64,000 nucleotides of DNA. Origin: Promethearchaeota archaeon (GTDB lineage Archaea; Asgardarchaeota; Lokiarchaeia; Sigyniarchaeales; SOKP01). A model generated the notes under the pieces. The model did not search any database. It worked only from the letters and a program-made list of their open reading frames with translations, and was not told the origin of the DNA. Below, in pieces: positions 1 through 64,000 of the stretch (positions are counted from its first letter, which is position 1; each line of letters starts with the position of its first letter). Location of the stretch: positions 10,701 to 74,700 of the forward strand of contig JBHLNT010000005.1 in the NCBI GenBank assembly GCA_048941265.1. The letters are read 5' to 3'. Position numbers and translations under genes: made by a program.

Positions 1-583
1 TAGCTCCACAATAATTACAGAACTTCAAATTCTTGATAAAAAATTCGCCACAACTTTTACAATATTGAAGATTTTGCTTAATAATTTCCTTAGATACGTT
101 TAAAAATGCATTTTCGACGTTTTCACCAGTTTTTGATGATGTTTCAATAGGATCTCCTAAGCAATTAAATTTCTGGCTTACCTTTTGAGCTTCTGCGCGG
201 GATATTACTCTCTGGCCTTTTAAATCAATTTTGGTACCAATTAAAATCTTGATTACTTTTTCAATTGCATTTTTATCAATTATTTTTACCCAATTTTTAA
301 CATCATCTAATGATTCTTTATTAGTAATATCATATAATATCAGAGCTGCGGAAGCACCATTACAATAAGAAGGAAAGAGTGTTCTATACTTTTCCTCTCC
401 ACCAAAATCCCAGATATGTAATTCAATACTGATTTTGTCATTTATATCAACTTTCTTTCTTTTAAAAGCCACACCTATTGTTGACATAGTTTTTTCATGG
501 AAAACATTATCACAGAATCGTGCGATTAACGAACTTTTCCCAACGTCTTTTGTTCCAGCAAGAACGATTTTGTATTTTAACAT
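1..583 (-). CDS. Rab-like small GTPase with C-terminal zinc ribbon (3' end runs off the window; absent from ORF track)
   Basis: Manual translation from ATG at 583: MLKYKIVLAGTKDVGKSSL (G1), STIG (G2), WDFGGE (G3), GTKID (G4), TSSKTG (G5), then CKSC...CNYC. Paralog of 6360-6950. Confidence 0.92.
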   Translation of the reverse strand, partial: MLKYKIVLAGTKDVGKSSLIARFCDNVFHEKTMSTIGVAFKRKKVDINDKISIELHIWDFGGEEKYRTLFPSYCNGASAALILYDITNKESLDDVKNWVKIIDKNAIEKVIKILIGTKIDLKGQRVISRAEAQKVSQKFNCLGDPIETSSKTGENVENAFLNVSKEIIKQNLQYCKSCGEFFIKNLKFCNYCGA

Positions 584-733
584 TTTTCGGTATATTCTTA
601 TGTTAAGTTAATTAGAGATGATAATTATATAAAAACTTTTCATAATAATGAGGTGAAAAATTTTCCGTTTAAATTTTAAAATATCAAAAGAAAAGCATAA
701 CTATTTTGTAAAATTAGTCGTTGTATTACCTTT

Positions 734-1309
734 CTAAATCTGTTGAGGATAACTTTGTAAATAATCCTCCACAAATAATTCCATCATTACTTCGTCATAG
801 TAGGTCGCATCCATATAGAACTGTTTTTTTCTTACTCCAACTACCCTGAATCCTATCTTTTTGTAAAGGTGCAGAGCACGCTCGTTATTTGAAAAGCAGC
901 TTAATATGATTTTTTCTTTGTTATTTAGTTTTTTAGATTCACGTACAGCCATATCTATTAACTGCTTCCCAAGACCTAGATCCCGATATTCTTCTGAAAT
1001 AATGATTCCAAGACTTCCTACATGCGTCGCTGCTTCCCATTCTAAATTTGAAATTTCACATTGTCCTATAATATTGTAGGGAGATTTAAGATTAGTGATT
1101 TCTGCGACAATACAAATTTCGTGTTCCCGTTTAATGTTATCATACCAAGAATTTTTTTCAACTTCGGTTCTAACGGGGGTGAATACTGGAAGGTATGTGC
1201 CCTCTTCTAATACTTCGTTAAAATTTTTCCAAATACCATCTAAATCCGATTTTTTGACATGTCTTAAAATAACTGTTTGTCCTGTTTCTATTTCTATGAC
1301 TTTTTTCAT
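734..1309 (-). CDS. GNAT family N-acetyltransferase
   Basis: Motif A YRDLGLGKQL and NERALHLYKKIGF. Confidence 0.9.
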   Translation of the reverse strand: MKKVIEIETGQTVILRHVKKSDLDGIWKNFNEVLEEGTYLPVFTPVRTEVEKNSWYDNIKREHEICIVAEITNLKSPYNIIGQCEISNLEWEAATHVGSLGIIISEEYRDLGLGKQLIDMAVRESKKLNNKEKIILSCFSNNERALHLYKKIGFRVVGVRKKQFYMDATYYDEVMMELFVEDYLQSYPQQI

Positions 1310-1368
1310 TATTTAATTTATAGGTTTTATAATTAAAAATATATATTTCTAAAATTTATTCTATAATT

Positions 1369-1806
1369 ATGGAAAATGAAAAAGATGATACATCTAATAA
1401 CGATAAAGAAAATTTAGCTGATGTATTTAAAAAAGGCGCTCAAGATAAAAACAAAGCAGTTGCGAAAGACTTAGTTCAATTAAAACATGTGGAAACTAAA
1501 AAGCAAGAAGTAAGTCAGGAAACTAAGAAACTTGCAGATGCTTTAAAAGAACAAGGAGAGGATGATAAACTTTCAAACGATGAAATCACTATTCTCGAGT
1601 CATTTGTTGGCAAACGTTTATTCTTGAGAAGAATCGCGATTGTCGTTAATCAAAGCAGAATTCCTCTCGGGATTGAGCCATTTAAAAAAGAAGATTTAGA
1701 AAAATTGCTCGATCGCTTAATCCATCATGGTTATATAGATTTTGATATTGTTAATGATGAGCGAGTATATTTTCTAACTGAGAAAGGAAAGGAACATATT
1801 CAATAA
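1369..1806 (+). CDS. Hypothetical protein with C-terminal winged-helix domain
   Basis: Charged N-terminus; C-terminal LDRLIHHGYI...RVYFLTEKG resembles a wHTH wing. Confidence 0.6.
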   Translation: MENEKDDTSNNDKENLADVFKKGAQDKNKAVAKDLVQLKHVETKKQEVSQETKKLADALKEQGEDDKLSNDEITILESFVGKRLFLRRIAIVVNQSRIPLGIEPFKKEDLEKLLDRLIHHGYIDFDIVNDERVYFLTEKGKEHIQ

Positions 1807-1851
1807 AAATATAAAAAAGAAATATAACAACAAGATGAGTGATTCAACAAC

Positions 1852-2154
1852 TTAATCTTTCTTTAGAATCAACTTTTCTATAGGAATGTCCTGGTATTCC
1901 CCATCAGGAAGCTCTCGTCTTATTGTTAAAGGCAATATTCTTGATTTTAACTCCAATTGTGCAATTTTAATCGGATCAATCATATTTTTTGGTTTTTCTA
2001 CCAATATTGGTGCTCCAAAACTTATTTGTAATGCTCTGGCACCTACAATCCTAGCTTTTTCATACCGAGTTAAGAAGATTGTGCCAATTTTAACATACTG
2101 TTCTACTTCTTTATATTTTTTACGTAATTCTCGAGATTCTAAGAAGCTTGACAA
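1852..2154 (-). CDS. rpoK: DNA-directed RNA polymerase subunit K (Rpo6)
   Basis: [17 protein letters not shown]...PLTIRR signature. Confidence 0.97.
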
Positions 2155-2271
2155 AGTGATTCAAACCTAAAAATAAGTAGTTAAAAACTGTAATAATGGA
2201 TTTGATTTAACTTTTTTGGTTTTCACTACGATTTCATGCCAAAAAATTAGGGTAAAAATTAAAAATAATAA

Positions 2272-2376
2272 TGCGCGAGGAGGGATTTGAACCCCCGACC
2301 ATCGAGATCTATATTTTTAGGAATATAGACTTACACGGTGTGAACGTGTCGTTATACCGAGCTAAACCACTCGCGC
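2272..2376 (-). tRNA. tRNA-Val(CAC) with a 31-nt intron (2301-2331) at position 44/45
   Basis: Reverse complement gives acceptor GCGCGAG/CTCGCGC+A, D arm, anticodon arm ACACG-TTCACAC-CGTGT and T arm GGGGG-TTCAAAT-CCCTC. Removing the BHB-flanked insert yields the standard variable loop AGGTC. Confidence 0.93.
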
Positions 2377-2637
2377 TTAAGAGATATATAAAACAATGTG
2401 CCATAAGAATTAAATCTTTCAGATCAGATCTCTTGAAATTGGGAGTGACATATTAAATTATTAAATTGTTATTAAAAATTTTTAAGAATTTAAATATTTT
2501 TTAAGTATTTTATAGACTCCGCCAATTTAAATAAGATAATAAGGTTAATTACTCAACAGGCCTATATAAAGTCGTTTTTGGTGATTTAAGTTTTAAAAAC
2601 TGAACATTATATCTCTCATCCGTTTATCAAAAAAGAT

Positions 2638-4965
2638 TTGGTTCTCAGAAGAGAATACCAAGAAAACATATTTATAAGTTGCTTAAATCACAATTGTTTA
2701 GTAGTTATTCCCACAGGTCTCGGTAAAACGATAATTGGTTTAATGCTAGCAGTACACAGATTAACAGAGAAACCAGAATCTAAAGTTATCTTTTTAGCTC
2801 CAACAAAACCTTTAGTTGAACAGCATTATAAATCATTTTTAGACCTAACTACTTTAACTCAGGAATCGCTGAAATGCATTACAGGCGCAACACAACCAGG
2901 AAAAAGAAAAGCATTATGGGAGGATTTGACGATTGCTTTCATGACTCCACAAGTTCTCCAAAATGACATAATTTCAAAAACTTATTCTATTCAAGATGTT
3001 TCGTTGATAATTTTTGATGAATGTCATAGAGCAGTGGGCGATTATGCTTATTGCTTTATTGCCAAAAAATATATTGATGACGCAGAATGCCCTCAGATAT
3101 TAGGTCTTACGGCCAGTCCAGGATCAACTAAAGAGAAAATTAATGAGATTAAAGAAAATTTATTTATCGATCACGTTGAAATTCGAACTGAGAATGATTC
3201 TGACGTACAACCATATATTCATAATGTGGATAATGAGTGGATAAAAATTAAACTTCCAAATGAATTTTTAGAAATAAACAAGATTCTAACAGAAAGTTTA
3301 AAAAATAACTACAAATGGCTAAAAGAAAATGATTTGATTGGATCTTATGATGTAAATAAAGTTAATCGGAAAGATCTATTGAAGATTAATAATCAGATAA
3401 ATCGCAGAATTTCATATGCAAGAGATGATAATGAAAAATTCCAAATGTTCACTGCTAAAAAATTAGCGGCTAATGCTATCAGATTATCCCATATGTCTGA
3501 ATTGATAGAGACGCAAGGCGTTAATGCGTTAAAAGATTATATTGAAAAAAATGAAGAAAAAATAAAGAGAAATAGTGCTAATAAATCTTTAAAAGAGTTA
3601 TTTTATGATAAGGATTTTAAGCGAGTAAAAAATTTAGTAGTTGAAATTCAATCAAAAGGTATTGTTCATCCCAAATTAGTAAAGTTAAAGGAATTATTGA
3701 CATCCCAATTAACTGAGAATAATAATTCTCGGATTTTAGTGTTCTGTCATTTTAGGGACTCTGTTAATAATATTGTAAGATTTTTTAAAGACGATGGTAT
3801 AATAAAAGCCCATAAATTTGTGGGTCAAGCTTCTAAAGGTACAGATAAAGGATTAACGCAAAAAGAGCAGATAAGTCTTCTTGAGGATTTTAAGGATGGT
3901 GTTTATAATACTCTAATCGGAACGAGTGTTGCTGAAGAAGGTCTTGATATAGCAGAATGCGATTTAGTAATTTTTTACGATGTTGTCCCCAGTGCAATAC
4001 GATCAATTCAACGTCGTGGTCGTACTGGAAGAAAGAAAGAGGGAAAAGTATATGTATTGATGGCAGAAGACACTAGAGATGAGGGATATTATTGGGCAGA
4101 AAAAGTTAAGGAAAGAAATATGAAGGAAAGTTTGAAAATGATAAAGAATGGTGAAAAAGAACCAGATTCTAAAAAGCAGAAAAATATTTTAAATTATGTT
4201 TTACCAGAAAAAAAAGAGAGCGCCCAAAATAACCATTTAGAAGAAGAAAATATCAAGATTGAGGTTGAGAGTGTTGAAGAGCTCGACTCGCCATCAATTA
4301 AAAAGATAGAAGATGCTAATAAGTTTATAATTATCTGTGATAACAGAGAAACCGCCTCGCCGGTTGTACGGATTCTATCTTTAATGGGAATAACTTTAAA
4401 ATTAGAGCAATTGCCTGTCGCGGATTATATAATCTCTGAAAGAGTAGGGATTGAAAGAAAGTCAGCACAAGATTTTAATGATTCTATAAAGGATGGTCGT
4501 TTATTTAATGAATTAATAGACTTGAAAAATAATTTTAAGCGAGCTATTCTAATTTTAGAGGGGAACCCATTTCATCATTCAAATATTAATGAAAATGCGC
4601 TATATGGAGCTATAACCTCTATTATTTTGAATTTAGGAATTACCATCTACAAGACTGAGAATCCAGAAGAAACTGCCACATTTTTGTTTCAATTAGCCAA
4701 AAAAGAACAAGTTGGAAATAAAACTCAAATGAAACTTAGGTTTGAAAAAGCTCCTCTTGAATTATCTCATCTATTAGAGTTTATTATTGCAGGAATTCCT
4801 GGAGTAAATTATTCCAGGGCTAAAAATTTATTAAGAGAATTTAAGACGCTGCAACAAATATTTAATTCAGATATTCCAGATTTAACAAAAGTTGATAATA
4901 TTGGCAAGAAAATTGCTCAGGAAATATATAAGATAAGCAGATATAAATACAAAACCAATACTTAG
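2638..4965 (+). CDS. hef: Hef (FANCM/XPF-like) DEAH helicase-ERCC4 nuclease; true start probably near 2590-2593
   Basis: PTGLGKT, DECH, TAS and QRRGRTGR helicase motifs; ERKS..D nuclease motif; C-terminal HhH (IPGV, NIGKK). Confidence 0.95.
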   Translation: MVLRREYQENIFISCLNHNCLVVIPTGLGKTIIGLMLAVHRLTEKPESKVIFLAPTKPLVEQHYKSFLDLTTLTQESLKCITGATQPGKRKALWEDLTIAFMTPQVLQNDIISKTYSIQDVSLIIFDECHRAVGDYAYCFIAKKYIDDAECPQILGLTASPGSTKEKINEIKENLFIDHVEIRTENDSDVQPYIHNVDNEWIKIKLPNEFLEINKILTESLKNNYKWLKENDLIGSYDVNKVNRKDLLKINNQINRRISYARDDNEKFQMFTAKKLAANAIRLSHMSELIETQGVNALKDYIEKNEEKIKRNSANKSLKELFYDKDFKRVKNLVVEIQSKGIVHPKLVKLKELLTSQLTENNNSRILVFCHFRDSVNNIVRFFKDDGIIKAHKFVGQASKGTDKGLTQKEQISLLEDFKDGVYNTLIGTSVAEEGLDIAECDLVIFYDVVPSAIRSIQRRGRTGRKKEGKVYVLMAEDTRDEGYYWAEKVKERNMKESLKMIKNGEKEPDSKKQKNILNYVLPEKKESAQNNHLEEENIKIEVESVEELDSPSIKKIEDANKFIIICDNRETASPVVRILSLMGITLKLEQLPVADYIISERVGIERKSAQDFNDSIKDGRLFNELIDLKNNFKRAILILEGNPFHHSNINENALYGAITSIILNLGITIYKTENPEETATFLFQLAKKEQVGNKTQMKLRFEKAPLELSHLLEFIIAGIPGVNYSRAKNLLREFKTLQQIFNSDIPDLTKVDNIGKKIAQEIYKISRYKYKTNT

Positions 4966-5060
4966 AATTTTATTTTCGCGTATTTATGCTTAGAGATTTC
5001 AACTATTTTATATAATAATAAAAATTATATGATTTCTTTCTGATTTATATTTGGAATATT

Positions 5061-6248
5061 ATGAAAGAAAGGATTTATAAATTTGACGAGTTTATTGATC
5101 GTAAGAATACTTGCTCAGTTAAATGGGATGGAACAGATAAATTCTTTCACAGAAAGGGCTTATTATCGATGTGGGTGGCAGATATGGATTTTCTTTCACC
5201 TCGTCCCATTATTGATGCAATCATTCGCCGAGCAGAACATGGCGTATTCGGGTATATTTTTCTCAGTTCTCGATATTATGAGGCTGTAATAAATTGGTTT
5301 CAACGGCGTCATAATTGGATGTTAGATAAAAGGTGGATATATTATTCACCTGGAGTTCTCCCTGGAATAAGTTTTGCGGTACAAGCGTTCAGTAACCCAG
5401 GAGATAAAATTATTATTCAAAATCCCATATACACCCCATTTTACCATATTATTAAAAATAATAGTCGTAAACGATTATTAAATCCTTTAAAATTTTCTAA
5501 TGGACGGTATGAGATGGATTTTAAAGATTTAAATATAAAAGCAAGGCATCCTCGTGCAAAACTCATGATTTTATGTAATCCACATAACCCAACAGGGAGA
5601 GTTTGGACGAGAGAAGAATTAACTGTCCTTGGAGAAATTTGCCTAGAGAATCATATACTAGTCATTGCTGATGAAATTCACTGCGATTTAGTCTATCCCG
5701 GATATAAATATGTGCCATTTGCCTCGATTTCCAGAGAATTCGCCCAGAATTCAGTAACATGTAATTCTCCAAGCAAGACCTTTAATTTACCTAGTTTAAA
5801 AATTGCTAATGTAATTATTCCAAACGCTCAATTACGAACTAATTTTAATAAAATTAGACAAAGTCATCATATTACTGTCCCAAATTGTTTTGCTTCAGCT
5901 GCGTTAGAAGCGGCCTATAATGAGTGTGAAGATTGGGTGGATGATCTTATGTTATACATAAAAGAGAATCTGGAATTTTTGAAAAATTTCATTAAAGAAC
6001 ATATTCCAGAAATTAAGGTTATTCAACCAGAAGGCACTTATTTGGTGTGGCTTGATTTCCGAGAATTAGGATTCGAAAGCAAAGAATTAACTGAGTTATT
6101 ATTTGGTAAGGCAAAAGTAGCGTTGTGGGAGGGATATCTTTTTGGAAGTGGGGGCAAGGGATTTGAACGTATAAATATTGCTTGTCCACGCTCTATTTTA
6201 AAAGAAGGACTCAATAGAATTGCGACTGCTATAAAAAATTCAAAATAA
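5061..6248 (+). CDS. MalY/PatB family PLP-dependent C-S lyase/aminotransferase
   Basis: MWVADMDF, LCNPHNPTG, DEIH, SPSKTFN. Confidence 0.93.
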   Translation: MKERIYKFDEFIDRKNTCSVKWDGTDKFFHRKGLLSMWVADMDFLSPRPIIDAIIRRAEHGVFGYIFLSSRYYEAVINWFQRRHNWMLDKRWIYYSPGVLPGISFAVQAFSNPGDKIIIQNPIYTPFYHIIKNNSRKRLLNPLKFSNGRYEMDFKDLNIKARHPRAKLMILCNPHNPTGRVWTREELTVLGEICLENHILVIADEIHCDLVYPGYKYVPFASISREFAQNSVTCNSPSKTFNLPSLKIANVIIPNAQLRTNFNKIRQSHHITVPNCFASAALEAAYNECEDWVDDLMLYIKENLEFLKNFIKEHIPEIKVIQPEGTYLVWLDFRELGFESKELTELLFGKAKVALWEGYLFGSGGKGFERINIACPRSILKEGLNRIATAIKNSK

Positions 6249-6359
6249 AATTTCAAAGTATATTTTAAATAAATAAATATTTTTAAGCATAATAACTATA
6301 AAATAATATAATCGAATTTAATTCATACAATAGAGTATTTTCTGAGAGTAAATTTTTTA

Positions 6360-6950
6360 ATGATAAAATTTAAAGTGGTAATAGCTGGTCAGAAGGATGT
6401 AGGGAAAACTTCACTCCTTCGCAGGTATGCAACTGGTAAATTCGATACTTCTACGCTTAGTACGATTGGTGTGGATTTTGAGACAAAAAAAATTATAGTG
6501 GATGATGTAGAAATCCTACTCAATCTTTGGGATTTTGCGGGAGAAAAAAAATTTAGAACTCTTTTTCCCTCCTATGTTTCTGGGGCTTCAGGGGCTCTGA
6601 TATTGTATGATATTACCAGCAAAGATTCTCTTTATGATCTTGAAAGTTGGATGGATGTTATTGATAATGTTCAAAATCCTCCTAGAACAAGGATATTGAT
6701 TGAACATAAAATAGATTTAGAAGACCAACGGGAAGTGACCAGAAAGGAAGCAAAGAAATTTCATAAAAAATTTAATTATCAAGGAGAAATTTTAAGTGCT
6801 TCAGCAAAAACTGGAGAAAATGTGGAAAATGTATTTGTCACATTAGGAAAAGAGATTCTGAAAAATTCTTTACGCAAATGCCCCAATTGTGGAAAACATT
6901 TTCCTATTGAACTTAAGTTTTGTCAATATTGCGGAACAAAAACTTATTAA
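6360..6950 (+). CDS. Rab-like small GTPase with C-terminal zinc ribbon
   Basis: GQKDVGKTS, STIGVDF, WDFAGE, HKID, SAKTG; CPNC...CQYC tail. Confidence 0.93.
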   Translation: MIKFKVVIAGQKDVGKTSLLRRYATGKFDTSTLSTIGVDFETKKIIVDDVEILLNLWDFAGEKKFRTLFPSYVSGASGALILYDITSKDSLYDLESWMDVIDNVQNPPRTRILIEHKIDLEDQREVTRKEAKKFHKKFNYQGEILSASAKTGENVENVFVTLGKEILKNSLRKCPNCGKHFPIELKFCQYCGTKTY

Positions 6951-7116
6951 CTTGATTAAACTTTTATATTAATTTAAAGACTTTCTAGACTTTTTTTTGA
7001 AATACAACCTCAAATTAAGTTCAATTAAAACTGAAATTTTTAAAAAAAAATATATCTTAAAGAGAATTTATTTACAAAAAAAGGAAGTTAATATCCTAAA
7101 TTTAAAGGTTTTAAGA

Positions 7117-8181
7117 TTGAATTACGAAATTTCTCAAGATGTAGACGAAATCATAAATAGAATTGAAAAAGAAAATATCTCATTTAGAGATAAAACAGTA
7201 TTAGTTACCGGTGGTGCAGGATTTCTCGGCTCATGGACGTGTGATGTTTTAGTGAAGCAAGGAGCTTACTGCATTTGTATAGATAATTTATCCTCAGGGA
7301 GATTTGAAAATATTACCCATCTAATGGATTCATCGAATTTCAGATTTGTTAATCACGATATTTCAGTCCCGATATATTTTGGTTTAACCCATCATCCAAA
7401 AGGTATTTGCGTAGGAGATATTAAAAAGGTTGATATGGTCATGCATATGGCAAGTAGAGCTTCACCCTTTGAATTTGAAAAATATCCAATTCCCATATTA
7501 AAGAGTAATACGCTTGGTACTATGAATGCCTTAGGGATTGCTAAGGCGCACAATTCGCTATTTTTCTATACAAGCACTTCAGAAGTATATGGCAATCCTC
7601 CTGATGATGTTGTACCAACTCCAGAAACATATTTTGGGCACGTGAATCCCGTAGGTCCTCGTAGTTGCTACGACGAGTCAAAAAGGGCAGGAGAAGCTTT
7701 TGTGAAAGCATATGAGCTTCAACATGATATTAAAACTAAAATAGTTAGAATTTTTAATACTTCTGGCCCAAGAATCCGTTCTGGTCCTGAATTTGGGAGA
7801 GTAATTCCCAATTTTATTCACCAAGCTCTCAATGACCAGAATATAACCGTTTTTGGAGATGGATCTCAGACTCGCTCATTTACCTATGTTGTTGATGAAA
7901 TCGAAGGTTTTTTGAAAATGGTTCATAAAAAAGAGGCGCTCGGGGAAGTTATCAATTTAGGAAATGATAAAGAATTTACCATATTAGAATTAGCAAATAT
8001 TATAATTGAATTGACAAATTCTCAATCAAAAGTTGTATATAAACCTCTTCCCATAGACGATCCCGTAAGAAGGTGTCCTGATTTGAAAAAAGCAAAAGAA
8101 ATTTTGAATTGGGAGCCAACTACTACGTTAAAAGAAGGTCTGAAAAAAACGATTGCATGGTTTAAAAGTAATGAACAGTAA
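7117..8181 (+). CDS. UDP-glucuronate decarboxylase-like NAD-dependent epimerase/dehydratase (likely TTG start at 7117)
   Basis: TGGAGFLG, STSEVYG, YDESK, DDP.RRCPD motifs. Confidence 0.9.
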   Translation: MNYEISQDVDEIINRIEKENISFRDKTVLVTGGAGFLGSWTCDVLVKQGAYCICIDNLSSGRFENITHLMDSSNFRFVNHDISVPIYFGLTHHPKGICVGDIKKVDMVMHMASRASPFEFEKYPIPILKSNTLGTMNALGIAKAHNSLFFYTSTSEVYGNPPDDVVPTPETYFGHVNPVGPRSCYDESKRAGEAFVKAYELQHDIKTKIVRIFNTSGPRIRSGPEFGRVIPNFIHQALNDQNITVFGDGSQTRSFTYVVDEIEGFLKMVHKKEALGEVINLGNDKEFTILELANIIIELTNSQSKVVYKPLPIDDPVRRCPDLKKAKEILNWEPTTTLKEGLKKTIAWFKSNEQ

Positions 8182-8698
8182 AGTGAATCATAAAGAAAAA
8201 TCCGAAATAGAATTAGCCAGCATACAATTTGAACGGCTTTTAAGATTTTCATTAATTTGTGGAATTTTAATTGTATCTGGATTTATAGTTTATTATATAA
8301 TGACTCCTGAGGAGGGCTATATTGGATTTGGAATTTTAAATAAAGATGAACGAGCAGAGGATTATCCTACTACAGCAAAAGTGAATGAATCAATTGGCTT
8401 TTATGTGACTGTTGAAAACGAATTAGATCACGATTTTACCTTTAAAGTTATAATATTTTTAGGAAATAAAGATACAAAACTAACTCCTGACGAGGGTTCA
8501 AAACACGCAAATAAAACGTCTACTACGGATAAAGAAACCTTAAAACCAAGTGAGGATTGGATGTCGAAAAAATTATATGTGAAATTTCCATATAACGGCA
8601 CAGATCAAATTTTAATAGTAGAATTATGGAAATACAATGAAGATAATAGTAGGGAATTTTGGGATATCCTCTGGTTGCGAATAGATGTTTATAGCTAA
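8171..8698 (+). CDS. DUF1616-like membrane-anchored protein
   Basis: One TM helix, then E...FGILN....AEDYPT and a terminal LWL.I.V; start overlaps the epimerase stop. Confidence 0.7.
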   Translation: MNSKVNHKEKSEIELASIQFERLLRFSLICGILIVSGFIVYYIMTPEEGYIGFGILNKDERAEDYPTTAKVNESIGFYVTVENELDHDFTFKVIIFLGNKDTKLTPDEGSKHANKTSTTDKETLKPSEDWMSKKLYVKFPYNGTDQILIVELWKYNEDNSREFWDILWLRIDVYS

Positions 8699-10071
8699 TT
8701 TGCAGCCCCGATAATCTGAACATCTTTTATTTTAACGTATGGAGCTTTATATCGACCATATGTTTTATATTGCTTGGAAACTGCATCAAGATTTTTGAAT
8801 AGATCGAAAAGATTTATTCCGAACATAGTTTCATTTAAAGGTTCTTTAATTTCTCCGTTCTCAATTAAATTGCCTTGAAGAATTAAACCCGAAAAATCGC
8901 CTGTCGTAATATTGGGGCTGTCTCCAGTATATTCTAAAATTATCCCTTTTTTCACATCACTGATAATTTCTTCTTGCGTAAAATCTCCCGGTTTCATAAT
9001 AAAATTTGAAATTCCGATTGAAGGAACAGAACTATAAGAGCTTCGTACTGCATTTCCAGTACTTTCAATCCCTTCTTTACCTGCAGTATAGCTATTATGT
9101 AGTAAACCATCTTGCAAAAATTTTCCTCGTTCTACAATTTTTTTATTTTTACACGGTACCCCTTCAGCATCAAATGGAGAAGAGCCCAGAGCACCGTCTA
9201 TTAGAGCATTATCTTCAATATTCAGATGTTCTGCAGCAATAATTTCATTTCTTTTACCAATAAGAAAGCTTCTTTTATATTGAAAAGTTTCAGCGTTAAT
9301 AGCGGAGGCTAGTGGATTCAATATAAAGCTAATAGTGCCATTCGGGGTTAATATTAGTGGAACTTTCATATTTTTAACTTTAATCCTATTTAAGTTCTTT
9401 TTCGCTTTTTCCAATGCGTTTTTTGCAATTTCTGTGGCGTTAATATTATTTAAATTGCGGGAAGACTGCCAATCAAATCCAAATGAAGTCTCCTTACTTA
9501 CTTTATCTTTAACAATAATATTAGAACTTACTGAACATGATGTTACTTTTCCACTTACTTCAATTCCATTAGAATTAAACACAAACACTTTAGAATAACT
9601 TGATGTGAACTCAGCGGATTGAGAGATGGCTAATTCATCTTCTTTGCATACATCAATTAAATCCTTGGCATATCCTAAAGATTCTTCAATTTCTATAATT
9701 TTCAATTTAATATCAAATAAATCATTTACACTTGGATATTTTTCGTATGAATCTGGTAAATTTTTAAAGTCTGAATCCCCCGTGCCGGCATTCATCATCC
9801 CGAGGGCGTTTGATATCATTTTTTCCATCGATTTCTTTTCTAAATTATTTGTATAGGCAAAGCCAAGCGAGCCTCGTTTATCAATAGCCCTAATTGAAGC
9901 TCCTAGCGAACTTCCTATCTCACTATTTTTAACGGAGTTTTCTTCGATTTCTATACTAATGAATTTGTTTTTACCGAAATAGATATCAGCACATTTTAGA
10001 TTACTGTTATTTTTTTCGGCAAATTTCAAAGCAAAATTTGAAAGATTATAAAAATCGGGTTTGTTTTGCAT
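8695..10071 (-). CDS. pmbA: TldE/PmbA family protein
   Basis: FDAEGVP, STGNA, TGDFS motifs; lacks HExxxH; directly follows tldD. Confidence 0.88.
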   Translation of the reverse strand: MQNKPDFYNLSNFALKFAEKNNSNLKCADIYFGKNKFISIEIEENSVKNSEIGSSLGASIRAIDKRGSLGFAYTNNLEKKSMEKMISNALGMMNAGTGDSDFKNLPDSYEKYPSVNDLFDIKLKIIEIEESLGYAKDLIDVCKEDELAISQSAEFTSSYSKVFVFNSNGIEVSGKVTSCSVSSNIIVKDKVSKETSFGFDWQSSRNLNNINATEIAKNALEKAKKNLNRIKVKNMKVPLILTPNGTISFILNPLASAINAETFQYKRSFLIGKRNEIIAAEHLNIEDNALIDGALGSSPFDAEGVPCKNKKIVERGKFLQDGLLHNSYTAGKEGIESTGNAVRSSYSSVPSIGISNFIMKPGDFTQEEIISDVKKGIILEYTGDSPNITTGDFSGLILQGNLIENGEIKEPLNETMFGINLFDLFKNLDAVSKQYKTYGRYKAPYVKIKDVQIIGAAN

Positions 10072-11517
10072 TTAATTCAAACCTCCCACAGTGACATCTT
10101 CAACACGAATATATGGGCCTCCATCGCACACTCTTACACCTTGGCCTCCTTTTCCACAAGTACCATCACTAATTCCAATTTCATTACCAATTGCTGAAAT
10201 CTTATTGAGAACTTCAAGTGTCATACCTGATAATCCAACATCTCTCAATAATTCTGTTTTTTCTCCATTTTTTATTAAGTATGAGATTTTACATTTAAAT
10301 TGAAAGTTTCCTGTACTTGGATCGGTATAACCGTATTGAAAATCTTCACAGAGAATTCCATTTTTCATATCTTTAATCATTTCATCCAAATCCCAGTCTT
10401 TAGGCTCAAGCAAGGTGATCCCCATACGGACTTGAGGTTTCGATGTATTGGATGATGCTCTACCATGTCCATTAGGAGAGACACCCATTCGTGAAGAACT
10501 TTCAAGGCTATGCAAATAATTTCGGAGAATACCATTTTTGATTATTTCCGTCTTTTGGGAAGGAATACCCTCATCATCCACGAAATAGCTCCCATATAAT
10601 TCATAAGGTAAATTAAATCTTTTTCCATGTCCCATAGTTGGATCATCAATAATATTAATATCTTCACTTGCTATTTTATTACCAATTTTTCCTTCTAAGA
10701 TACTCTCTTTATTCAAGACAGTATCCGCTTCGATCGCATGTCCAAGGGCCTCATGAATCAAAACTCCACAAAATTTCGGGTCCATTATAACGGTAAATTT
10801 CCCTCCTGCGGGTGATTTTGCTTTTAATAATTCAACTGCCTCCTTGGCTGATTTAGAGCTTAATCCAATAGCTTGATCTGTTTCAACTATTTCAAATCCT
10901 CCGAGTCCTCCTACGGAATTAACAGCTCTCTGTAGTATTCCATTTTCTTGAGCATAGACTAAGCTAAATAACCTTAATATTGATAATTCCTGATAAATAT
11001 AACTTCCAAATGAGTTAAGAAACAAATTACTCCCGTAACCGTCCATATATACGGTATGGGTGTTTTTAACTTTTGGAGAGTATTCTGAAGCAATTTTTTC
11101 TTGTTGCTTTACTTGATTAATTTTATCTTCTATATCTATATCGCTAATATTCTTCTTACTCTTTATTTCATAACTGGCTATTAACGGATCTCTTTCATTT
11201 ATCTTAAATTTATGCTTACATAAAGATTCTGATATTTGGGCTAATTTTATTGCTTTTTCAAACCCCTCTATGACAGATCTTTGAGAAATAGTCTGTAAAG
11301 TATTAAATCCCCAGCCTCCATTTACAAAAGTTCTGATTCCACAATCTATAAGCTCGAAAGAGGATATTTCCTTGCTTTTTTGGTCTGTAAAATCTAAACT
11401 TGTACCCATACCTATACCAGTTTTGATATCCCAATATTCAATTGTATTAGCAGCGAGTTGGTCTAATTTCTTAATCAATTGGTCGTCAAATATTTTTAAT
11501 TCATCAGCTATGTCCAT
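10072..11517 (-). CDS. tldD: TldD metalloprotease
   Basis: HEALGHAIEAD, DDEG, CGKGGQ. Confidence 0.93.
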   Translation of the reverse strand: MDIADELKIFDDQLIKKLDQLAANTIEYWDIKTGIGMGTSLDFTDQKSKEISSFELIDCGIRTFVNGGWGFNTLQTISQRSVIEGFEKAIKLAQISESLCKHKFKINERDPLIASYEIKSKKNISDIDIEDKINQVKQQEKIASEYSPKVKNTHTVYMDGYGSNLFLNSFGSYIYQELSILRLFSLVYAQENGILQRAVNSVGGLGGFEIVETDQAIGLSSKSAKEAVELLKAKSPAGGKFTVIMDPKFCGVLIHEALGHAIEADTVLNKESILEGKIGNKIASEDINIIDDPTMGHGKRFNLPYELYGSYFVDDEGIPSQKTEIIKNGILRNYLHSLESSSRMGVSPNGHGRASSNTSKPQVRMGITLLEPKDWDLDEMIKDMKNGILCEDFQYGYTDPSTGNFQFKCKISYLIKNGEKTELLRDVGLSGMTLEVLNKISAIGNEIGISDGTCGKGGQGVRVCDGGPYIRVEDVTVGGLN

Positions 11518-11615
11518 TATTATCGTCTTTTTGTGTAATATAATATTAAGTAAAACAAAGGATATAAACTGGTTTCATTTGAAAAATAGAATTAAATATT
11601 AAAGTTAACAGGATT

Positions 11616-11876
11616 TCATTCAATTTTCCTAAATGTCAGGTTAAATCCCATATTAATATATTTTGAAAGATCCTCATTTTGCTTTTTTGTTTTTAATTCC
11701 TTAAGAATCGCAATTGCAACTTCCATTGAGCATTTTTTAGAGAATTTAGTTGATTTTTGAAATTGAAATGAATGATGGCATTTCCAACATTTTTTAGTTT
11801 TAATGATTTTACTCGAATAATACCATTCACCGCACTGATAACATCTAAAGAAATAATAATTCTTTACGCTGGACAT
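11616..11876 (-). CDS. Small zinc-ribbon protein (DUF1922-like)
   Basis: FRCYQCG...KKCWKC; likely ATG at 11876. Confidence 0.7.
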   Translation of the reverse strand: MSSVKNYYFFRCYQCGEWYYSSKIIKTKKCWKCHHSFQFQKSTKFSKKCSMEVAIAILKELKTKKQNEDLSKYINMGFNLTFRKIE

Positions 11877-12166
11877 GTGAATTATTAACAGAAATAAATT
11901 GATAAAAATCAATTAAGTACCTAAATTTTCTAATTTTCAATTCGATTAATCAACTTTCTATACAGAATTGGAATTTTTTGAGGGATCATTGGTTCAACAT
12001 TTAAGTTTAGTCTATATAGATTATATAGAATATATATAACGCTATATTCTATTGTCTATTAGAATAAAAGCAATTAAACTAAATATTCTATATATAGCAA
12101 GGTAAAAATGAGATCTGGAAATTTTGGAAATTAGCTTTAAAAAAATCAAGGGAGTTAAGGTTTCTT

Positions 12167-12265
12167 ATGAAGGATAAGTATATATATCTCATTGTGGTTG
12201 CCCTAGGAATAGCGGCAGGGGTCACATTCACTTTAATTGATAACTATATAAGGTCGTTTATTTAA
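12167..12265 (+). CDS. Putative 32-aa single-TM peptide at the head of the ABC operon
   Basis: ATG at 12167 to TAA at 12265 encodes MKDKYIYLIVVALGIAAGVTFTLIDNYIRSFI; GGGAG upstream; below the ORF-track cutoff. Confidence 0.55.
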   Translation: MKDKYIYLIVVALGIAAGVTFTLIDNYIRSFI

Positions 12266-12294
12266 AAAAAATTGTATAGTTTCACACAAAAATC

Positions 12295-13422
12295 ATGAGT
12301 CATTCACGCAGAGCTGAAAAACGTAAGAAAAGAAAAATTATTTTATTGTTTATTTTAGGTTTCGCTATCGGCAACGTCTCAACATATATTGTATCATATT
12401 TTTTTCAGGAAAAAGTCACTCACGTATATATCGTATATAGTTCTGAAAAAGCAAGCTGGATGACACATGCTTATACTGAATTTTTAGATGAATGGCACAG
12501 GAAACACCCTAACGATAAGATAATAATTGATATGCATCCATATGGTTCTTCAGACTCGATGATTAGTATTTTAAATGGAGAGATAACCCCTACTATATGG
12601 AGTCCAGCAAGTTCTATTTGGTTGCCACTTCTAAATGAAAAATGGAAAAAATATATGGATACAGATAAGGATATAGTAGATATTGATAAGGCTGTAAAAA
12701 TTATTTATTCACCAATAGTGATTGCCACCTGGGAAAGTTTTAACAAAACTTATAAAATTCATGGTTTTGTCGATTTATATGAATTAAATAAAGATGAGAA
12801 AGTAGATGTTAAAATGGCCCATACTGATCCAAGATTGTCGAATTCAGGATTTATGAGTACAATAATGGCATTATCTGCGGCTTCTGGAGTTTCCACTAAA
12901 GACTTAAAAATGAAAGATTTAAAAGATTCAGAAAATCAAAAGTGGCTAAGAACATTTGAATCCAGTGCCGTGATGTACGGAAAATCTACCGGATTTTTAG
13001 CAAAATATATGCAAGATGGAGGACCAGATAAATTAAATGTAGCACTTTTATACGAGAATTTAGTAAAAGATATTTCAAGTCAATCAGAAGGGGGGAAAGT
13101 TATTGCAATATATCCAGAAGAGGGTACATTGTTTAGCGACCATCCTTTTTGTATATTAAATGCCGATTGGGTTACACCAAAGCAACGAGAAGTGGCTGAG
13201 GAATTCCTTAATTTTTTGCAGGAGAAACAAACAGTAAAAGATGCTATGGAATATGGGTTTAGACCAATCGACCAATCGATAACATTAGACAAGAATGTTT
13301 TTAATTATAAAGATAATGGATTAGCTTATAATTTAACTATCCCTGAATTTCAGTCTCCCGATGATGGAGAGGTTTTATCAAGAATACCTGATGTATGGCT
13401 ACTTTGCAAAGCGGCAGCATGA
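12295..13422 (+). CDS. ABC transporter substrate-binding protein (N-terminal TM anchor)
   Basis: Basic N-terminus plus TM helix; SSEK, WSPASS, TDP..SNSG, YEN, YPEEGT..SDHP. Confidence 0.88.
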   Translation: MSHSRRAEKRKKRKIILLFILGFAIGNVSTYIVSYFFQEKVTHVYIVYSSEKASWMTHAYTEFLDEWHRKHPNDKIIIDMHPYGSSDSMISILNGEITPTIWSPASSIWLPLLNEKWKKYMDTDKDIVDIDKAVKIIYSPIVIATWESFNKTYKIHGFVDLYELNKDEKVDVKMAHTDPRLSNSGFMSTIMALSAASGVSTKDLKMKDLKDSENQKWLRTFESSAVMYGKSTGFLAKYMQDGGPDKLNVALLYENLVKDISSQSEGGKVIAIYPEEGTLFSDHPFCILNADWVTPKQREVAEEFLNFLQEKQTVKDAMEYGFRPIDQSITLDKNVFNYKDNGLAYNLTIPEFQSPDDGEVLSRIPDVWLLCKAAA

Positions 13423-13452
13423 ATAAAAGTAAAAATTTTAGTTGAGAAAAAT

Positions 13453-15120
13453 ATGACAAGACAAGCCCAAATCGTAAAGGAAAGAGAGATTAGTGAGGAA
13501 CTTGAATTACCTTTTGGTTTGAAATTTGATAGATTTTTTTCTAAACCCTTATATAGGAAGAGTTTAGATGCATTGACCATAGGTTTCTTTTTATTAGTTA
13601 TCATCGGACCTATTTTATTTATTTTTTTAACAATCCTACTTAATATTCCTTCTATAAATAAGGATGTATTTCATGATGAAATTCTAAAGGATCTAAAATG
13701 GCAAATGATTGTTAATTCTTTAATAGTTTCTTTTACAATTGCAGCCATTGCCGTGGCTATAGACTTAGTTATTGCATTTCCAACAGCTATTATTTTAACC
13801 CGTTATAATTTTAAAGGAAAAGAATTCCTCGACGCCCTTGTTGATTTACCAATGGCAGTACCAACCGGGGCGTTAGGCTTTTCCGTACTTTTATTTTGGG
13901 CAATTTTTTTAGTCCAGCCTGGATTCATTTTAATTCTTTTAGGACATATCGTATTTACTTTTCCCTATATAGTTCGCAATATGAAAATTGTTTTAGAAAA
14001 GGCAGATGTATTATATGAGGATGCTGCGAGAACTCTAGGGGCACCGGGAATTACTGTTTTTCGTACGATAACTCTTCCATTAATGAAAGAAGGAATAATT
14101 GCAGGAGCAATTCTTGCTTTCACCAGAAGCCTTGGTGAGACAGGAGCAACTCTAATCTTGTCTGGTTTAGTAGAAACATCCCCCATTCTAATTGTCGGTT
14201 TTCGAAGACAATTAGAGTTCCCTGCAGCTTCACTCCTTGCCGGGATCTTAATAGCAGTATCAATAACTCTTTTGTTTTCAGTAAAATTCTTTACGAGAAA
14301 GGTTGGCTTTCCTGTAAAAAGTGTTTTACCGGAATTTGAAAAAAAATTAAGCCATAGGTACTTTCGGTATGTAAGAGATGCATTGGTTGCAACTATCATA
14401 ACTTTTATGATTTTAATTCCTTCATTTTATGTGATTTCTCAAGTTTTTGATATGGCAGTTATCGATGAAGTTTTCTTCGGAAAGGATTATAAATGGGCTT
14501 ATTTATATGTGGCTTTAATAACTTCAATACAAATTGCTGCGTTAGCCGTTATGATTAATTTATTATTTGGTATACCTTTTGCTTTTATAATTGTCAAAAG
14601 AAATTGGGGAAGAGCTATCACATTTTTAGATACTATTTTAGATATTCCAATTGCTATACCATCTGCTGCCCTCGGTTTTGCCATATTTATGTTTTGGGGA
14701 CCCGCAGGAATAGGCCTATTTCAACCGGGATTTTATATGATTCTTTTTGTTCATGTAACTTTTACATTTCCCTATATGGTTCGCCCGATTATTGGCGTTT
14801 TAGAATCTACAAATGTGGGAGTTGAGGAGGCCGCTCGGACATTAGGAGCATCGAATATGACAGTATTTAGACGAATTACGCTCCCAAGTATTAAACAGGG
14901 CATTATCGCCGGAAGTATTATGGTTTTTACCAGGTCAATGGGAGAGACAGGGGCAACAATAGTAGTTATGGGAGGGATTCGAACAGTTCCCGTTTTAATA
15001 GTAGATTGGGTTGAGGCAAATGCGTTTCCAAGTGCTGTTTTCGCAAGCACTATCGTCATAATTTTTAGTGCTTTCTTAATTATCGCCTTAAGAGCAGCCA
15101 CTACAAAGAGAGGTCAGTAA
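13453..15120 (+). CDS. ABC transporter permease, two fused TMDs (CysT/ModB/FbpB-like)
   Basis: Two EAA loops (YEDAARTLGA, EEAARTLGA) and two RS.GETGAT motifs. Confidence 0.93.
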   Translation: MTRQAQIVKEREISEELELPFGLKFDRFFSKPLYRKSLDALTIGFFLLVIIGPILFIFLTILLNIPSINKDVFHDEILKDLKWQMIVNSLIVSFTIAAIAVAIDLVIAFPTAIILTRYNFKGKEFLDALVDLPMAVPTGALGFSVLLFWAIFLVQPGFILILLGHIVFTFPYIVRNMKIVLEKADVLYEDAARTLGAPGITVFRTITLPLMKEGIIAGAILAFTRSLGETGATLILSGLVETSPILIVGFRRQLEFPAASLLAGILIAVSITLLFSVKFFTRKVGFPVKSVLPEFEKKLSHRYFRYVRDALVATIITFMILIPSFYVISQVFDMAVIDEVFFGKDYKWAYLYVALITSIQIAALAVMINLLFGIPFAFIIVKRNWGRAITFLDTILDIPIAIPSAALGFAIFMFWGPAGIGLFQPGFYMILFVHVTFTFPYMVRPIIGVLESTNVGVEEAARTLGASNMTVFRRITLPSIKQGIIAGSIMVFTRSMGETGATIVVMGGIRTVPVLIVDWVEANAFPSAVFASTIVIIFSAFLIIALRAATTKRGQ

Positions 15121-15122
15121 AT

Positions 15123-16268
15123 TTGCCTACTATAGAACTCATAAACGTTTCCAAAACATTTGATGAGGGAAAAGTTTTAGCGGTAGATAGTATCTCTTTA
15201 AAAATAAATGATGGAGATTATATATTTCTACTCGGACCGAGTGGCTGTGGTAAAACCACAACACTACGGATGATTGCTGGGCTCGAAAAACCAACAGAAG
15301 GAAAGGTACTGATTGACGGTAAGGATATTGAAGGGATTCCCCCAGAGGACAGAGATATGGGTTTTATATTCCAGCATTTTGAAATTTTCGATCATATGAC
15401 TGTTTGGGAAAATGTTTCTTTTGGATTGGAAATGCGGGGATATGATGAGGATTATATTACTAAAGAAGCAGAAAAAGCATTAAAAACAGTTGATTTGTTG
15501 GACTATGCTGACGAGTATCCTTCAATTTTTGGCAATCCAGGATTACAAAAATTAGGAATAGCAAGAGCACTAGCAACAGGAGCAAAAATTCTTATTATGG
15601 ACGAACCACTGGGTTCTTTAGATCCTAAAGTTTCTAAAGTCTTTCGTCATCAATTAAGAAATTTGATTAAAGATTTAGGTCTTACTGCCATACACGTCAC
15701 TCATAACCAGGAAGAAGCGATGGCAATAGCAGATAAAATTATTGTGATGAGGGCAGGAAAGATCCTACAAATGGGTACTCCGTACGAATTATATGAACAT
15801 CCAAAAAGTATCTTTGTTGCCAATTTTTTAGGAGAGACAAATTTCCTTCAAGGTTTTGTTCTGAAATTGCTTGAAGATGGAATAATAAAAATTTGGACTC
15901 GTTTAGGAGGCCCTAAATTATTTTGTAATGAATGCGATAATGGGTTCAAATTAGATGATAATATTGTCATTGCCTTTCGTTATGAAGATGTATATCTTTT
16001 TCCAATAGATTATAATTTTAAAGAAAGTCGGTATGATTGGTCTAACATACAATTTTTTAATGCAATTTTAGAATCCAAGAGATTCATAGGTGCTACAAAA
16101 AGATACTATCTGTCATTAGATAATGGAGATAAGTTCTTAGCGACAAAACCGGGAACTTTTGCTGAAAATTATGAATCCGGAAAACAATTAATTGTTGGTA
16201 TCCATAAGGACGACATTCATATATTTGAAGCTCCTGAAGACCTTATGCATGAATTATCTTTAATGTGA
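15123..16268 (+). CDS. ABC ATPase 1 (degenerate signature motif)
   Basis: GPSGCGKT, FQ Q-loop, MDEP, HVTH intact; LSGGQ replaced by FGNPG. Confidence 0.93.
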   Translation: MPTIELINVSKTFDEGKVLAVDSISLKINDGDYIFLLGPSGCGKTTTLRMIAGLEKPTEGKVLIDGKDIEGIPPEDRDMGFIFQHFEIFDHMTVWENVSFGLEMRGYDEDYITKEAEKALKTVDLLDYADEYPSIFGNPGLQKLGIARALATGAKILIMDEPLGSLDPKVSKVFRHQLRNLIKDLGLTAIHVTHNQEEAMAIADKIIVMRAGKILQMGTPYELYEHPKSIFVANFLGETNFLQGFVLKLLEDGIIKIWTRLGGPKLFCNECDNGFKLDDNIVIAFRYEDVYLFPIDYNFKESRYDWSNIQFFNAILESKRFIGATKRYYLSLDNGDKFLATKPGTFAENYESGKQLIVGIHKDDIHIFEAPEDLMHELSLM

Positions 16269-16280
16269 GGTGATATATAA

Positions 16281-17501
16281 TTGGTAAAAATTGAATTAAA
16301 AGATGTTTCAAAATCTTTTAGGGATGTGAAGGTACTTAAAGATATATCGCTAACAATTAAAGATAAGGAATATTTTATAATTCTCGGACCTACTGGGGCT
16401 GGAAAAACAACTTTATTGAAAATAATTGCTGGACTTATTAAACCTGATTCAGGAGACATCCTTTTTAGTGATGAAATTGTGACAAATCTTAGTCCTGGAG
16501 AGAGAAATTTAGGTTTTATGTTCGAAAATTATGCCTTATTCCCACATATGACTATTTATGATAATATTGCTTACAGTTCACGTGTTCATGCTCGAGACCC
16601 AAAAGAAACTCAAAAAATAGTAGAACAAGTTTTAATGATGACACTTTTGACTGGAAGAAATGAAGCTTTACCAGCAGAAATGAGCGGAGGAATGAAGCAG
16701 CGAGTCGCACTCTGTCGGGCACTAATGAACTTAGAGCAGACTAAATTATTGATTTTAGATGAACCGTTAAAAGCTCTGGATGCTGGTCTTAGAATGAGTT
16801 TAAGAAGGGAATTATTGTTAATGGCAAAATCGAAATTATTAGAGCTGACAGTCATACATATCACTAATGAAGAAGAAGAGGCCATGATGCTTGCTGATAG
16901 AATAGCTGTTATGAATGAGGGAAGAATTGTTCAAATTGGAGCCCCCTATGAAATATATTATCAACCTAAGAATCTTTTTGTAGCAAATTTTATGAGTGAA
17001 ATAAATTATTTTAACGGTACATGTGTAAAAAATGGAAAGAACTTTAATAATAATCTGAATACTAAAAAAATAGATGAAATGTTTTTAGAAATTAAAAAAT
17101 CTTCAATTCCAATGCAAGTTGATATTGGTATGAACAATATTCTTACCGCTTTTATAGAAAAAAAAGCTTATAATGAAATTAATCACGGAGATAAGGTTCT
17201 ATTAGTTATTAGAGCTAACCATATGAAAATTCGACTTGGTTATCGAGAAAAAGACAAACACAATGCTATACGAGGTAAAATCTATAGACGAAAATTTATG
17301 GGGGTTTTTTATCGATTTGAAGTTCTTGTAAAAATAGATGGTTTAGAAAAAATCATAATTGTAACAAATCCGGCTACTTCTGAGATCCATAGCTCTATTT
17401 TAGAGGATTCAGAAGTCACGATTTATTTTCCCGAAGAATTAGGGCTTATTTTTAAGCATCCGGGAGAAGAGGTAATTAAAAAAGTATTAAAATTAGAATA
17501 A
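16281..17501 (+). CDS. ABC ATPase 2 (Q-loop Glu, H-loop Asn)
   Basis: GPTGAGKT, MSGGM signature, LDEP; FE in place of FQ and ITN in place of VTH. Confidence 0.93.
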   Translation: MVKIELKDVSKSFRDVKVLKDISLTIKDKEYFIILGPTGAGKTTLLKIIAGLIKPDSGDILFSDEIVTNLSPGERNLGFMFENYALFPHMTIYDNIAYSSRVHARDPKETQKIVEQVLMMTLLTGRNEALPAEMSGGMKQRVALCRALMNLEQTKLLILDEPLKALDAGLRMSLRRELLLMAKSKLLELTVIHITNEEEEAMMLADRIAVMNEGRIVQIGAPYEIYYQPKNLFVANFMSEINYFNGTCVKNGKNFNNNLNTKKIDEMFLEIKKSSIPMQVDIGMNNILTAFIEKKAYNEINHGDKVLLVIRANHMKIRLGYREKDKHNAIRGKIYRRKFMGVFYRFEVLVKIDGLEKIIIVTNPATSEIHSSILEDSEVTIYFPEELGLIFKHPGEEVIKKVLKLE

Positions 17502-17536
17502 TTATGAAGAAAAAAATAATATAAGAGGAAATAGAA

Positions 17537-18220
17537 ATGAGTTCATTATCTGAATGGTTTAAGTCTCGAAATGAGCAGAGTGTTATTAATAAGACATTAA
17601 TTCATATGCAAAAAATTCTGGAAGTTGTTGTGGAATTTGAAAAGGGATTATCTTTTTATATAGAAGAGAAAAATTTAGAACTCGCAATAAAAGTCTTTCA
17701 CAGAGTTACGGAATTAGAACATCAAGCAGACGGGATCAGGCGGAATATATTGACTTTGATCTCGAAAGCTGAAATATCAATGACGATTCGTGAAAATTTA
17801 GTGCATCTTACGCAAAGGATCGATGATATTGCAAATGCGACTAACGCATGTGCCCGAATACTTCTCTATTTGAATCACTCTGATTTTTTAAATTTAGAAA
17901 AAGAGGTACATTCAAAAATTTTACAAATTGCTAGAATTACTGTCGAGGCTGTTAAAAAAGTAAATAAAATGGTAAATGAAATATTAAAAATAGGCGAAGC
18001 TGAAATCCAAAAGTTGGGTGTGGATGTTAATATTTTAGAACACAAATGCGATGAATTACGCTTTGATATCAATAAAATACTGGTTTCTAACCGCCCAGAT
18101 ATCAATCCATTTAGTGCTATCGAGATTCATAATTTCATATCAATATTAGAAGCTATTAGCGATAATGCTGAGGATGTTGCAGATTATATAATAATGCTAA
18201 CAGTTGCTAAGAGAACTTAA
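17537..18220 (+). CDS. DUF47/PhoU-like phosphate transport regulator
   Basis: EHQAD..RR, RIDDIA, EHKCD, EAISDNAEDVAD. Confidence 0.9.
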   Translation: MSSLSEWFKSRNEQSVINKTLIHMQKILEVVVEFEKGLSFYIEEKNLELAIKVFHRVTELEHQADGIRRNILTLISKAEISMTIRENLVHLTQRIDDIANATNACARILLYLNHSDFLNLEKEVHSKILQIARITVEAVKKVNKMVNEILKIGEAEIQKLGVDVNILEHKCDELRFDINKILVSNRPDINPFSAIEIHNFISILEAISDNAEDVADYIIMLTVAKRT

Positions 18221-18455
18221 GATATTATTAAAAGTCCCGAATTTTTTTTTATTTATTTTCAATTGTATTTATGATTATAAAAAAAGAACTGAAGAAGTTT
18301 TCAAAATATTTAGAATAGCTATTTTTGTTTATTTCTCTATTCTTTCTATATAGTTCTATTTAGGAGATAATAGTAATTAATATACAAATAATAAATTTAA
18401 ATTATCTCAATAGATTATGTAAAATATATTTAGAATACTTTCAAATATTAGAACG

Positions 18456-19127
18456 ATGATTGACCTTACTGACTTTTCCGATAAGAATTTAAAGAAGTTA
18501 AAAATTGACGATTTAACCCGTATGTTTATGGACTGTATAAATGAACAGAATTTAAGATTAATCGAGGGAATAGAATATCTAGTAAAAGAAGATTTTGATA
18601 ATTTTGAAAAGAATTTGAAGTATGTAATAGAGGCTAAAACTGAAATTCAAATAAAAAGGGCATTTGAAGCCAAAGTATTTAAAGCTAAACTTATGTTCTC
18701 TAAAGCAGATAGATTAAAGGTTTTTTCTAAAATAAATGATATAAAAGATATTGGAGAATTTTTGGCTAATAAATTACTTGTCTATAAGGTGGTTTTTCCT
18801 GATGAAAAATTTAAACTTAGGATTGAGCTCATTCTTAAATATCTCAGAGAAATCTCAATGAATGTAGTTGATGCGGTAAATACTATAGGGTCTGATTTAA
18901 CTCATGCCCACGATATCTGCGAACACATAAAAGATGAAAGACGAAAAATGAGAGTGGAAGAGTGGAATTTATTAAGACGACTCTGGAATTATGAGATGGA
19001 TTATATTCCTAAAGAATTCATATATCTTAAAGAGATGATTGGAGGAATTATGATGTTGGCCGATCATATGAAGAAATTCTCGGAGTATATCCAGTTCTTA
19101 GCAACTAAATATTACTATTTTAAATAA
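18456..19127 (+). CDS. Divergent DUF47/PhoU-like helical protein
   Basis: Similar length and helical pattern (KADRL...INDI.D, LADHM); directly upstream of PiT; acidic motifs eroded. Confidence 0.6.
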   Translation: MIDLTDFSDKNLKKLKIDDLTRMFMDCINEQNLRLIEGIEYLVKEDFDNFEKNLKYVIEAKTEIQIKRAFEAKVFKAKLMFSKADRLKVFSKINDIKDIGEFLANKLLVYKVVFPDEKFKLRIELILKYLREISMNVVDAVNTIGSDLTHAHDICEHIKDERRKMRVEEWNLLRRLWNYEMDYIPKEFIYLKEMIGGIMMLADHMKKFSEYIQFLATKYYYFK

Positions 19128-19149
19128 TTAAACCTTTAGGGTTAAATCC

Positions 19150-20181
19150 ATGGAATCTGAGATAGCAGGCATAATAGTTGCAGTTTTAATCACTTTAGCT
19201 ATAGGATTAGCGTTTTCTATTGGGGCAAATGATGAAACGTCAGCACCCTTAGCCGCTGCGGGAACATTAAAAATAAGAATGGTTTTGATAGTTGGGGGCG
19301 CAGCAATAGCATTTGGTACCATCTTTTTATCCCAAGGAGTCGCGAGTATGGTCGGAGAAAAAATTTTGGGACCAGGGATTAAATACACTATATTTATGCT
19401 ATTTGCTGTACTGATTAGCAGTATTTTGTGGTTAGTCATCGGATCTTTTGCCGGTATACCTTTATCCAGTACTCATAGTCTTATAGGGAGTATTTTTGGG
19501 GTTGTTATTGTATACGCTTTATTTTATGGAGGTGTTGATCCTGCCACAGCTTTTAATTGGGAAAAGTTAGGAACTGTAGTGATATCTTGGTTTTTAAGCC
19601 CTTTATTTGGTCTTTTAGTGACATACGGATTATATAAGCTAATTGAGAAGCTTTATTTATCAAAAAAGAAAGGACTAAGTGAAATCGAGAAGTCTGAAAA
19701 GAATTTTGCTGGAGCTCTTTTAGCAGCTATAATCTTTGCTGAAATTTGGGTTGGAGCAAATTCAGCTGAGGCGCTGGGTATATTATATGCATTATATAGC
19801 AATGGAGAAATAGATTTGGCTACCTATTATTTTTTTGTGGTAATATGCGCAATTTTAGCATTTTTAGGATTATATATTGCAGGTCGTTATGTGATTCGTA
19901 ATTTAGCGAGTCAACTGACGGATGCCCGTCCTTCTGATGGTTTTATCATACAACTCAGCTCTGCTATAATATTAATGTTTTGTACAGTTATATATAGCGT
20001 CCCGATAAGTCATAGTCATGTAATTGTATTTTGTATTATTGGTTTAAATATTGCTCAAAAAAAAGAAGTAGATTATGCAAAATTAGGTAAAATGTTTATT
20101 TTTTGGGTCTTAACATTTCCATTGGCAGCCATTATGGCTGGACTTATTTACTTCGGATTTCTTTCATTTGGATTTTACTAA
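19150..20181 (+). CDS. PiT family inorganic phosphate transporter
   Basis: IGAND, P.SSTH, VGANS, PISHSH; multiple TM helices. Confidence 0.9.
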   Translation: MESEIAGIIVAVLITLAIGLAFSIGANDETSAPLAAAGTLKIRMVLIVGGAAIAFGTIFLSQGVASMVGEKILGPGIKYTIFMLFAVLISSILWLVIGSFAGIPLSSTHSLIGSIFGVVIVYALFYGGVDPATAFNWEKLGTVVISWFLSPLFGLLVTYGLYKLIEKLYLSKKKGLSEIEKSEKNFAGALLAAIIFAEIWVGANSAEALGILYALYSNGEIDLATYYFFVVICAILAFLGLYIAGRYVIRNLASQLTDARPSDGFIIQLSSAIILMFCTVIYSVPISHSHVIVFCIIGLNIAQKKEVDYAKLGKMFIFWVLTFPLAAIMAGLIYFGFLSFGFY

Positions 20182-20252
20182 TCTATATAAAATATATATT
20201 TCTATATATATTATTTAATAAATGGAAAAAAAAAACGTCAAAGTGGCATAAA

Positions 20253-20945
20253 TTGGGTTCATTAATCGAATATTTCAAAAAAAAAACCGCAGAAAACGTG
20301 CTGGAAAAAGCCATAAAACATGCTCAAAAAGTACAGGATTGTGTAAAAGAACTTGATAAAGGTATTAAAATCCTATTAAAAGACAAAAATATTGAAAAAT
20401 CTCATGATATCTTTCATAATGTCGACTTATTAGAAGGGGAATCGGATACTCTCAGAAGAGATATATTAGCGGATATCTCAAAAGGAGAATTAAATCCCAG
20501 CGTGAGATTAGATTTATCACATTTAATAAAACGATTGGATGATGTAGCCAATTGTGCAAACGGAGTAGCCAGAAGAATCGCAACAATTCCAAGCCTTTTT
20601 TGGGAGCAAAGTAGTGCAAAATCAATAGAATTAATAACAAATATGATGAAAATTACTGTAGAATGCGGTGATTACTTGGATAAAATGGTACTTGATTTAT
20701 TAGGTGAGAGAAAGAATTTAAAAGAGTATAATAGACAAATAAATATTCTCGAACATAAAGTAGATTTACTAAATATTGATTTAAGGGGAAGTCTTCAAGA
20801 AACTGAATATAATAAAATCAATGCATTTACAATTTTTACAGTAGGAAACACGATAGACATTTTGGAAGCAATATCAGACTCGATGGAAGTTGTAGCGGAT
20901 TATATCATGCTTTTAATGAGAAGTGCAAGTGCAAGTTCATTATAA
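20253..20945 (+). CDS. DUF47/PhoU-like phosphate transport regulator (likely TTG start at 20253)
   Basis: EGESD..RR, RLDDVA, EHKVD, EAISDSME. Confidence 0.88.
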   Translation: MGSLIEYFKKKTAENVLEKAIKHAQKVQDCVKELDKGIKILLKDKNIEKSHDIFHNVDLLEGESDTLRRDILADISKGELNPSVRLDLSHLIKRLDDVANCANGVARRIATIPSLFWEQSSAKSIELITNMMKITVECGDYLDKMVLDLLGERKNLKEYNRQINILEHKVDLLNIDLRGSLQETEYNKINAFTIFTVGNTIDILEAISDSMEVVADYIMLLMRSASASSL

Positions 20946-21110
20946 TTTTTAAGTGATTTTTATAGTATTATGGGCTTTTTATTTAGATTAATTAAGGAAC
21001 TAATTAGCTAATTAGTACCAAATAACATCAGTTTAATAAATTCCTAATGAAAAATATAATAACTATTTGTATTCTTTATTTCAATTAGGGAACGGAAAAA
21101 AAAATATGGA

Positions 21111-22469
21111 ATGAAAATGGAACACAATTTTATACATCCAATAGAGACCCGTTATCGTACAGAAATCGCAAAATTATTTACTGAAGAAAAAAAATTGCAG
21201 AATTGGATGTTAGTAGAATCTGTATTAGCTAAGGTTCATGCCGAATTAGGCAATATACCAAAAGAGGCTGCTAAGGAAATAGAGACGGCTAGAAAAAAAG
21301 TAAAATTGGAAAGAGTAAAACAAATTGATAACGAGATCCATCATGATCTAATGGCTATGGTTAAAGCTTTGGCAGAGCAATGTAAGGGAGATGCTGGTAA
21401 CTATATTCATTTAGGAGCAACTAGCTATGATATTGAAGATACCGCTATAGCATTACAACTGAAAGAAGCATTACATTTTATAAAGGATTCTCTATTGGAA
21501 TTATTAAAAGTATTAATTAGATTAATGGAAGAGAATAAAAAGCTTGTGTGCATAGCACGAACTCATGGTCAGCATGCAATTCCAACTACATATGGAATGA
21601 GATTTGGGGTTTGGGCTTATGAAATAGATAGATATTTAGAGAGAATATCTGAAACGCTAAACCGGATTTCATTCGGAAAAATGTCTGGAGCTGTTGGTAC
21701 CATGGCAAGTTTTGGTGAGAAAGGAATTCAAATTCAGGAGGCGGTTATGAAAAAACTAGGTTTAAATCCCGTCTTAATTGCAAACCAAATACTTCAGAGA
21801 GATCGTCATGCTGAGGTAATTCTCTTAACATCGATGATAGGACAGACCTTAGCGAAAATAGCTACAGAACAGAGAATCTTGCAACGTAATGAAATTGGAG
21901 AAATGTTTGAGCCTTTTAAGAAGAGTCAAGTAGGAAGCTCCACTATGCCACATAAAAGAAATCCCCATAAATCTGAGCGAATTTGTAGTTTAGCACGAGT
22001 GATAAAATCAAATGCGATAGTGGCCCTTGATAATATGGTGTTAGAAGATGAGAGAGATTTAACCAACTCAGCATCCGAACGAGTAATTTTTGCCGAAAAC
22101 TTCATATTTCTCGATTTTATCATAAACCAACTCACACAAATTTTCCAAGGAATAGAATTTAATGAAGCAAAAATCGAATCGAATCTTAATCTTACGAAAG
22201 GAGCGGCCTTGACCGAGAAAATAATGGTTGAATTGGTAAAGAAAGGAATTGGAAGACAGGAAGGGCATGAAATCTTAAGACAGGCTGCTATTCAGGCTCG
22301 AAATGAGGATATCAATATGAAAGATATCTTAGTTAACCATGATAAGATAAAAGGCAAATTCACAAAAGAAGAATTAGATGAGATTTTAAATCCTCATAGT
22401 TATATCGGAAAGGCAGTTGAACAGGTAGAAAATTTAACAAAAATTCTAAAAAACAAATATAAAATATAA
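21111..22469 (+). CDS. purB: Adenylosuccinate lyase
   Basis: H.GATSYD, RTHGQHA, GSSTMPHKRNP. Confidence 0.97.
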   Translation: MKMEHNFIHPIETRYRTEIAKLFTEEKKLQNWMLVESVLAKVHAELGNIPKEAAKEIETARKKVKLERVKQIDNEIHHDLMAMVKALAEQCKGDAGNYIHLGATSYDIEDTAIALQLKEALHFIKDSLLELLKVLIRLMEENKKLVCIARTHGQHAIPTTYGMRFGVWAYEIDRYLERISETLNRISFGKMSGAVGTMASFGEKGIQIQEAVMKKLGLNPVLIANQILQRDRHAEVILLTSMIGQTLAKIATEQRILQRNEIGEMFEPFKKSQVGSSTMPHKRNPHKSERICSLARVIKSNAIVALDNMVLEDERDLTNSASERVIFAENFIFLDFIINQLTQIFQGIEFNEAKIESNLNLTKGAALTEKIMVELVKKGIGRQEGHEILRQAAIQARNEDINMKDILVNHDKIKGKFTKEELDEILNPHSYIGKAVEQVENLTKILKNKYKI

Positions 22470-22476
22470 TTAAATT

Positions 22477-23655
22477 ATGGCCGATAATGAACATATTTAT
22501 TCCCAATTAGGAGTGTCATCTAAAAAAGAAGATGTCCATAAAGCAATAGAAAAGCTCGATAAAGGTTTATTTCCGGGAGCATTTTGCAAAATAGTGGAAG
22601 ATGTTAGCGGTCGGCCTGACTATTGTTCTATCTTTCATTCGGACGGTGCGGGCACTAAATCGAGTTTAGCGTATATGTATTACAAGGAAACGGGAGATAG
22701 CTCAGTGTTTCGAGGGGTAGTAAGAGATGCCATTGTAATGAATATTGATGATATGTTGTGTGTAGGGGCTACTGGACCTATGTTTTTATCTAATAATCTT
22801 GGTAGAAACCAGACATATATATCTGGACAAATTGTTGCAACGATAATTGATGAGTACAACGAATATAGTAAAAAATTAAGCTCATTAGGATTGAGAACAA
22901 TAATGTGCGGGGGTGAAACGGCTGATATTGGAGATGTAGTAAGGACCTTAGTAATTGATGCATCAGTATTTACAACAATGAGACGAGAACACGTGATTAA
23001 TGCTGCCAACATACAGACCGATGATGTGATAATAGGATTTGCGAGCTATGGTAAGGCATCATACGAAGAAGAATATAATAGTGGAATTGGGAGTAATGGA
23101 TTAACATTAGCCCGCCATGGCACCATCCAGCATGAATATTATACGAAGTATCCCGAATGTTTTAATAAAGATATTGATGAAAAGCTTTTATTTTTTGGAA
23201 ATTACCGATTAACTGATAAAATAGAGAAGCTTCAACTGACAGTTGGTAAGGCTCTATTATCTCCGACGAGAACATATGCTCCAATTTTATTAGATACCCT
23301 GAAGGAATATAGAAAAGAAATTCATGGCATAATCCATAATACAGGGGGTGGTCAAACTAAAAATCTTCATTACGGAAAGGGAATAAAATATCTCAAAAAT
23401 AATCTCTTTAATCCTCCAAAAATCTTTGAAGTAATCCAAAATTCATCCGAAACTCAGTGGAAAGAAATGTATAGTGTGTTTAATATGGGTCATAGAATGG
23501 AATTATATTGTAACGAGTCAATTGCAGGGGAGATTATTACGATTGCTAAAAAATATGATATTGAGGCGAAAATTATAGGGCAATGTGAAAAATCTCCATT
23601 TAAAGAAAAGAATGTTGTGGAAATTATGTCAGAATATGGACGTTTTATATTTTAA
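22477..23655 (+). CDS. purM: Phosphoribosylformylglycinamidine cyclo-ligase (AIR synthase)
   Basis: DGAGTKS, GGETAD, SNGLT, H.TGGG, FNMG; follows purB. Confidence 0.92.
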   Translation: MADNEHIYSQLGVSSKKEDVHKAIEKLDKGLFPGAFCKIVEDVSGRPDYCSIFHSDGAGTKSSLAYMYYKETGDSSVFRGVVRDAIVMNIDDMLCVGATGPMFLSNNLGRNQTYISGQIVATIIDEYNEYSKKLSSLGLRTIMCGGETADIGDVVRTLVIDASVFTTMRREHVINAANIQTDDVIIGFASYGKASYEEEYNSGIGSNGLTLARHGTIQHEYYTKYPECFNKDIDEKLLFFGNYRLTDKIEKLQLTVGKALLSPTRTYAPILLDTLKEYRKEIHGIIHNTGGGQTKNLHYGKGIKYLKNNLFNPPKIFEVIQNSSETQWKEMYSVFNMGHRMELYCNESIAGEIITIAKKYDIEAKIIGQCEKSPFKEKNVVEIMSEYGRFIF

Positions 23656-23669
23656 TAAGTTGAGTTGTT

Positions 23670-24629
23670 ATGACAAAAAAATTTGATGTAATATGTTCAG
23701 GGGCAGCTTTAGTTGATATGGTAGCTAAAGTTGAGAGACATCCATTAGATGACGATGAAGTGTTTGTTTCAGATTTAACCCTATTATCGGGGGGTGCCGC
23801 GGCCAATACAGCTTATGCTTGTGGTAAATTAGGATTAAAATCAGCTTTTTTAGGTAAATTAGGAGAGAATGATGTTTTTGGGAGCAAAATAATTAAAGAT
23901 TTTAATGAAGTAAAAGTTAGCACTGCGTTATTGAAATATTCGAAAAAATATGGTACAGGTTCGGCTTATGTTGCCCTCAATAAAGAGGGAGATCGTAGAA
24001 TTTATGCCCACAGTGGAGCTGCGAATTATTTATCAAAAGAAGACGTCATAGAACAAGAAGTTTTGGCTACTAAAGTAATTTTTTTAAGTAGTCTAAAAAA
24101 TCTGGAACCATTTATTAAAGTTGCTAAAATTGGTAGAAAAAATAATATACCTGTTATCTTGAATCCAGGTATGTTAATCATCGATCAAAGTCTTAAGGTT
24201 ATTAAAGAATTACTGGAAAAAATAGATATTTTTATTTTATCTCAACGAGAATTTTCCACGCTTTTAAATATTCAAGAAAAACCGGAGGAGAAAACCATAG
24301 TAGAAAACGCGAAAACACTTTTGGGACTTGGGATACATGTACTTATAGTAACTATAGGAGAAAGAGGTGCTATGTTAATAACGAATAAAAGGTCAGAATT
24401 AATTCCATCAACTAAAGTGAGCCAGGTTGTTGATACCACGGGGGCGGGTGATGCGTTTTCAGCCGGCTTTATTTATGGATTTGTAAAGAATTTAAGTTAT
24501 GCATTTGAAGATTTAAAGCATAACGTAAAAATTGGGAATTTTGTTGCTGGAAAATGCATCCAAGAGCTAGGTGCGAGAAATGGGATTCCCTCTCCAAAAG
24601 AAATAAAACAAATTCTCAACATAAAATAA
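23670..24629 (+). CDS. PfkB family carbohydrate/nucleoside kinase
   Basis: GGAAAN and DTTGAGDAF. Confidence 0.93.
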   Translation: MTKKFDVICSGAALVDMVAKVERHPLDDDEVFVSDLTLLSGGAAANTAYACGKLGLKSAFLGKLGENDVFGSKIIKDFNEVKVSTALLKYSKKYGTGSAYVALNKEGDRRIYAHSGAANYLSKEDVIEQEVLATKVIFLSSLKNLEPFIKVAKIGRKNNIPVILNPGMLIIDQSLKVIKELLEKIDIFILSQREFSTLLNIQEKPEEKTIVENAKTLLGLGIHVLIVTIGERGAMLITNKRSELIPSTKVSQVVDTTGAGDAFSAGFIYGFVKNLSYAFEDLKHNVKIGNFVAGKCIQELGARNGIPSPKEIKQILNIK

Positions 24630-24712
24630 AATAAAAAAGTTTAAAATTTTTCAATAAAATAATTTTTTAATTAAATTTTTTAGATTTTCAAAACTTCCTT
24701 GGATGACTCAGA

Positions 24713-25771
24713 TTGACTGAGGCAAAAAATCAAATTATAGTTGAAAGGGTCAGGTTTCTTTTTGAAGTGTTTATCATCTTTTTTGGAATTACATTGTTCT
24801 CTCTTATTCCATGGTTATTACTCCCATTATTGATTAGTACTAATTCAATTTTATATGGTCCCCTCTATTATTTATTGCGAGCATTGGCAATTATTATCGC
24901 CGTTCCTTTATTTTTATTAATTTCTAATAAAGCCCTTGAATCACCTAAAAGGACTCAAATTATAAAGGAAGATACGAATCCTTCTTTAGAGTTTTTAAAA
25001 TTATATTCATTTCCAGATAAAAGTTTTAAAGATCAATTGCTATATGGTGTGTTGATTTTATTTATAATATTTATTCCCTTAGATTTTCTCGTCTATTTCT
25101 TAATTCCAGATATGTTAAAATACACGGGTGAAACTATATCTTCTCAACCAACCGATTCATATTTATTACAAAGTTATTTTGTGTTTCTATTTTCAGTAGT
25201 TATTATACAAATATGTGTTTCAATATACGAGGAATCGCTCTCAAGAGGATTTTTGACAATGAGAGGAAAGGAATATGTTCATAAGATATCTGCTGTTATT
25301 ATTGCTTCCTTATATTTCGGGTTGATGCATTTTGCTTATTTCCTTAATCCTGTAAGTAAAAATTATCCTTTCTGGTTTCCATTTATCTGGTTTTTACAGA
25401 CTTTTTTGGTCGCCATTCTCCTATCCATTTTAGTATTAAAGAAAAAAAGTTTATTCCCGGTTATTTTTGCTCATGCCCTAAATAATATTATCTCAGCTCA
25501 TGCAGTCTGGAATTATCTTCAAGGCAACGACTTTACCTTAGTAATTTATTATATGTATATTCCTTTAATGATAATTGGAGTTGTGTTGCTCATTTGGCAG
25601 TTTTCGACAATAAAAGCAGGAGTAATAGTTGTTTATGACGAACTAAGAGAGTATCTTAGACCTGATGAGAAAATAGGAGAGTCCAAAGGAGATATCTATT
25701 TTAGAATTGTTATTGATTTATTCATTGGAATTATAATTCTGGCCCTCGGATTATTTATTTTTGGAGTATAA
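24713..25771 (+). CDS. CPBP (Rce1/Abi, CAAX protease-like) intramembrane glutamic endopeptidase
   Basis: EES..RG, FGLMH, HALNN; many TM helices. Confidence 0.88.
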   Translation: MTEAKNQIIVERVRFLFEVFIIFFGITLFSLIPWLLLPLLISTNSILYGPLYYLLRALAIIIAVPLFLLISNKALESPKRTQIIKEDTNPSLEFLKLYSFPDKSFKDQLLYGVLILFIIFIPLDFLVYFLIPDMLKYTGETISSQPTDSYLLQSYFVFLFSVVIIQICVSIYEESLSRGFLTMRGKEYVHKISAVIIASLYFGLMHFAYFLNPVSKNYPFWFPFIWFLQTFLVAILLSILVLKKKSLFPVIFAHALNNIISAHAVWNYLQGNDFTLVIYYMYIPLMIIGVVLLIWQFSTIKAGVIVVYDELREYLRPDEKIGESKGDIYFRIVIDLFIGIIILALGLFIFGV

Positions 25772-25786
25772 AGAGGATTTAGCATA

Positions 25787-26308
25787 ATGGTCAAATTTGG
25801 GATAATATCTGATACACATATAACCTCTGAAGATGATCCAAAAAAAATTATAGCTCTATTAAATCAATTAAGAGAAGTCTTTAAAGATGTAGATGAAATT
25901 ATCCATGCGGGGGATGTTTGCGAAGAATTTTTTCTGGACGAGTTAAAAAAAATAGCTCCTATTAAAATCGTGATAGGAAAATTAGATAAAATAAAAAATG
26001 CCGAGGAATTTATTAAATTTAATGCTAATGTATATAATGTGGGAGTTATTCATAAGCCCCCTGAAAATATGGAAGATTTCTTTAAAAAAAACAATTTACA
26101 TATTTTAATCTTCGGCCACACTCACATACCCTTAATTAAAGGTACACAATATAATACGCTAATACTGAATCCAGGATCTCCCACATTTCCCAAGCCTCCT
26201 CCTAAAAAACCAATGTTTAAAGAGCCGGTTGCCAGGCCCAGTGTGATGACATTGGAAATCGATGAAAGCAATATATTAAAAACATTTATCATAAATCTGA
26301 AAATATAA
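25787..26308 (+). CDS. YfcE/MJ0936/Vps29-like metallophosphoesterase
   Basis: SDTH, HAGD, GHTH, NPGS; GNxD altered to GKLD. Confidence 0.85.
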   Translation: MVKFGIISDTHITSEDDPKKIIALLNQLREVFKDVDEIIHAGDVCEEFFLDELKKIAPIKIVIGKLDKIKNAEEFIKFNANVYNVGVIHKPPENMEDFFKKNNLHILIFGHTHIPLIKGTQYNTLILNPGSPTFPKPPPKKPMFKEPVARPSVMTLEIDESNILKTFIINLKI

Positions 26309-26414
26309 ATTTTCAAATTAAACTTAAAAAAATACGTATCAGACAACTATCACGATAGTATTATAAAATAAGCAAAATAAATTAATATATATTCATGAGA
26401 AGTAATAGGGCGCG

Positions 26415-27068
26415 ATGATGGAAAAAAAAAAGGAGACCTTATTTGCAGGACCAAAGTTAGAAGAAGAATCTTATTATTGTCGTCCAATGCAGGTTAGGGA
26501 TTTTGGAATTATTGAATGCGTTCACTGGAAATCGGCCGAACAAGTCCAAGAATACATTGATAAACAAAACATTGCTTCAATGCTGGCTTTTGATGATTTA
26601 CGTTATGTAGGGCAACTTTATTTAAAGGAATACGATCCCCGGTTTAGCGAACAAGGGGGATGGATTGGTGAACGATGTTGGGCAGATTTTCAGATTGCCG
26701 AACCTCTTGGATTGAAGGGTCGCTTTCTAACGCTTGGATGCTACCATGTTGGTCGGCTACCTAATGGTAAATACACACCTTCGTTATGGGGTCGTGGTAT
26801 AGGAAAAACATTATTGAAAGCTATAATCGAATGGTATCAATCACAGCAAGAAATTAATGGTCTCGTTTCATGGGGTTTAGTACCCGGATCGAGAAAATTA
26901 CTTCAATGGGCTGGACAGTTGCCATATACAAGCTATAAAAAGTTTGGTTTTCAAGAGATAAAAAGAGTCTATGATCCACGACTTGAACAAGCCCTTGCTG
27001 ATATTGACATAACTTCCGTAAATGAAAATATAGCTATGTTAAGGGTAATGGTATTAACAAAGGAATGA
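26415..27068 (+). CDS. GNAT-like hypothetical protein
   Basis: GRGIGKTLL acetyl-CoA motif; YKKFGF. Confidence 0.65.
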   Translation: MMEKKKETLFAGPKLEEESYYCRPMQVRDFGIIECVHWKSAEQVQEYIDKQNIASMLAFDDLRYVGQLYLKEYDPRFSEQGGWIGERCWADFQIAEPLGLKGRFLTLGCYHVGRLPNGKYTPSLWGRGIGKTLLKAIIEWYQSQQEINGLVSWGLVPGSRKLLQWAGQLPYTSYKKFGFQEIKRVYDPRLEQALADIDITSVNENIAMLRVMVLTKE

Positions 27069-27229
27069 TTACGTACACAATTAATTTGTTTTTAAGAATT
27101 TCACTCTAATTTCTTCAAAATCTGATAATATGAATTGGAATAATTATAAATAGAATTTAAGATCAATATATCTTAAGTATATAATCTTGAAATAAGATAA
27201 TAAAAACCATTCTATAAAGGGGAACATGA

Positions 27230-29920
27230 TTGATTGTTAATTTAAAAAATACCAAAAGGCGAGATGAAATTCAATTAGGGGGTAAAGCTGTTAATCTTGG
27301 TAAGCTAATTCAGAATGATTTTGGTGTTCCTAAAGGATTTGTTATCACCACAGAAGCATACTCGTTATTCCTCAAAAATAGTAATTTAGTTGAATTGATT
27401 AATAACAAGTTATCTAAAGTTAATTACTCCAATTATGATACTATAGAAAGTTGCTCTAATGAAATTCAAGAGGCAATAAAAAAAAGTACTCTACCATTAG
27501 AGATGGTTGAAAGAATTAAAGAGGCCTACGATAATCTATATACTACCAGTGTCGCAGTACGATCATCAGCAACGGCAGAAGATATGCCATCAGCCTCTTT
27601 TGCCGGGCAATACGATACATTCCTAAATTTAAAGACGCTTGGGCAAGTAACTCAGAACATAAAGTCCTGTTATGCCTCTCTCTGGACAAGTAGAGCAATT
27701 GCTTATAGGTATAAAAATCAGATCCCCCAACGTGGCGTTAAAATCGCAGTAATCATACAGGAGATGATTCCTGCGAAATCTTCCGGTGTACTTTTTACAA
27801 TGAATCCTGTTTCAATGAATAAAAAAGAATTGATAATTGAATCTAATTACGGATTAGGTGAATCTATTGTAACGGGCCAATGCAGTCCCGATCAATTTTT
27901 AGTCAAGAGAGAAAGGCAACACGGAACCGAGGAATTTACAATTTTAGATATACAAATAGGGAAAAAGAATGTTGCGGTATATCCGAATACTTTAGAATCT
28001 GAAAGTGGAACGGTTTTAATTGAACTTACCGAAAATGAGAATAAATGCTCCTCTTTAACGAATCAACAAATAATTCGTCTTTCCCAGATCGGTTCTCAAA
28101 TTGAAGAGCTTTTTAAAGCACCTCAAGATATAGAATGGGCTATAAGTCAGGACGATAAAATATTTATTCTTCAATCTAGACCCATAACGTCTTTAGAACC
28201 TGTTAAACTTGAAGAAGTCATATATTGGACAAGAGGATACAGCGACGATTATTGGAATGATCCAGTCACTCCTTTATTCTTTGATTTATTGGGAGATCCT
28301 CTTACCAATATAGTGAGTGTAGAGCTTAATAGTATAATGGGTTATAAAGAAATTGACACGAAATTATTGAAATTATATAATGGCCATGTTTATTTCAATT
28401 TAAATGTCTTGCGGAATAGGGTCAAATACGAGATACCTAAAATTTTCCGAAATGAAGATCTTTTGAACTACTTTCCAGAAGGTTCCGGGCTATATGGCAA
28501 GGAAACAATGAAAAACCTCCCTTTCCGAATATTTAGGCGGATTTTTTCCGAAGTCCGTATCATGCTTTTTGATCCGAACGGATCGATGTCGAAAACGGCT
28601 CCTAAATATTACGAGTGGAGTGAGAACGAATTCGAACCTTTTTGCAAAGAATTTGATTTAAGACTCGATAAATTATCTAGAAATGGGGATCTTCTTGGAT
28701 TGGCCAACTTAGCATATGATCTCGATCGGGTGATGGTTACCCATTACCGTTTAATCCGGTACGGTCTTGCTGTCCATAATATAGGAATGAATCTGATGCT
28801 CCAATATCTTCTTACAAAATTTCTAGGGAAAGAAGATTCATTACATTATTATCCCGTATTGATTTCGGGATTAGAACATAAGTTAACTGAAACAAATGAT
28901 AATCTTCGGTATTTAGTATCTATTATCCAAAAGTCTCCCGAACTAAAATCAATAATTAATGAAAAAGATTCAGAGATTTTGTATGAGTATATCTCATCCG
29001 AAAAGAATCCCACAGTTCAGGCTTTTTATAAAGAATTTGAGGTTTTTTTGGAAAAATTCGGTGAACGTGGATTTACGAGAGAGGTATATTATCCTAGATG
29101 GAATGAGGAACCCCGATATGTATTTGATATCTTAAAAACTCTAATTAAGGATAAGGATGGAGACCACAAACAGATTAAAGAAAAACAATTAAAGTATAGA
29201 GAAACCATTGAAAAACTTGTGGAGGCAAAAATACGATCCCAGCGGTTTGGATTGACTAAATGGCTCTTATGCTCAAAAATTTTGGATTCAGCCCGTACAT
29301 ATTTAGTATTTCGGGAAGATCAGAGATATAATCTCGATCGCTGGACTTATAGAAATCGAAAAGTTTACTTGGAAATTGGTAAAATTTTCAAGCAAAAGGG
29401 GAAATTAGAGAAAACTGACGATATTTTTTTTCTACACAGAAGGGAAATTCAAAAACTATTGGAGCATTCGGATTTAGAAGTTTCATCTTTAATAAAAACA
29501 CGGAGGGATGATTTTTCTAAATATGAGTACACTATTCCTCCGAAATTTCTTCACGGATCCCGTGAATTTGATGATGTGTTTCAATATGATCAAGATTCTC
29601 TTTCCTTTAAAGGAATTCCTGCCAGTCAGGGCATCTTAACGTCAAAAATACGTGTAATTAACAAGATTGAAGAGATCTCAAGTGTTCAGATGGGAGAAAT
29701 CCTTATTGTTCCTAAAACAGATCCAGGTTGGACTCCTGTTTTTTCTAAACTTGGGGGATTAATAACTGAAACAGGAGGGATACTCTCACATGGAGCAGTT
29801 GTATCGCGTGAATACGGTATTCCAGCAGTTAGCAATATAACTAACGCTTGCCTGCTCTTTAAAACGGGTCAGGTTGTCACTATTAATGGATATAATGGGA
29901 CGGTTGTTATAAAAAAATAA
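27230..29920 (+). CDS. PEP synthase-like/rifamycin phosphotransferase-architecture dikinase
   Basis: GGKA, VAVRSSA..ED, FAGQ, QSRPIT ATP-grasp domain; central helical domain; C-terminal GGILSHGAVVSREYG His domain. Confidence 0.9.
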   Translation: MIVNLKNTKRRDEIQLGGKAVNLGKLIQNDFGVPKGFVITTEAYSLFLKNSNLVELINNKLSKVNYSNYDTIESCSNEIQEAIKKSTLPLEMVERIKEAYDNLYTTSVAVRSSATAEDMPSASFAGQYDTFLNLKTLGQVTQNIKSCYASLWTSRAIAYRYKNQIPQRGVKIAVIIQEMIPAKSSGVLFTMNPVSMNKKELIIESNYGLGESIVTGQCSPDQFLVKRERQHGTEEFTILDIQIGKKNVAVYPNTLESESGTVLIELTENENKCSSLTNQQIIRLSQIGSQIEELFKAPQDIEWAISQDDKIFILQSRPITSLEPVKLEEVIYWTRGYSDDYWNDPVTPLFFDLLGDPLTNIVSVELNSIMGYKEIDTKLLKLYNGHVYFNLNVLRNRVKYEIPKIFRNEDLLNYFPEGSGLYGKETMKNLPFRIFRRIFSEVRIMLFDPNGSMSKTAPKYYEWSENEFEPFCKEFDLRLDKLSRNGDLLGLANLAYDLDRVMVTHYRLIRYGLAVHNIGMNLMLQYLLTKFLGKEDSLHYYPVLISGLEHKLTETNDNLRYLVSIIQKSPELKSIINEKDSEILYEYISSEKNPTVQAFYKEFEVFLEKFGERGFTREVYYPRWNEEPRYVFDILKTLIKDKDGDHKQIKEKQLKYRETIEKLVEAKIRSQRFGLTKWLLCSKILDSARTYLVFREDQRYNLDRWTYRNRKVYLEIGKIFKQKGKLEKTDDIFFLHRREIQKLLEHSDLEVSSLIKTRRDDFSKYEYTIPPKFLHGSREFDDVFQYDQDSLSFKGIPASQGILTSKIRVINKIEEISSVQMGEILIVPKTDPGWTPVFSKLGGLITETGGILSHGAVVSREYGIPAVSNITNACLLFKTGQVVTINGYNGTVVIKK

Positions 29921-30019
29921 CACATTTTTCTAAATTCCCACCATCATTTCCAGCAAATTTAAAAAATATTGAGTATTGAAAAGTAAAATACACTAAAAAT
30001 AAAATAGGTAAAGTGAAAA

Positions 30020-30853
30020 ATGAATCATATAGAAGGTGAATATGAGGGAATAGATGGTACTAAATTATATTATCAAGCGTGGATTCCTGAAACTCCCAAA
30101 GCTGTTGTGCAAGTCATCCACGGTTTTGCAGAACATTCCGGGAGATATAAAAATGTGGTAAATCAGTTAGTACCTAATGGTTATTTAATTTATGCTCACG
30201 ATCTTAGGGGTCATGGGAAATCTGAAGGTGATGAAAATTTTGTGGAGTCTATGGATCAATATGTCGAGGATGAGAAGAAATTTTATGATATGATAAAGCA
30301 AAAACATTCAAATCTAAAGATTTTCATGCTGGGTCATTCTATGGGATCTGGCATTGCTATGTATTTCACAAAAAAATACGGAAATCTCTTAGCTGGATTA
30401 ATTCTCTCTGGAACCGCAAAATATTTTGGAGGAGAGGCTGGTAAAGTTAAGAAGATTTTTGCAAAAAAGATGTCAAAGACTTTCCCTAAATTAAGAGCTA
30501 GTTCTGGAGTAGATCCTCAGCTTTTGAGCCATGATATTGAAGAAGTAGAAGCATACAAGAATGATCCATTAGTACATTATAAGAAGATCACAGCTCGGCT
30601 TGGATGGGAAATGATTAAAAGTTTTGAAGAAGCTACTGAAATCGTTGGGGACTTTAAACTCCCCGTTCTTATTCAAAGGGGAAGTGAAGATAATGTTATG
30701 ACAGGAACAGATGAATTAAAGGATGCATTTAGAACGAATGATTTAACATATAAAGTATACGATGGATTATACCACGAAATCTACAATGAATTAGAAAAAG
30801 ATCGCGCCAAAGTTTTAAAAGATTTAAATGATTGGCTGGATAAACATCTTTAA
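30020..30853 (+). CDS. Lysophospholipase/monoglyceride lipase (alpha/beta hydrolase)
   Basis: HGFAEHSGRY, DLRGHG, GHSMG, YHE. Confidence 0.92.
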   Translation: MNHIEGEYEGIDGTKLYYQAWIPETPKAVVQVIHGFAEHSGRYKNVVNQLVPNGYLIYAHDLRGHGKSEGDENFVESMDQYVEDEKKFYDMIKQKHSNLKIFMLGHSMGSGIAMYFTKKYGNLLAGLILSGTAKYFGGEAGKVKKIFAKKMSKTFPKLRASSGVDPQLLSHDIEEVEAYKNDPLVHYKKITARLGWEMIKSFEEATEIVGDFKLPVLIQRGSEDNVMTGTDELKDAFRTNDLTYKVYDGLYHEIYNELEKDRAKVLKDLNDWLDKHL

Positions 30854-31014
30854 ATTCTCTTTTCATTAGGGATAATTCCGATGGTAGAACATCCAGTAAT
30901 TTTATTTTCAAGATCAATCCAATTCCAATAGTATGCTTCACGCCACTTTTGAATCTCTCCGGGTTTATGGAGCAACTCATCTTCATCCTTTAGAATATTA
31001 TTTTTTATTTTCAA
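30850..31014 (-). pseudogene. Truncated 54-codon remnant paralogous to the N-terminus of 31151-32140
   Basis: TTG start; MKIKNNILKDEDELLHKPGEIQKWREAYYWNWIDLENKITGCSTIGIIPNEKRI* aligns to H...W.ESYY.....EQNIGGVSRIGFKPN. Confidence 0.65.
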
Positions 31015-31150
31015 TTCTATCCTTTAGTAGAAGTCGTTTTTTGAAATTTTAAATAATTTAAAACCTTAAATTATTTAAACTTTTTAAACAACCATTCAAG
31101 ATGTTTTACTTAATGTTTTACACAAAAATGGAAATGAGAAGATTTTAAAG

Positions 31151-32140
31151 ATGGAACCAATCACTCATAAACGTGAGTCTGATCATCCAGAGTGGAATGA
31201 GTCTTATTATTTAGCATTTTTTAACAAAGAGCAGAATATTGGTGGAGTAAGTAGGATAGGATTTAAACCAAATAAAAAAGAAGGTATGACTTTTTTTTTT
31301 GTTTTTTTGCCCGATGGGACAGCCGCCATATATCATCAAGAAGAGGAAATTGATGATTATTTAAAATTACCGGCTGTGGGTGGGATGATTCATAATTGTC
31401 AACCAGATGGAAATTGGAATTATAATTTTCAGGGTAAGATGGTTTTTTTAAATAATCCAGAAGATCTGCCAAAGATTAGTGAACAATCCAAATTAAGTTT
31501 ATTATTTCAAGTAATTCGGAAAAAAATATACAAAAAACAAGTTAAAATGAGCCTTTCTTTTACTCCTATTAATGATGTATATGAATATAGCAAGTTTATG
31601 ACTCCCGAATCTTTAGAACTCGGAAAAAAAGCAGGAGATAAACACTGGGAACAAATAGCTATTGTATCTGGAGAAATTCAAATAGGAGATAAAAATTATA
31701 TTATCAAAAATACTATAGCACAAAGGGACCATACTTATGGGATTAGAGACTGGACAGGTGTCGGGAATTGGCTATATTATGTAATTTGGTTCAATAAAAA
31801 CTTGGCAATTAATCCTGCTGCTATAATAGCGGATGACGACCGTTTATCTACAGGCGGTTTTCTTTTTAAAGATGGAAAAAATATTCCATTAAAAACTATA
31901 CGGATTGTAGATCAGCAATTTCGGGAAGATGGTGTCTTACCGATCAGTTCAGAATTAGAGATTGTCGATTTTTCAGGACAAAAACATATTTTAAAAGCAC
32001 AAGTTGGACCTATTATTCCAGTCCCTTTTGAAGATAAAGGAGGAAATAAAGCTATTCTTGTTCAATCATTTGGAAGTTTTGAATTAGATGGCATTTCTGG
32101 AGGGTATGGAACTTTTGAAACATTAAGAAGAGTTAGTTAA
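31151..32140 (+). CDS. Hypothetical protein, tocopherol cyclase/AttH-like beta-barrel fold
   Basis: WNESYY, HWEQ...G.I.I, RDHTYG.RDW motifs. Confidence 0.7.
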   Translation: MEPITHKRESDHPEWNESYYLAFFNKEQNIGGVSRIGFKPNKKEGMTFFFVFLPDGTAAIYHQEEEIDDYLKLPAVGGMIHNCQPDGNWNYNFQGKMVFLNNPEDLPKISEQSKLSLLFQVIRKKIYKKQVKMSLSFTPINDVYEYSKFMTPESLELGKKAGDKHWEQIAIVSGEIQIGDKNYIIKNTIAQRDHTYGIRDWTGVGNWLYYVIWFNKNLAINPAAIIADDDRLSTGGFLFKDGKNIPLKTIRIVDQQFREDGVLPISSELEIVDFSGQKHILKAQVGPIIPVPFEDKGGNKAILVQSFGSFELDGISGGYGTFETLRRVS

Positions 32141-32272
32141 AAATAGAGAAATAGTTTTTCTTAAAAGATATGAAAAAGAAATTTAAAATATAAACGAATA
32201 AACATAAAATTAAATATGTTTTAGTTTTTATTATTCTTACAAAGAAAAATTAAGCGAGATGAATCTAATAGT

Positions 32273-32671
32273 ATGGTATCAAGATTAGACTTAGTTTTAA
32301 AAGAATTAAATGAAAACGGAAATTTTCGGGCCTCTTTGTTTTCAACTAGCACGGGCTTAGTTCTCGCTTCACAGAAAGCAGAAGATGTTGATGAGAGGGT
32401 TGTTGCTGCCATGGGAACGCTCTTGAGCGATGCGGCAATTAGCGCTGGTAAAGAAATGAATTTATCTGAAGCTCAAATAATGAAAATTTTTTATAAAAAA
32501 GACTATATAATCTGTAGAACAATATTTATGCCAGATGGCAAGACTCAATTTTTATTAGCTGTTCTATCAAAAACACCTGATAGTGATGATGTAGAGAAAT
32601 ATTTCGACCAACTCTTAGATTGGGCTGTAGAGAACTCTACACCTGATTTAGAAAAGCTCTCAAGTATATAA
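32273..32671 (+). CDS. Roadblock/LC7 domain protein
   Basis: Size and STSTGLVLAS...VAAMG pattern. Confidence 0.8.
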   Translation: MVSRLDLVLKELNENGNFRASLFSTSTGLVLASQKAEDVDERVVAAMGTLLSDAAISAGKEMNLSEAQIMKIFYKKDYIICRTIFMPDGKTQFLLAVLSKTPDSDDVEKYFDQLLDWAVENSTPDLEKLSSI

Positions 32672-32787
32672 ATAAAATCAAAGGTATTACTTCCATATTT
32701 TTTATCTTAAGAGCAGGCTTTCAAATCTAAAATAATTTATAATTTAGAATTGTAAATTATAAATATCTAATTTTCGTCCCAATATTT

Positions 32788-33825
32788 ATGAAAGCAGCTT
32801 TTATAAATGAACATGGTGGTTTGGAAAAAATTCAAATAGGGGAAGTGGAGGTTCCTGAAGTCGGTCCTAATGATGTACTTATTGAAACCAAATTTGGAGC
32901 ATTAAACCATTTAGATCTTTTTGTTATAAGGGGAATGCCGGGATTAACGTTATCTATGCCTCATGTGATCGGAGCGGATGGTAGTGGAATTATAAAAGAA
33001 GTGGGATCAGAAGTATCTACAGTTTCTAAAGGCGATAAAATTACTTTAAATCCTGGACTTAGCTGTGGAAAATGTAAAATGTGCCTTTCAGGACAACAAG
33101 TGCTATGTAAACAGTTTTCTATACTAGGGGAAGCTAACTGGGGTACTTTCGCTCGATACATTAAAATACCTGAAATAAATGTCTTAAAGATCCCTAAGGA
33201 TTATCCTTTTGATAAAGCTGCCGCGGCTCCTTTAACCTTTCTAACTGCTTGGAGGATGTTAACAACTCAAGCGAAAATCAAACATGATGAGTTTGTATTT
33301 ATTCATGGGGCAGGAGGGGGTGTATCTTCTGCTGCTATACAAATTGCTAAATATTTTGGAGCAAAGGTCATAGCAACAACTAGTAGCCCAGAAAAAATTG
33401 AAAAAGCAAAAGATTTGGGAGCAGATCATGTAATTAATTATAAAGAAACGAAAGATTATACAAAATATGTATTTACTGAATTAACTGATAGGCAAGGAAT
33501 AGATATTGTCATCGATAATGTTGGTCAAGCAACATTTCAGACGAGTATTCAGCTGTTAAGGCCGGGAGGGAGATTAATTACTTGTGGTGTAACTTCAGGT
33601 CCATTTACAAAAATCAATGTGACTAATATTTTCTGGAAACATTTAGAAATTAAGGGATCTACGATGGCAAATCAAGGAGATTTTCGGGAAGTAATGGAAT
33701 TAGTTTTAAAGGGGAGATTGAATCCAATTATCGATAAAGTATACCCTCTTGAAAAAGTGAGAGAAGCGGAGCAATATTTAAGTGAAGGAAACCAATTTGG
33801 GAAAGTCTTAATAGATATTTCCTAA
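32788..33825 (+). CDS. Zinc-binding medium-chain dehydrogenase/quinone oxidoreductase
   Basis: NHLD, G.DGSG, CGKCKMC...C, GAGGGV. Confidence 0.92.
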   Translation: MKAAFINEHGGLEKIQIGEVEVPEVGPNDVLIETKFGALNHLDLFVIRGMPGLTLSMPHVIGADGSGIIKEVGSEVSTVSKGDKITLNPGLSCGKCKMCLSGQQVLCKQFSILGEANWGTFARYIKIPEINVLKIPKDYPFDKAAAAPLTFLTAWRMLTTQAKIKHDEFVFIHGAGGGVSSAAIQIAKYFGAKVIATTSSPEKIEKAKDLGADHVINYKETKDYTKYVFTELTDRQGIDIVIDNVGQATFQTSIQLLRPGGRLITCGVTSGPFTKINVTNIFWKHLEIKGSTMANQGDFREVMELVLKGRLNPIIDKVYPLEKVREAEQYLSEGNQFGKVLIDIS

Positions 33826-33830
33826 TTTTT

Positions 33831-34496
33831 TTAGATTATAGATTGATAGAATTTAAAAATTTCCTCAGCAGCTTGGACATCGTACCCCCAATAAAAATGA
33901 TCAGCACCTTCTATGATTTTAAATTTCTTAGGGTTGTGATAAAATTCAAAATGGTCTTGAAATTTACTAAAACTAGCAACATCATCTCGATCTCCTTGTA
34001 TAAATAATTTAGGTTTATCTGATTGAGATAAGTTTTTATATTTTGTGCCCATAAAATCCCAAGGAAATGAAATGGAAGCATATCCAATGATTTTTTCGGA
34101 GTGATTTACTGCAGAACATCCTATAGCTGCTCCATATGAATATCCACAGAGTAAGATTTTCTCAATTTGTTTATTGTTGATCAAAAAATCGATGCAAGCT
34201 TTTACATCGCTTAATTCACCTCTTCCACTAGAATGCGAACCAGTGGATCTTCCAACGGCTCTAAAATTGAATCGTAAGCAAGAAATGTCATTACTCATAA
34301 ATTTAATAAAGACCGCAGACACTACATTGTTATGCATATTCCCCCCAAATTCCTCTAAATCGAGAGAATCTCAATTTATTTGAGGATGGGGGTGGCATAT
34401 AAGAACTGCGGAAGATTTATTTGAGCTTGATTCGTAATATTCTGCTTCCAGTTGATTATTATTATTAGGTATGAAAAAATTCTCAGTATTTCCCAT
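33831..34496 (-). CDS. Alpha/beta hydrolase (211 aa after removal of putative intron 34350-34379)
   Basis: ATG at 34496 gives MGNTENFF...LEAEY...VLICHPHPQ|FGGNMHNNVV...RFNFRAVGRS...GYSYG...GDRD...ADHF. The ORF track sees only the part after the insert. Confidence 0.88.
34350..34379 (-). other. Putative 30-nt BHB-type mRNA intron
   Basis: CCTC-AAA-[TAAATTGAGA TTC TCTCGATTTA]-GAGG-AAT; contains in-frame TGA; excision at canonical BHB sites restores CAA TTT. Confidence 0.8.
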
Positions 34497-34545
34497 AATA
34501 TTAATTAAGTATTGAAATTATAAAAATTATATAAAAGAGAAATCG

Positions 34546-35406
34546 ATGATTATGAGCTACAATAAAATCGTTATTGAGAAAAAATTGCGCGATTTTTTAG
34601 AAGAAGATTGTAATTTCATCGATGTCAGCACGATTAATATCCCCGAAGATGCAGAAGTTTCAGCAAAAATTATTGCTAAAAGCAGCGGTTTTATTTCTGG
34701 GCTTGAGGAATTAAAAATTTTATTTGATATGTTGAACGTCTCAACAAAATTCTTAAAAAAAGATGGAAAAAAGGTTAAAAAAGGAGAAATTGTAGTGGAA
34801 TTAAAAGGTAGTGCCATTAATATCCTATTAGGAGAAAGAGTGGGGCTAAATCTCATTACACATATGAGTGCCATTACAACTACTACTAGGAAATTTGTTA
34901 AGATTATTGATGAATCAGGCAAAAAAGTCAAAATAGCATGCACACGAAAAACTCTGCCTGGACTTCGAATTTTCGAAAAAAAGGCAGTAACTTTAGGCGG
35001 TGGTGATCCCCATAGATTTTCTTTAGATGATATGATTTTATTAAAAGATACCCATTTAAGGTATTATAAAGGAGATGTAGGAGAACTCCTTAACCATGTA
35101 AAAGAAACTGCGAGCTTTTCAAAAAAAATTGAAATTGAAGTTGAAAAACCTGACGATGCGTTAGTGGCAGCACAAAATGGCGCAGACATTATTATGCTTG
35201 ATAATATGACTCCCGATCAGGTTGAAGATGTAATGAAATTATTAAAAGAGCAGAATTTAAGGGAAAATATTATAATAGAAATTTCAGGGGGAATTAATGA
35301 AGATAATATAGTTGATTATCTGATTTCTTCGCCTGATATCATTAGTACAAGTGAATTAACCCAATTTCCTTCAGAAAAGTTGGATTTATCATTGCGATTC
35401 GATTAA
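34546..35406 (+). CDS. nadC: Nicotinate-nucleotide pyrophosphorylase (quinolinate PRTase)
   Basis: TRKTLPG, HR..LDD, KD.H, EIEVE, IMLDN, SGGI. Confidence 0.96.
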   Translation: MIMSYNKIVIEKKLRDFLEEDCNFIDVSTINIPEDAEVSAKIIAKSSGFISGLEELKILFDMLNVSTKFLKKDGKKVKKGEIVVELKGSAINILLGERVGLNLITHMSAITTTTRKFVKIIDESGKKVKIACTRKTLPGLRIFEKKAVTLGGGDPHRFSLDDMILLKDTHLRYYKGDVGELLNHVKETASFSKKIEIEVEKPDDALVAAQNGADIIMLDNMTPDQVEDVMKLLKEQNLRENIIIEISGGINEDNIVDYLISSPDIISTSELTQFPSEKLDLSLRFD

Positions 35407-35407
35407 A

Positions 35408-35800
35408 TTAATCAATAACGATCTCGTGAATTGAACTAATTACTTCTTTAATTTTAGATAAAGAATTTTTTAAATCTTTAATTAGACCAAATTCTCCTAC
35501 AGCTAAGATGAGTTCAATTTTTTTATCAACAATACGCCAATCAGTTATAGTCTTTATAATTTGTTTGTATTGAGAATAAATTTCAGCGATTTCATCAATT
35601 ATGACTTCTTTGAATGGATAAACCAGACTTATGGTCATAATTTTATAACCCTCTAAATTATCAAATTTCTCTTGATCTTCAATAAAATTTACTATTGCTC
35701 CTCTTAAGGCTTCGCTTTTTGAATTGAATCCGCTAACATTTCGCACCTTTTCAAATCGCTCTAATAAATCATCACTTATTTGTAGTGATATAATGGGCAT
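35408..35800 (-). CDS. CopG/NikR-like ribbon-helix-helix regulator
   Basis: IISLQI.DDLL...SKSEALR RHH domain plus ACT-like C-terminal domain; NikR His ligands absent. Confidence 0.8.
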   Translation of the reverse strand: MPIISLQISDDLLERFEKVRNVSGFNSKSEALRGAIVNFIEDQEKFDNLEGYKIMTISLVYPFKEVIIDEIAEIYSQYKQIIKTITDWRIVDKKIELILAVGEFGLIKDLKNSLSKIKEVISSIHEIVID

Positions 35801-35971
35801 TATAAACTCATATAGTTAAATTTTCTAATTAAGATTTATTCAACCCCAGTGGATTTTATTAATTCCTTAATTTTTTAAAATTATTTGTTTTTTCCCAAAA
35901 CTAATCAAAAGTTTTAATAATTTTTGAAAAAAACACTAAATTAAGCTGTAATATTTTATTTTTTTTGGAAA

Positions 35972-37354
35972 ATGGGATTTAGGATGGAGAATATAAAATC
36001 TGATAAACTTAGTAATAGAACAAAAATAGGGTATGCATTAGGAGCAATCCCAAACGGGCTTCTCATATACATCTTCGATTTAAAGTATATCGAATTCTTT
36101 TTCAATAACCTCCGATTGCTTCCTATATATTTTATCGCAGGACAGATTATTTATCTAATTATTAATGCTCTCAACGATCCGCTATTAGGACATTTGTCAG
36201 ATAAGACTAATCGTGAAAAATGGGGTAGTAGGAGGATAATTTATATTAAATATTTCGGACCCGTATGGGCATTAGCATTTCTTCTTGTATGGTTTCCGTG
36301 GAGTTTTGACAATCAAATAATAATATTTATTCACTACTGCGTGGCGATATGCTTATTCGATACACTATTTACTTTGGTCGTGACAGTATGGTTGGCGCTT
36401 TTACCAGAAATGACCTCGGATACTGATGAGAGAAGTAGCGTTCAATTCTTAGTACTTATAATTGGGGCATTAGTCGTCCTACCGATGCTTTTCATAATAG
36501 GAACAATGAAACCTATTTCTTTAACATTTAAAATTATTGTTATTATAGTAGCAATTATTTCGACAGTAATGCAACTTATTGTCGCTAAGATGTGTAAGGA
36601 AAGACCAGAATTTCAAAAAGACGAAGTGTTTCCATTATGGAGATCATTAAAAGAATGTTTTAAGTTAAAATCCTTTAAACTTTACTTAGGATGGATTTTT
36701 TTTGCTACACTATATGGCAGTATAAATTTAAGTTATTTATTTGCTTACTTATTGATTCTTGGAGAGAACGGATTTATTATTTTTTTCTTACTATACGTCT
36801 TTGGGTACTATAGTTCATATGCCATCTGTTTGAAGTTAAGACCAAAATGGGGCATAAGAAAGATACTCCTTCGATTCGGACTATTAAGGGTAATTGGAGC
36901 AACAACCTGCTTCTTTTTATGGCTTTCAACTGCCTTAAGCTTTTTTATAATATTGGGTTATGCATGTTTAGTATTTTTTGGAGGGTATTCTATCTTTACA
37001 TTTCCACTATTATATCTATCCATCGACGAGGATGAGGTTATCCATGGGACACGTAGAGATGGTATGTTTCAAGGACTTCAAGCACTCTTTAATAAGCCGG
37101 CTGTTAGCATTGGCCCTATTATTGCAACAATAATGTTAATATCATTTGGATATGTTCAAGGTTCTGAAACTCAACCAGATTCAGCTTTATTTGGTATAAC
37201 TTTATTGTTTCTGATTTTTCCTGCCGTAGTAATCGGAATAAGTCTGATTTTTATCTACTTTTATCCTTTATACGGTCAAACTTTAATTGAAATGAAGGAT
37301 AAGCTTGAGCAGATTCATAAAAAGAAACGTGGTTTGTTACAAAATAATTCTTAA
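35972..37354 (+). CDS. MFS transporter (GPH/MelB-like)
   Basis: NALNDPLLG.LSD...RR; about 12 TM helices. Confidence 0.9.
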   Translation: MGFRMENIKSDKLSNRTKIGYALGAIPNGLLIYIFDLKYIEFFFNNLRLLPIYFIAGQIIYLIINALNDPLLGHLSDKTNREKWGSRRIIYIKYFGPVWALAFLLVWFPWSFDNQIIIFIHYCVAICLFDTLFTLVVTVWLALLPEMTSDTDERSSVQFLVLIIGALVVLPMLFIIGTMKPISLTFKIIVIIVAIISTVMQLIVAKMCKERPEFQKDEVFPLWRSLKECFKLKSFKLYLGWIFFATLYGSINLSYLFAYLLILGENGFIIFFLLYVFGYYSSYAICLKLRPKWGIRKILLRFGLLRVIGATTCFFLWLSTALSFFIILGYACLVFFGGYSIFTFPLLYLSIDEDEVIHGTRRDGMFQGLQALFNKPAVSIGPIIATIMLISFGYVQGSETQPDSALFGITLLFLIFPAVVIGISLIFIYFYPLYGQTLIEMKDKLEQIHKKKRGLLQNNS

Positions 37355-37410
37355 ACTATTTGATAACTTTTATTAATAAAATTTTATGATTTTTTACTCT
37401 TTTCTTAATA

Positions 37411-38085
37411 TTATTTTTTTTTTAATCTCCGGGGATAACAGGCAAATAACGCATTAAATATTTTTTCATGTTCCTCAAAATTTTCTTCAGGTATAGTAAA
37501 TGGCTCTCCTAATTGTAAAGCGCCCCAATATATTTTTGCTATTTTTTCTAAAAATACAGCAAATCTAACAGTATGGTCAACCGATTTTCCACAAACAATT
37601 GCCCCATGGTTCGCAAGTATTGCAGCATTATTAATTCCTAGAGCTTCAATTGCGCTTGTACCCATCTCATCTGTGTGTGCCTTCGTGATTTCAGTGCAAC
37701 GGATTTCCCCTCCAAGGAAGATGATCTGTTGCTCCATAATAATAGGGATACCTTTTCTAAGAATGGAAAGCATTGTAACATAAGGTGAATGAGTATGGAT
37801 AATACTTCCAACCTTTGGTCGATCTCTGTAGACTCCTAAATGCATCTTTACTTCTGTTGAGGGCATTACACCTGTACTTAATATATTTCCATCTAAATCC
37901 ATATGAACAATTTTTTCCGGAGTTAATTGATCGTAATTCGTGGAACTAGGGGTAACTAGTATTTCATTTTTGTTTATTCTAGCACTTGTATTCCCTTCTC
38001 CATCTTCGTTTATGCCTTTAGCATAAATCTTTTGAGCTCCCCTCATAACATCCTTTCTTAGTTGTTCGATTTTATCCGATGACAT
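37411..38085 (-). CDS. Class II aldolase/adducin (fuculose-phosphate aldolase-like)
   Basis: GNTSAR, PSTE..MH, HTHS, NHG. Confidence 0.92.
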   Translation of the reverse strand: MSSDKIEQLRKDVMRGAQKIYAKGINEDGEGNTSARINKNEILVTPSSTNYDQLTPEKIVHMDLDGNILSTGVMPSTEVKMHLGVYRDRPKVGSIIHTHSPYVTMLSILRKGIPIIMEQQIIFLGGEIRCTEITKAHTDEMGTSAIEALGINNAAILANHGAIVCGKSVDHTVRFAVFLEKIAKIYWGALQLGEPFTIPEENFEEHEKIFNALFACYPRRLKKK

Positions 38086-38320
38086 ATGTTTTTTAATAAA
38101 TCAATGTTAATGAATTTTAGGATTGTTAAATTTAACGATGTTTATTAGATAACCATATTTAAATTATTTTGATGGATTCTCTTAGGAGATTTAATTTGCC
38201 ATAATTTTAATTAAAATTATTAAATTGTTATAGTCTTGAATTTTTAATTTTAAAATGAAATATCAAATTTGATAATTAATATTTCAGTATATATTTGAGT
38301 TAAATTATCAAGTAATAATC

Positions 38321-39409
38321 ATGAAGCGTTTTATATTACATTGTGATTTAGATAGTTTCTTTGCATCAGTCGAGATACGTGATCATCCAGAATATAAAGG
38401 AAAAGCTGTAATAATCGGAGCAGATCCAAAGGAAGGTAAAGGACGTGGAGTGGTTTCTACTTGTTCATATGAAGCCAGAAAATTTGGACTCCATTCAGGT
38501 ATGCCTATCTCACAAGCTTATAAAAGGTGCCCCCATGGTATCTATTTAAGGCCTAATTTTGAAAAATATCATAAGGCATCTAACGATGTAATGAGGATTA
38601 TCAAGGATTATTCACCTCTTTTCCAACAAGTAAGTATAGATGAGGCTTATCTGGACCTTACTAATATTTGTTCTAATTTTGAAGAAGTACTCAAAAAAAT
38701 CGCCAAATTAAAAAACGAGATATATGAGAACATCGGAATTACAATATCCGTAGGGTGCGCACCAACAAAATCGTTAGCTAAAATTGCTTCTGATTATAAT
38801 AAACCAAACGGGATCACTATGCTAAAACCTGAATCTTTTAAAGAGTTTATAAAAGATCTGGACATTACACGTATTCCCGGAATAGGGAAAAAAACTAAGG
38901 TATATTATTATAAAAAAGGAATAAGGAAAATCGGAGATATACTAAATACTCCCTTAAACAAGATGATTAGGAAATTCGGAAAATCCGGTGAATGGGTGTG
39001 GAAGGTAGCAAATGGAGTTGATTCGAGGGAAGTCAAAGAATTTGAAGGAGAAAGAAAGTCAATTAGTAAAGAAAGAACTTTTTTTGAGGATACATCCGAT
39101 TTTGAGGTTATTTTAAGTAAACTTGAGGATCTAAATGAGAGAATTAATAAAACAATAATGAAACATAATATCTATTACCGTACTATTACGCTAAAAATAA
39201 GGTTTGAAGGATTCTTAACTTATACTCGCTCTAAAACATTAGCTTATCCTATTCAAGATAAATCTAAAGTTATAAAAGTTATCTTAGAACTTTATAAAGA
39301 ATTTTCACACTCAGAAAAAAAGATCAGATTAGTGGGAATAAAACTTTCGAATTTAGAAAAAAATTTAAGCTCAAAACAGTGTGATCTCATAAAATTTGCT
39401 TCGACTTAA
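38321..39409 (+). CDS. dinB: DNA polymerase IV (Y family)
   Basis: HCDLDSFFASVE, YEAR, SIDEAY. Confidence 0.96.
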   Translation: MKRFILHCDLDSFFASVEIRDHPEYKGKAVIIGADPKEGKGRGVVSTCSYEARKFGLHSGMPISQAYKRCPHGIYLRPNFEKYHKASNDVMRIIKDYSPLFQQVSIDEAYLDLTNICSNFEEVLKKIAKLKNEIYENIGITISVGCAPTKSLAKIASDYNKPNGITMLKPESFKEFIKDLDITRIPGIGKKTKVYYYKKGIRKIGDILNTPLNKMIRKFGKSGEWVWKVANGVDSREVKEFEGERKSISKERTFFEDTSDFEVILSKLEDLNERINKTIMKHNIYYRTITLKIRFEGFLTYTRSKTLAYPIQDKSKVIKVILELYKEFSHSEKKIRLVGIKLSNLEKNLSSKQCDLIKFAST

Positions 39410-39445
39410 AGAAATTAAATACTTATTGAGCGCTCTTATTCTTGT

Positions 39446-40372
39446 TTAAATTGAAAAGAATTTGTTTCTAATAAATACAGCAACCTCATCATGTAAGGCA
39501 CCATTAGAAGTGATAATACCTGGTGCTCTTAAGATACATTTTTCATCTTTGAAAACTAGACGTTCTTCGTCAAGATCTGTAACTTTGCCACCTGCTTCTC
39601 TAACTAATAAATCACCTGGCCCATAATCCCACGTAAATGCTCGAAATCCCATTATTGGTTTAATGTATAAATCATAACTTCCATCAGCTACTAAACAAAA
39701 TTTTGCCATACTATCCATCTTGATACGTTTTTCTATTCCAAGTTTATCGGCAAATTGCGTTACCCATGGCAAATCATAATGTAATGATTGACATAATCTT
39801 GCTTTTTTAAGATTAATTTGATTACTTACGTGAATAGATTCAAAATTCTTTCCTCCGTAAGAAGCTTTTGCTCCCTGACCTTGTTCAGCAGTAAAAATTG
39901 CTATACCATTATTCTTATATTGAGGAACATTAATAACACTGATTTTTGGATCTGAATTGACCATTAATCCAATTCCTATGGCATATTTTAAACCTTTCAT
40001 ATATCCCTTTGTTCCATCGATGGGATCTACTGTCCACTGTCTTGCTGACTTTTGACCACGATAATTAAATAAATTTTTGAGGTCTGTTATATCATTAATA
40101 TCTAAATCATTAAAGCATTCTTTAATCTGGCTAGCTGAATTATCATCAATCAATTCCATTTCATTTTCTTCAGCAATAACTTGATCTTTAGGAAAACTTA
40201 CTTTAAGCCGGCTTAAAATATAAATTTGGGAGGAATAGTCGGCAACAGTAGCCGGGGATCTATCCTTTTTTAAATAAGTTTCAACTCCTTTCTTTTTAAA
40301 CCATTCCGTAATTTCAGAAGCCTTTTTAACGAGATCCACAGCCAAGGATATTTCCCTATTATATTGAGACAC
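39446..40372 (-). CDS. 3'(2'),5'-bisphosphate nucleotidase/inositol monophosphatase family (HAL2-like)
   Basis: TVADY, AEE, DPIDGTKG, WD. Confidence 0.88.
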   Translation of the reverse strand: MSQYNREISLAVDLVKKASEITEWFKKKGVETYLKKDRSPATVADYSSQIYILSRLKVSFPKDQVIAEENEMELIDDNSASQIKECFNDLDINDITDLKNLFNYRGQKSARQWTVDPIDGTKGYMKGLKYAIGIGLMVNSDPKISVINVPQYKNNGIAIFTAEQGQGAKASYGGKNFESIHVSNQINLKKARLCQSLHYDLPWVTQFADKLGIEKRIKMDSMAKFCLVADGSYDLYIKPIMGFRAFTWDYGPGDLLVREAGGKVTDLDEERLVFKDEKCILRAPGIITSNGALHDEVAVFIRNKFFSI

Positions 40373-40530
40373 GAACTTTATACCACCTACGTAACTAATT
40401 CATAAAAAAATTGATTTAATAGAATTCAATAGTGTTTTATTCTTATTAAATTAATTCTTAATAGCTTAAAGTTGTCCTTTAATTTGTCCTAAAGATTTAA
40501 CCATCATGTTAAATTTTCATGTCATTAATA

Positions 40531-41364
40531 TTAAATAATTACCTTTCGTTCGAGTTCCATAGTCTCTAGGTCAATAAGAGCATAAATTAAATATTTTTCA
40601 TGATAATGAGACTGACCGGGTTGAAGACATAGAGTTCTGCCTATTTTATTATACCATTTTCCAGAGACTTCAGCAGATTCATGAATATGACCATGAAAGG
40701 ATAATAAGGGCTGATTTTTTTTTAGAAATTCATATACGGCTTTTGAACCTACTTTTCTCCCATCATAACAAATATCAAGAGAAACATTCGATGGAGGTGT
40801 ATGTATTATATATATTGTCTTATCCATATTGGATGGCCTCACTAAATTATTTATCTCGTATTCGATAGTGGGTAGAGTATTTGCGTAGGAAAACCAATCT
40901 TTAATCTTTATCCACCCATTAGAGGTAGAGATGACGGGTTTTCCAAATTGTTTCGGAAATTCAAAATCATTAGTATCCATCCGCGCTCTATCTTTGAGAG
41001 CGAATGGAAGGTCTGGAACCAAATTAAATCCGATAAATTCAAATGTATTAATTTCAAAAATAGTGTTTCCAATATTGATTATATAGTCATATTTATCGCA
41101 GGTTTTTTGAAAGAAATCGTCAAATTTCTGCAAATCATCGTTGCCTAACATTGTAATATAATATATTTTTTCTGAATTAAAGTGTGAGAAATTTTCATCA
41201 AGATAATCAATAATAAACTGATCTTGATTCAATAAATTACCTCTTAATAGCAGCATATCCCCACCATTGAGTACAATATCAACCCTCATCGTCTTAGCTA
41301 TTTCAAAAATACGATCATATTTCCATTCTGCTCCATGTAAGTCTGTAACATATAAAATTTTCAT
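40531..41364 (-). CDS. Icc-like metallophosphoesterase
   Basis: DLHG, GGD, GNDD, HTPP, HGHIHE. Confidence 0.9.
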   Translation of the reverse strand: MKILYVTDLHGAEWKYDRIFEIAKTMRVDIVLNGGDMLLLRGNLLNQDQFIIDYLDENFSHFNSEKIYYITMLGNDDLQKFDDFFQKTCDKYDYIINIGNTIFEINTFEFIGFNLVPDLPFALKDRARMDTNDFEFPKQFGKPVISTSNGWIKIKDWFSYANTLPTIEYEINNLVRPSNMDKTIYIIHTPPSNVSLDICYDGRKVGSKAVYEFLKKNQPLLSFHGHIHESAEVSGKWYNKIGRTLCLQPGQSHYHEKYLIYALIDLETMELERKVII

Positions 41365-41593
41365 AAATTCATTCCAAATATGATTGTTAAAATAATTAAA
41401 GAAAGGGTCATACTCATTTATAATTGATATAATTTAAAGAAATCCACCTTATATTATAAAATCAAATAAGAAATAATTTACGATTTAAAAGAAGTAGTTG
41501 TTTATTTATTATGGTTTATAAACTATAGGTATAATAAAAACCAATAATTCAATAGCATAATAAGAAAGTAAAACTAAGAGGAGAAGAGTAATA

Positions 41594-41950
41594 ATGCAAG
41601 CAATCGGAATTGTGATGCTTTATGACAGGCAGGTTGGAGAGCCCCAAGAAGTTTCTAAAAATTTTTTTGGAGAAAATTTTTCAATAGTTACGGAAGGGCT
41701 TGTATCTCAGGAATTGATTGATTTAATTCAATTAAAAAACATATTAGATTCAAAATCAATTTACTGGGCAGGTATTAGGGAGAATTTTGAAAAAATTTTA
41801 GAAGATGATGAGGGAATTGGACGTCTTGCGTGGAAAGTCTTTAATGATCAATCTGGTAAGGAAGCCTCTGATGAAGTAAAGAGTTTGATTTATGATGGAT
41901 CTAAAGCACCATGGAACTTTAGCTTAATGGTATGTGTTTTGTATGAATAG
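41594..41950 (+). CDS. Hypothetical protein
   Basis: 118-aa ORF with upstream GAGGAG; no recognisable motif. Confidence 0.7.
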   Translation: MQAIGIVMLYDRQVGEPQEVSKNFFGENFSIVTEGLVSQELIDLIQLKNILDSKSIYWAGIRENFEKILEDDEGIGRLAWKVFNDQSGKEASDEVKSLIYDGSKAPWNFSLMVCVLYE

Positions 41951-42018
41951 AAGATTCATTCCAAAGGATTAGAAAAGAGAGGTATAAATTTATTTTATTC
42001 AATTATTTTTTTTCAAAC

Positions 42019-44073
42019 TTATTTTTGAGTCAACTTGCTGGATAAAAGCAAGAATGATTTTTTTTCTTGAGTCTGGCGAGTGAGTTTAGTTTCCATGTTA
42101 GTTAATTTTAAAAGCCAAAAAAGGGAATAAAGCTCAATTTTTCTCTCAAAATCGCGATCGATTTTCTGATATGTATGATATCCTCTGTAAAAAGCTTTAT
42201 TAAATTCGGGTTGATCGAGGAATTCTAAATCCCAATGAGTAATTTTAACAAAATCTTCTGCTTTTACCCCTATTCCCCAATTATCAAAATCTATTATTCC
42301 ATTTATTTTAATAGAACCTACATCATCTTTTACAATAATATTTTTACTGTGAAAATCATTATGTATTAGTACCGCCTCATTTTCCTCTTCAATTAGTGTC
42401 TCATTATCTTTAAAGAACTCCTTTATTTCTTCAATATTGTTAAGTTTGTTTTTTTTAGCCTCTTGAATTTCTATATTTAACCTATTATGAAATATTTCAG
42501 ACCAAATTTTTCCATTTTTTTCCCCGATCTCATATATATTTTCATAAAAAGAACTAAACTTGATTTGGTGTAATTTTCCTAAGGTCTCTCCTAATTTTAC
42601 AAATAAATTAATGAATTTTGAGGTGCTTAATTCTAAGTTAAAATCTTCAATTATATTCTGTTCCAATAATTTATGCAGTGTTTTTCCATGAATATATTCT
42701 TGCACTGTAAATATGTATGGAATTAATTTTTTAGATTCATCATAGTATATTAAATTTCCAACTGGTATGATTGGTGGATTTTGCTTATCGAAGTGATAAT
42801 TACCTGCTGGGGATTTTAGCAGCTCTTTTATTCTTTCATCAAATTTAGAAGAAAAAGGATATAAAGTCCCGTTTAAAAGGGGGAATAAAATCTTTTCTTT
42901 TGCGATATTTTCATATTGAAATGTTTTAGAGGTGCGAAATCTAAATATCAATTGTGAATTTTCGAAATTGACTCGATAAATAGTGTTAATTTGTCCGTCT
43001 AAAGGCCCGATAATTTTTTTAATTTTTCCCTGTTTAATTAAAACGTCAACAGTCGAAAAAATACGAATAATGTCTCTTAAATCATATAATTCATCTTTAT
43101 TTAAAGAATAAAGTTGAAAAATTAATTTTTGATTCAAAAGATAATTTGTAGTAGCTTCAATTCTCGTTTTAGTTATATCCTCCAATTCTCTTTGAAGTGG
43201 TGGCGAAACTATATTTAGTTCTTCAATTGGAATTTTTAATATATCCTTGTATAGATAAAGAAAGGCGTATTTTAAACCACGTTGTACTTTTCCAGCATTC
43301 ATTTTTATATCATAGATTTTATTTCTAATATCATCTAAATGTTCTTGGTGTTGGGTGAGTTCTAAAATATTATCTTCAAGGGCCGCTTTGTATAACTTTG
43401 AGCAAATATTTGTTAAATTTGCTATACCAGGTACGATTCCCGCATATTTTCTTAGTTCCAATGGGATTAATTGTAAAAAGAATGAAAATCTACTCTCATC
43501 ACCACATAATACAGAAAAATTTTCGCTTAGTTGTCCAATATATGCTTTATAATTATTGATTTTGTTAGATGCATCCTTAATGCCTCTTAAATTTTCAAAA
43601 TTTCTTAATTCTTGTACAATTTTTGGATCAATTTCATTACCAGCAAATTGCTCTGGATTATGATATAAATATATATGATTTTTAAGGGATAAGGAATCTA
43701 GAATGCTTTCAAAATGTATTTTTAACTCATCAGCAGGTAATTTTTTTGAAAATGGAGGAGCAATAAAAAAATTTAGAGCGCTAAATTTCTTACCCAATGT
43801 CTCTATCTGATTCGTAACTTCATCTACTTCATTCCCAAAAGCTCCTAATAAAATTGGTATTTTATCGTTAATTTCAATTGTAAGATTAAGAAATTTAATT
43901 TTTTCATTTAATTTATCGGAAAAATAAATTCCTTCACCAGTTGTCCCAAATAAATAAATAGCATTAGCCTTGTTTAATAGAGCATGGCGAATTAAAATTT
44001 TATTTAAATCCATTTCAATCTCATAGTCTTTATTGAAAAATGTTAGAGACGGAACAATAATGCCATTTACCAT
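42019..44073 (-). CDS. DHDPS/NAL-family aldolase fused to an APH-type phosphotransferase
   Basis: N-terminal GTTGE, YHNP, GIKDAS; C-terminal HNDFHSKNI, IIDFD. Confidence 0.85.
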   Translation of the reverse strand: MVNGIIVPSLTFFNKDYEIEMDLNKILIRHALLNKANAIYLFGTTGEGIYFSDKLNEKIKFLNLTIEINDKIPILLGAFGNEVDEVTNQIETLGKKFSALNFFIAPPFSKKLPADELKIHFESILDSLSLKNHIYLYHNPEQFAGNEIDPKIVQELRNFENLRGIKDASNKINNYKAYIGQLSENFSVLCGDESRFSFFLQLIPLELRKYAGIVPGIANLTNICSKLYKAALEDNILELTQHQEHLDDIRNKIYDIKMNAGKVQRGLKYAFLYLYKDILKIPIEELNIVSPPLQRELEDITKTRIEATTNYLLNQKLIFQLYSLNKDELYDLRDIIRIFSTVDVLIKQGKIKKIIGPLDGQINTIYRVNFENSQLIFRFRTSKTFQYENIAKEKILFPLLNGTLYPFSSKFDERIKELLKSPAGNYHFDKQNPPIIPVGNLIYYDESKKLIPYIFTVQEYIHGKTLHKLLEQNIIEDFNLELSTSKFINLFVKLGETLGKLHQIKFSSFYENIYEIGEKNGKIWSEIFHNRLNIEIQEAKKNKLNNIEEIKEFFKDNETLIEEENEAVLIHNDFHSKNIIVKDDVGSIKINGIIDFDNWGIGVKAEDFVKITHWDLEFLDQPEFNKAFYRGYHTYQKIDRDFERKIELYSLFWLLKLTNMETKLTRQTQEKKSFLLLSSKLTQK

Positions 44074-44294
44074 TTTAATATACTCTGTTTTAGTACTAAA
44101 AAAAGGCTAACTAGATTTCAGATCTTATTTTATAAGAATCAGTATTGTCAAATTTTGTAAATAAAAATGAATGTGATCATTAATACTTTATCCTAAAGAT
44201 ATACCCATAAAAAGTAATTAAAGGAAGACAAAATACTCAGCTACGTATAAGTAAAGAGGGAAAGAAAAAAAAGAGAATTTAAAAAAAAAATTTT

Positions 44295-44807
44295 CTATTT
44301 CATTTTAACTGCTCCTATCAGAACAATAAAAGCAGCTAGAGTTCCTATAAAAAATCCCGTACCGAGGCCCCAAGTCCAATTACCATAGCTTCCATAAAAT
44401 ATATTATATTCTTCATTAGATAGAAATTCAAGAACATCAAGAAATCTCTTAAAATCATCCCATTCTGAAAGGGCGTATAGAAAAAGACCGATTCCAATAA
44501 ACATCATCAATGAGCAAAGAACTGTTAGATTTTTAGATTCGTTAATTGCACCTATTATTGCAATAAAAGAACCCAACAGAAACACAACCCCAGCTATTGT
44601 TCCAATATTACCTAATATTTGCCGGTTATGTGAATATCCAAAAGCATTAATATAATAATTTCTTTTTAATGTCCAGAATTCCCATGTTATTTGCCACCAA
44701 GCTCCTAATGATTCAGATACATAGTATGATAACACTGAGAAAATACCAAATAGGCCCCCTAAAATAATTACAACTTTATATGAGTCATTACGTCCCATAT
44801 TTCTCAT
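44295..44807 (-). CDS. Hypothetical 4-TM membrane protein
   Basis: Four hydrophobic segments. Confidence 0.75.
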   Translation of the reverse strand: MRNMGRNDSYKVVIILGGLFGIFSVLSYYVSESLGAWWQITWEFWTLKRNYYINAFGYSHNRQILGNIGTIAGVVFLLGSFIAIIGAINESKNLTVLCSLMMFIGIGLFLYALSEWDDFKRFLDVLEFLSNEEYNIFYGSYGNWTWGLGTGFFIGTLAAFIVLIGAVKMK

Positions 44808-44982
44808 CCATTTTGATTTATATTATTAAAATCGACACCTATGACTAAAAAAAGGATAAATGATAATTATGCACAAATATATTTAAAAATATTCGATATC
44901 AGATTAGAGTCTTTTTTATTAATTCTAATAAGAACGGAAAAAGTATGTGGCTTTTTTAGAGTAAAAAATAATCTAGGGACTA

Positions 44983-45615
44983 TTAATTAATATATTTTCT
45001 AATAACCTCACCTTTTGGCTTTTCCTCTTCAAATAAAATTGCCTGAAAAGAAAATATCTTGGTTTTTTTATCTTTCCACTCATCAGCAGAGAGCCATGCT
45101 TTTTGGCAAGTGTGTCTTAAAAATTCTTCAACCGACCAATTTCTATCGTGTTCAACAGGTACTTGAGGCAATAATAAACCTCTACTCATACCCTTTTCGG
45201 CAATTAATCCATCCCTTCCAATTACAATTTTCTCTAAATATTCTTTAGGATCGTTAACTTCAATCAATTTTGGCGGAGTTAAGATAGATAATTCAATTAT
45301 AATATTATCCATTTCTTCAAGGGTAACTGAGGGAAATCGAGGATCTTCGGTTGCTGAACTTATTGAAACTTTATGAATAACATCATATAAAGGATAAATT
45401 GGCTCAATATATCCAATGCAACCTCGCAAGGGATTTCCAGGAACATTGTAAGTATTTAAAGTTACAAACGCTCCATATTTATCCCCGAATTTTTCTTTGA
45501 TTACTTCGGGAACTGGAATTCTTTTACTCTGTTTTAAATAATTTTCGATATTTTTTCTAGCGAATTGTATTAACAATTTCCCATCTTCCACACTAAATGG
45601 TTCCTTGTCTGACAT
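44983..45615 (-). CDS. AMMECR1 domain protein (TIGR00296)
   Basis: FVTL, LRGCIG, DPRF, LLPQV. Confidence 0.93.
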   Translation of the reverse strand: MSDKEPFSVEDGKLLIQFARKNIENYLKQSKRIPVPEVIKEKFGDKYGAFVTLNTYNVPGNPLRGCIGYIEPIYPLYDVIHKVSISSATEDPRFPSVTLEEMDNIIIELSILTPPKLIEVNDPKEYLEKIVIGRDGLIAEKGMSRGLLLPQVPVEHDRNWSVEEFLRHTCQKAWLSADEWKDKKTKIFSFQAILFEEEKPKGEVIRKYIN

Positions 45616-45678
45616 AATCCCTCTTAAAAGTTTTATATCTATATCATATTATGTTTAAAGATTTTTTATACTTTATAT

Positions 45679-47058
45679 TCACTTCTTTATGATTTTTCCT
45701 TTTGATTCAGAGTTTATTTCGTATCCTTCTATAAATACCTTCCAAATCTGAACTGACGTTCTATATCCCTCAAAAGGGGAAAATTTTGCCTTTGTCTTAA
45801 AATTTTGAGGATTAATGTTATATGTAGAGATTTTATCCACAATCACTAAATCGGCATCATATCCTTCCTTTATAAATCCTTTATTCCTTAAATTAAATCG
45901 TTTTGCAGGATTTTCTGAGGCTATTTTTACAAAATTTTCTAAAGGGAGTTCATATCGACACACTTTATCCAATAATAATAGTGGATATGTTTCAAATCCA
46001 GGAAAACCAGAAGGAGCCTCGTTATATGGTTTTAATTTCTCTATAATTGTGTGGGGGGCATGATCAGTTCCAATTAATTCGATATTTCCCGCCTTAAATT
46101 CATTATATAAAAATAGAGAATGTTCCTCATCTCGTAAAGGAGGTAAGACCTTGCCAAAATTCTCATGATTTAAATTTATTTTATTTGATAAAAGTAGATG
46201 ATGAGGCGTAATTTCGAAGCTTATTTTTAATTCAGCATATCGCCCTACGGCTTTTTTTATAATATTATAACTATCTATACAACTTATATGACAAAAATGA
46301 ACTATAGGGTATTTCTCCTTCTTCAAATTATTATCAGCAATAATTTTATAATAGTTTTCAAGAATAAAATTTACATATTGTGCCTCCATTTGGCAGGGAT
46401 AAAGCTTATTATGTAATTCTAATGTATTGTAATTTCGCAATGTGGATTCTTGAAGAATTTTCTCTCTTTTAGCTATAGATAATGGCCAATCAGGGTGTAT
46501 AAAAATGGGTATTTGAAACTCCGATGAGACAAGAAGTAGTTTTTGTACATTCAAATGATCAATCCAGTCAATTTCATTTAAAGAGCTAAGAGGATATATT
46601 TTGAATCCAATTACACCAAGTTCAATAATTTTCAAAACCTCATCATAGTCAATTGCCTTAGGAATCCCTGCGATAAACGCCACATTGACATGGATGTTAT
46701 TTTTAGCTTTATCCATCCATTTTTTCACTTGGTCTGACGTGATTGCTGGGGGTTGAGTATTCGGCATATTAAAAACAGTGGTTATGCCTGAAACAGCTGC
46801 GGCTTTTGTTCCAGTTAAAAACGTTTCTTTCTCACTTTGTCCCATATCTCTCAAGTGAGAATGAATATCAATAATACCTGGGATGATTACTTTTTGTTCG
46901 CAGTCAATTTCTTCTTTATCTGGGTTTTGTTTAGAAAACTCTTTTAAATCTTCACTATTTGGATTGTAGGTTATCTTTTTGATTATCTTATTGTCAATAA
47001 GAATTAACCCATCCCTTAGCAGCCCGTCATCGTATATTTTTGCGTTTTTTAAAATCAT
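45679..47058 (-). CDS. pyrC: Dihydroorotase family amidohydrolase
   Basis: DIHSHLRD, MPNT.P, TPHHL, PPLR, TDHAPH. Confidence 0.85.
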   Translation of the reverse strand: MILKNAKIYDDGLLRDGLILIDNKIIKKITYNPNSEDLKEFSKQNPDKEEIDCEQKVIIPGIIDIHSHLRDMGQSEKETFLTGTKAAAVSGITTVFNMPNTQPPAITSDQVKKWMDKAKNNIHVNVAFIAGIPKAIDYDEVLKIIELGVIGFKIYPLSSLNEIDWIDHLNVQKLLLVSSEFQIPIFIHPDWPLSIAKREKILQESTLRNYNTLELHNKLYPCQMEAQYVNFILENYYKIIADNNLKKEKYPIVHFCHISCIDSYNIIKKAVGRYAELKISFEITPHHLLLSNKINLNHENFGKVLPPLRDEEHSLFLYNEFKAGNIELIGTDHAPHTIIEKLKPYNEAPSGFPGFETYPLLLLDKVCRYELPLENFVKIASENPAKRFNLRNKGFIKEGYDADLVIVDKISTYNINPQNFKTKAKFSPFEGYRTSVQIWKVFIEGYEINSESKGKIIKK

Positions 47059-47753
47059 TTAATCACATTATTTGTGCTCGCTTGTTGATCTATTCGAAAA
47101 TTAATATATAAAATTTTTTCTTCAACTTTTTTTATTTTTTCTAAGGGCGACAAAATAATATTTTCCAACATTGCAGGAAAGACTTGTACCAAGGAATTCA
47201 AGAAATTAATTAAAAGAGAATTGCCATGAATATTTAGCGCGATGATAAAAAAATATTTATTTAGATGTCCTAACTCGCTGAATTTTCTAATTGGAGGCAA
47301 ATCATACATATGTGCTAAAAAAGGAAACTCATGTACTGATATTGAATTAGAAACACAGACCATTTCTTTGAATTCCATTAACTTTAACCATAATATAAAC
47401 GAATGAGGATTATTGAACCTTCTAATACAAATTCCTGGAGTAGATTTAACCCACTGATCTATTTGTGAGAGTTTGTTTTGATTAGCTTTTTCCAGAGCTT
47501 TTTGTAACAAGAGAGCTTGAGACCTCTCATCAGAACTTAAATATCTTAAATTGATACCCTCGAATTTAATTAACACATTTTCATTTTGAAAATATAAATA
47601 CAAATTGTTGTTTTTCCTTATCGCATAGGAAAGACAAAATGCTTCTCTTATGCAGCAACAGATTTGATAGATATCAAGAGGGGTATTTCCTTCATCAATG
47701 TTCTTTTTGCTGTAATCGATAATTTTTTCAATAAATAATATGAAATTGACCAA
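47055..47753 (-). CDS. TrmY-like (tRNA pseudouridine-54 N1-methyltransferase-like) protein, divergent
   Basis: AFCLSYAIR, LRYLSSDERS, STPGI resemble the TrmY N-terminal half; next to srp54. Confidence 0.6.
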   Translation of the reverse strand: MVNFILFIEKIIDYSKKNIDEGNTPLDIYQICCCIREAFCLSYAIRKNNNLYLYFQNENVLIKFEGINLRYLSSDERSQALLLQKALEKANQNKLSQIDQWVKSTPGICIRRFNNPHSFILWLKLMEFKEMVCVSNSISVHEFPFLAHMYDLPPIRKFSELGHLNKYFFIIALNIHGNSLLINFLNSLVQVFPAMLENIILSPLEKIKKVEEKILYINFRIDQQASTNNVIK

Positions 47754-47780
47754 AATTATAAATCAACACATTATTAAAAG

Positions 47781-49163
47781 TTAAAATTTAAAGTCTTTTG
47801 CCATTTTCTTCATAAATTGCTCTGCGCCTTTCCCCATACCCGGCATCCCGGGCATACCCCCCTTTCCAGCTTTTTGCCTCATTTGCATAAACCTTTTCAT
47901 CATTTTTTTCATTTGGTTATACTGGTCGAGCATTTTATTGATTATAGAGTATTCTGTTCCAGAACCTATGGCAATCCTTCTTTTTCTGGTCTTTTTGATA
48001 ATTTTTGGATTTTCCTTCTCTTCGGCAGTCATGGAATCCAGAACAACTCTCCATTTTTCAATGTTTTTTTCAGCATCTTCTTTTAAAGCATCTGGAATGT
48101 TTCCACCACCCATCATAGCAACGATTTGCTTAAACTTACCCACCTTTTTTATACTTTTAAGTTGCTGATATAGATCCTCGAGTGTAAATTTACCACGCAT
48201 TAATCTCTTAACCATTTCTGGATCAGGCATGGCTTCTGCTTCTTGTACGCGTTGAATTAAACCTTCTAAATCAGGAATACCTAGAATAGTGCCTATAAAA
48301 GTAGTTGGTTCAAATTCTTGGAATTCATCTATTTTCTCACCAACACCTATAAATCTGATACCAACGTTCGCGGCAACACAGGCCGATAGAGCACCGCCCC
48401 CCTTAGCAGTTCCATCTAATTTTGTTACGATAATTGAACCAAGATTTGTTGTTTTCGCAAATGCTTCAGCTTGATTATATGCTTGTTGTCCTAATGTACC
48501 GTCAATTACTAAAATAACTTCATTCGGTTTTAATTTTTCCTCTAAAACTGCCATTTCTTTCATCAATTCTTTTTCTTCTTTATGTCTTCCTGCAGTGTCT
48601 ACGATAATCAGCTCGTTTCCTTCATTCATTGCTTTTTTAGTTTCTTGAACTCCAATTTTAATCGCATTTTTCTCTTTAGGATTTCCATAACATGTAACTC
48701 CAATTTGGTTTGTTAATTGAACAAGTTGTTCATACGCCCCTGGACGATATGTATCTGTTGTTACTGCAGCCACTTTATATCCTTTACTTTTATAAAAATG
48801 AGCTAATTTCCCAATTGTAGTAGTTTTGCCCGATCCTTGAATTCCAACAAGAAGTATCACATTTTTTTTACCTGGTTTAATTCTAATGGGAGCTTTCTTC
48901 CCACCTAATGTTTTTATTAGCTCATCATGAACAAGCTTAATTATAAAATCTTTTCTCTTAACTTTTTGGAGAGTAGTATTCATTGCTTCTTTTTTAATAT
49001 TCTCGGTCATTTCGAATACTAATTCTACTTTCACATCCGAACTCAATAATGCCCTTTGCAAATCTTGTATTAACGCATTGATCGCATCTTTATCAATTTG
49101 AGGGAGTCGTCTAATTTTCCTTATCGCGGAATCCAAGCTTCTGCCAAGTTTCTCTAATACCAT
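47781..49163 (-). CDS. srp54: Signal recognition particle 54 kDa protein (start ATG at 49163)
   Basis: [25 protein letters not shown]; Met-rich M domain. Confidence 0.97.
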
Positions 49164-49343
49164 GGCTAAAAAAATCTTAATTTTTTTTTCTATATAATAA
49201 TCTTCAAAAAATGATATCTTTTTAATAAGATATTTTTTTACTTTTGTAAAGAAGTAAAAAAAATAAATATCAAAGAATTTTAATATATAAAAAAATAGAA
49301 ATATCAAAATTAAAAATATTTGTAAATCATTTCATAAAAGTAA

Positions 49344-49787
49344 ATGGTGTATGTAGAATTGTCAATTAGAAGGACAGAGATTCAAAAATTGAAAAGTGGC
49401 CAGTATATTTTGGTTGATGAAGAACCGTGCGTTATTAAAAGTACTGAGCGTTCTAAAAGTGGAAAGCACGGTCACGCAAAGGTAAGAGTGGTATGCATCG
49501 GGATGTTTGACGGGAATAAACGCTCACTTACTATACCGAGCGGCCACATGGTTGAGGTCCCCGAGATCCTTAAGGGTAATGCTCAAATAAATTTTATTGA
49601 AGATATTTCGATTAATATTATGGATTTAGAGACTTTTGAGTCTGTAGACGTTATTTGGCCAACAGATGAGGAATTAGTGGGAAAACTCAAAGAATTACAA
49701 GCGGATCCAAAGAGAATGGCAGCTGCGCAGGTGGAATACTGGCAGCTCGCTGGTAAAACTCTTATCAACCGTGTCTTTCAAAATTAA
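49344..49787 (+). CDS. eif5a: Translation factor aIF5A
   Basis: Hypusine-site motif KSGKHGHAK. Confidence 0.97.
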   Translation: MVYVELSIRRTEIQKLKSGQYILVDEEPCVIKSTERSKSGKHGHAKVRVVCIGMFDGNKRSLTIPSGHMVEVPEILKGNAQINFIEDISINIMDLETFESVDVIWPTDEELVGKLKELQADPKRMAAAQVEYWQLAGKTLINRVFQN

Positions 49788-49875
49788 TATATAAAACATT
49801 TATCAAATTTATTTATTTATTAATTTTTTTAAGGAGAATTTCAAATCTTAATTTAAGAGATTTAATTAAGTAATT

Positions 49876-50793
49876 TTGAGTGGTATGGAAAAAAAATCTA
49901 TTGCATTAGCTTGTCGGATGGATTCAGAGAGAGCAATAAAATTGTCTAAGAGGATTTTTGAATTTTTAGTAAAGAAAGGAGAGGTTGTCTATTTAGAAAC
50001 TCGAATTGCTCCAAAAATATTTCCTCATAATGGAATAGATCTAAATAGCATGACGTCTAAAAATACCAAATTCCTTATTTCTGTAGGAGGGGATGGCACA
50101 CTTCTCCGGGTTGCCAATGGTGTTTCACAGGTTGATCCACCTCCTATTTTTGGGGTAAATATTGGCTCAATTGGATTTCTGGATGAATCTGACGATAAGC
50201 GAGTATATAAAGATTTAAATAGAGTGTTAAAAGGAGAATATATTATAGAGACATGTTCTAAGTTAACTCCTTATATTGTAAGAAATTCTGAAGAAATTAA
50301 GCTCAATAATGCACTAAATGAAATTTTAATTATTTCCTCAAAAAGTTCCAAAGTATTACAAATTTCAATCAAGGTAAATGGAATTTTTTTAAATCGGAGT
50401 TATTTAGATGGAGTAATTATCTCTACATCAACAGGCTCAACAGCTTATAATCTAAGTGCCGGAGGGTCGATAGTAAGCCCTAATTTAGAGATTATGCAGT
50501 TAACACCTCTAAACAGTTTTGCTCGTTCTGGTTTAAGACCTATAGTTCTCCCGATTGAATCGGAAATAGAAATTACTCCCTTAAGACCCCGGTTAAATGC
50601 TAGAATCATTATAGATGGACAACAAACTATTAAAAAAATTCAACCAAATACAAGAATTAGAATTCGAAAAGCCAATTCTCAAATACAATTCATTCGCTTA
50701 ACAGATAATATCTATCAAAATTATTTCAGGCGGTTAAGAAAGAAGATTATAGGAACAATAAGAACTCCATGGGATGATAGCCCTGAAGAATAA
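49876..50793 (+). CDS. nadK: NAD kinase
   Basis: GGDGT, G.IGFL, NE, TGSTAY.LSAGG. Confidence 0.95.
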   Translation: MSGMEKKSIALACRMDSERAIKLSKRIFEFLVKKGEVVYLETRIAPKIFPHNGIDLNSMTSKNTKFLISVGGDGTLLRVANGVSQVDPPPIFGVNIGSIGFLDESDDKRVYKDLNRVLKGEYIIETCSKLTPYIVRNSEEIKLNNALNEILIISSKSSKVLQISIKVNGIFLNRSYLDGVIISTSTGSTAYNLSAGGSIVSPNLEIMQLTPLNSFARSGLRPIVLPIESEIEITPLRPRLNARIIIDGQQTIKKIQPNTRIRIRKANSQIQFIRLTDNIYQNYFRRLRKKIIGTIRTPWDDSPEE

Positions 50794-51331
50794 TCCAATC
50801 TTGATTTTTGATACCAATATCTTTTTGTTGGGTATAAACTTTAATGTGATTAATGGAAAGATTTATACTACGCCTAATGTAATTGAGGAGGTTAAACATA
50901 AGAGATATATAAATAAAAACCGAAATATTATAACCAGAATTCAAGCTGCAATTGAAAGTAAAAAGCTAGTGTTACAAACTCCTACAAACAAATTTAATCA
51001 AGAAATTGATTTAAATTCAAAAACTACAGGAGATTATAAATCTTTATCGTTTGTTGATAAAGAACTGATTGCTTTGGCTTTAGAATTGAAGTTGGCACTT
51101 AAAAAGGATGTAGTCCTCTACACTAATGATTATTCAATGCAAAATTTATGCTCAGAATTAAATATTACTTTTTTACCCTTAATTAGAGATGGAATTAAAT
51201 CCAGAATAATCTGGGAGGTCTATTGTCCTTTCTGTAATGAAATAAAAACAGTTGAAGAATATGGTAAAGATTGCGAAATATGTGGTACACAGCTTAAAAG
51301 GAAAAAAAAGAGTGAGATAAAGTTCAATTAA
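50774..51331 (+). CDS. nob1: NOB1-type PIN endonuclease with zinc ribbon
   Basis: FDTN, LS..D, TNDYSMQN, CPFC...CEICG. Confidence 0.9.
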   Translation: MIALKNNPILIFDTNIFLLGINFNVINGKIYTTPNVIEEVKHKRYINKNRNIITRIQAAIESKKLVLQTPTNKFNQEIDLNSKTTGDYKSLSFVDKELIALALELKLALKKDVVLYTNDYSMQNLCSELNITFLPLIRDGIKSRIIWEVYCPFCNEIKTVEEYGKDCEICGTQLKRKKKSEIKFN

Positions 51332-51439
51332 ACATAGTTTTTTAAATAATTAAAGAATGAAGGATGAATATAGTGGAAAATATATATTAATTTTTCCAAC
51401 CATTAATTAATAGAATAATAATTAAGATCCAAGATAATT

Positions 51440-52495
51440 ATGGGAGTAAAGATAAACAAGCTAGTCAAGGAAGTTAGCAGAACGATTACTTTTGAGAATC
51501 TTTTAGGAAAACCTATAGCGATAGATACATTTAATACAATTTATCAATTTTTGGCAATCATACGTCAGAGAGATGGAACACCTCTCAAGGATTATGATGG
51601 AAATATAACCTCTCATCTTTCAGGATTATTTTATAGGACTATAAATTTTTTTGAACATCGTATTAGACCAATCTACGTGTTTGATGGGACTCCATCAGAA
51701 CTTAAATTAGATACTATTAAAGAGAGAAAAAAAATTAAAGAAGAAGCTAAAGAAAAGATGATTAAGGCTCAGGAAGCCGAGGATTTCAGAGAAGCAAGAA
51801 AATTTGCACAACAAACATCCAAATTATCTACAGATATGATAGAAGAGAGCAAAAAATTAATTGAATATATGGGTCTCCCCGTTATTGAAGCCAGCTCTGA
51901 AGGTGAAGCTCAATCAGCGTATTTAGTAGAAAAAGGTGATGCTTGGGCATGTGCATCTCAGGATTATGATACCCTCCTATTTGGTGGAGAACGATTAGTG
52001 AGAAATTTTGCAGTAAGCAGAAGTAAAAAAGTTAAAGATACCACAGTTACTCTCGATATTGAATATGTTTCACTCTCAAAATTATTAGAGAATTTAGAAA
52101 TTTCACGAGAACAATTAATTGAAATGGGAATATTAATTGGGACTGATTTTTTTGAAGGGATCCCAGGAATAGGGCAACATAAGGCTTTAGATCTAATTAA
52201 GAAGTATGGATCTATCCAAAATATAGTGGATAAACGAATAACAGTTGGAAAAACAGAAATTAAAATCGCTCCAGAAATAATTGAGCAAGTAAAAACTATT
52301 TTCTTAAAACCAGAAATTAGAAAAAATTATCCCAAATTAAAGTGGAAAAAAATAGAGTTCGAAAAAATAGAAGATTTATTGATAGAACAGCATAATTTTT
52401 CAAAGCAAAGGGTTGAAAATGCTCTTGACCGTCTAAGAAAATTAGATTCTTCAAAGACTCAAATCTCCCTTGATAGCTTTCTTAAAAAAAATTAG
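51440..52495 (+). CDS. fen: Flap endonuclease 1
   Basis: YQFL..IRQ.DG, EGEAQ, SQDYD, GTDF; C-terminal PIP box Q.SLDSF. Confidence 0.97.
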   Translation: MGVKINKLVKEVSRTITFENLLGKPIAIDTFNTIYQFLAIIRQRDGTPLKDYDGNITSHLSGLFYRTINFFEHRIRPIYVFDGTPSELKLDTIKERKKIKEEAKEKMIKAQEAEDFREARKFAQQTSKLSTDMIEESKKLIEYMGLPVIEASSEGEAQSAYLVEKGDAWACASQDYDTLLFGGERLVRNFAVSRSKKVKDTTVTLDIEYVSLSKLLENLEISREQLIEMGILIGTDFFEGIPGIGQHKALDLIKKYGSIQNIVDKRITVGKTEIKIAPEIIEQVKTIFLKPEIRKNYPKLKWKKIEFEKIEDLLIEQHNFSKQRVENALDRLRKLDSSKTQISLDSFLKKN

Positions 52496-52586
52496 AAGGT
52501 AATTTATAAATTGAAACACAAAAGTTTTTACTAGTTAATTACATTAAATTAATTAAAGAAGTGATTCACCAAAAGAATGATGTAAT

Positions 52587-54815
52587 ATGGCAGAAGGAGA
52601 GACAAATAACATAGATGATAAGGAAAAAAGATTTACGCTCCGAGTCCAAAAAGCGAAGAAAAGGGATATTGGCAGGAATATTATAAGAATCGACCCCAAA
52701 ACGATGGAAGATTTAAATATTCAAACGGGAGATGTAATTGGATTATTTGGTAAAAAAGAAAGTGCGGGGATTGCATGGCCAAGCTATCCTCAAGATAATG
52801 GATTAGGTATTGTACGAATAGATTCGAGATTGAGGAAAAATACAGGTACTTCCATCGACGATACTCTTGAAATCTTTAAGGTTAATGCTAAAGTCGTTCA
52901 AAACATAGTTTTAGCACCCTCAAGTGTGAAAATTAGAACGAATCCTCGATTTGAATCCTTTGTAAAAAGAAAACTAAATAATTATCCGGTTACCATTGAT
53001 GACCTTATTTTAATTTCAATAGGCATAAGTAGAGAAATCACTTTCAAAGTTATAAGTCTTCGACCTAAGGGGATCTGTGTTATAAAGCAAGAATCTGCTT
53101 TACATATAAGTGAGCAGGTTACCGAAGATGAAGAAAAGGGGGCCGGGTATATAACTTATGAGGATGTGGGTGGTTTGGACAGAGAAATACAAAGAGTAAG
53201 AGAAATGGTTGAATTACCACTACGTCATCCTTCAATATTTAAACGGTTAGGTATAGATCCTCCGAAGGGAGTATTATTAAGAGGTCCTCCCGGCTGTGGT
53301 AAAACATTATTAGCGAGAGCAGTTGCTAATGAAAGTGAAGCACATTTTATCTCTATAAATGGTCCAGAAATTATGAGTAAATTTTATGGTGAATCAGAAA
53401 AAAAATTACGAAAAATATTTATAGAAGCGGAAGAAAAGAGTCCTTCAATAGTTTTTATTGATGAAATCGATGCTATTGCGCCAAAAAGAGAGACGGTAAC
53501 AGGCGAAGTTGAGAGAAGAGTCGTAGCACAATTATTAGCATTAATGGATGGATTACATAGTAGAGGGAGAGTTATAGTCATTGGGGCTACCAATAGACCA
53601 AATAGTTTGGATCCCGCTTTAAGGCGTCCTGGAAGATTTGATCGTGAAATTGAAATAAAAGTTCCAAATGAGAAAGGCCGTCGAGAAGTATTTCAAATAC
53701 ATACACGCAACATGCCTCTTGATAAAAATATCTCTTTAAAAGAATTTTCTCAAATAACTCATGGATTCGTAGGAGCTGATATTTCTGCAGTTTGTCGAGA
53801 AGCAGCGATGTCAGCTTTAAGAAGGTATTTACCTAAAATTAATTTAGAATCTGATATGATTGATCCTGACCTTTTGGAACAAATAGTTGTAACTAAAGAA
53901 GATTTTGAGGAGGCATTAAAAGAGGTATTGCCCTCTGGAATTAGAGAAGTGTTTGTTGAAGTCCCCAACGTGAAATGGGAACAGGTTGGGGGTTTAGAAG
54001 ATTTAAAACAAAGATTAATAGAGGCTGTAGAATGGCCTTTATCTAGTCCAAAAGTTTTTAGAAGGATGGGAATAACCCCTCCAAAAGGTATTTTACTTTA
54101 TGGTCCTCCTGGCTGTGGTAAAACACTTCTTGCTAGAGCAGTAGCGACTGAAAGCAAGGCAAATTTTATTTCGATAAAAGGTCCAGAACTCCTATCAAAA
54201 TGGGTAGGAGAAAGTGAGAAAGCTATCCGAGAAGTTTTTCGAAAAGCTAAAATGGCAGCACCATGTATCGTATTTTTCGATGAGTTTGATTCTATTGCTC
54301 CAAGTCGAGGAAGATATGCTTCAAGTACAGGAGTAACAGAAAAAGTCTTATCACAATTCTTAACCGAATTAGATGGGTTAGAAGGTATGAAAGATATTGT
54401 GGTGATTGCTGCAACCAATCGTCCTGATATCTTAGATCCCGCATTAATAAGACCCGGAAGAATAGATCGGATATTATTAGTTCCCGCTCCCGATCAGAAA
54501 ACCCAAATTGAAATATTAAAAATATACACAAAAAATATGCCTTTAGCAACGAATCTAAAAATAGAAGAGATTCATGCGATTATTGACGAAGGATTTTCTG
54601 GGGCTGACATTGAAACCTTGTGCCGGGAGGCGGCTATGAATGCTTTAAGGGAAAATATTCGGGCTAGAAAAATCACTTTCGAGCACTTTAGAGATGCAAG
54701 GAAAGAAATCCATCCCACAATAACTCCTGAAATAGTTAAATGGTACGAAGAATTTGGTGAAAACCTAAGAAGAAGGAGAATTGAAAAGACTAAGGAAGAA
54801 CCTCTATTTATATAA
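52587..54815 (+). CDS. cdc48: Cdc48/VCP AAA+ ATPase
   Basis: N domain plus two GPPGCGKT AAA modules. Confidence 0.97.
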   Translation: MAEGETNNIDDKEKRFTLRVQKAKKRDIGRNIIRIDPKTMEDLNIQTGDVIGLFGKKESAGIAWPSYPQDNGLGIVRIDSRLRKNTGTSIDDTLEIFKVNAKVVQNIVLAPSSVKIRTNPRFESFVKRKLNNYPVTIDDLILISIGISREITFKVISLRPKGICVIKQESALHISEQVTEDEEKGAGYITYEDVGGLDREIQRVREMVELPLRHPSIFKRLGIDPPKGVLLRGPPGCGKTLLARAVANESEAHFISINGPEIMSKFYGESEKKLRKIFIEAEEKSPSIVFIDEIDAIAPKRETVTGEVERRVVAQLLALMDGLHSRGRVIVIGATNRPNSLDPALRRPGRFDREIEIKVPNEKGRREVFQIHTRNMPLDKNISLKEFSQITHGFVGADISAVCREAAMSALRRYLPKINLESDMIDPDLLEQIVVTKEDFEEALKEVLPSGIREVFVEVPNVKWEQVGGLEDLKQRLIEAVEWPLSSPKVFRRMGITPPKGILLYGPPGCGKTLLARAVATESKANFISIKGPELLSKWVGESEKAIREVFRKAKMAAPCIVFFDEFDSIAPSRGRYASSTGVTEKVLSQFLTELDGLEGMKDIVVIAATNRPDILDPALIRPGRIDRILLVPAPDQKTQIEILKIYTKNMPLATNLKIEEIHAIIDEGFSGADIETLCREAAMNALRENIRARKITFEHFRDARKEIHPTITPEIVKWYEEFGENLRRRRIEKTKEEPLFI

Positions 54816-54834
54816 TATTAAAAATATTAATTAT

Positions 54835-54874
54835 AAAGAAAATATTACACGTCATAGCAGATATTTTCTTTTTT
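54835..54874 (+). terminator. Inverted repeat followed by a T-run downstream of cdc48
   Basis: AAAGAAAATAT (54835-45) / ATATTTTCTTT (54861-71), then TTT. Confidence 0.5.
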
Positions 54875-54926
54875 ATTTTCACAAATATTTTATAATAAAA
54901 CAATTAAATTAAACCAAATAGGTGAA

Positions 54927-55205
54927 ATACGTATAGAATCACATCGTTGGAATCAAAAGCCGATTTTAAACTCAATTATCGAAATTCTGGTAAAAAATAA
55001 AGGAGAGATAATGGACAAGAGAATTGAAGAATTACTTAAAAAAGAATTTCCTTTTGTTAATTCATTGTATTTAGAAGAACTTTTTATGAAATTAGAATCA
55101 ATGAACATTATCAATGTATTTAGAGTTTCTAAAACAAAAAAGATGATTGTTCTTAATAAACACAATGAATTAATTAGTGAAAAAATTATGGAAGGCCTAC
55201 ATTAG
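54927..55205 (+). CDS. Small hypothetical (probable winged-helix) protein; start uncertain
   Basis: Frame is open upstream of ATG 55011 (…HRWNQKPILNSIIEILVKNKGEIMDK…); GGTGA at 54921. Confidence 0.6.
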   Translation: MRIESHRWNQKPILNSIIEILVKNKGEIMDKRIEELLKKEFPFVNSLYLEELFMKLESMNIINVFRVSKTKKMIVLNKHNELISEKIMEGLH

Positions 55206-56722
55206 CTTTTTTTTCCCCATTTTAAGCAGATATCGGTAAGAGATAAGTTTTCAATCTTCGATTTAAATTTTCTCTCTCTAATATCGATGAAAATAGGGTA
55301 ATTAACGGCATTTCCGATCAATAACATCTCACCTACTCCTAAACTCGAGATCATATCGGCATATTCTTTGGATATTGCTTCAGAACTATCCATTAAATGT
55401 TTTAAATCATAAGGATTTTTTATATTTAAAATCATTTTTGAATTTAATTGAGACAAAACAGTGGCGCTTAATTTTTTTGGTCGCTGTGAAATTAAACACA
55501 AGCACGCCATAAATTTTCTACCCTCTCTAGCGATAGTTTCTATTATTGATTTAGATATCGCCTTGGAGTGTGCCGCCTCTGGGCAGAATTGATGAGCTTC
55601 TTCAATAATTAATAAGAAAGGGGGAAGATTTTCAGTTCTCCTCAGATAAAATAAACGATTACAAAGATAGTCGATGATAATTTGTTTTTTTCTTATACTA
55701 ATCTCATTTGCTAGGTTAAATATCGTAATTTGGTTTTGATTGACGATATTGGGGATTAAAGGATTTTCTTGGGGTCCAAATAACGTTAAATGATTTAAAT
55801 CAGATAACCAACCAATTAAGGCTTGTTTAGTACTTTTACTTCCCTCAGAATCATTTTCAATAAAGTCAATTATATCTTGTAAGGTGAAAGTCCCGTTTTT
55901 CCCTTTATCTTTTTTCAGGTTTTGAATATATTTAGAAAGTTCTCTAACCTGAACATTGGAGATCTGGTCTTGATACTTTCTAAACCACCATGCATTTAAA
56001 TTAGGAACAGATATTTGAAAATAAGAAACATCTTGTATTGATACCTTATCTTTAATTTGAGGTACATCTTTTAGATATAAATATTCCCCATGAACATCAA
56101 TCAAAATGATAGCAGGATTACCGTAGGAAGCATCTCTTGTTAATAGTTCTTCAATAAGGATAGATGTAAGATAACTTTTACCCCCTCCTGAAATTGAGAG
56201 GATTGCAAAGTGTTTATTTAGTAAACGATCCATGTTAACTTTTGCATTGAAATAAGAAACTTTAATCTGACCTAAATGTAAGCCCCGTTCAATATCTAGT
56301 CCAATAAATTGGTTAAAAATATTTTCTTCTAATAAATACACATCTGCTCCTGGATTTGCGGGATATGACATTCGTCTAATTGTTTTAATCTCCGTATCAT
56401 CCCCATTTTTAAACTGAATTATACCTAAACATTTCACAATTGCCGTAGCAAATTCAAAATCGTCACTTGGAAATAATCCCTTTAAAATATTAGGATTATT
56501 ATTGCTATTATATGATTTTATAGTTAAAGCATCGGAAAAATATTCATTTAACAATATGATTTGTTCAATAATGCCTATTAAATACCCTTCATTTGATCTG
56601 GTATAGACAAATAATCCCTTTTTTACAAGAAGTCCATCTCTTCTTTTATTAATCACAAAGGGAAATTTTGATACATCAGGTAATTGATTAAAATTAAAAA
56701 TAGTGCCAATTTTAGAAGACAT
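55202..56722 (-). CDS. HerA-like (DUF87) ATPase
   Basis: HFAILSISGGGKSY, DVHGEY, EEAHQF, REGRKF, SQRP. Confidence 0.9.
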   Translation of the reverse strand: MSSKIGTIFNFNQLPDVSKFPFVINKRRDGLLVKKGLFVYTRSNEGYLIGIIEQIILLNEYFSDALTIKSYNSNNNPNILKGLFPSDDFEFATAIVKCLGIIQFKNGDDTEIKTIRRMSYPANPGADVYLLEENIFNQFIGLDIERGLHLGQIKVSYFNAKVNMDRLLNKHFAILSISGGGKSYLTSILIEELLTRDASYGNPAIILIDVHGEYLYLKDVPQIKDKVSIQDVSYFQISVPNLNAWWFRKYQDQISNVQVRELSKYIQNLKKDKGKNGTFTLQDIIDFIENDSEGSKSTKQALIGWLSDLNHLTLFGPQENPLIPNIVNQNQITIFNLANEISIRKKQIIIDYLCNRLFYLRRTENLPPFLLIIEEAHQFCPEAAHSKAISKSIIETIAREGRKFMACLCLISQRPKKLSATVLSQLNSKMILNIKNPYDLKHLMDSSEAISKEYADMISSLGVGEMLLIGNAVNYPIFIDIRERKFKSKIENLSLTDICLKWGKKS

Positions 56723-56850
56723 TATAATCTGAAAACTTAAAAAATATTAATTCAATCTATTTGAGTTAAAATAAAAAAAAGATTGAATTTAAAGAACATA
56801 GGAGTAAAGATTTTTTGATGTGTATTAGAAAAAATAAAATGGTGATCGAT

Positions 56851-57441
56851 TTAATCTTCTTCCTCTAAATCTTTTATCAGGCGAAGGATCAAGTAATATC
56901 CATTATACCACAAGTAATTTAGAAAAAAGATAAGCCCTATAATTAATAGCATCAACATACCGATAGTTAAAACTACTTGGCCTTGAGACATGTTTGCAAA
57001 AATCGTGCTAAGGGTTAACCTATCTCCACTTGAAGGACGTGTAAAGAGATCATAAATAAAGGCAGCTAAAATACCTATAATTATGGCAAAAATACTTAGC
57101 ATCAAAGCTCCTGCAGCTATTTTTACTCCGATTCTATTTCTGTATTTATCATTGAATAGTTTTTTCCTAAAAATATTTTTTAAGATCAATGATCTTCCCT
57201 TTTTAGACAACCCATAAAAGTACACTACTAAGAAGAATAATCCTGCTAATAATGTTCCAATGATAGCTATTTGGTAACCAAAATTCAAGCTTAGAAAGAG
57301 CTCCGTTTTTCCCGTTTCCATAATGAGGTCTGCAATTGTGTATACAATCCCTCCGATAATAACAATTATAGTTAGTGATATTGCAATATAGAAAATGGTT
57401 GCAATTAATTTTTGTTTTTTTGAAAAGTGAATTTCATTCAT
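56851..57441 (-). CDS. Hypothetical 4-TM membrane protein with internal duplication
   Basis: Two similar TM hairpins; likely ATG at 57441. Confidence 0.7.
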   Translation of the reverse strand: MNEIHFSKKQKLIATIFYIAISLTIIVIIGGIVYTIADLIMETGKTELFLSLNFGYQIAIIGTLLAGLFFLVVYFYGLSKKGRSLILKNIFRKKLFNDKYRNRIGVKIAAGALMLSIFAIIIGILAAFIYDLFTRPSSGDRLTLSTIFANMSQGQVVLTIGMLMLLIIGLIFFLNYLWYNGYYLILRLIKDLEEED

Positions 57442-57660
57442 AAATCTCTCAAAATTATGTGTTTTTTTAATATGTTGTTTGAATAAAAGAATACCCATTA
57501 AGATATATAAAATTGATTGTATACATTCTAATAAATTTTGCCTTTTGTAAGCAATAAAATGAAGTGTTCAATAGGGGGAAGGGATAATAAATAAAAGATA
57601 TAGCTAATAGAGAAATTACCAGCTAAATGATATAATAAGTATTAAAAAAAAGAGGTATTA

Positions 57661-59193
57661 TTAAGATTCTTTTATCTGATTTAAGTCGTTAAAATTCTTA
57701 TACATATTTTTACTAGATAACAAATTATACAAATCATAGGAAAATTTGTAAATTCCATTATAAAATTGATTATTAGTTTCATTAGGTACCCACTTTTTAT
57801 CGACTTTACATAAATTTTCCGCAGCTTTTGCCACATCTGGGAAAATTCCTGCTCCCGAAGCTGCTAATATTGCAGCTCCTAATGAAGTTGCTTCTTCAAT
57901 AACATTTCTGACACAAGTAATTCCTAAAACATCCGCATAAATTTGATTCCAGAAATCAGAACGAGAACCTCCACCAGTAAGTAATAATTCTCTTGGTTGG
58001 ATCCCTATTTCCTTAAAAACTTCAATATTTTTCTTGACTTCAAAAGCAACGCCTTCGAGTACTGCACGATAAAGATCTCGCCGCTTATGACCTAGTGATA
58101 ATCCATATAAAATACCTCTTGCAAAGGGATTCCAATGTGGTGCCCCTGCACCAATTAAATGTGGAATTAAAATTAAGCCATTTGCCCCAATAGGAGATTT
58201 TTCAGCTTCAGCTGTCATAATATCGTAAGGATCTTGCCCTTCTGTTGCAGTCATACACTCCGACTTCCCAATTTGATCTCTAAACCATCTTAATGTCGCT
58301 CCTGAAGTGAATATACTAGCTTCTTGAACCCATACCCCAGGAATCGCATGGCAACTACATAAAACTCTTTTCTCAGGATCAAATTTTGGCTGGTTTAAAT
58401 AAGCAAGTATGAAACTACCCGTTCCCGTTGTACATTTTATTTCACCAGGAGAGACGACACCTACACCTAATGCTGCAGATTGTTGATCCCCGGCACCAGA
58501 GACTACCAAGGTCTTCCTATCAAAATCCGTCTCTTCAGTGACTATTTCACCAATATCTACCCCACTTTCAATTGGTTCGGGCATTTTATCCAAATCAAGG
58601 CCCATATCTGAGGCAATATCTTCAGAATATTTTAAGTTATTAATATCAAATAACATCGTTCTACTTAGATTACTATGATCGCTTACAAATTTACCTGTTA
58701 GCTTATAAATAATATAATCAGCGACTAATAGAAATTTATGAGTTTTATTATAGATATTTGGTCTCTTATCTTTAAACCAGAGGATTTTCGTGGCTGAAAA
58801 ATAAGGATCTATGGTTAAACCAGTCGTTTTATATATTTTATCTGCTCCTATCTTATTTTTTATAAATTCAACTTGGTCTATGGTCCGTCTATCCTGCCAT
58901 ACTAAAGCATTATGGAGTGGATTACCCTCTATATCTACAGGAACAATTGTCTCTCTCTGATTTGTAACCGATAATGAAACAATTTCACTTTTATCGATAC
59001 CGCTTTTCTTAATGGCTGCTTCTATTGTTTTTTTAATAGAATCCCACCATGAATTTGCATCTTGCTCTACGTAAGATGGGGTTGGGTAAAAACTTTCCCA
59101 TTCTTGATAATCACTTGCGATAATAGTCCCATCTAAGTCGAAAATGTAAGTCCGACAGCCGGTTGTACCCAAATCAAGAGCTGCAATAAACAT
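57661..59193 (-). CDS. FGGY family sugar kinase (xylulokinase/glycerol kinase-like)
   Basis: DLGTT, TNQRET, WQDRR, GDQQ, TGT, GGGS. Confidence 0.93.
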   Translation of the reverse strand: MFIAALDLGTTGCRTYIFDLDGTIIASDYQEWESFYPTPSYVEQDANSWWDSIKKTIEAAIKKSGIDKSEIVSLSVTNQRETIVPVDIEGNPLHNALVWQDRRTIDQVEFIKNKIGADKIYKTTGLTIDPYFSATKILWFKDKRPNIYNKTHKFLLVADYIIYKLTGKFVSDHSNLSRTMLFDINNLKYSEDIASDMGLDLDKMPEPIESGVDIGEIVTEETDFDRKTLVVSGAGDQQSAALGVGVVSPGEIKCTTGTGSFILAYLNQPKFDPEKRVLCSCHAIPGVWVQEASIFTSGATLRWFRDQIGKSECMTATEGQDPYDIMTAEAEKSPIGANGLILIPHLIGAGAPHWNPFARGILYGLSLGHKRRDLYRAVLEGVAFEVKKNIEVFKEIGIQPRELLLTGGGSRSDFWNQIYADVLGITCVRNVIEEATSLGAAILAASGAGIFPDVAKAAENLCKVDKKWVPNETNNQFYNGIYKFSYDLYNLLSSKNMYKNFNDLNQIKES

Positions 59194-59282
59194 ATTTGTA
59201 TCTCTTTTTATTTTTTAATTTTATAAAAATAATTTTTGATGTTATAAAAATCATTATTAAGCTTTTTAAGTTTTAAATATAT

Positions 59283-59996
59283 TTATTTCGTTTTCTCATA
59301 CCCACATTGAGGACATACTAGTTTGCCAAATCCAACCTTATAATCCTTTATTTCTGACATAAATGAATTACAAATTGGACATCTAGGATCAAAAGAAGGA
59401 TACCACACTCCTTGTATATTTGGAACATTTTTTAAAGCTCTGAGATAATCTAATTTTTTTTGATAATTTTTATCGGCGTGAAAAAGCTGTTGTTCCTCGG
59501 CAATTGATTTCCCTTTTGGTCCTAGGACCATCAAAAATTTAATTTTTGAAGGATTATTTAAGAGCGAGAGTGTTCGTACTATGGCCTCTTTTCCATGATC
59601 AGAAAATAGTTTTGATAATTCTGGTGGAGCTAATCCAACTAATATACCTTGTTCTTCAACTTTCTGAAACAAAAATTGAAATATTCTCCTTTGATAATCA
59701 AAAGCCCACACAAAATTCCAGTTAGATATGTCATAATCCTCATTTTTAGGTCCAACAATTCTCTTAATACTCTGAATCCACCCATAATGATTATATTCTA
59801 GTATTTTTGAGTTCAAATCATCAAAAAATGATGGCTCAATGACGGGATATTTCTTGATGATACTCTTTAAAGATAAAACTCTTATCTGGGTTAGCTCATT
59901 TAAATTTAGATTATCCCAGGGTGTTTCAGTATATACCAAAAAAAAATCTGTCATCATATTAGATAAGTATTTTGTTAAGATAAATTCATTTAACAT
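59283..59996 (-). CDS. Hypothetical protein with C-terminal zinc ribbon
   Basis: CPIC...CPQCG. Confidence 0.7.
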   Translation of the reverse strand: MLNEFILTKYLSNMMTDFFLVYTETPWDNLNLNELTQIRVLSLKSIIKKYPVIEPSFFDDLNSKILEYNHYGWIQSIKRIVGPKNEDYDISNWNFVWAFDYQRRIFQFLFQKVEEQGILVGLAPPELSKLFSDHGKEAIVRTLSLLNNPSKIKFLMVLGPKGKSIAEEQQLFHADKNYQKKLDYLRALKNVPNIQGVWYPSFDPRCPICNSFMSEIKDYKVGFGKLVCPQCGYEKTK

Positions 59997-60001
59997 ATAA
60001 A

Positions 60002-61222
60002 TTATTTAAAAAATTGATTAATCCGAAATTTATCAGAAATTACAACATCAATAAATATAATTTGAAGTTTTTTAGTAATTCCTAGTTCATTCATGAGGTT
60101 TTTTCCAATATTCATAATTTCATTCTTAATCGACTTATGAGCATTAACAATAATTATATAATTATTAAAAGAATTCCATCCTTGTTTTTCTTTTAAATAA
60201 TATTGAATGGCATTTTCTTCAAATTTAGCTTTGAACTCTTTAATTATGTTTTCATGGTTTATCTTGTCATCTTCAAATAAGAGATAATCTAAAATAATCT
60301 TTGAATTCGCCTTATCCTTTAATATTACGATACCTTTCTGTTTTTGTGTTTCAAAATCAAATTTTATTTCTTCATTTAATCCTTTTTGATAAAACCTGAA
60401 TAACAAATATTGGAAATCTTTAAACAAACCTTCTTTAGCCTCTAGTATTTTATTCTCTATGACTTTCTTGAAATCTTCGTTTATCTCATAGCCTATACCT
60501 TTCCTAAATAGGGACTTTGCGACTTTTAGAGATGTTCCGCTACCCACGAACGGATCTAAGATGGTATCTCCTATAAATGAAAACATTCGAATGATCCTAT
60601 AGGGTAAGTCTTCTGGAAACATCGCAATATGTTCTCTTTGTATTATTCCTGGAAATCTCCAATGACCAGTATACCATTTTTTCCATTCGCTCAGTGATAT
60701 CTTAGACAATTCTTTAATTTGGAGAGCTGAACGCCTCTTTTTGCCCTCATATTTTTTGAAAATGAGAATATGTTCATAATCGTAAGTCAATAATCCATTT
60801 CTAGGATAATAAATAGAGCCCATTAAAGAGCAACCACCAGTAGTATTAGTAGTGCTGATTTTTTGCCAAATGATATCGCCTAAAAAGTCAAAACCTAAAT
60901 TCACACAGTCCATTACTATTCTGCTGGCTATTGAGAGGATTCTATACCGACCATAGTGTGTAGTCCTTAAATATTGATCGCCTACATTAATTACCATTCG
61001 GCACTTTGGTTCCAAAACACGATAGCATTCTTTCCAAACGCTCTTTAATCTTTTAAAATAGTCATCAAAAGAATCAAAAAACCCTATTTGATCATCTAGT
61101 CCATAATTCTTAATTTTACCGTAGGGAGGGGATGTAACGATTAATTGGATTGAATTTTTTTCCAATTCTTCCATGTTTTCAGAAGATTTATAATAAATAA
61201 GAGGTTCTGTGATTTGAAACAA
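60002..61222 (-). CDS. Beta-class N4/N6 DNA methyltransferase with extra C-terminal domain
   Basis: VTSPPY precedes DPFVGSGT; H.A.FP. Confidence 0.92.
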   Translation of the reverse strand: MFQITEPLIYYKSSENMEELEKNSIQLIVTSPPYGKIKNYGLDDQIGFFDSFDDYFKRLKSVWKECYRVLEPKCRMVINVGDQYLRTTHYGRYRILSIASRIVMDCVNLGFDFLGDIIWQKISTTNTTGGCSLMGSIYYPRNGLLTYDYEHILIFKKYEGKKRRSALQIKELSKISLSEWKKWYTGHWRFPGIIQREHIAMFPEDLPYRIIRMFSFIGDTILDPFVGSGTSLKVAKSLFRKGIGYEINEDFKKVIENKILEAKEGLFKDFQYLLFRFYQKGLNEEIKFDFETQKQKGIVILKDKANSKIILDYLLFEDDKINHENIIKEFKAKFEENAIQYYLKEKQGWNSFNNYIIIVNAHKSIKNEIMNIGKNLMNELGITKKLQIIFIDVVISDKFRINQFFK

Positions 61223-61378
61223 TTTTATACTAACTATTTTATAATTCTATTTACTCTTTAATTAGTATCGCTCTAATTAATTTTTTTATATTATCATGTT
61301 GATTTAAATTATAAAAAATAGATTTAAAAGCCAAATTCGTTTTTTTCTGATTAGAGAGAAATTGAGCTAGATAGTTTT

Positions 61379-62527
61379 ATGAATGGAATATGGGACATCA
61401 CAGCCGATGCTATGTCAAAAGGAGATAACTTGAGAGATGTTTCGCCGTTAATGAATAAAACTTGGGAAGATCAGGATGGTTATACTCACTATATTTTTAG
61501 TAAAGTTATGTTTAATAATAAATGGTATGATATCCCATATGAGGATTATGAATTATTTGAAAAATTTGTTGAGGGTGGATCCCGGGAATATCCCTCTGAT
61601 GGAAGTATTCCCTGTGATATTGTAGCTGGTGAAGCAAGAAAAGTTCTTAATGAATTAGTAGCCTGTTCCAATGATCCAAATCACTTCTACTGTGATGATG
61701 CCCGTGATGCACTAAAACATGGCAAATTTGCATTGGTGAGGGGCACTCTAAAACTGTATTTAGGGAAATATACCACGAGAGACTGGAGAAGAAAAAGGTT
61801 TACTGACGATATTGATTTTTGGACATTTCAAACATCACTATTAGATTCTACGCTTAAAACTTGTAGTTTTATAAAGAATCAAGATAAAGAATGGGAGAAA
61901 AAGGTTAAATGGGTTAATCCTGATAATAAAGAAATTAGAAGTGATGTTCTATTTGCTGCGAACAATTTAAATCAATTACTAGATTTCGGCGCAGGAGCAT
62001 ATCTTGAAGGTTCGAGTCTAAAAGAAATTTTCGCTAAAAAAATAAAAAGAGGCCATGAAGTAGATATCAGCGATATTATAAATGTAGCAATGGTTAACGA
62101 TGGAATTACCGGAAAGCATAAAGATGAATGGTTACAAGCATGGTCAGCTTTCGAGGAGGCTGCAAATACAAGAAATTCAAGAACAACTTCTAACTTAATT
62201 AGTTTATGCCGATACTCACTTACAATTGCAGACCATCTCGAGAGGGTAAGTAAAGCATTAATAAAGTATAATGACTTAATATTTGATAAAAAAAAATATC
62301 CAGATGAGAGATTAAAGTGGATATGTAGAACTTCTATTCATTGGGAAGCATTTCTCGAAAAGAATGGAGCGGATGAGACAAGAAAAATGCTCCATGATTT
62401 TTATCATCAAGAAGCCGAGGAAAAACCGATTCATGCTGCTAATCTTAGGAACTTTGCTTATAAAATATTAGAACTACTTAATTCAAAATATAATTATTTA
62501 AAAATTAAATTTGAAATTGAAGATTAG
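61379..62527 (+). CDS. Hypothetical protein, possible nucleotidyltransferase fold
   Basis: RGTL..Y...RFTDDIDF and KKIKRGHEVDISD. Confidence 0.55.
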   Translation: MNGIWDITADAMSKGDNLRDVSPLMNKTWEDQDGYTHYIFSKVMFNNKWYDIPYEDYELFEKFVEGGSREYPSDGSIPCDIVAGEARKVLNELVACSNDPNHFYCDDARDALKHGKFALVRGTLKLYLGKYTTRDWRRKRFTDDIDFWTFQTSLLDSTLKTCSFIKNQDKEWEKKVKWVNPDNKEIRSDVLFAANNLNQLLDFGAGAYLEGSSLKEIFAKKIKRGHEVDISDIINVAMVNDGITGKHKDEWLQAWSAFEEAANTRNSRTTSNLISLCRYSLTIADHLERVSKALIKYNDLIFDKKKYPDERLKWICRTSIHWEAFLEKNGADETRKMLHDFYHQEAEEKPIHAANLRNFAYKILELLNSKYNYLKIKFEIED

Positions 62528-62610
62528 TTTCGCATTAAAAATAATATTATACTTATTTTTCATATTTTATAGCCCTAACTTTTAATAATTAAAATATCAT
62601 TGTTTTTATC

Positions 62611-62907
62611 ATGTCCAAATTTAAAATAATAATTAAAAAGGATTGCTTTTTCTGTGATAAACTTAAGCAATGGCTTGCTGATAAAGATATAGACGTAACT
62701 TTTTTGGATTATTTGGATCCCAAAGATTTTGACGATCCACTGATGAAAAATCAGACATTCTACACCATTTACTGCGATTTTTCGGCCTGTGTTGAATCTA
62801 TACCTATTGTGGTTAAAAATGACAAGGAATTTTATTATGGTGAGATATGGGACCTAGTGAATAATGAGATAATTGAGGAAAAAGCAAAACAAATTTTTGA
62901 AATTTAA
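62611..62907 (+). CDS. Glutaredoxin-like protein
   Basis: N-terminal CFFC; SIPIVV cis-Pro-like motif. Confidence 0.75.
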   Translation: MSKFKIIIKKDCFFCDKLKQWLADKDIDVTFLDYLDPKDFDDPLMKNQTFYTIYCDFSACVESIPIVVKNDKEFYYGEIWDLVNNEIIEEKAKQIFEI

Positions 62908-62949
62908 TTCTTTTTATATCTATATAATATCCTAATATGCTAGAAGAAA

Positions 62950-62969
62950 CGTGAAATGAGTGTTTCACG
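62950..62969. promoter_or_regulatory. Palindromic operator candidate upstream of acyl-CoA dehydrogenase
   Basis: CGTGAAA-N6-TTTCACG. Confidence 0.45.
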
Positions 62970-63086
62970 ATCTTATTAGATAATGTAAAATTAATTTAAA
63001 TGAATACTTCTAGTTTATTTTTAGTAAGGTATTTTTTCCATAGAAGATTAGTTTTCTAAAGAAATTAAAAGGAAAGTGATTTCAAC

Positions 63087-64000
63087 ATGTATGATTATTT
63101 ATTGAGTGAAGAATATAAGAAATTTAAGGAGGAAGTCCGAGAATTTGTAAAAAATGAGATTCCACCCTCATTATTAAGAAAAATGGATAATGATGAAGTT
63201 CAATATCCTGGCGAGTTTGTTAAGGCTTTAGCAAAACAAAATTTAATTGGAATTCGATTTCCAAAAGAATATGGAGGTCGTGGATTAAATTGGGAAGCAG
63301 AAATTATTGCCGAAGAGGAAATCGGAGTACTCGGAAGTTCTCTTGCGTGTTTATTCTCTATAACTAGCATATGTGGAGAAGCATTTCATCATTTTGGGAG
63401 TGAGGACCAAAAACAAAGATATCTTGTACCTCTTTGTGAGGGAAAAAAGTTTTGCGCCGAAGCCCTGACAGAACCTAGAGGAGGATCTGATTTCTTTGGT
63501 GCCACTTGTACAGCAGTAAAAGAGGGTGATCATTACATATTAAATGGTGAAAAAAGGTTTGTGGTAGGTGCCGAAGGGGCTGATTTTTTCTTAGTGTATG
63601 CCAAAACAAATCCTACCGCGCCATCCCATGAATCTTTAAGTCTTTTTGTTGTTGATAGATCTGATGCCGTAGAATCGGCATATATTTATGGATTAATGGG
63701 AACTCGCGGTGGAGGAGCTGGAAGGCTTGTTTTTAAGGATTGTGAGGTTCCAAAAGAAAATATTATATTAAGCGAAGGAGCAGGTGGGAAGATATTTTAC
63801 CAGATGATGGTCCCCGAACGTCTTACTACAGCATCTGGATTGATTGGGCTTGCTAGAGCATGTCATCGAATCGCTACTAAATATAGTACAAAAAGAAAAG
63901 CATTTGGACAAACAATAAATAGATTTGAAGCAGTTAGTTTTATGATAGCTGAAAATTGCACATTATTAGATGCAACTAGAGCAATTGTGTATAACACAGC
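63087..64000 (+). CDS. Acyl-CoA dehydrogenase (3' end runs off the window; absent from ORF track)
   Basis: Manual translation: MYDYLLSEEY...FP.EYGG.G...ALTEPRGGSD...LNGEKRFV...R.AFG. Confidence 0.93.
   Translation, partial: MYDYLLSEEYKKFKEEVREFVKNEIPPSLLRKMDNDEVQYPGEFVKALAKQNLIGIRFPKEYGGRGLNWEAEIIAEEEIGVLGSSLACLFSITSICGEAFHHFGSEDQKQRYLVPLCEGKKFCAEALTEPRGGSDFFGATCTAVKEGDHYILNGEKRFVVGAEGADFFLVYAKTNPTAPSHESLSLFVVDRSDAVESAYIYGLMGTRGGGAGRLVFKDCEVPKENIILSEGAGGKIFYQMMVPERLTTASGLIGLARACHRIATKYSTKRKAFGQTINRFEAVSFMIAENCTLLDATRAIVYNT

What the first reader, a model, noticed from the sequence alone, without database searches (positions are those of the whole stretch)
34340..34392. Candidate BHB-spliced mRNA intron in an Asgard protein-coding gene
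Seen in sequence: on the - strand the hydrolase reads CAC CCC CAT CCT CAA [ATA AAT TGA GAT TCT CTC GAT TTA GAG GAA] TTT GGG GGG AAT ATG. The 30-nt bracket (34350-34379) splits the family motif HPHPQ-FGG-x-M-x-N and contains an in-frame TGA. It folds into a 10-bp hairpin (TAAATTGAGA/TCTCGATTTA, one G-U), a 3-nt bulge AAA, a perfect 4-bp central helix CCTC/GAGG, a second 3-nt bulge AAT, and an outer exon helix CCCCCA/TGGGGG after one U-U mismatch. Established: archaeal EndA cuts after the second nucleotide of each bulge and RtcB ligates. Cutting AA^A and AA^T yields CAA-TTT and an intact 211-aa hydrolase with its Ser/Asp/His triad. The established archaeal mRNA-intron case I know is crenarchaeal cbf5. 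Inference: this lineage splices mRNA with the tRNA machinery, so expression depends on splicing. That resembles eukaryotic HAC1/XBP1 non-spliceosomal splicing, and such genes would be misannotated as pseudogenes.
Basis: partly seen in the sequence, partly recalled or inferred. Interest (0 to 1): 0.95.

Follow-up and report, generated by a model that had tools for sequence, protein, structure and literature searches.

The report
Spliced mini-intron in Asgard protein genes
A 30-base insert with a stop codon that interrupts an enzyme gene of an Asgard archaeon has the shape that the archaeal tRNA-splicing enzyme cuts, and the same kind of insert interrupts this genome's only ribosomal protein uL11 gene, so these archaea very probably splice some messenger RNAs with their tRNA machinery.

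Summary
On the minus strand, 34379..34350 is a 30-nt insert with an in-frame TGA. It splits the HPHPQ|FGG motif of an alpha/beta hydrolase and folds into helix, 3-nt bulge, 4-bp helix, 3-nt bulge, helix. No RNA data exist for it. Comparative evidence strongly supports an EndA/RtcB-spliced mRNA intron:

- 10 of 53 distinct orthologues carry an insert at this site, in three sequence types. All 10 have in-frame stops and intact exons, with dN/dS about 0.1. The other 43 have exactly the junction the BHB cuts predict.
- In each carrier, one motif-restoring cut pair is the clearest canonical BHB register. The helices keep pairing through compensatory changes.
- A scan of the genome found a second case. 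Its only uL11 ribosomal protein gene has a 30-nt BHB insert. In relatives uL11 is interrupted at four sites, with lengths 28 to 36 nt and sometimes two inserts per gene, in 12 to 13 of 58 genomes. cbf5 and uS12 are never interrupted.
- Two EndA paralogues and RtcB are present.

I found no published report of this in Asgard coding genes.

The parts
34380..34496 (-). Exon 1 of the alpha/beta hydrolase gene: ATG at 34496-34494 to CAA at 34382-34380, 39 codons, ending ...LICHPHPQ
   Evidence: dN/dS 0.10-0.25 between the type A carriers.
34350..34379 (-). 30-nt BHB intron (type A) with an in-frame TGA at 34373-34371. Predicted cuts lie between 34380|34379 and 34350|34349.
   Evidence: It is the only one of 5 motif-restoring cut pairs with central 4/4, inner 10 bp and outer 6/7.
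33831..34349 (-). Exon 2 of the hydrolase: TTT 34349-34347 (FGGNMHNN...) to the stop at 33833-33831, 172 codons. Carries the GYSYG, DRDD and ADH motifs.
   Evidence: dN/dS 0.09-0.12 between the type A carriers.
34382..34392 (-). 5' exon strand of the BHB: outer helix CCCCCA (34392-34387), unpaired U (34386), central-helix strand CCUC (34385-34382). Made of His-Pro-His-Pro codons.
34379..34381 (-). 5' bulge AAA. The cut is predicted after its second base.
34356..34378 (-). Inner hairpin of the intron: 10 bp with one G-U and loop UUC
   Evidence: 100% of cells pair in 3 sequences, with one compensatory and three one-sided changes.
34352..34355 (-). Intron strand GAGG of the 4-bp central helix
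34349..34351 (-). 3' bulge AAU. The cut is predicted after its second base.
34342..34348 (-). 3' exon strand: unpaired U (34348) and outer helix UGGGGG (34347-34342). Made of Phe-Gly-Gly codons.

Best explanation
The 30 nt at 34379..34350 (minus strand) are an archaeal bulge-helix-bulge intron inside the coding region of an alpha/beta hydrolase mRNA. In the transcript, the His-Pro codons of exon 1 pair with the Gly codons of exon 2 to form the outer helix. CCUC pairs with the intron's GAGG to form the 4-bp central helix. The intron's own 10-bp hairpin is the inner helix. This presents two 3-nt bulges on opposite strands. The heteromeric splicing endonuclease, encoded by two EndA paralogues in this genome, cuts after the second base of each bulge. 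RtcB joins the exons to give CAA|UUU and probably circularises the 30-mer. Only the spliced mRNA encodes the 211-aa enzyme with its HPHPQFGG motif. The unspliced mRNA stops after 41 codons.

Shown here: the structure, its conservation and covariation, the exact presence/absence junction, the intact and selected exons, the enzymes' genes, and a second gene (uL11) with the same device.

Inferred: the cleavage and ligation themselves, and dependence of expression on them.
For: Structure: dG -27.3, z -4.25, 0 of 200 shuffles as stable.

Cut-site test: each of the 10 insert-bearing orthologues has 5 to 8 cut pairs that restore the motif. In 8 of them exactly one pair has a 4/4 central helix flanked by 3-nt bulges. 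In the other 2 (L004, L005) two pairs tie at 3/4, and only the BHB register also has a 10-bp inner helix.

Orthologues: 53 distinct orthologues. 10 carry an insert (type A 30 nt x3, type B 33 nt x5, type B' 30 nt x2). 43 have no insert and have the junction the cuts predict. All 10 carriers have in-frame TGA, TAA or TAG, yet keep exon 1 (36-40 codons with ATG) and exon 2 (172-173 codons) open.

Selection: dN/dS in carriers is 0.06-0.17 for exon 2 and 0.10-0.49 for exon 1 in the within-type pairs with small dS. Distant pairs reach 0.72 or are saturated. Insert-free pairs give 0.12-0.35 and 0.16-0.60.

Pairing: type B/B', 7 sequences, 91.6% of cells paired against 31-71% when slid, 3 pairs with compensatory changes, 0 of 500 shuffles reach the paired share. 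Type A, 95% paired against 33-62% when slid.

Machinery: two tRNA_int_endo matches over cut-off and RtcB at 8.8e-171. PMC5829648 (passages read) states that Asgard archaea have the (alpha-beta)2 EndA with the loop linked to broad substrate range.

Second gene: the only uL11 gene of G000 has a 30-nt insert with TAA between GPAV and GPTG. It is a perfect hBHBh' with z -4.62. Relatives carry uL11 inserts at 4 sites, of 28, 30, 31, 35 and 36 nt. At sites 1-3 one of the 2-3 restoring cut pairs is the BHB register. At site 0 one of 15 has both a 4/4 central helix and at least 3 inner pairs.

Controls: cbf5 0 of 59 and uS12 0 of 56 genomes interrupted.

The DNA insert is real in independent contigs.
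Against: - No transcript evidence exists. No RNA run holds the locus, so splicing, the circular intron and the junction peptide are unobserved.
- The MFE fold prefers a 5-bp central helix. The canonical register needs the extra U-A pair to open.
- In two type A relatives the central helix has one mismatch (3/4).
- With only 3 type A sequences the covariation is not significant on its own (155 of 500 shuffles).
- All three hydrolase insert types are multiples of 3 (30, 33, 30 nt), which splicing does not require.
- Genome-wide scans showed no excess of 3-nt-bulge geometry over decoy geometries (497 vs 444-477; 764 vs 735-798). Such introns are therefore few, and the scan alone proves nothing.
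Confidence: 0.85

Rival explanations
1. The gene is a pseudogene. A small insertion with a stop codon killed it, and the hairpin is the scar or terminal repeat of a small mobile element.
For: In-frame TGA. No RNA evidence. Gene callers would report two fragments.
Against: 10 of 10 carriers from several clades keep both exons open, with no other stop or frameshift, and have dN/dS of about 0.1. Three different insert sequences sit within 1 nt of the same site, and each forms the BHB. The same device interrupts the single-copy uL11 gene in 12-13 of 58 relatives, and that gene cannot be dead in all of them.
Confidence: 0.04
2. The insert is not removed from the RNA. The ribosome deals with it by stop-codon read-through or recoding, or by hopping over the hairpin as in phage T4 gene 60 (recalled).
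For: The three hydrolase insert types are all multiples of 3. A stable hairpin containing a stop resembles known bypass elements (recalled).
Against: All three stop codons occur in the inserts, sometimes two per insert, so no single recoding rule fits. uL11 inserts of 28, 31 and 35 nt shift the frame. Take-off and landing codons do not match (CAA vs GAA before UUU). The insert-free orthologues lack the 10 residues entirely.
Confidence: 0.04
3. Only exon 2 is expressed, from the internal ATG at 34337, as a 168-aa protein. The hairpin upstream is a regulatory or terminator-like element, and the 41-codon ORF is a leader.
For: the ORF listing gives a 168-aa ORF starting at 34337 just after the insert.
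Against: The truncated protein would lack the first strands and the HPHPxxGG motif, which is conserved in 53 of 54 loci. Exon 1 is under purifying selection in carriers. The exon 1 and exon 2 sequences themselves form the outer helix. For uL11 the first ATG after the insert lies well inside the gene and would remove most of the N-terminal domain.
Confidence: 0.05
4. The insert is an assembly or binning artefact.
For: The genome is a fragmented assembly of 361 contigs, 91% complete.
Against: Contigs of two runs span the insert with 0 and 1 differences over the 1001-nt stretch (the difference lies outside the insert). A third, from another study, enters it. No contig skips it. Homologous inserts occur in assemblies of other genomes.
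Confidence: 0.01

Closest known systems
BHB intron in the cbf5 pre-mRNA of Crenarchaeota (Watanabe et al. 2002, seen only in the reference list of PMC5829648; Yokobori et al. 2009, PMC2738675, search listing and start of abstract)
   Same: A short intron inside a protein-coding region. It is recognised by shape (bulge-helix-bulge) by the tRNA splicing endonuclease. It is linked to hetero-oligomeric EndA and shows gain and loss among relatives.
   Different: The phylum differs (Asgard/Promethearchaeota) and so do the genes (an alpha/beta hydrolase and ribosomal protein uL11). cbf5 itself is uninterrupted in 59 of 59 relatives with a match. There are several sites in one gene and up to two introns per gene. 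Three unrelated intron sequences lie within 1 nt of one site. None has been confirmed at RNA level.
Archaeal tRNA and rRNA BHB introns, including the intron-rich tRNA genes of other Asgard lineages (PMC11291895, passages read)
   Same: Same motif geometry, same predicted cut positions, same enzymes (EndA, RtcB). Aragorn finds introns in 9 of the 12 tRNA genes it detects in G000.
   Different: The host RNA is an mRNA. The exon helices are built from Pro/Gly or Gly-Pro codons, and the outcome is a restored reading frame.
HAC1/XBP1 unconventional mRNA splicing in eukaryotes (recalled; RtcB's role in XBP1 splicing is stated in the abstract of PMC8718801)
   Same: Non-spliceosomal. An endonuclease recognises RNA structure in a coding region. 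Ligation is by an RtcB-type tRNA ligase in animals. Splicing changes the protein made.
   Different: The endonuclease there is IRE1 acting on twin stem-loops and is stress-regulated. Here it is EndA acting on a BHB, and nothing shows regulation.
EndA-dependent processing of an mRNA in Haloferax volcanii (PMC7714728, start of abstract only; details recalled)
   Same: EndA acting on a BHB outside tRNA and rRNA.
   Different: As I recall, that site is not an ORF-restoring intron in a coding region. I did not read the paper's body.

Membership tests
Archaeal BHB (EndA/RtcB-spliced) intron | Two 3-nt bulges on opposite strands separated by a 4-bp helix | tested here: met
   CCUC/GAGG with AAA and AAU. 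The MFE offers a competing 5-bp register. The central helix is 4/4 in 8 of 10 carriers and 3/4 in 2.
Archaeal BHB (EndA/RtcB-spliced) intron | Flanking helices on both sides (hBHBh') | tested here: met
   Inner helix 10 bp. Outer helix 6 of 7 with one U.U next to the bulge. Pairing is kept across relatives.
Archaeal BHB (EndA/RtcB-spliced) intron | Cuts after the second base of each bulge give a functional product | tested here: met
   In silico only. The cuts remove 30 nt and restore HPHPQFGG, identical in form to the 43 insert-free orthologues.
Archaeal BHB (EndA/RtcB-spliced) intron | Splicing endonuclease and RtcB ligase encoded by the organism | tested here: met
   Two PF01974 matches over cut-off, ORFs of 201 and 198 aa. 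RtcB PF01139 at 8.8e-171.
Archaeal BHB (EndA/RtcB-spliced) intron | Spliced RNA and excised (circular) intron observed; cleavage by EndA in vitro | not testable with these tools
   No RNA run holds the stretch.
Archaeal BHB (EndA/RtcB-spliced) intron | Presence/absence among orthologues exactly at the splice junction | tested here: met
   10 with and 43 without among 53 distinct orthologues. An insert-free gene (L006) sits inside the type A clade (quick tree).
Alpha/beta hydrolase fold (host gene) | Profile match over the curated cut-off and a nucleophile elbow GxSxG plus Asp and His | tested here: met
   Abhydrolase_11 36.2 bits (cut-off 27), Hydrolase_4 33.7 (27), Abhydrolase_1 30.6 (25.8). 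GYSYG, DRDD and ADH are visible. The assignment of triad residues is by eye.
Ribosomal protein uL11 (second host gene, outside the window) | Both Pfam L11 domains over cut-off; single copy; next to uL1 | tested here: met
   Ribosomal_L11_N 50.1 bits (32.9) and Ribosomal_L11 72.5 (21.4). One match in G000. The identity of the downstream ORF as uL1 is by eye only.

The most novel reading that the evidence does not exclude
One family of Asgard archaea carries a dynamic population of 28-36-nt EndA-type micro-introns in protein-coding genes. They insert repeatedly, perhaps by reverse splicing, where Pro/Gly or Gly-Pro codons of the two flanks can pair. They are gained and lost within genera. They make production of an essential ribosomal protein (uL11) and of some enzymes depend on EndA/RtcB activity. 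That dependence would give the cell a splicing-gated control of expression comparable to HAC1/XBP1.
Probability: 0.25. Interest if true: 0.92.

Novelty: new member of a known kind. Interest (0 to 1): 0.82.

Why it matters
In the papers I could search, the only BHB intron described inside an archaeal coding region is in crenarchaeal cbf5. Here the same device appears in the archaeal group closest to eukaryotes, in at least two unrelated genes. One of these is the only uL11 gene of the genome. The introns occur at several positions, with up to two per gene and clear gain and loss between close relatives.

If confirmed at RNA level, four things follow:
- mRNA splicing by the tRNA machinery would be a regular part of gene expression in these Asgard archaea.
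- It would give a testable natural system for how protein-coding introns arise and move without a spliceosome.
- It would explain 'broken' or truncated marker genes in Asgard genome annotations. uL11 is a standard phylogenetic and completeness marker.
- It would offer a possible regulatory link between RNA repair/ligation and translation.

Tried and rejected
RNA evidence. The look-up of sequencing runs listed no RNA holder for 33700-34700. Read laying could therefore use only DNA contigs. Neither says anything about expression.

Genome-wide scans of G000 for hBHBh' motifs that rescue broken ORFs:
- The strict scan gave 497 candidates with 3-nt bulges against 477, 449 and 444 with decoy bulges of 1, 5 and 6 nt.
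- The relaxed short-intron scan gave 764 against 751, 783, 798 and 735.
- Neither shows an excess, so the total number of such introns could not be estimated.
- The energy ranking did not enforce my constraints properly, and I used it only to pick candidates for inspection.
- The listing was cut in the middle. Candidates with introns of about 37-79 nt were not inspected.
- Only two candidates were convincing by eye: the hydrolase and uL11.

Neighbouring genes. tblastn of all 458 ORFs of at least 90 aa from the fetched loci against those loci found no further frame-shifting splits in neighbouring genes. It found only the uL11 ones. In-frame inserts would be missed by this test.

Flagged stops in uL11 of G056, G039 and G041 turned out to lie outside the coding region. 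Those genes are intact.

L031 has no HPHP motif at the expected place. It was left out of the hydrolase counts. L065 is cut by its contig end and was left out of the tree.

The careful tree did not finish in 288 s, so the quick tree is what I cite.

One search was a translation in the wrong frame, out by one base. One search repeated it correctly.

In one search my protein pattern was too strict for 9 loci, which printed 'solutions 0'. For those I rely (no stops, full-length match) or on hand analysis:
- L091 has a GTG start, and its site 0 BHB was read by hand.
- L098 was done.
- L077 starts at a contig edge.

Rfam: no family matches the insert. There are two weak chance hits elsewhere, below gathering score.

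Aragorn finds only 12 tRNA genes in G000. I did not check this with another tool, and my parsing of its output may have missed rows.

Literature. Eight searches found no report of BHB introns in Asgard protein-coding genes. The library lacks most subscription journals. Supplements, for example Supplementary Data 4 of PMC11291895, could not be read and may bear on this.

A possible shared TCGA-like motif in several introns was noticed by eye and not tested.

Full report
THE OBSERVATION. The minus strand of 34496..33831 encodes an alpha/beta hydrolase. Pfam Abhydrolase_11, Hydrolase_4 and Abhydrolase_1 all pass their cut-offs, and the NCBIfam hits are all far below cut-off. The gene is interrupted after codon 39 by 30 nt (34379..34350) that contain an in-frame TGA at 34373..34371. 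Gene finding by ORFs gives a 41-codon ORF and a 168-codon ORF. The 66-nt stretch folds at -27.3 kcal/mol, z = -4.25, and none of 200 dinucleotide shuffles is as stable. The only correction is that the MFE adds a U-A pair and so shows a 5-bp central helix. The canonical 4-bp register (CCUC/GAGG, bulges AAA and AAU, one U.U next to the outer helix) is the one whose cuts remove 30 nt in frame.

IS THE DNA REAL? Contigs of run X1 (possibly the source) and of X2 (another sample of the same study) span 33700-34700 with 0 and 1 differences. A contig of X3, from another study, covers 34123-34367 with 0 differences and so enters the insert. No contig joins across the insert. No Rfam family matches the insert.

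WHAT ORGANISM? The closest named records are titled Promethearchaeia or Promethearchaeota archaeon, with some labelled Hod-, Hermod- or Odinarchaeota. The best of them encodes an 87% identical protein. This is an Asgard archaeon. The assembly has 5.0 Mb in 361 contigs and is 91% complete.

ORTHOLOGUES.
- I searched 61 genomes, G000 and 60 relatives, and scanned the species-representative collection. That gave 64 loci.
- 10 of these are duplicates and one (L031) lacks the motif. 53 distinct orthologues remain.
- 43 have no insert and read HPHP-x-[FYML]-GG without interruption.
- 10 have an insert at the same place: type A (30 nt; L003 = this window, L004, L005), type B (33 nt; L007, L020, L048, L056, L058) and type B' (30 nt; L040, L046).
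- Types B and B' share their ends. Type A is unrelated in sequence.
- All 10 contain in-frame stops. TGA, TAA and TAG all occur, and two of the type A inserts have two stops.
- All 10 keep an ATG-initiated exon 1 of 36-40 codons and an exon 2 of 172-173 codons open.

SELECTION. Between carriers, dN/dS is 0.06-0.17 for exon 2. For exon 1 it is 0.10-0.49 in the pairs with small dS, based on few sites. Distant exon 1 pairs reach 0.72 or are saturated. Insert-free pairs give 0.12-0.35 and 0.16-0.60. The carriers are therefore not decaying, and exon 1 is still constrained.

DOES THE BHB RULE PREDICT THE JUNCTION? For each carrier I listed every cut pair (12-60 nt) that restores the motif. There are 5 to 8 per locus. 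I then asked which of them has the canonical geometry: 4-bp helix, 3-nt bulges, cut after the second bulge base.
- In 8 of 10 carriers exactly one pair has a 4/4 central helix.
- In L004 and L005 two pairs tie at 3/4, and only the BHB register also has a 10-bp inner helix.
- All other registers score at most 3/4, with a short inner helix.
- For type B/B' the register is UCCU/GGGA with bulges CAA (or GAA) and AAA. Its 5' cut lies one base upstream of the type A cut.

Two unrelated introns thus sit 1 nt apart and use the same exon helix, which is made of Pro and Gly codons.

COVARIATION.
- Type B/B', 7 sequences and 19 pairs: 91.6% of cells pair, against 31-71% when the partner is slid by 1-3 columns.
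- Three pairs change on both sides. One of these is a synonymous His/Gly third-position pair in the exon helix.
- 0 of 500 shuffles reach the paired share, and 9 of 500 reach the covariation score.
- Type A, 3 sequences: 95% paired against 33-62% when slid.
- The inner helix is 100% paired, with one compensatory and three one-sided changes. With three sequences the shuffle test is not significant (155 of 500).

DISTRIBUTION. On a quick ML tree of 52 proteins the carriers lie in at least four places. The three type A genes form a starred clade (support 97) together with the insert-free L006, and the type B carrier L007 is its sister. Type B also occurs in a distant clade. B' is sister to two insert-free genes (the careful search did not finish). 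This means repeated gain, precise loss, or both.

MACHINERY. G000 has two matches to the tRNA intron endonuclease catalytic domain over cut-off, in ORFs of 201 and 198 aa. By eye and from memory, one ORF has the Tyr/His/Lys pattern of a catalytic subunit and the other lacks it. It also has RtcB. PMC5829648 (passages read) reports that Asgard archaea have the (alpha-beta)2 EndA with the L1 loop, which it associates with broad substrate range. The same paper lists pre-mRNA among BHB-bearing RNAs.

A SECOND GENE. My scan of G000 for BHB motifs whose removal fuses two open frames was dominated by noise: 497 candidates against 444-477 for decoy bulge sizes, and 764 against 735-798 in a relaxed version. 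Among the short, stable candidates two stood out by eye: the hydrolase, and a site on contig C196.
- The C196 site lies in the ribosomal protein uL11 gene. Both Pfam L11 domains pass their cut-offs, and it is the only match in G000.
- A 30-nt insert with TAA separates GPAV from GPTG.
- It forms a perfect hBHBh': 6-bp outer helix, AGCU/AGUU, bulges GUA and AAA, 9-bp hairpin. The fold is -22.4 kcal/mol with z = -4.62.

uL11 IN THE RELATIVES. The gene is interrupted at four sites.
- Site 0, after VTGG: 28 or 36 nt.
- Site 1, GPAV|GP: 30 or 28 nt.
- Site 2, GGPPI|GP: 36 or 35 nt.
- Site 3, GIN|IK: 31 or 28 nt.
- G005 and G002 have two inserts each.
- At sites 1, 2 and 3 only 2-3 cut pairs restore the protein, and one of them is the BHB register: 4/4 central in 8 of 9 instances and 3/4 in one.
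- At site 0, one of 15 has both a 4/4 central helix and 3-9 inner pairs, with a weak outer helix (L091 by hand).
- At site 1 the central helix covaries between exon and intron (A-U, G-C, G-U).
- The outer helices are made of self-complementary Gly-Pro codon pairs.
- I count 12 firm and 1 probable interrupted genes among 58 genomes with a match, all in the window's own family.
- Inserts of 28, 31 and 35 nt shift the frame, so neither read-through nor a translated loop can explain them.
- As controls, cbf5 is uninterrupted in 59 of 59 and uS12 in 56 of 56 genomes with a match.

MECHANISM. The best explanation is that EndA cuts both bulges and RtcB joins the exons. The hydrolase, and uL11, are made only from spliced mRNA. 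The structure, its conservation, the exact junction, selection on the exons and the presence of the enzymes are shown. Cleavage, ligation and any regulation are inferred. The rivals are a pseudogene, read-through or ribosome hopping, expression of exon 2 alone, and an artefact. Each fails on several counts given above, and together I give them about 0.14.

KNOWN AND NEW. The kind is known: a BHB intron in crenarchaeal cbf5 pre-mRNA (PMC2738675, listing and start of abstract). Five things differ:
- the lineage is Asgard;
- the host genes are a hydrolase and uL11;
- several sites occur in one gene;
- two introns occur in one gene;
- unrelated introns sit 1 nt apart.

Eight literature searches found no report of this. 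PMC11291895 (passages read) reports very intron-rich tRNA genes in other Asgard lineages but says nothing about coding genes. Subscription journals and supplements were not searchable.

VERDICT. It is a new member of a known kind and of high interest. It still needs one RNA experiment.

Noticed in passing
G000 contig C196, minus strand, about 21213-21738 (locus L068:811-1338); outside the window: The only uL11 ribosomal protein gene of this genome is interrupted by a 30-nt perfect BHB insert with TAA between GPAV and GPTG. ORF calling yields only a 119-aa C-terminal fragment.
   Followed up: yes
Loci L069-L098 and L114 (uL11 genes of relatives): uL11 is interrupted at four different sites, with inserts of 28-36 nt, in 12-13 of 58 related genomes. 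Two genomes have two inserts in the gene. The exon helices are formed by self-complementary Gly-Pro codon pairs.
   Followed up: yes
Hydrolase orthologues L003-L066: All three hydrolase insert types are multiples of 3 (30, 33, 30 nt) and carry in-frame stops. The uL11 inserts are not constrained to multiples of 3. I have no explanation for this.
   Followed up: partly
G000 whole genome: Aragorn detects only 12 tRNA genes in a 5-Mb, 91%-complete genome, 9 of them with introns. This suggests that most tRNA genes are disrupted in ways the tool cannot model.
   Followed up: no
Window 34373-34371 and 34337-34335, minus strand: The unspliced mRNA would end after 41 codons, and an ATG follows 12 codons after the stop. 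Unspliced transcripts could therefore yield a truncated 168-aa product.
   Followed up: no
Introns of both genes (e.g. window 34364-34359; L069, L070, L084, L091): Several unrelated introns contain a TCGA-like or TCG core near the hairpin tip or in the 3' arm. I saw this by eye only, and it may be chance.
   Followed up: no
Window 34546-35406 (+), 35408-35800 (-), 32788-33825 (+): The flanking ORFs are intact. By eye they look like a nicotinate-nucleotide pyrophosphorylase-like protein, a small ribbon-helix-helix-type regulator and a zinc-type oxidoreductase. I did not check them against profiles.
   Followed up: no
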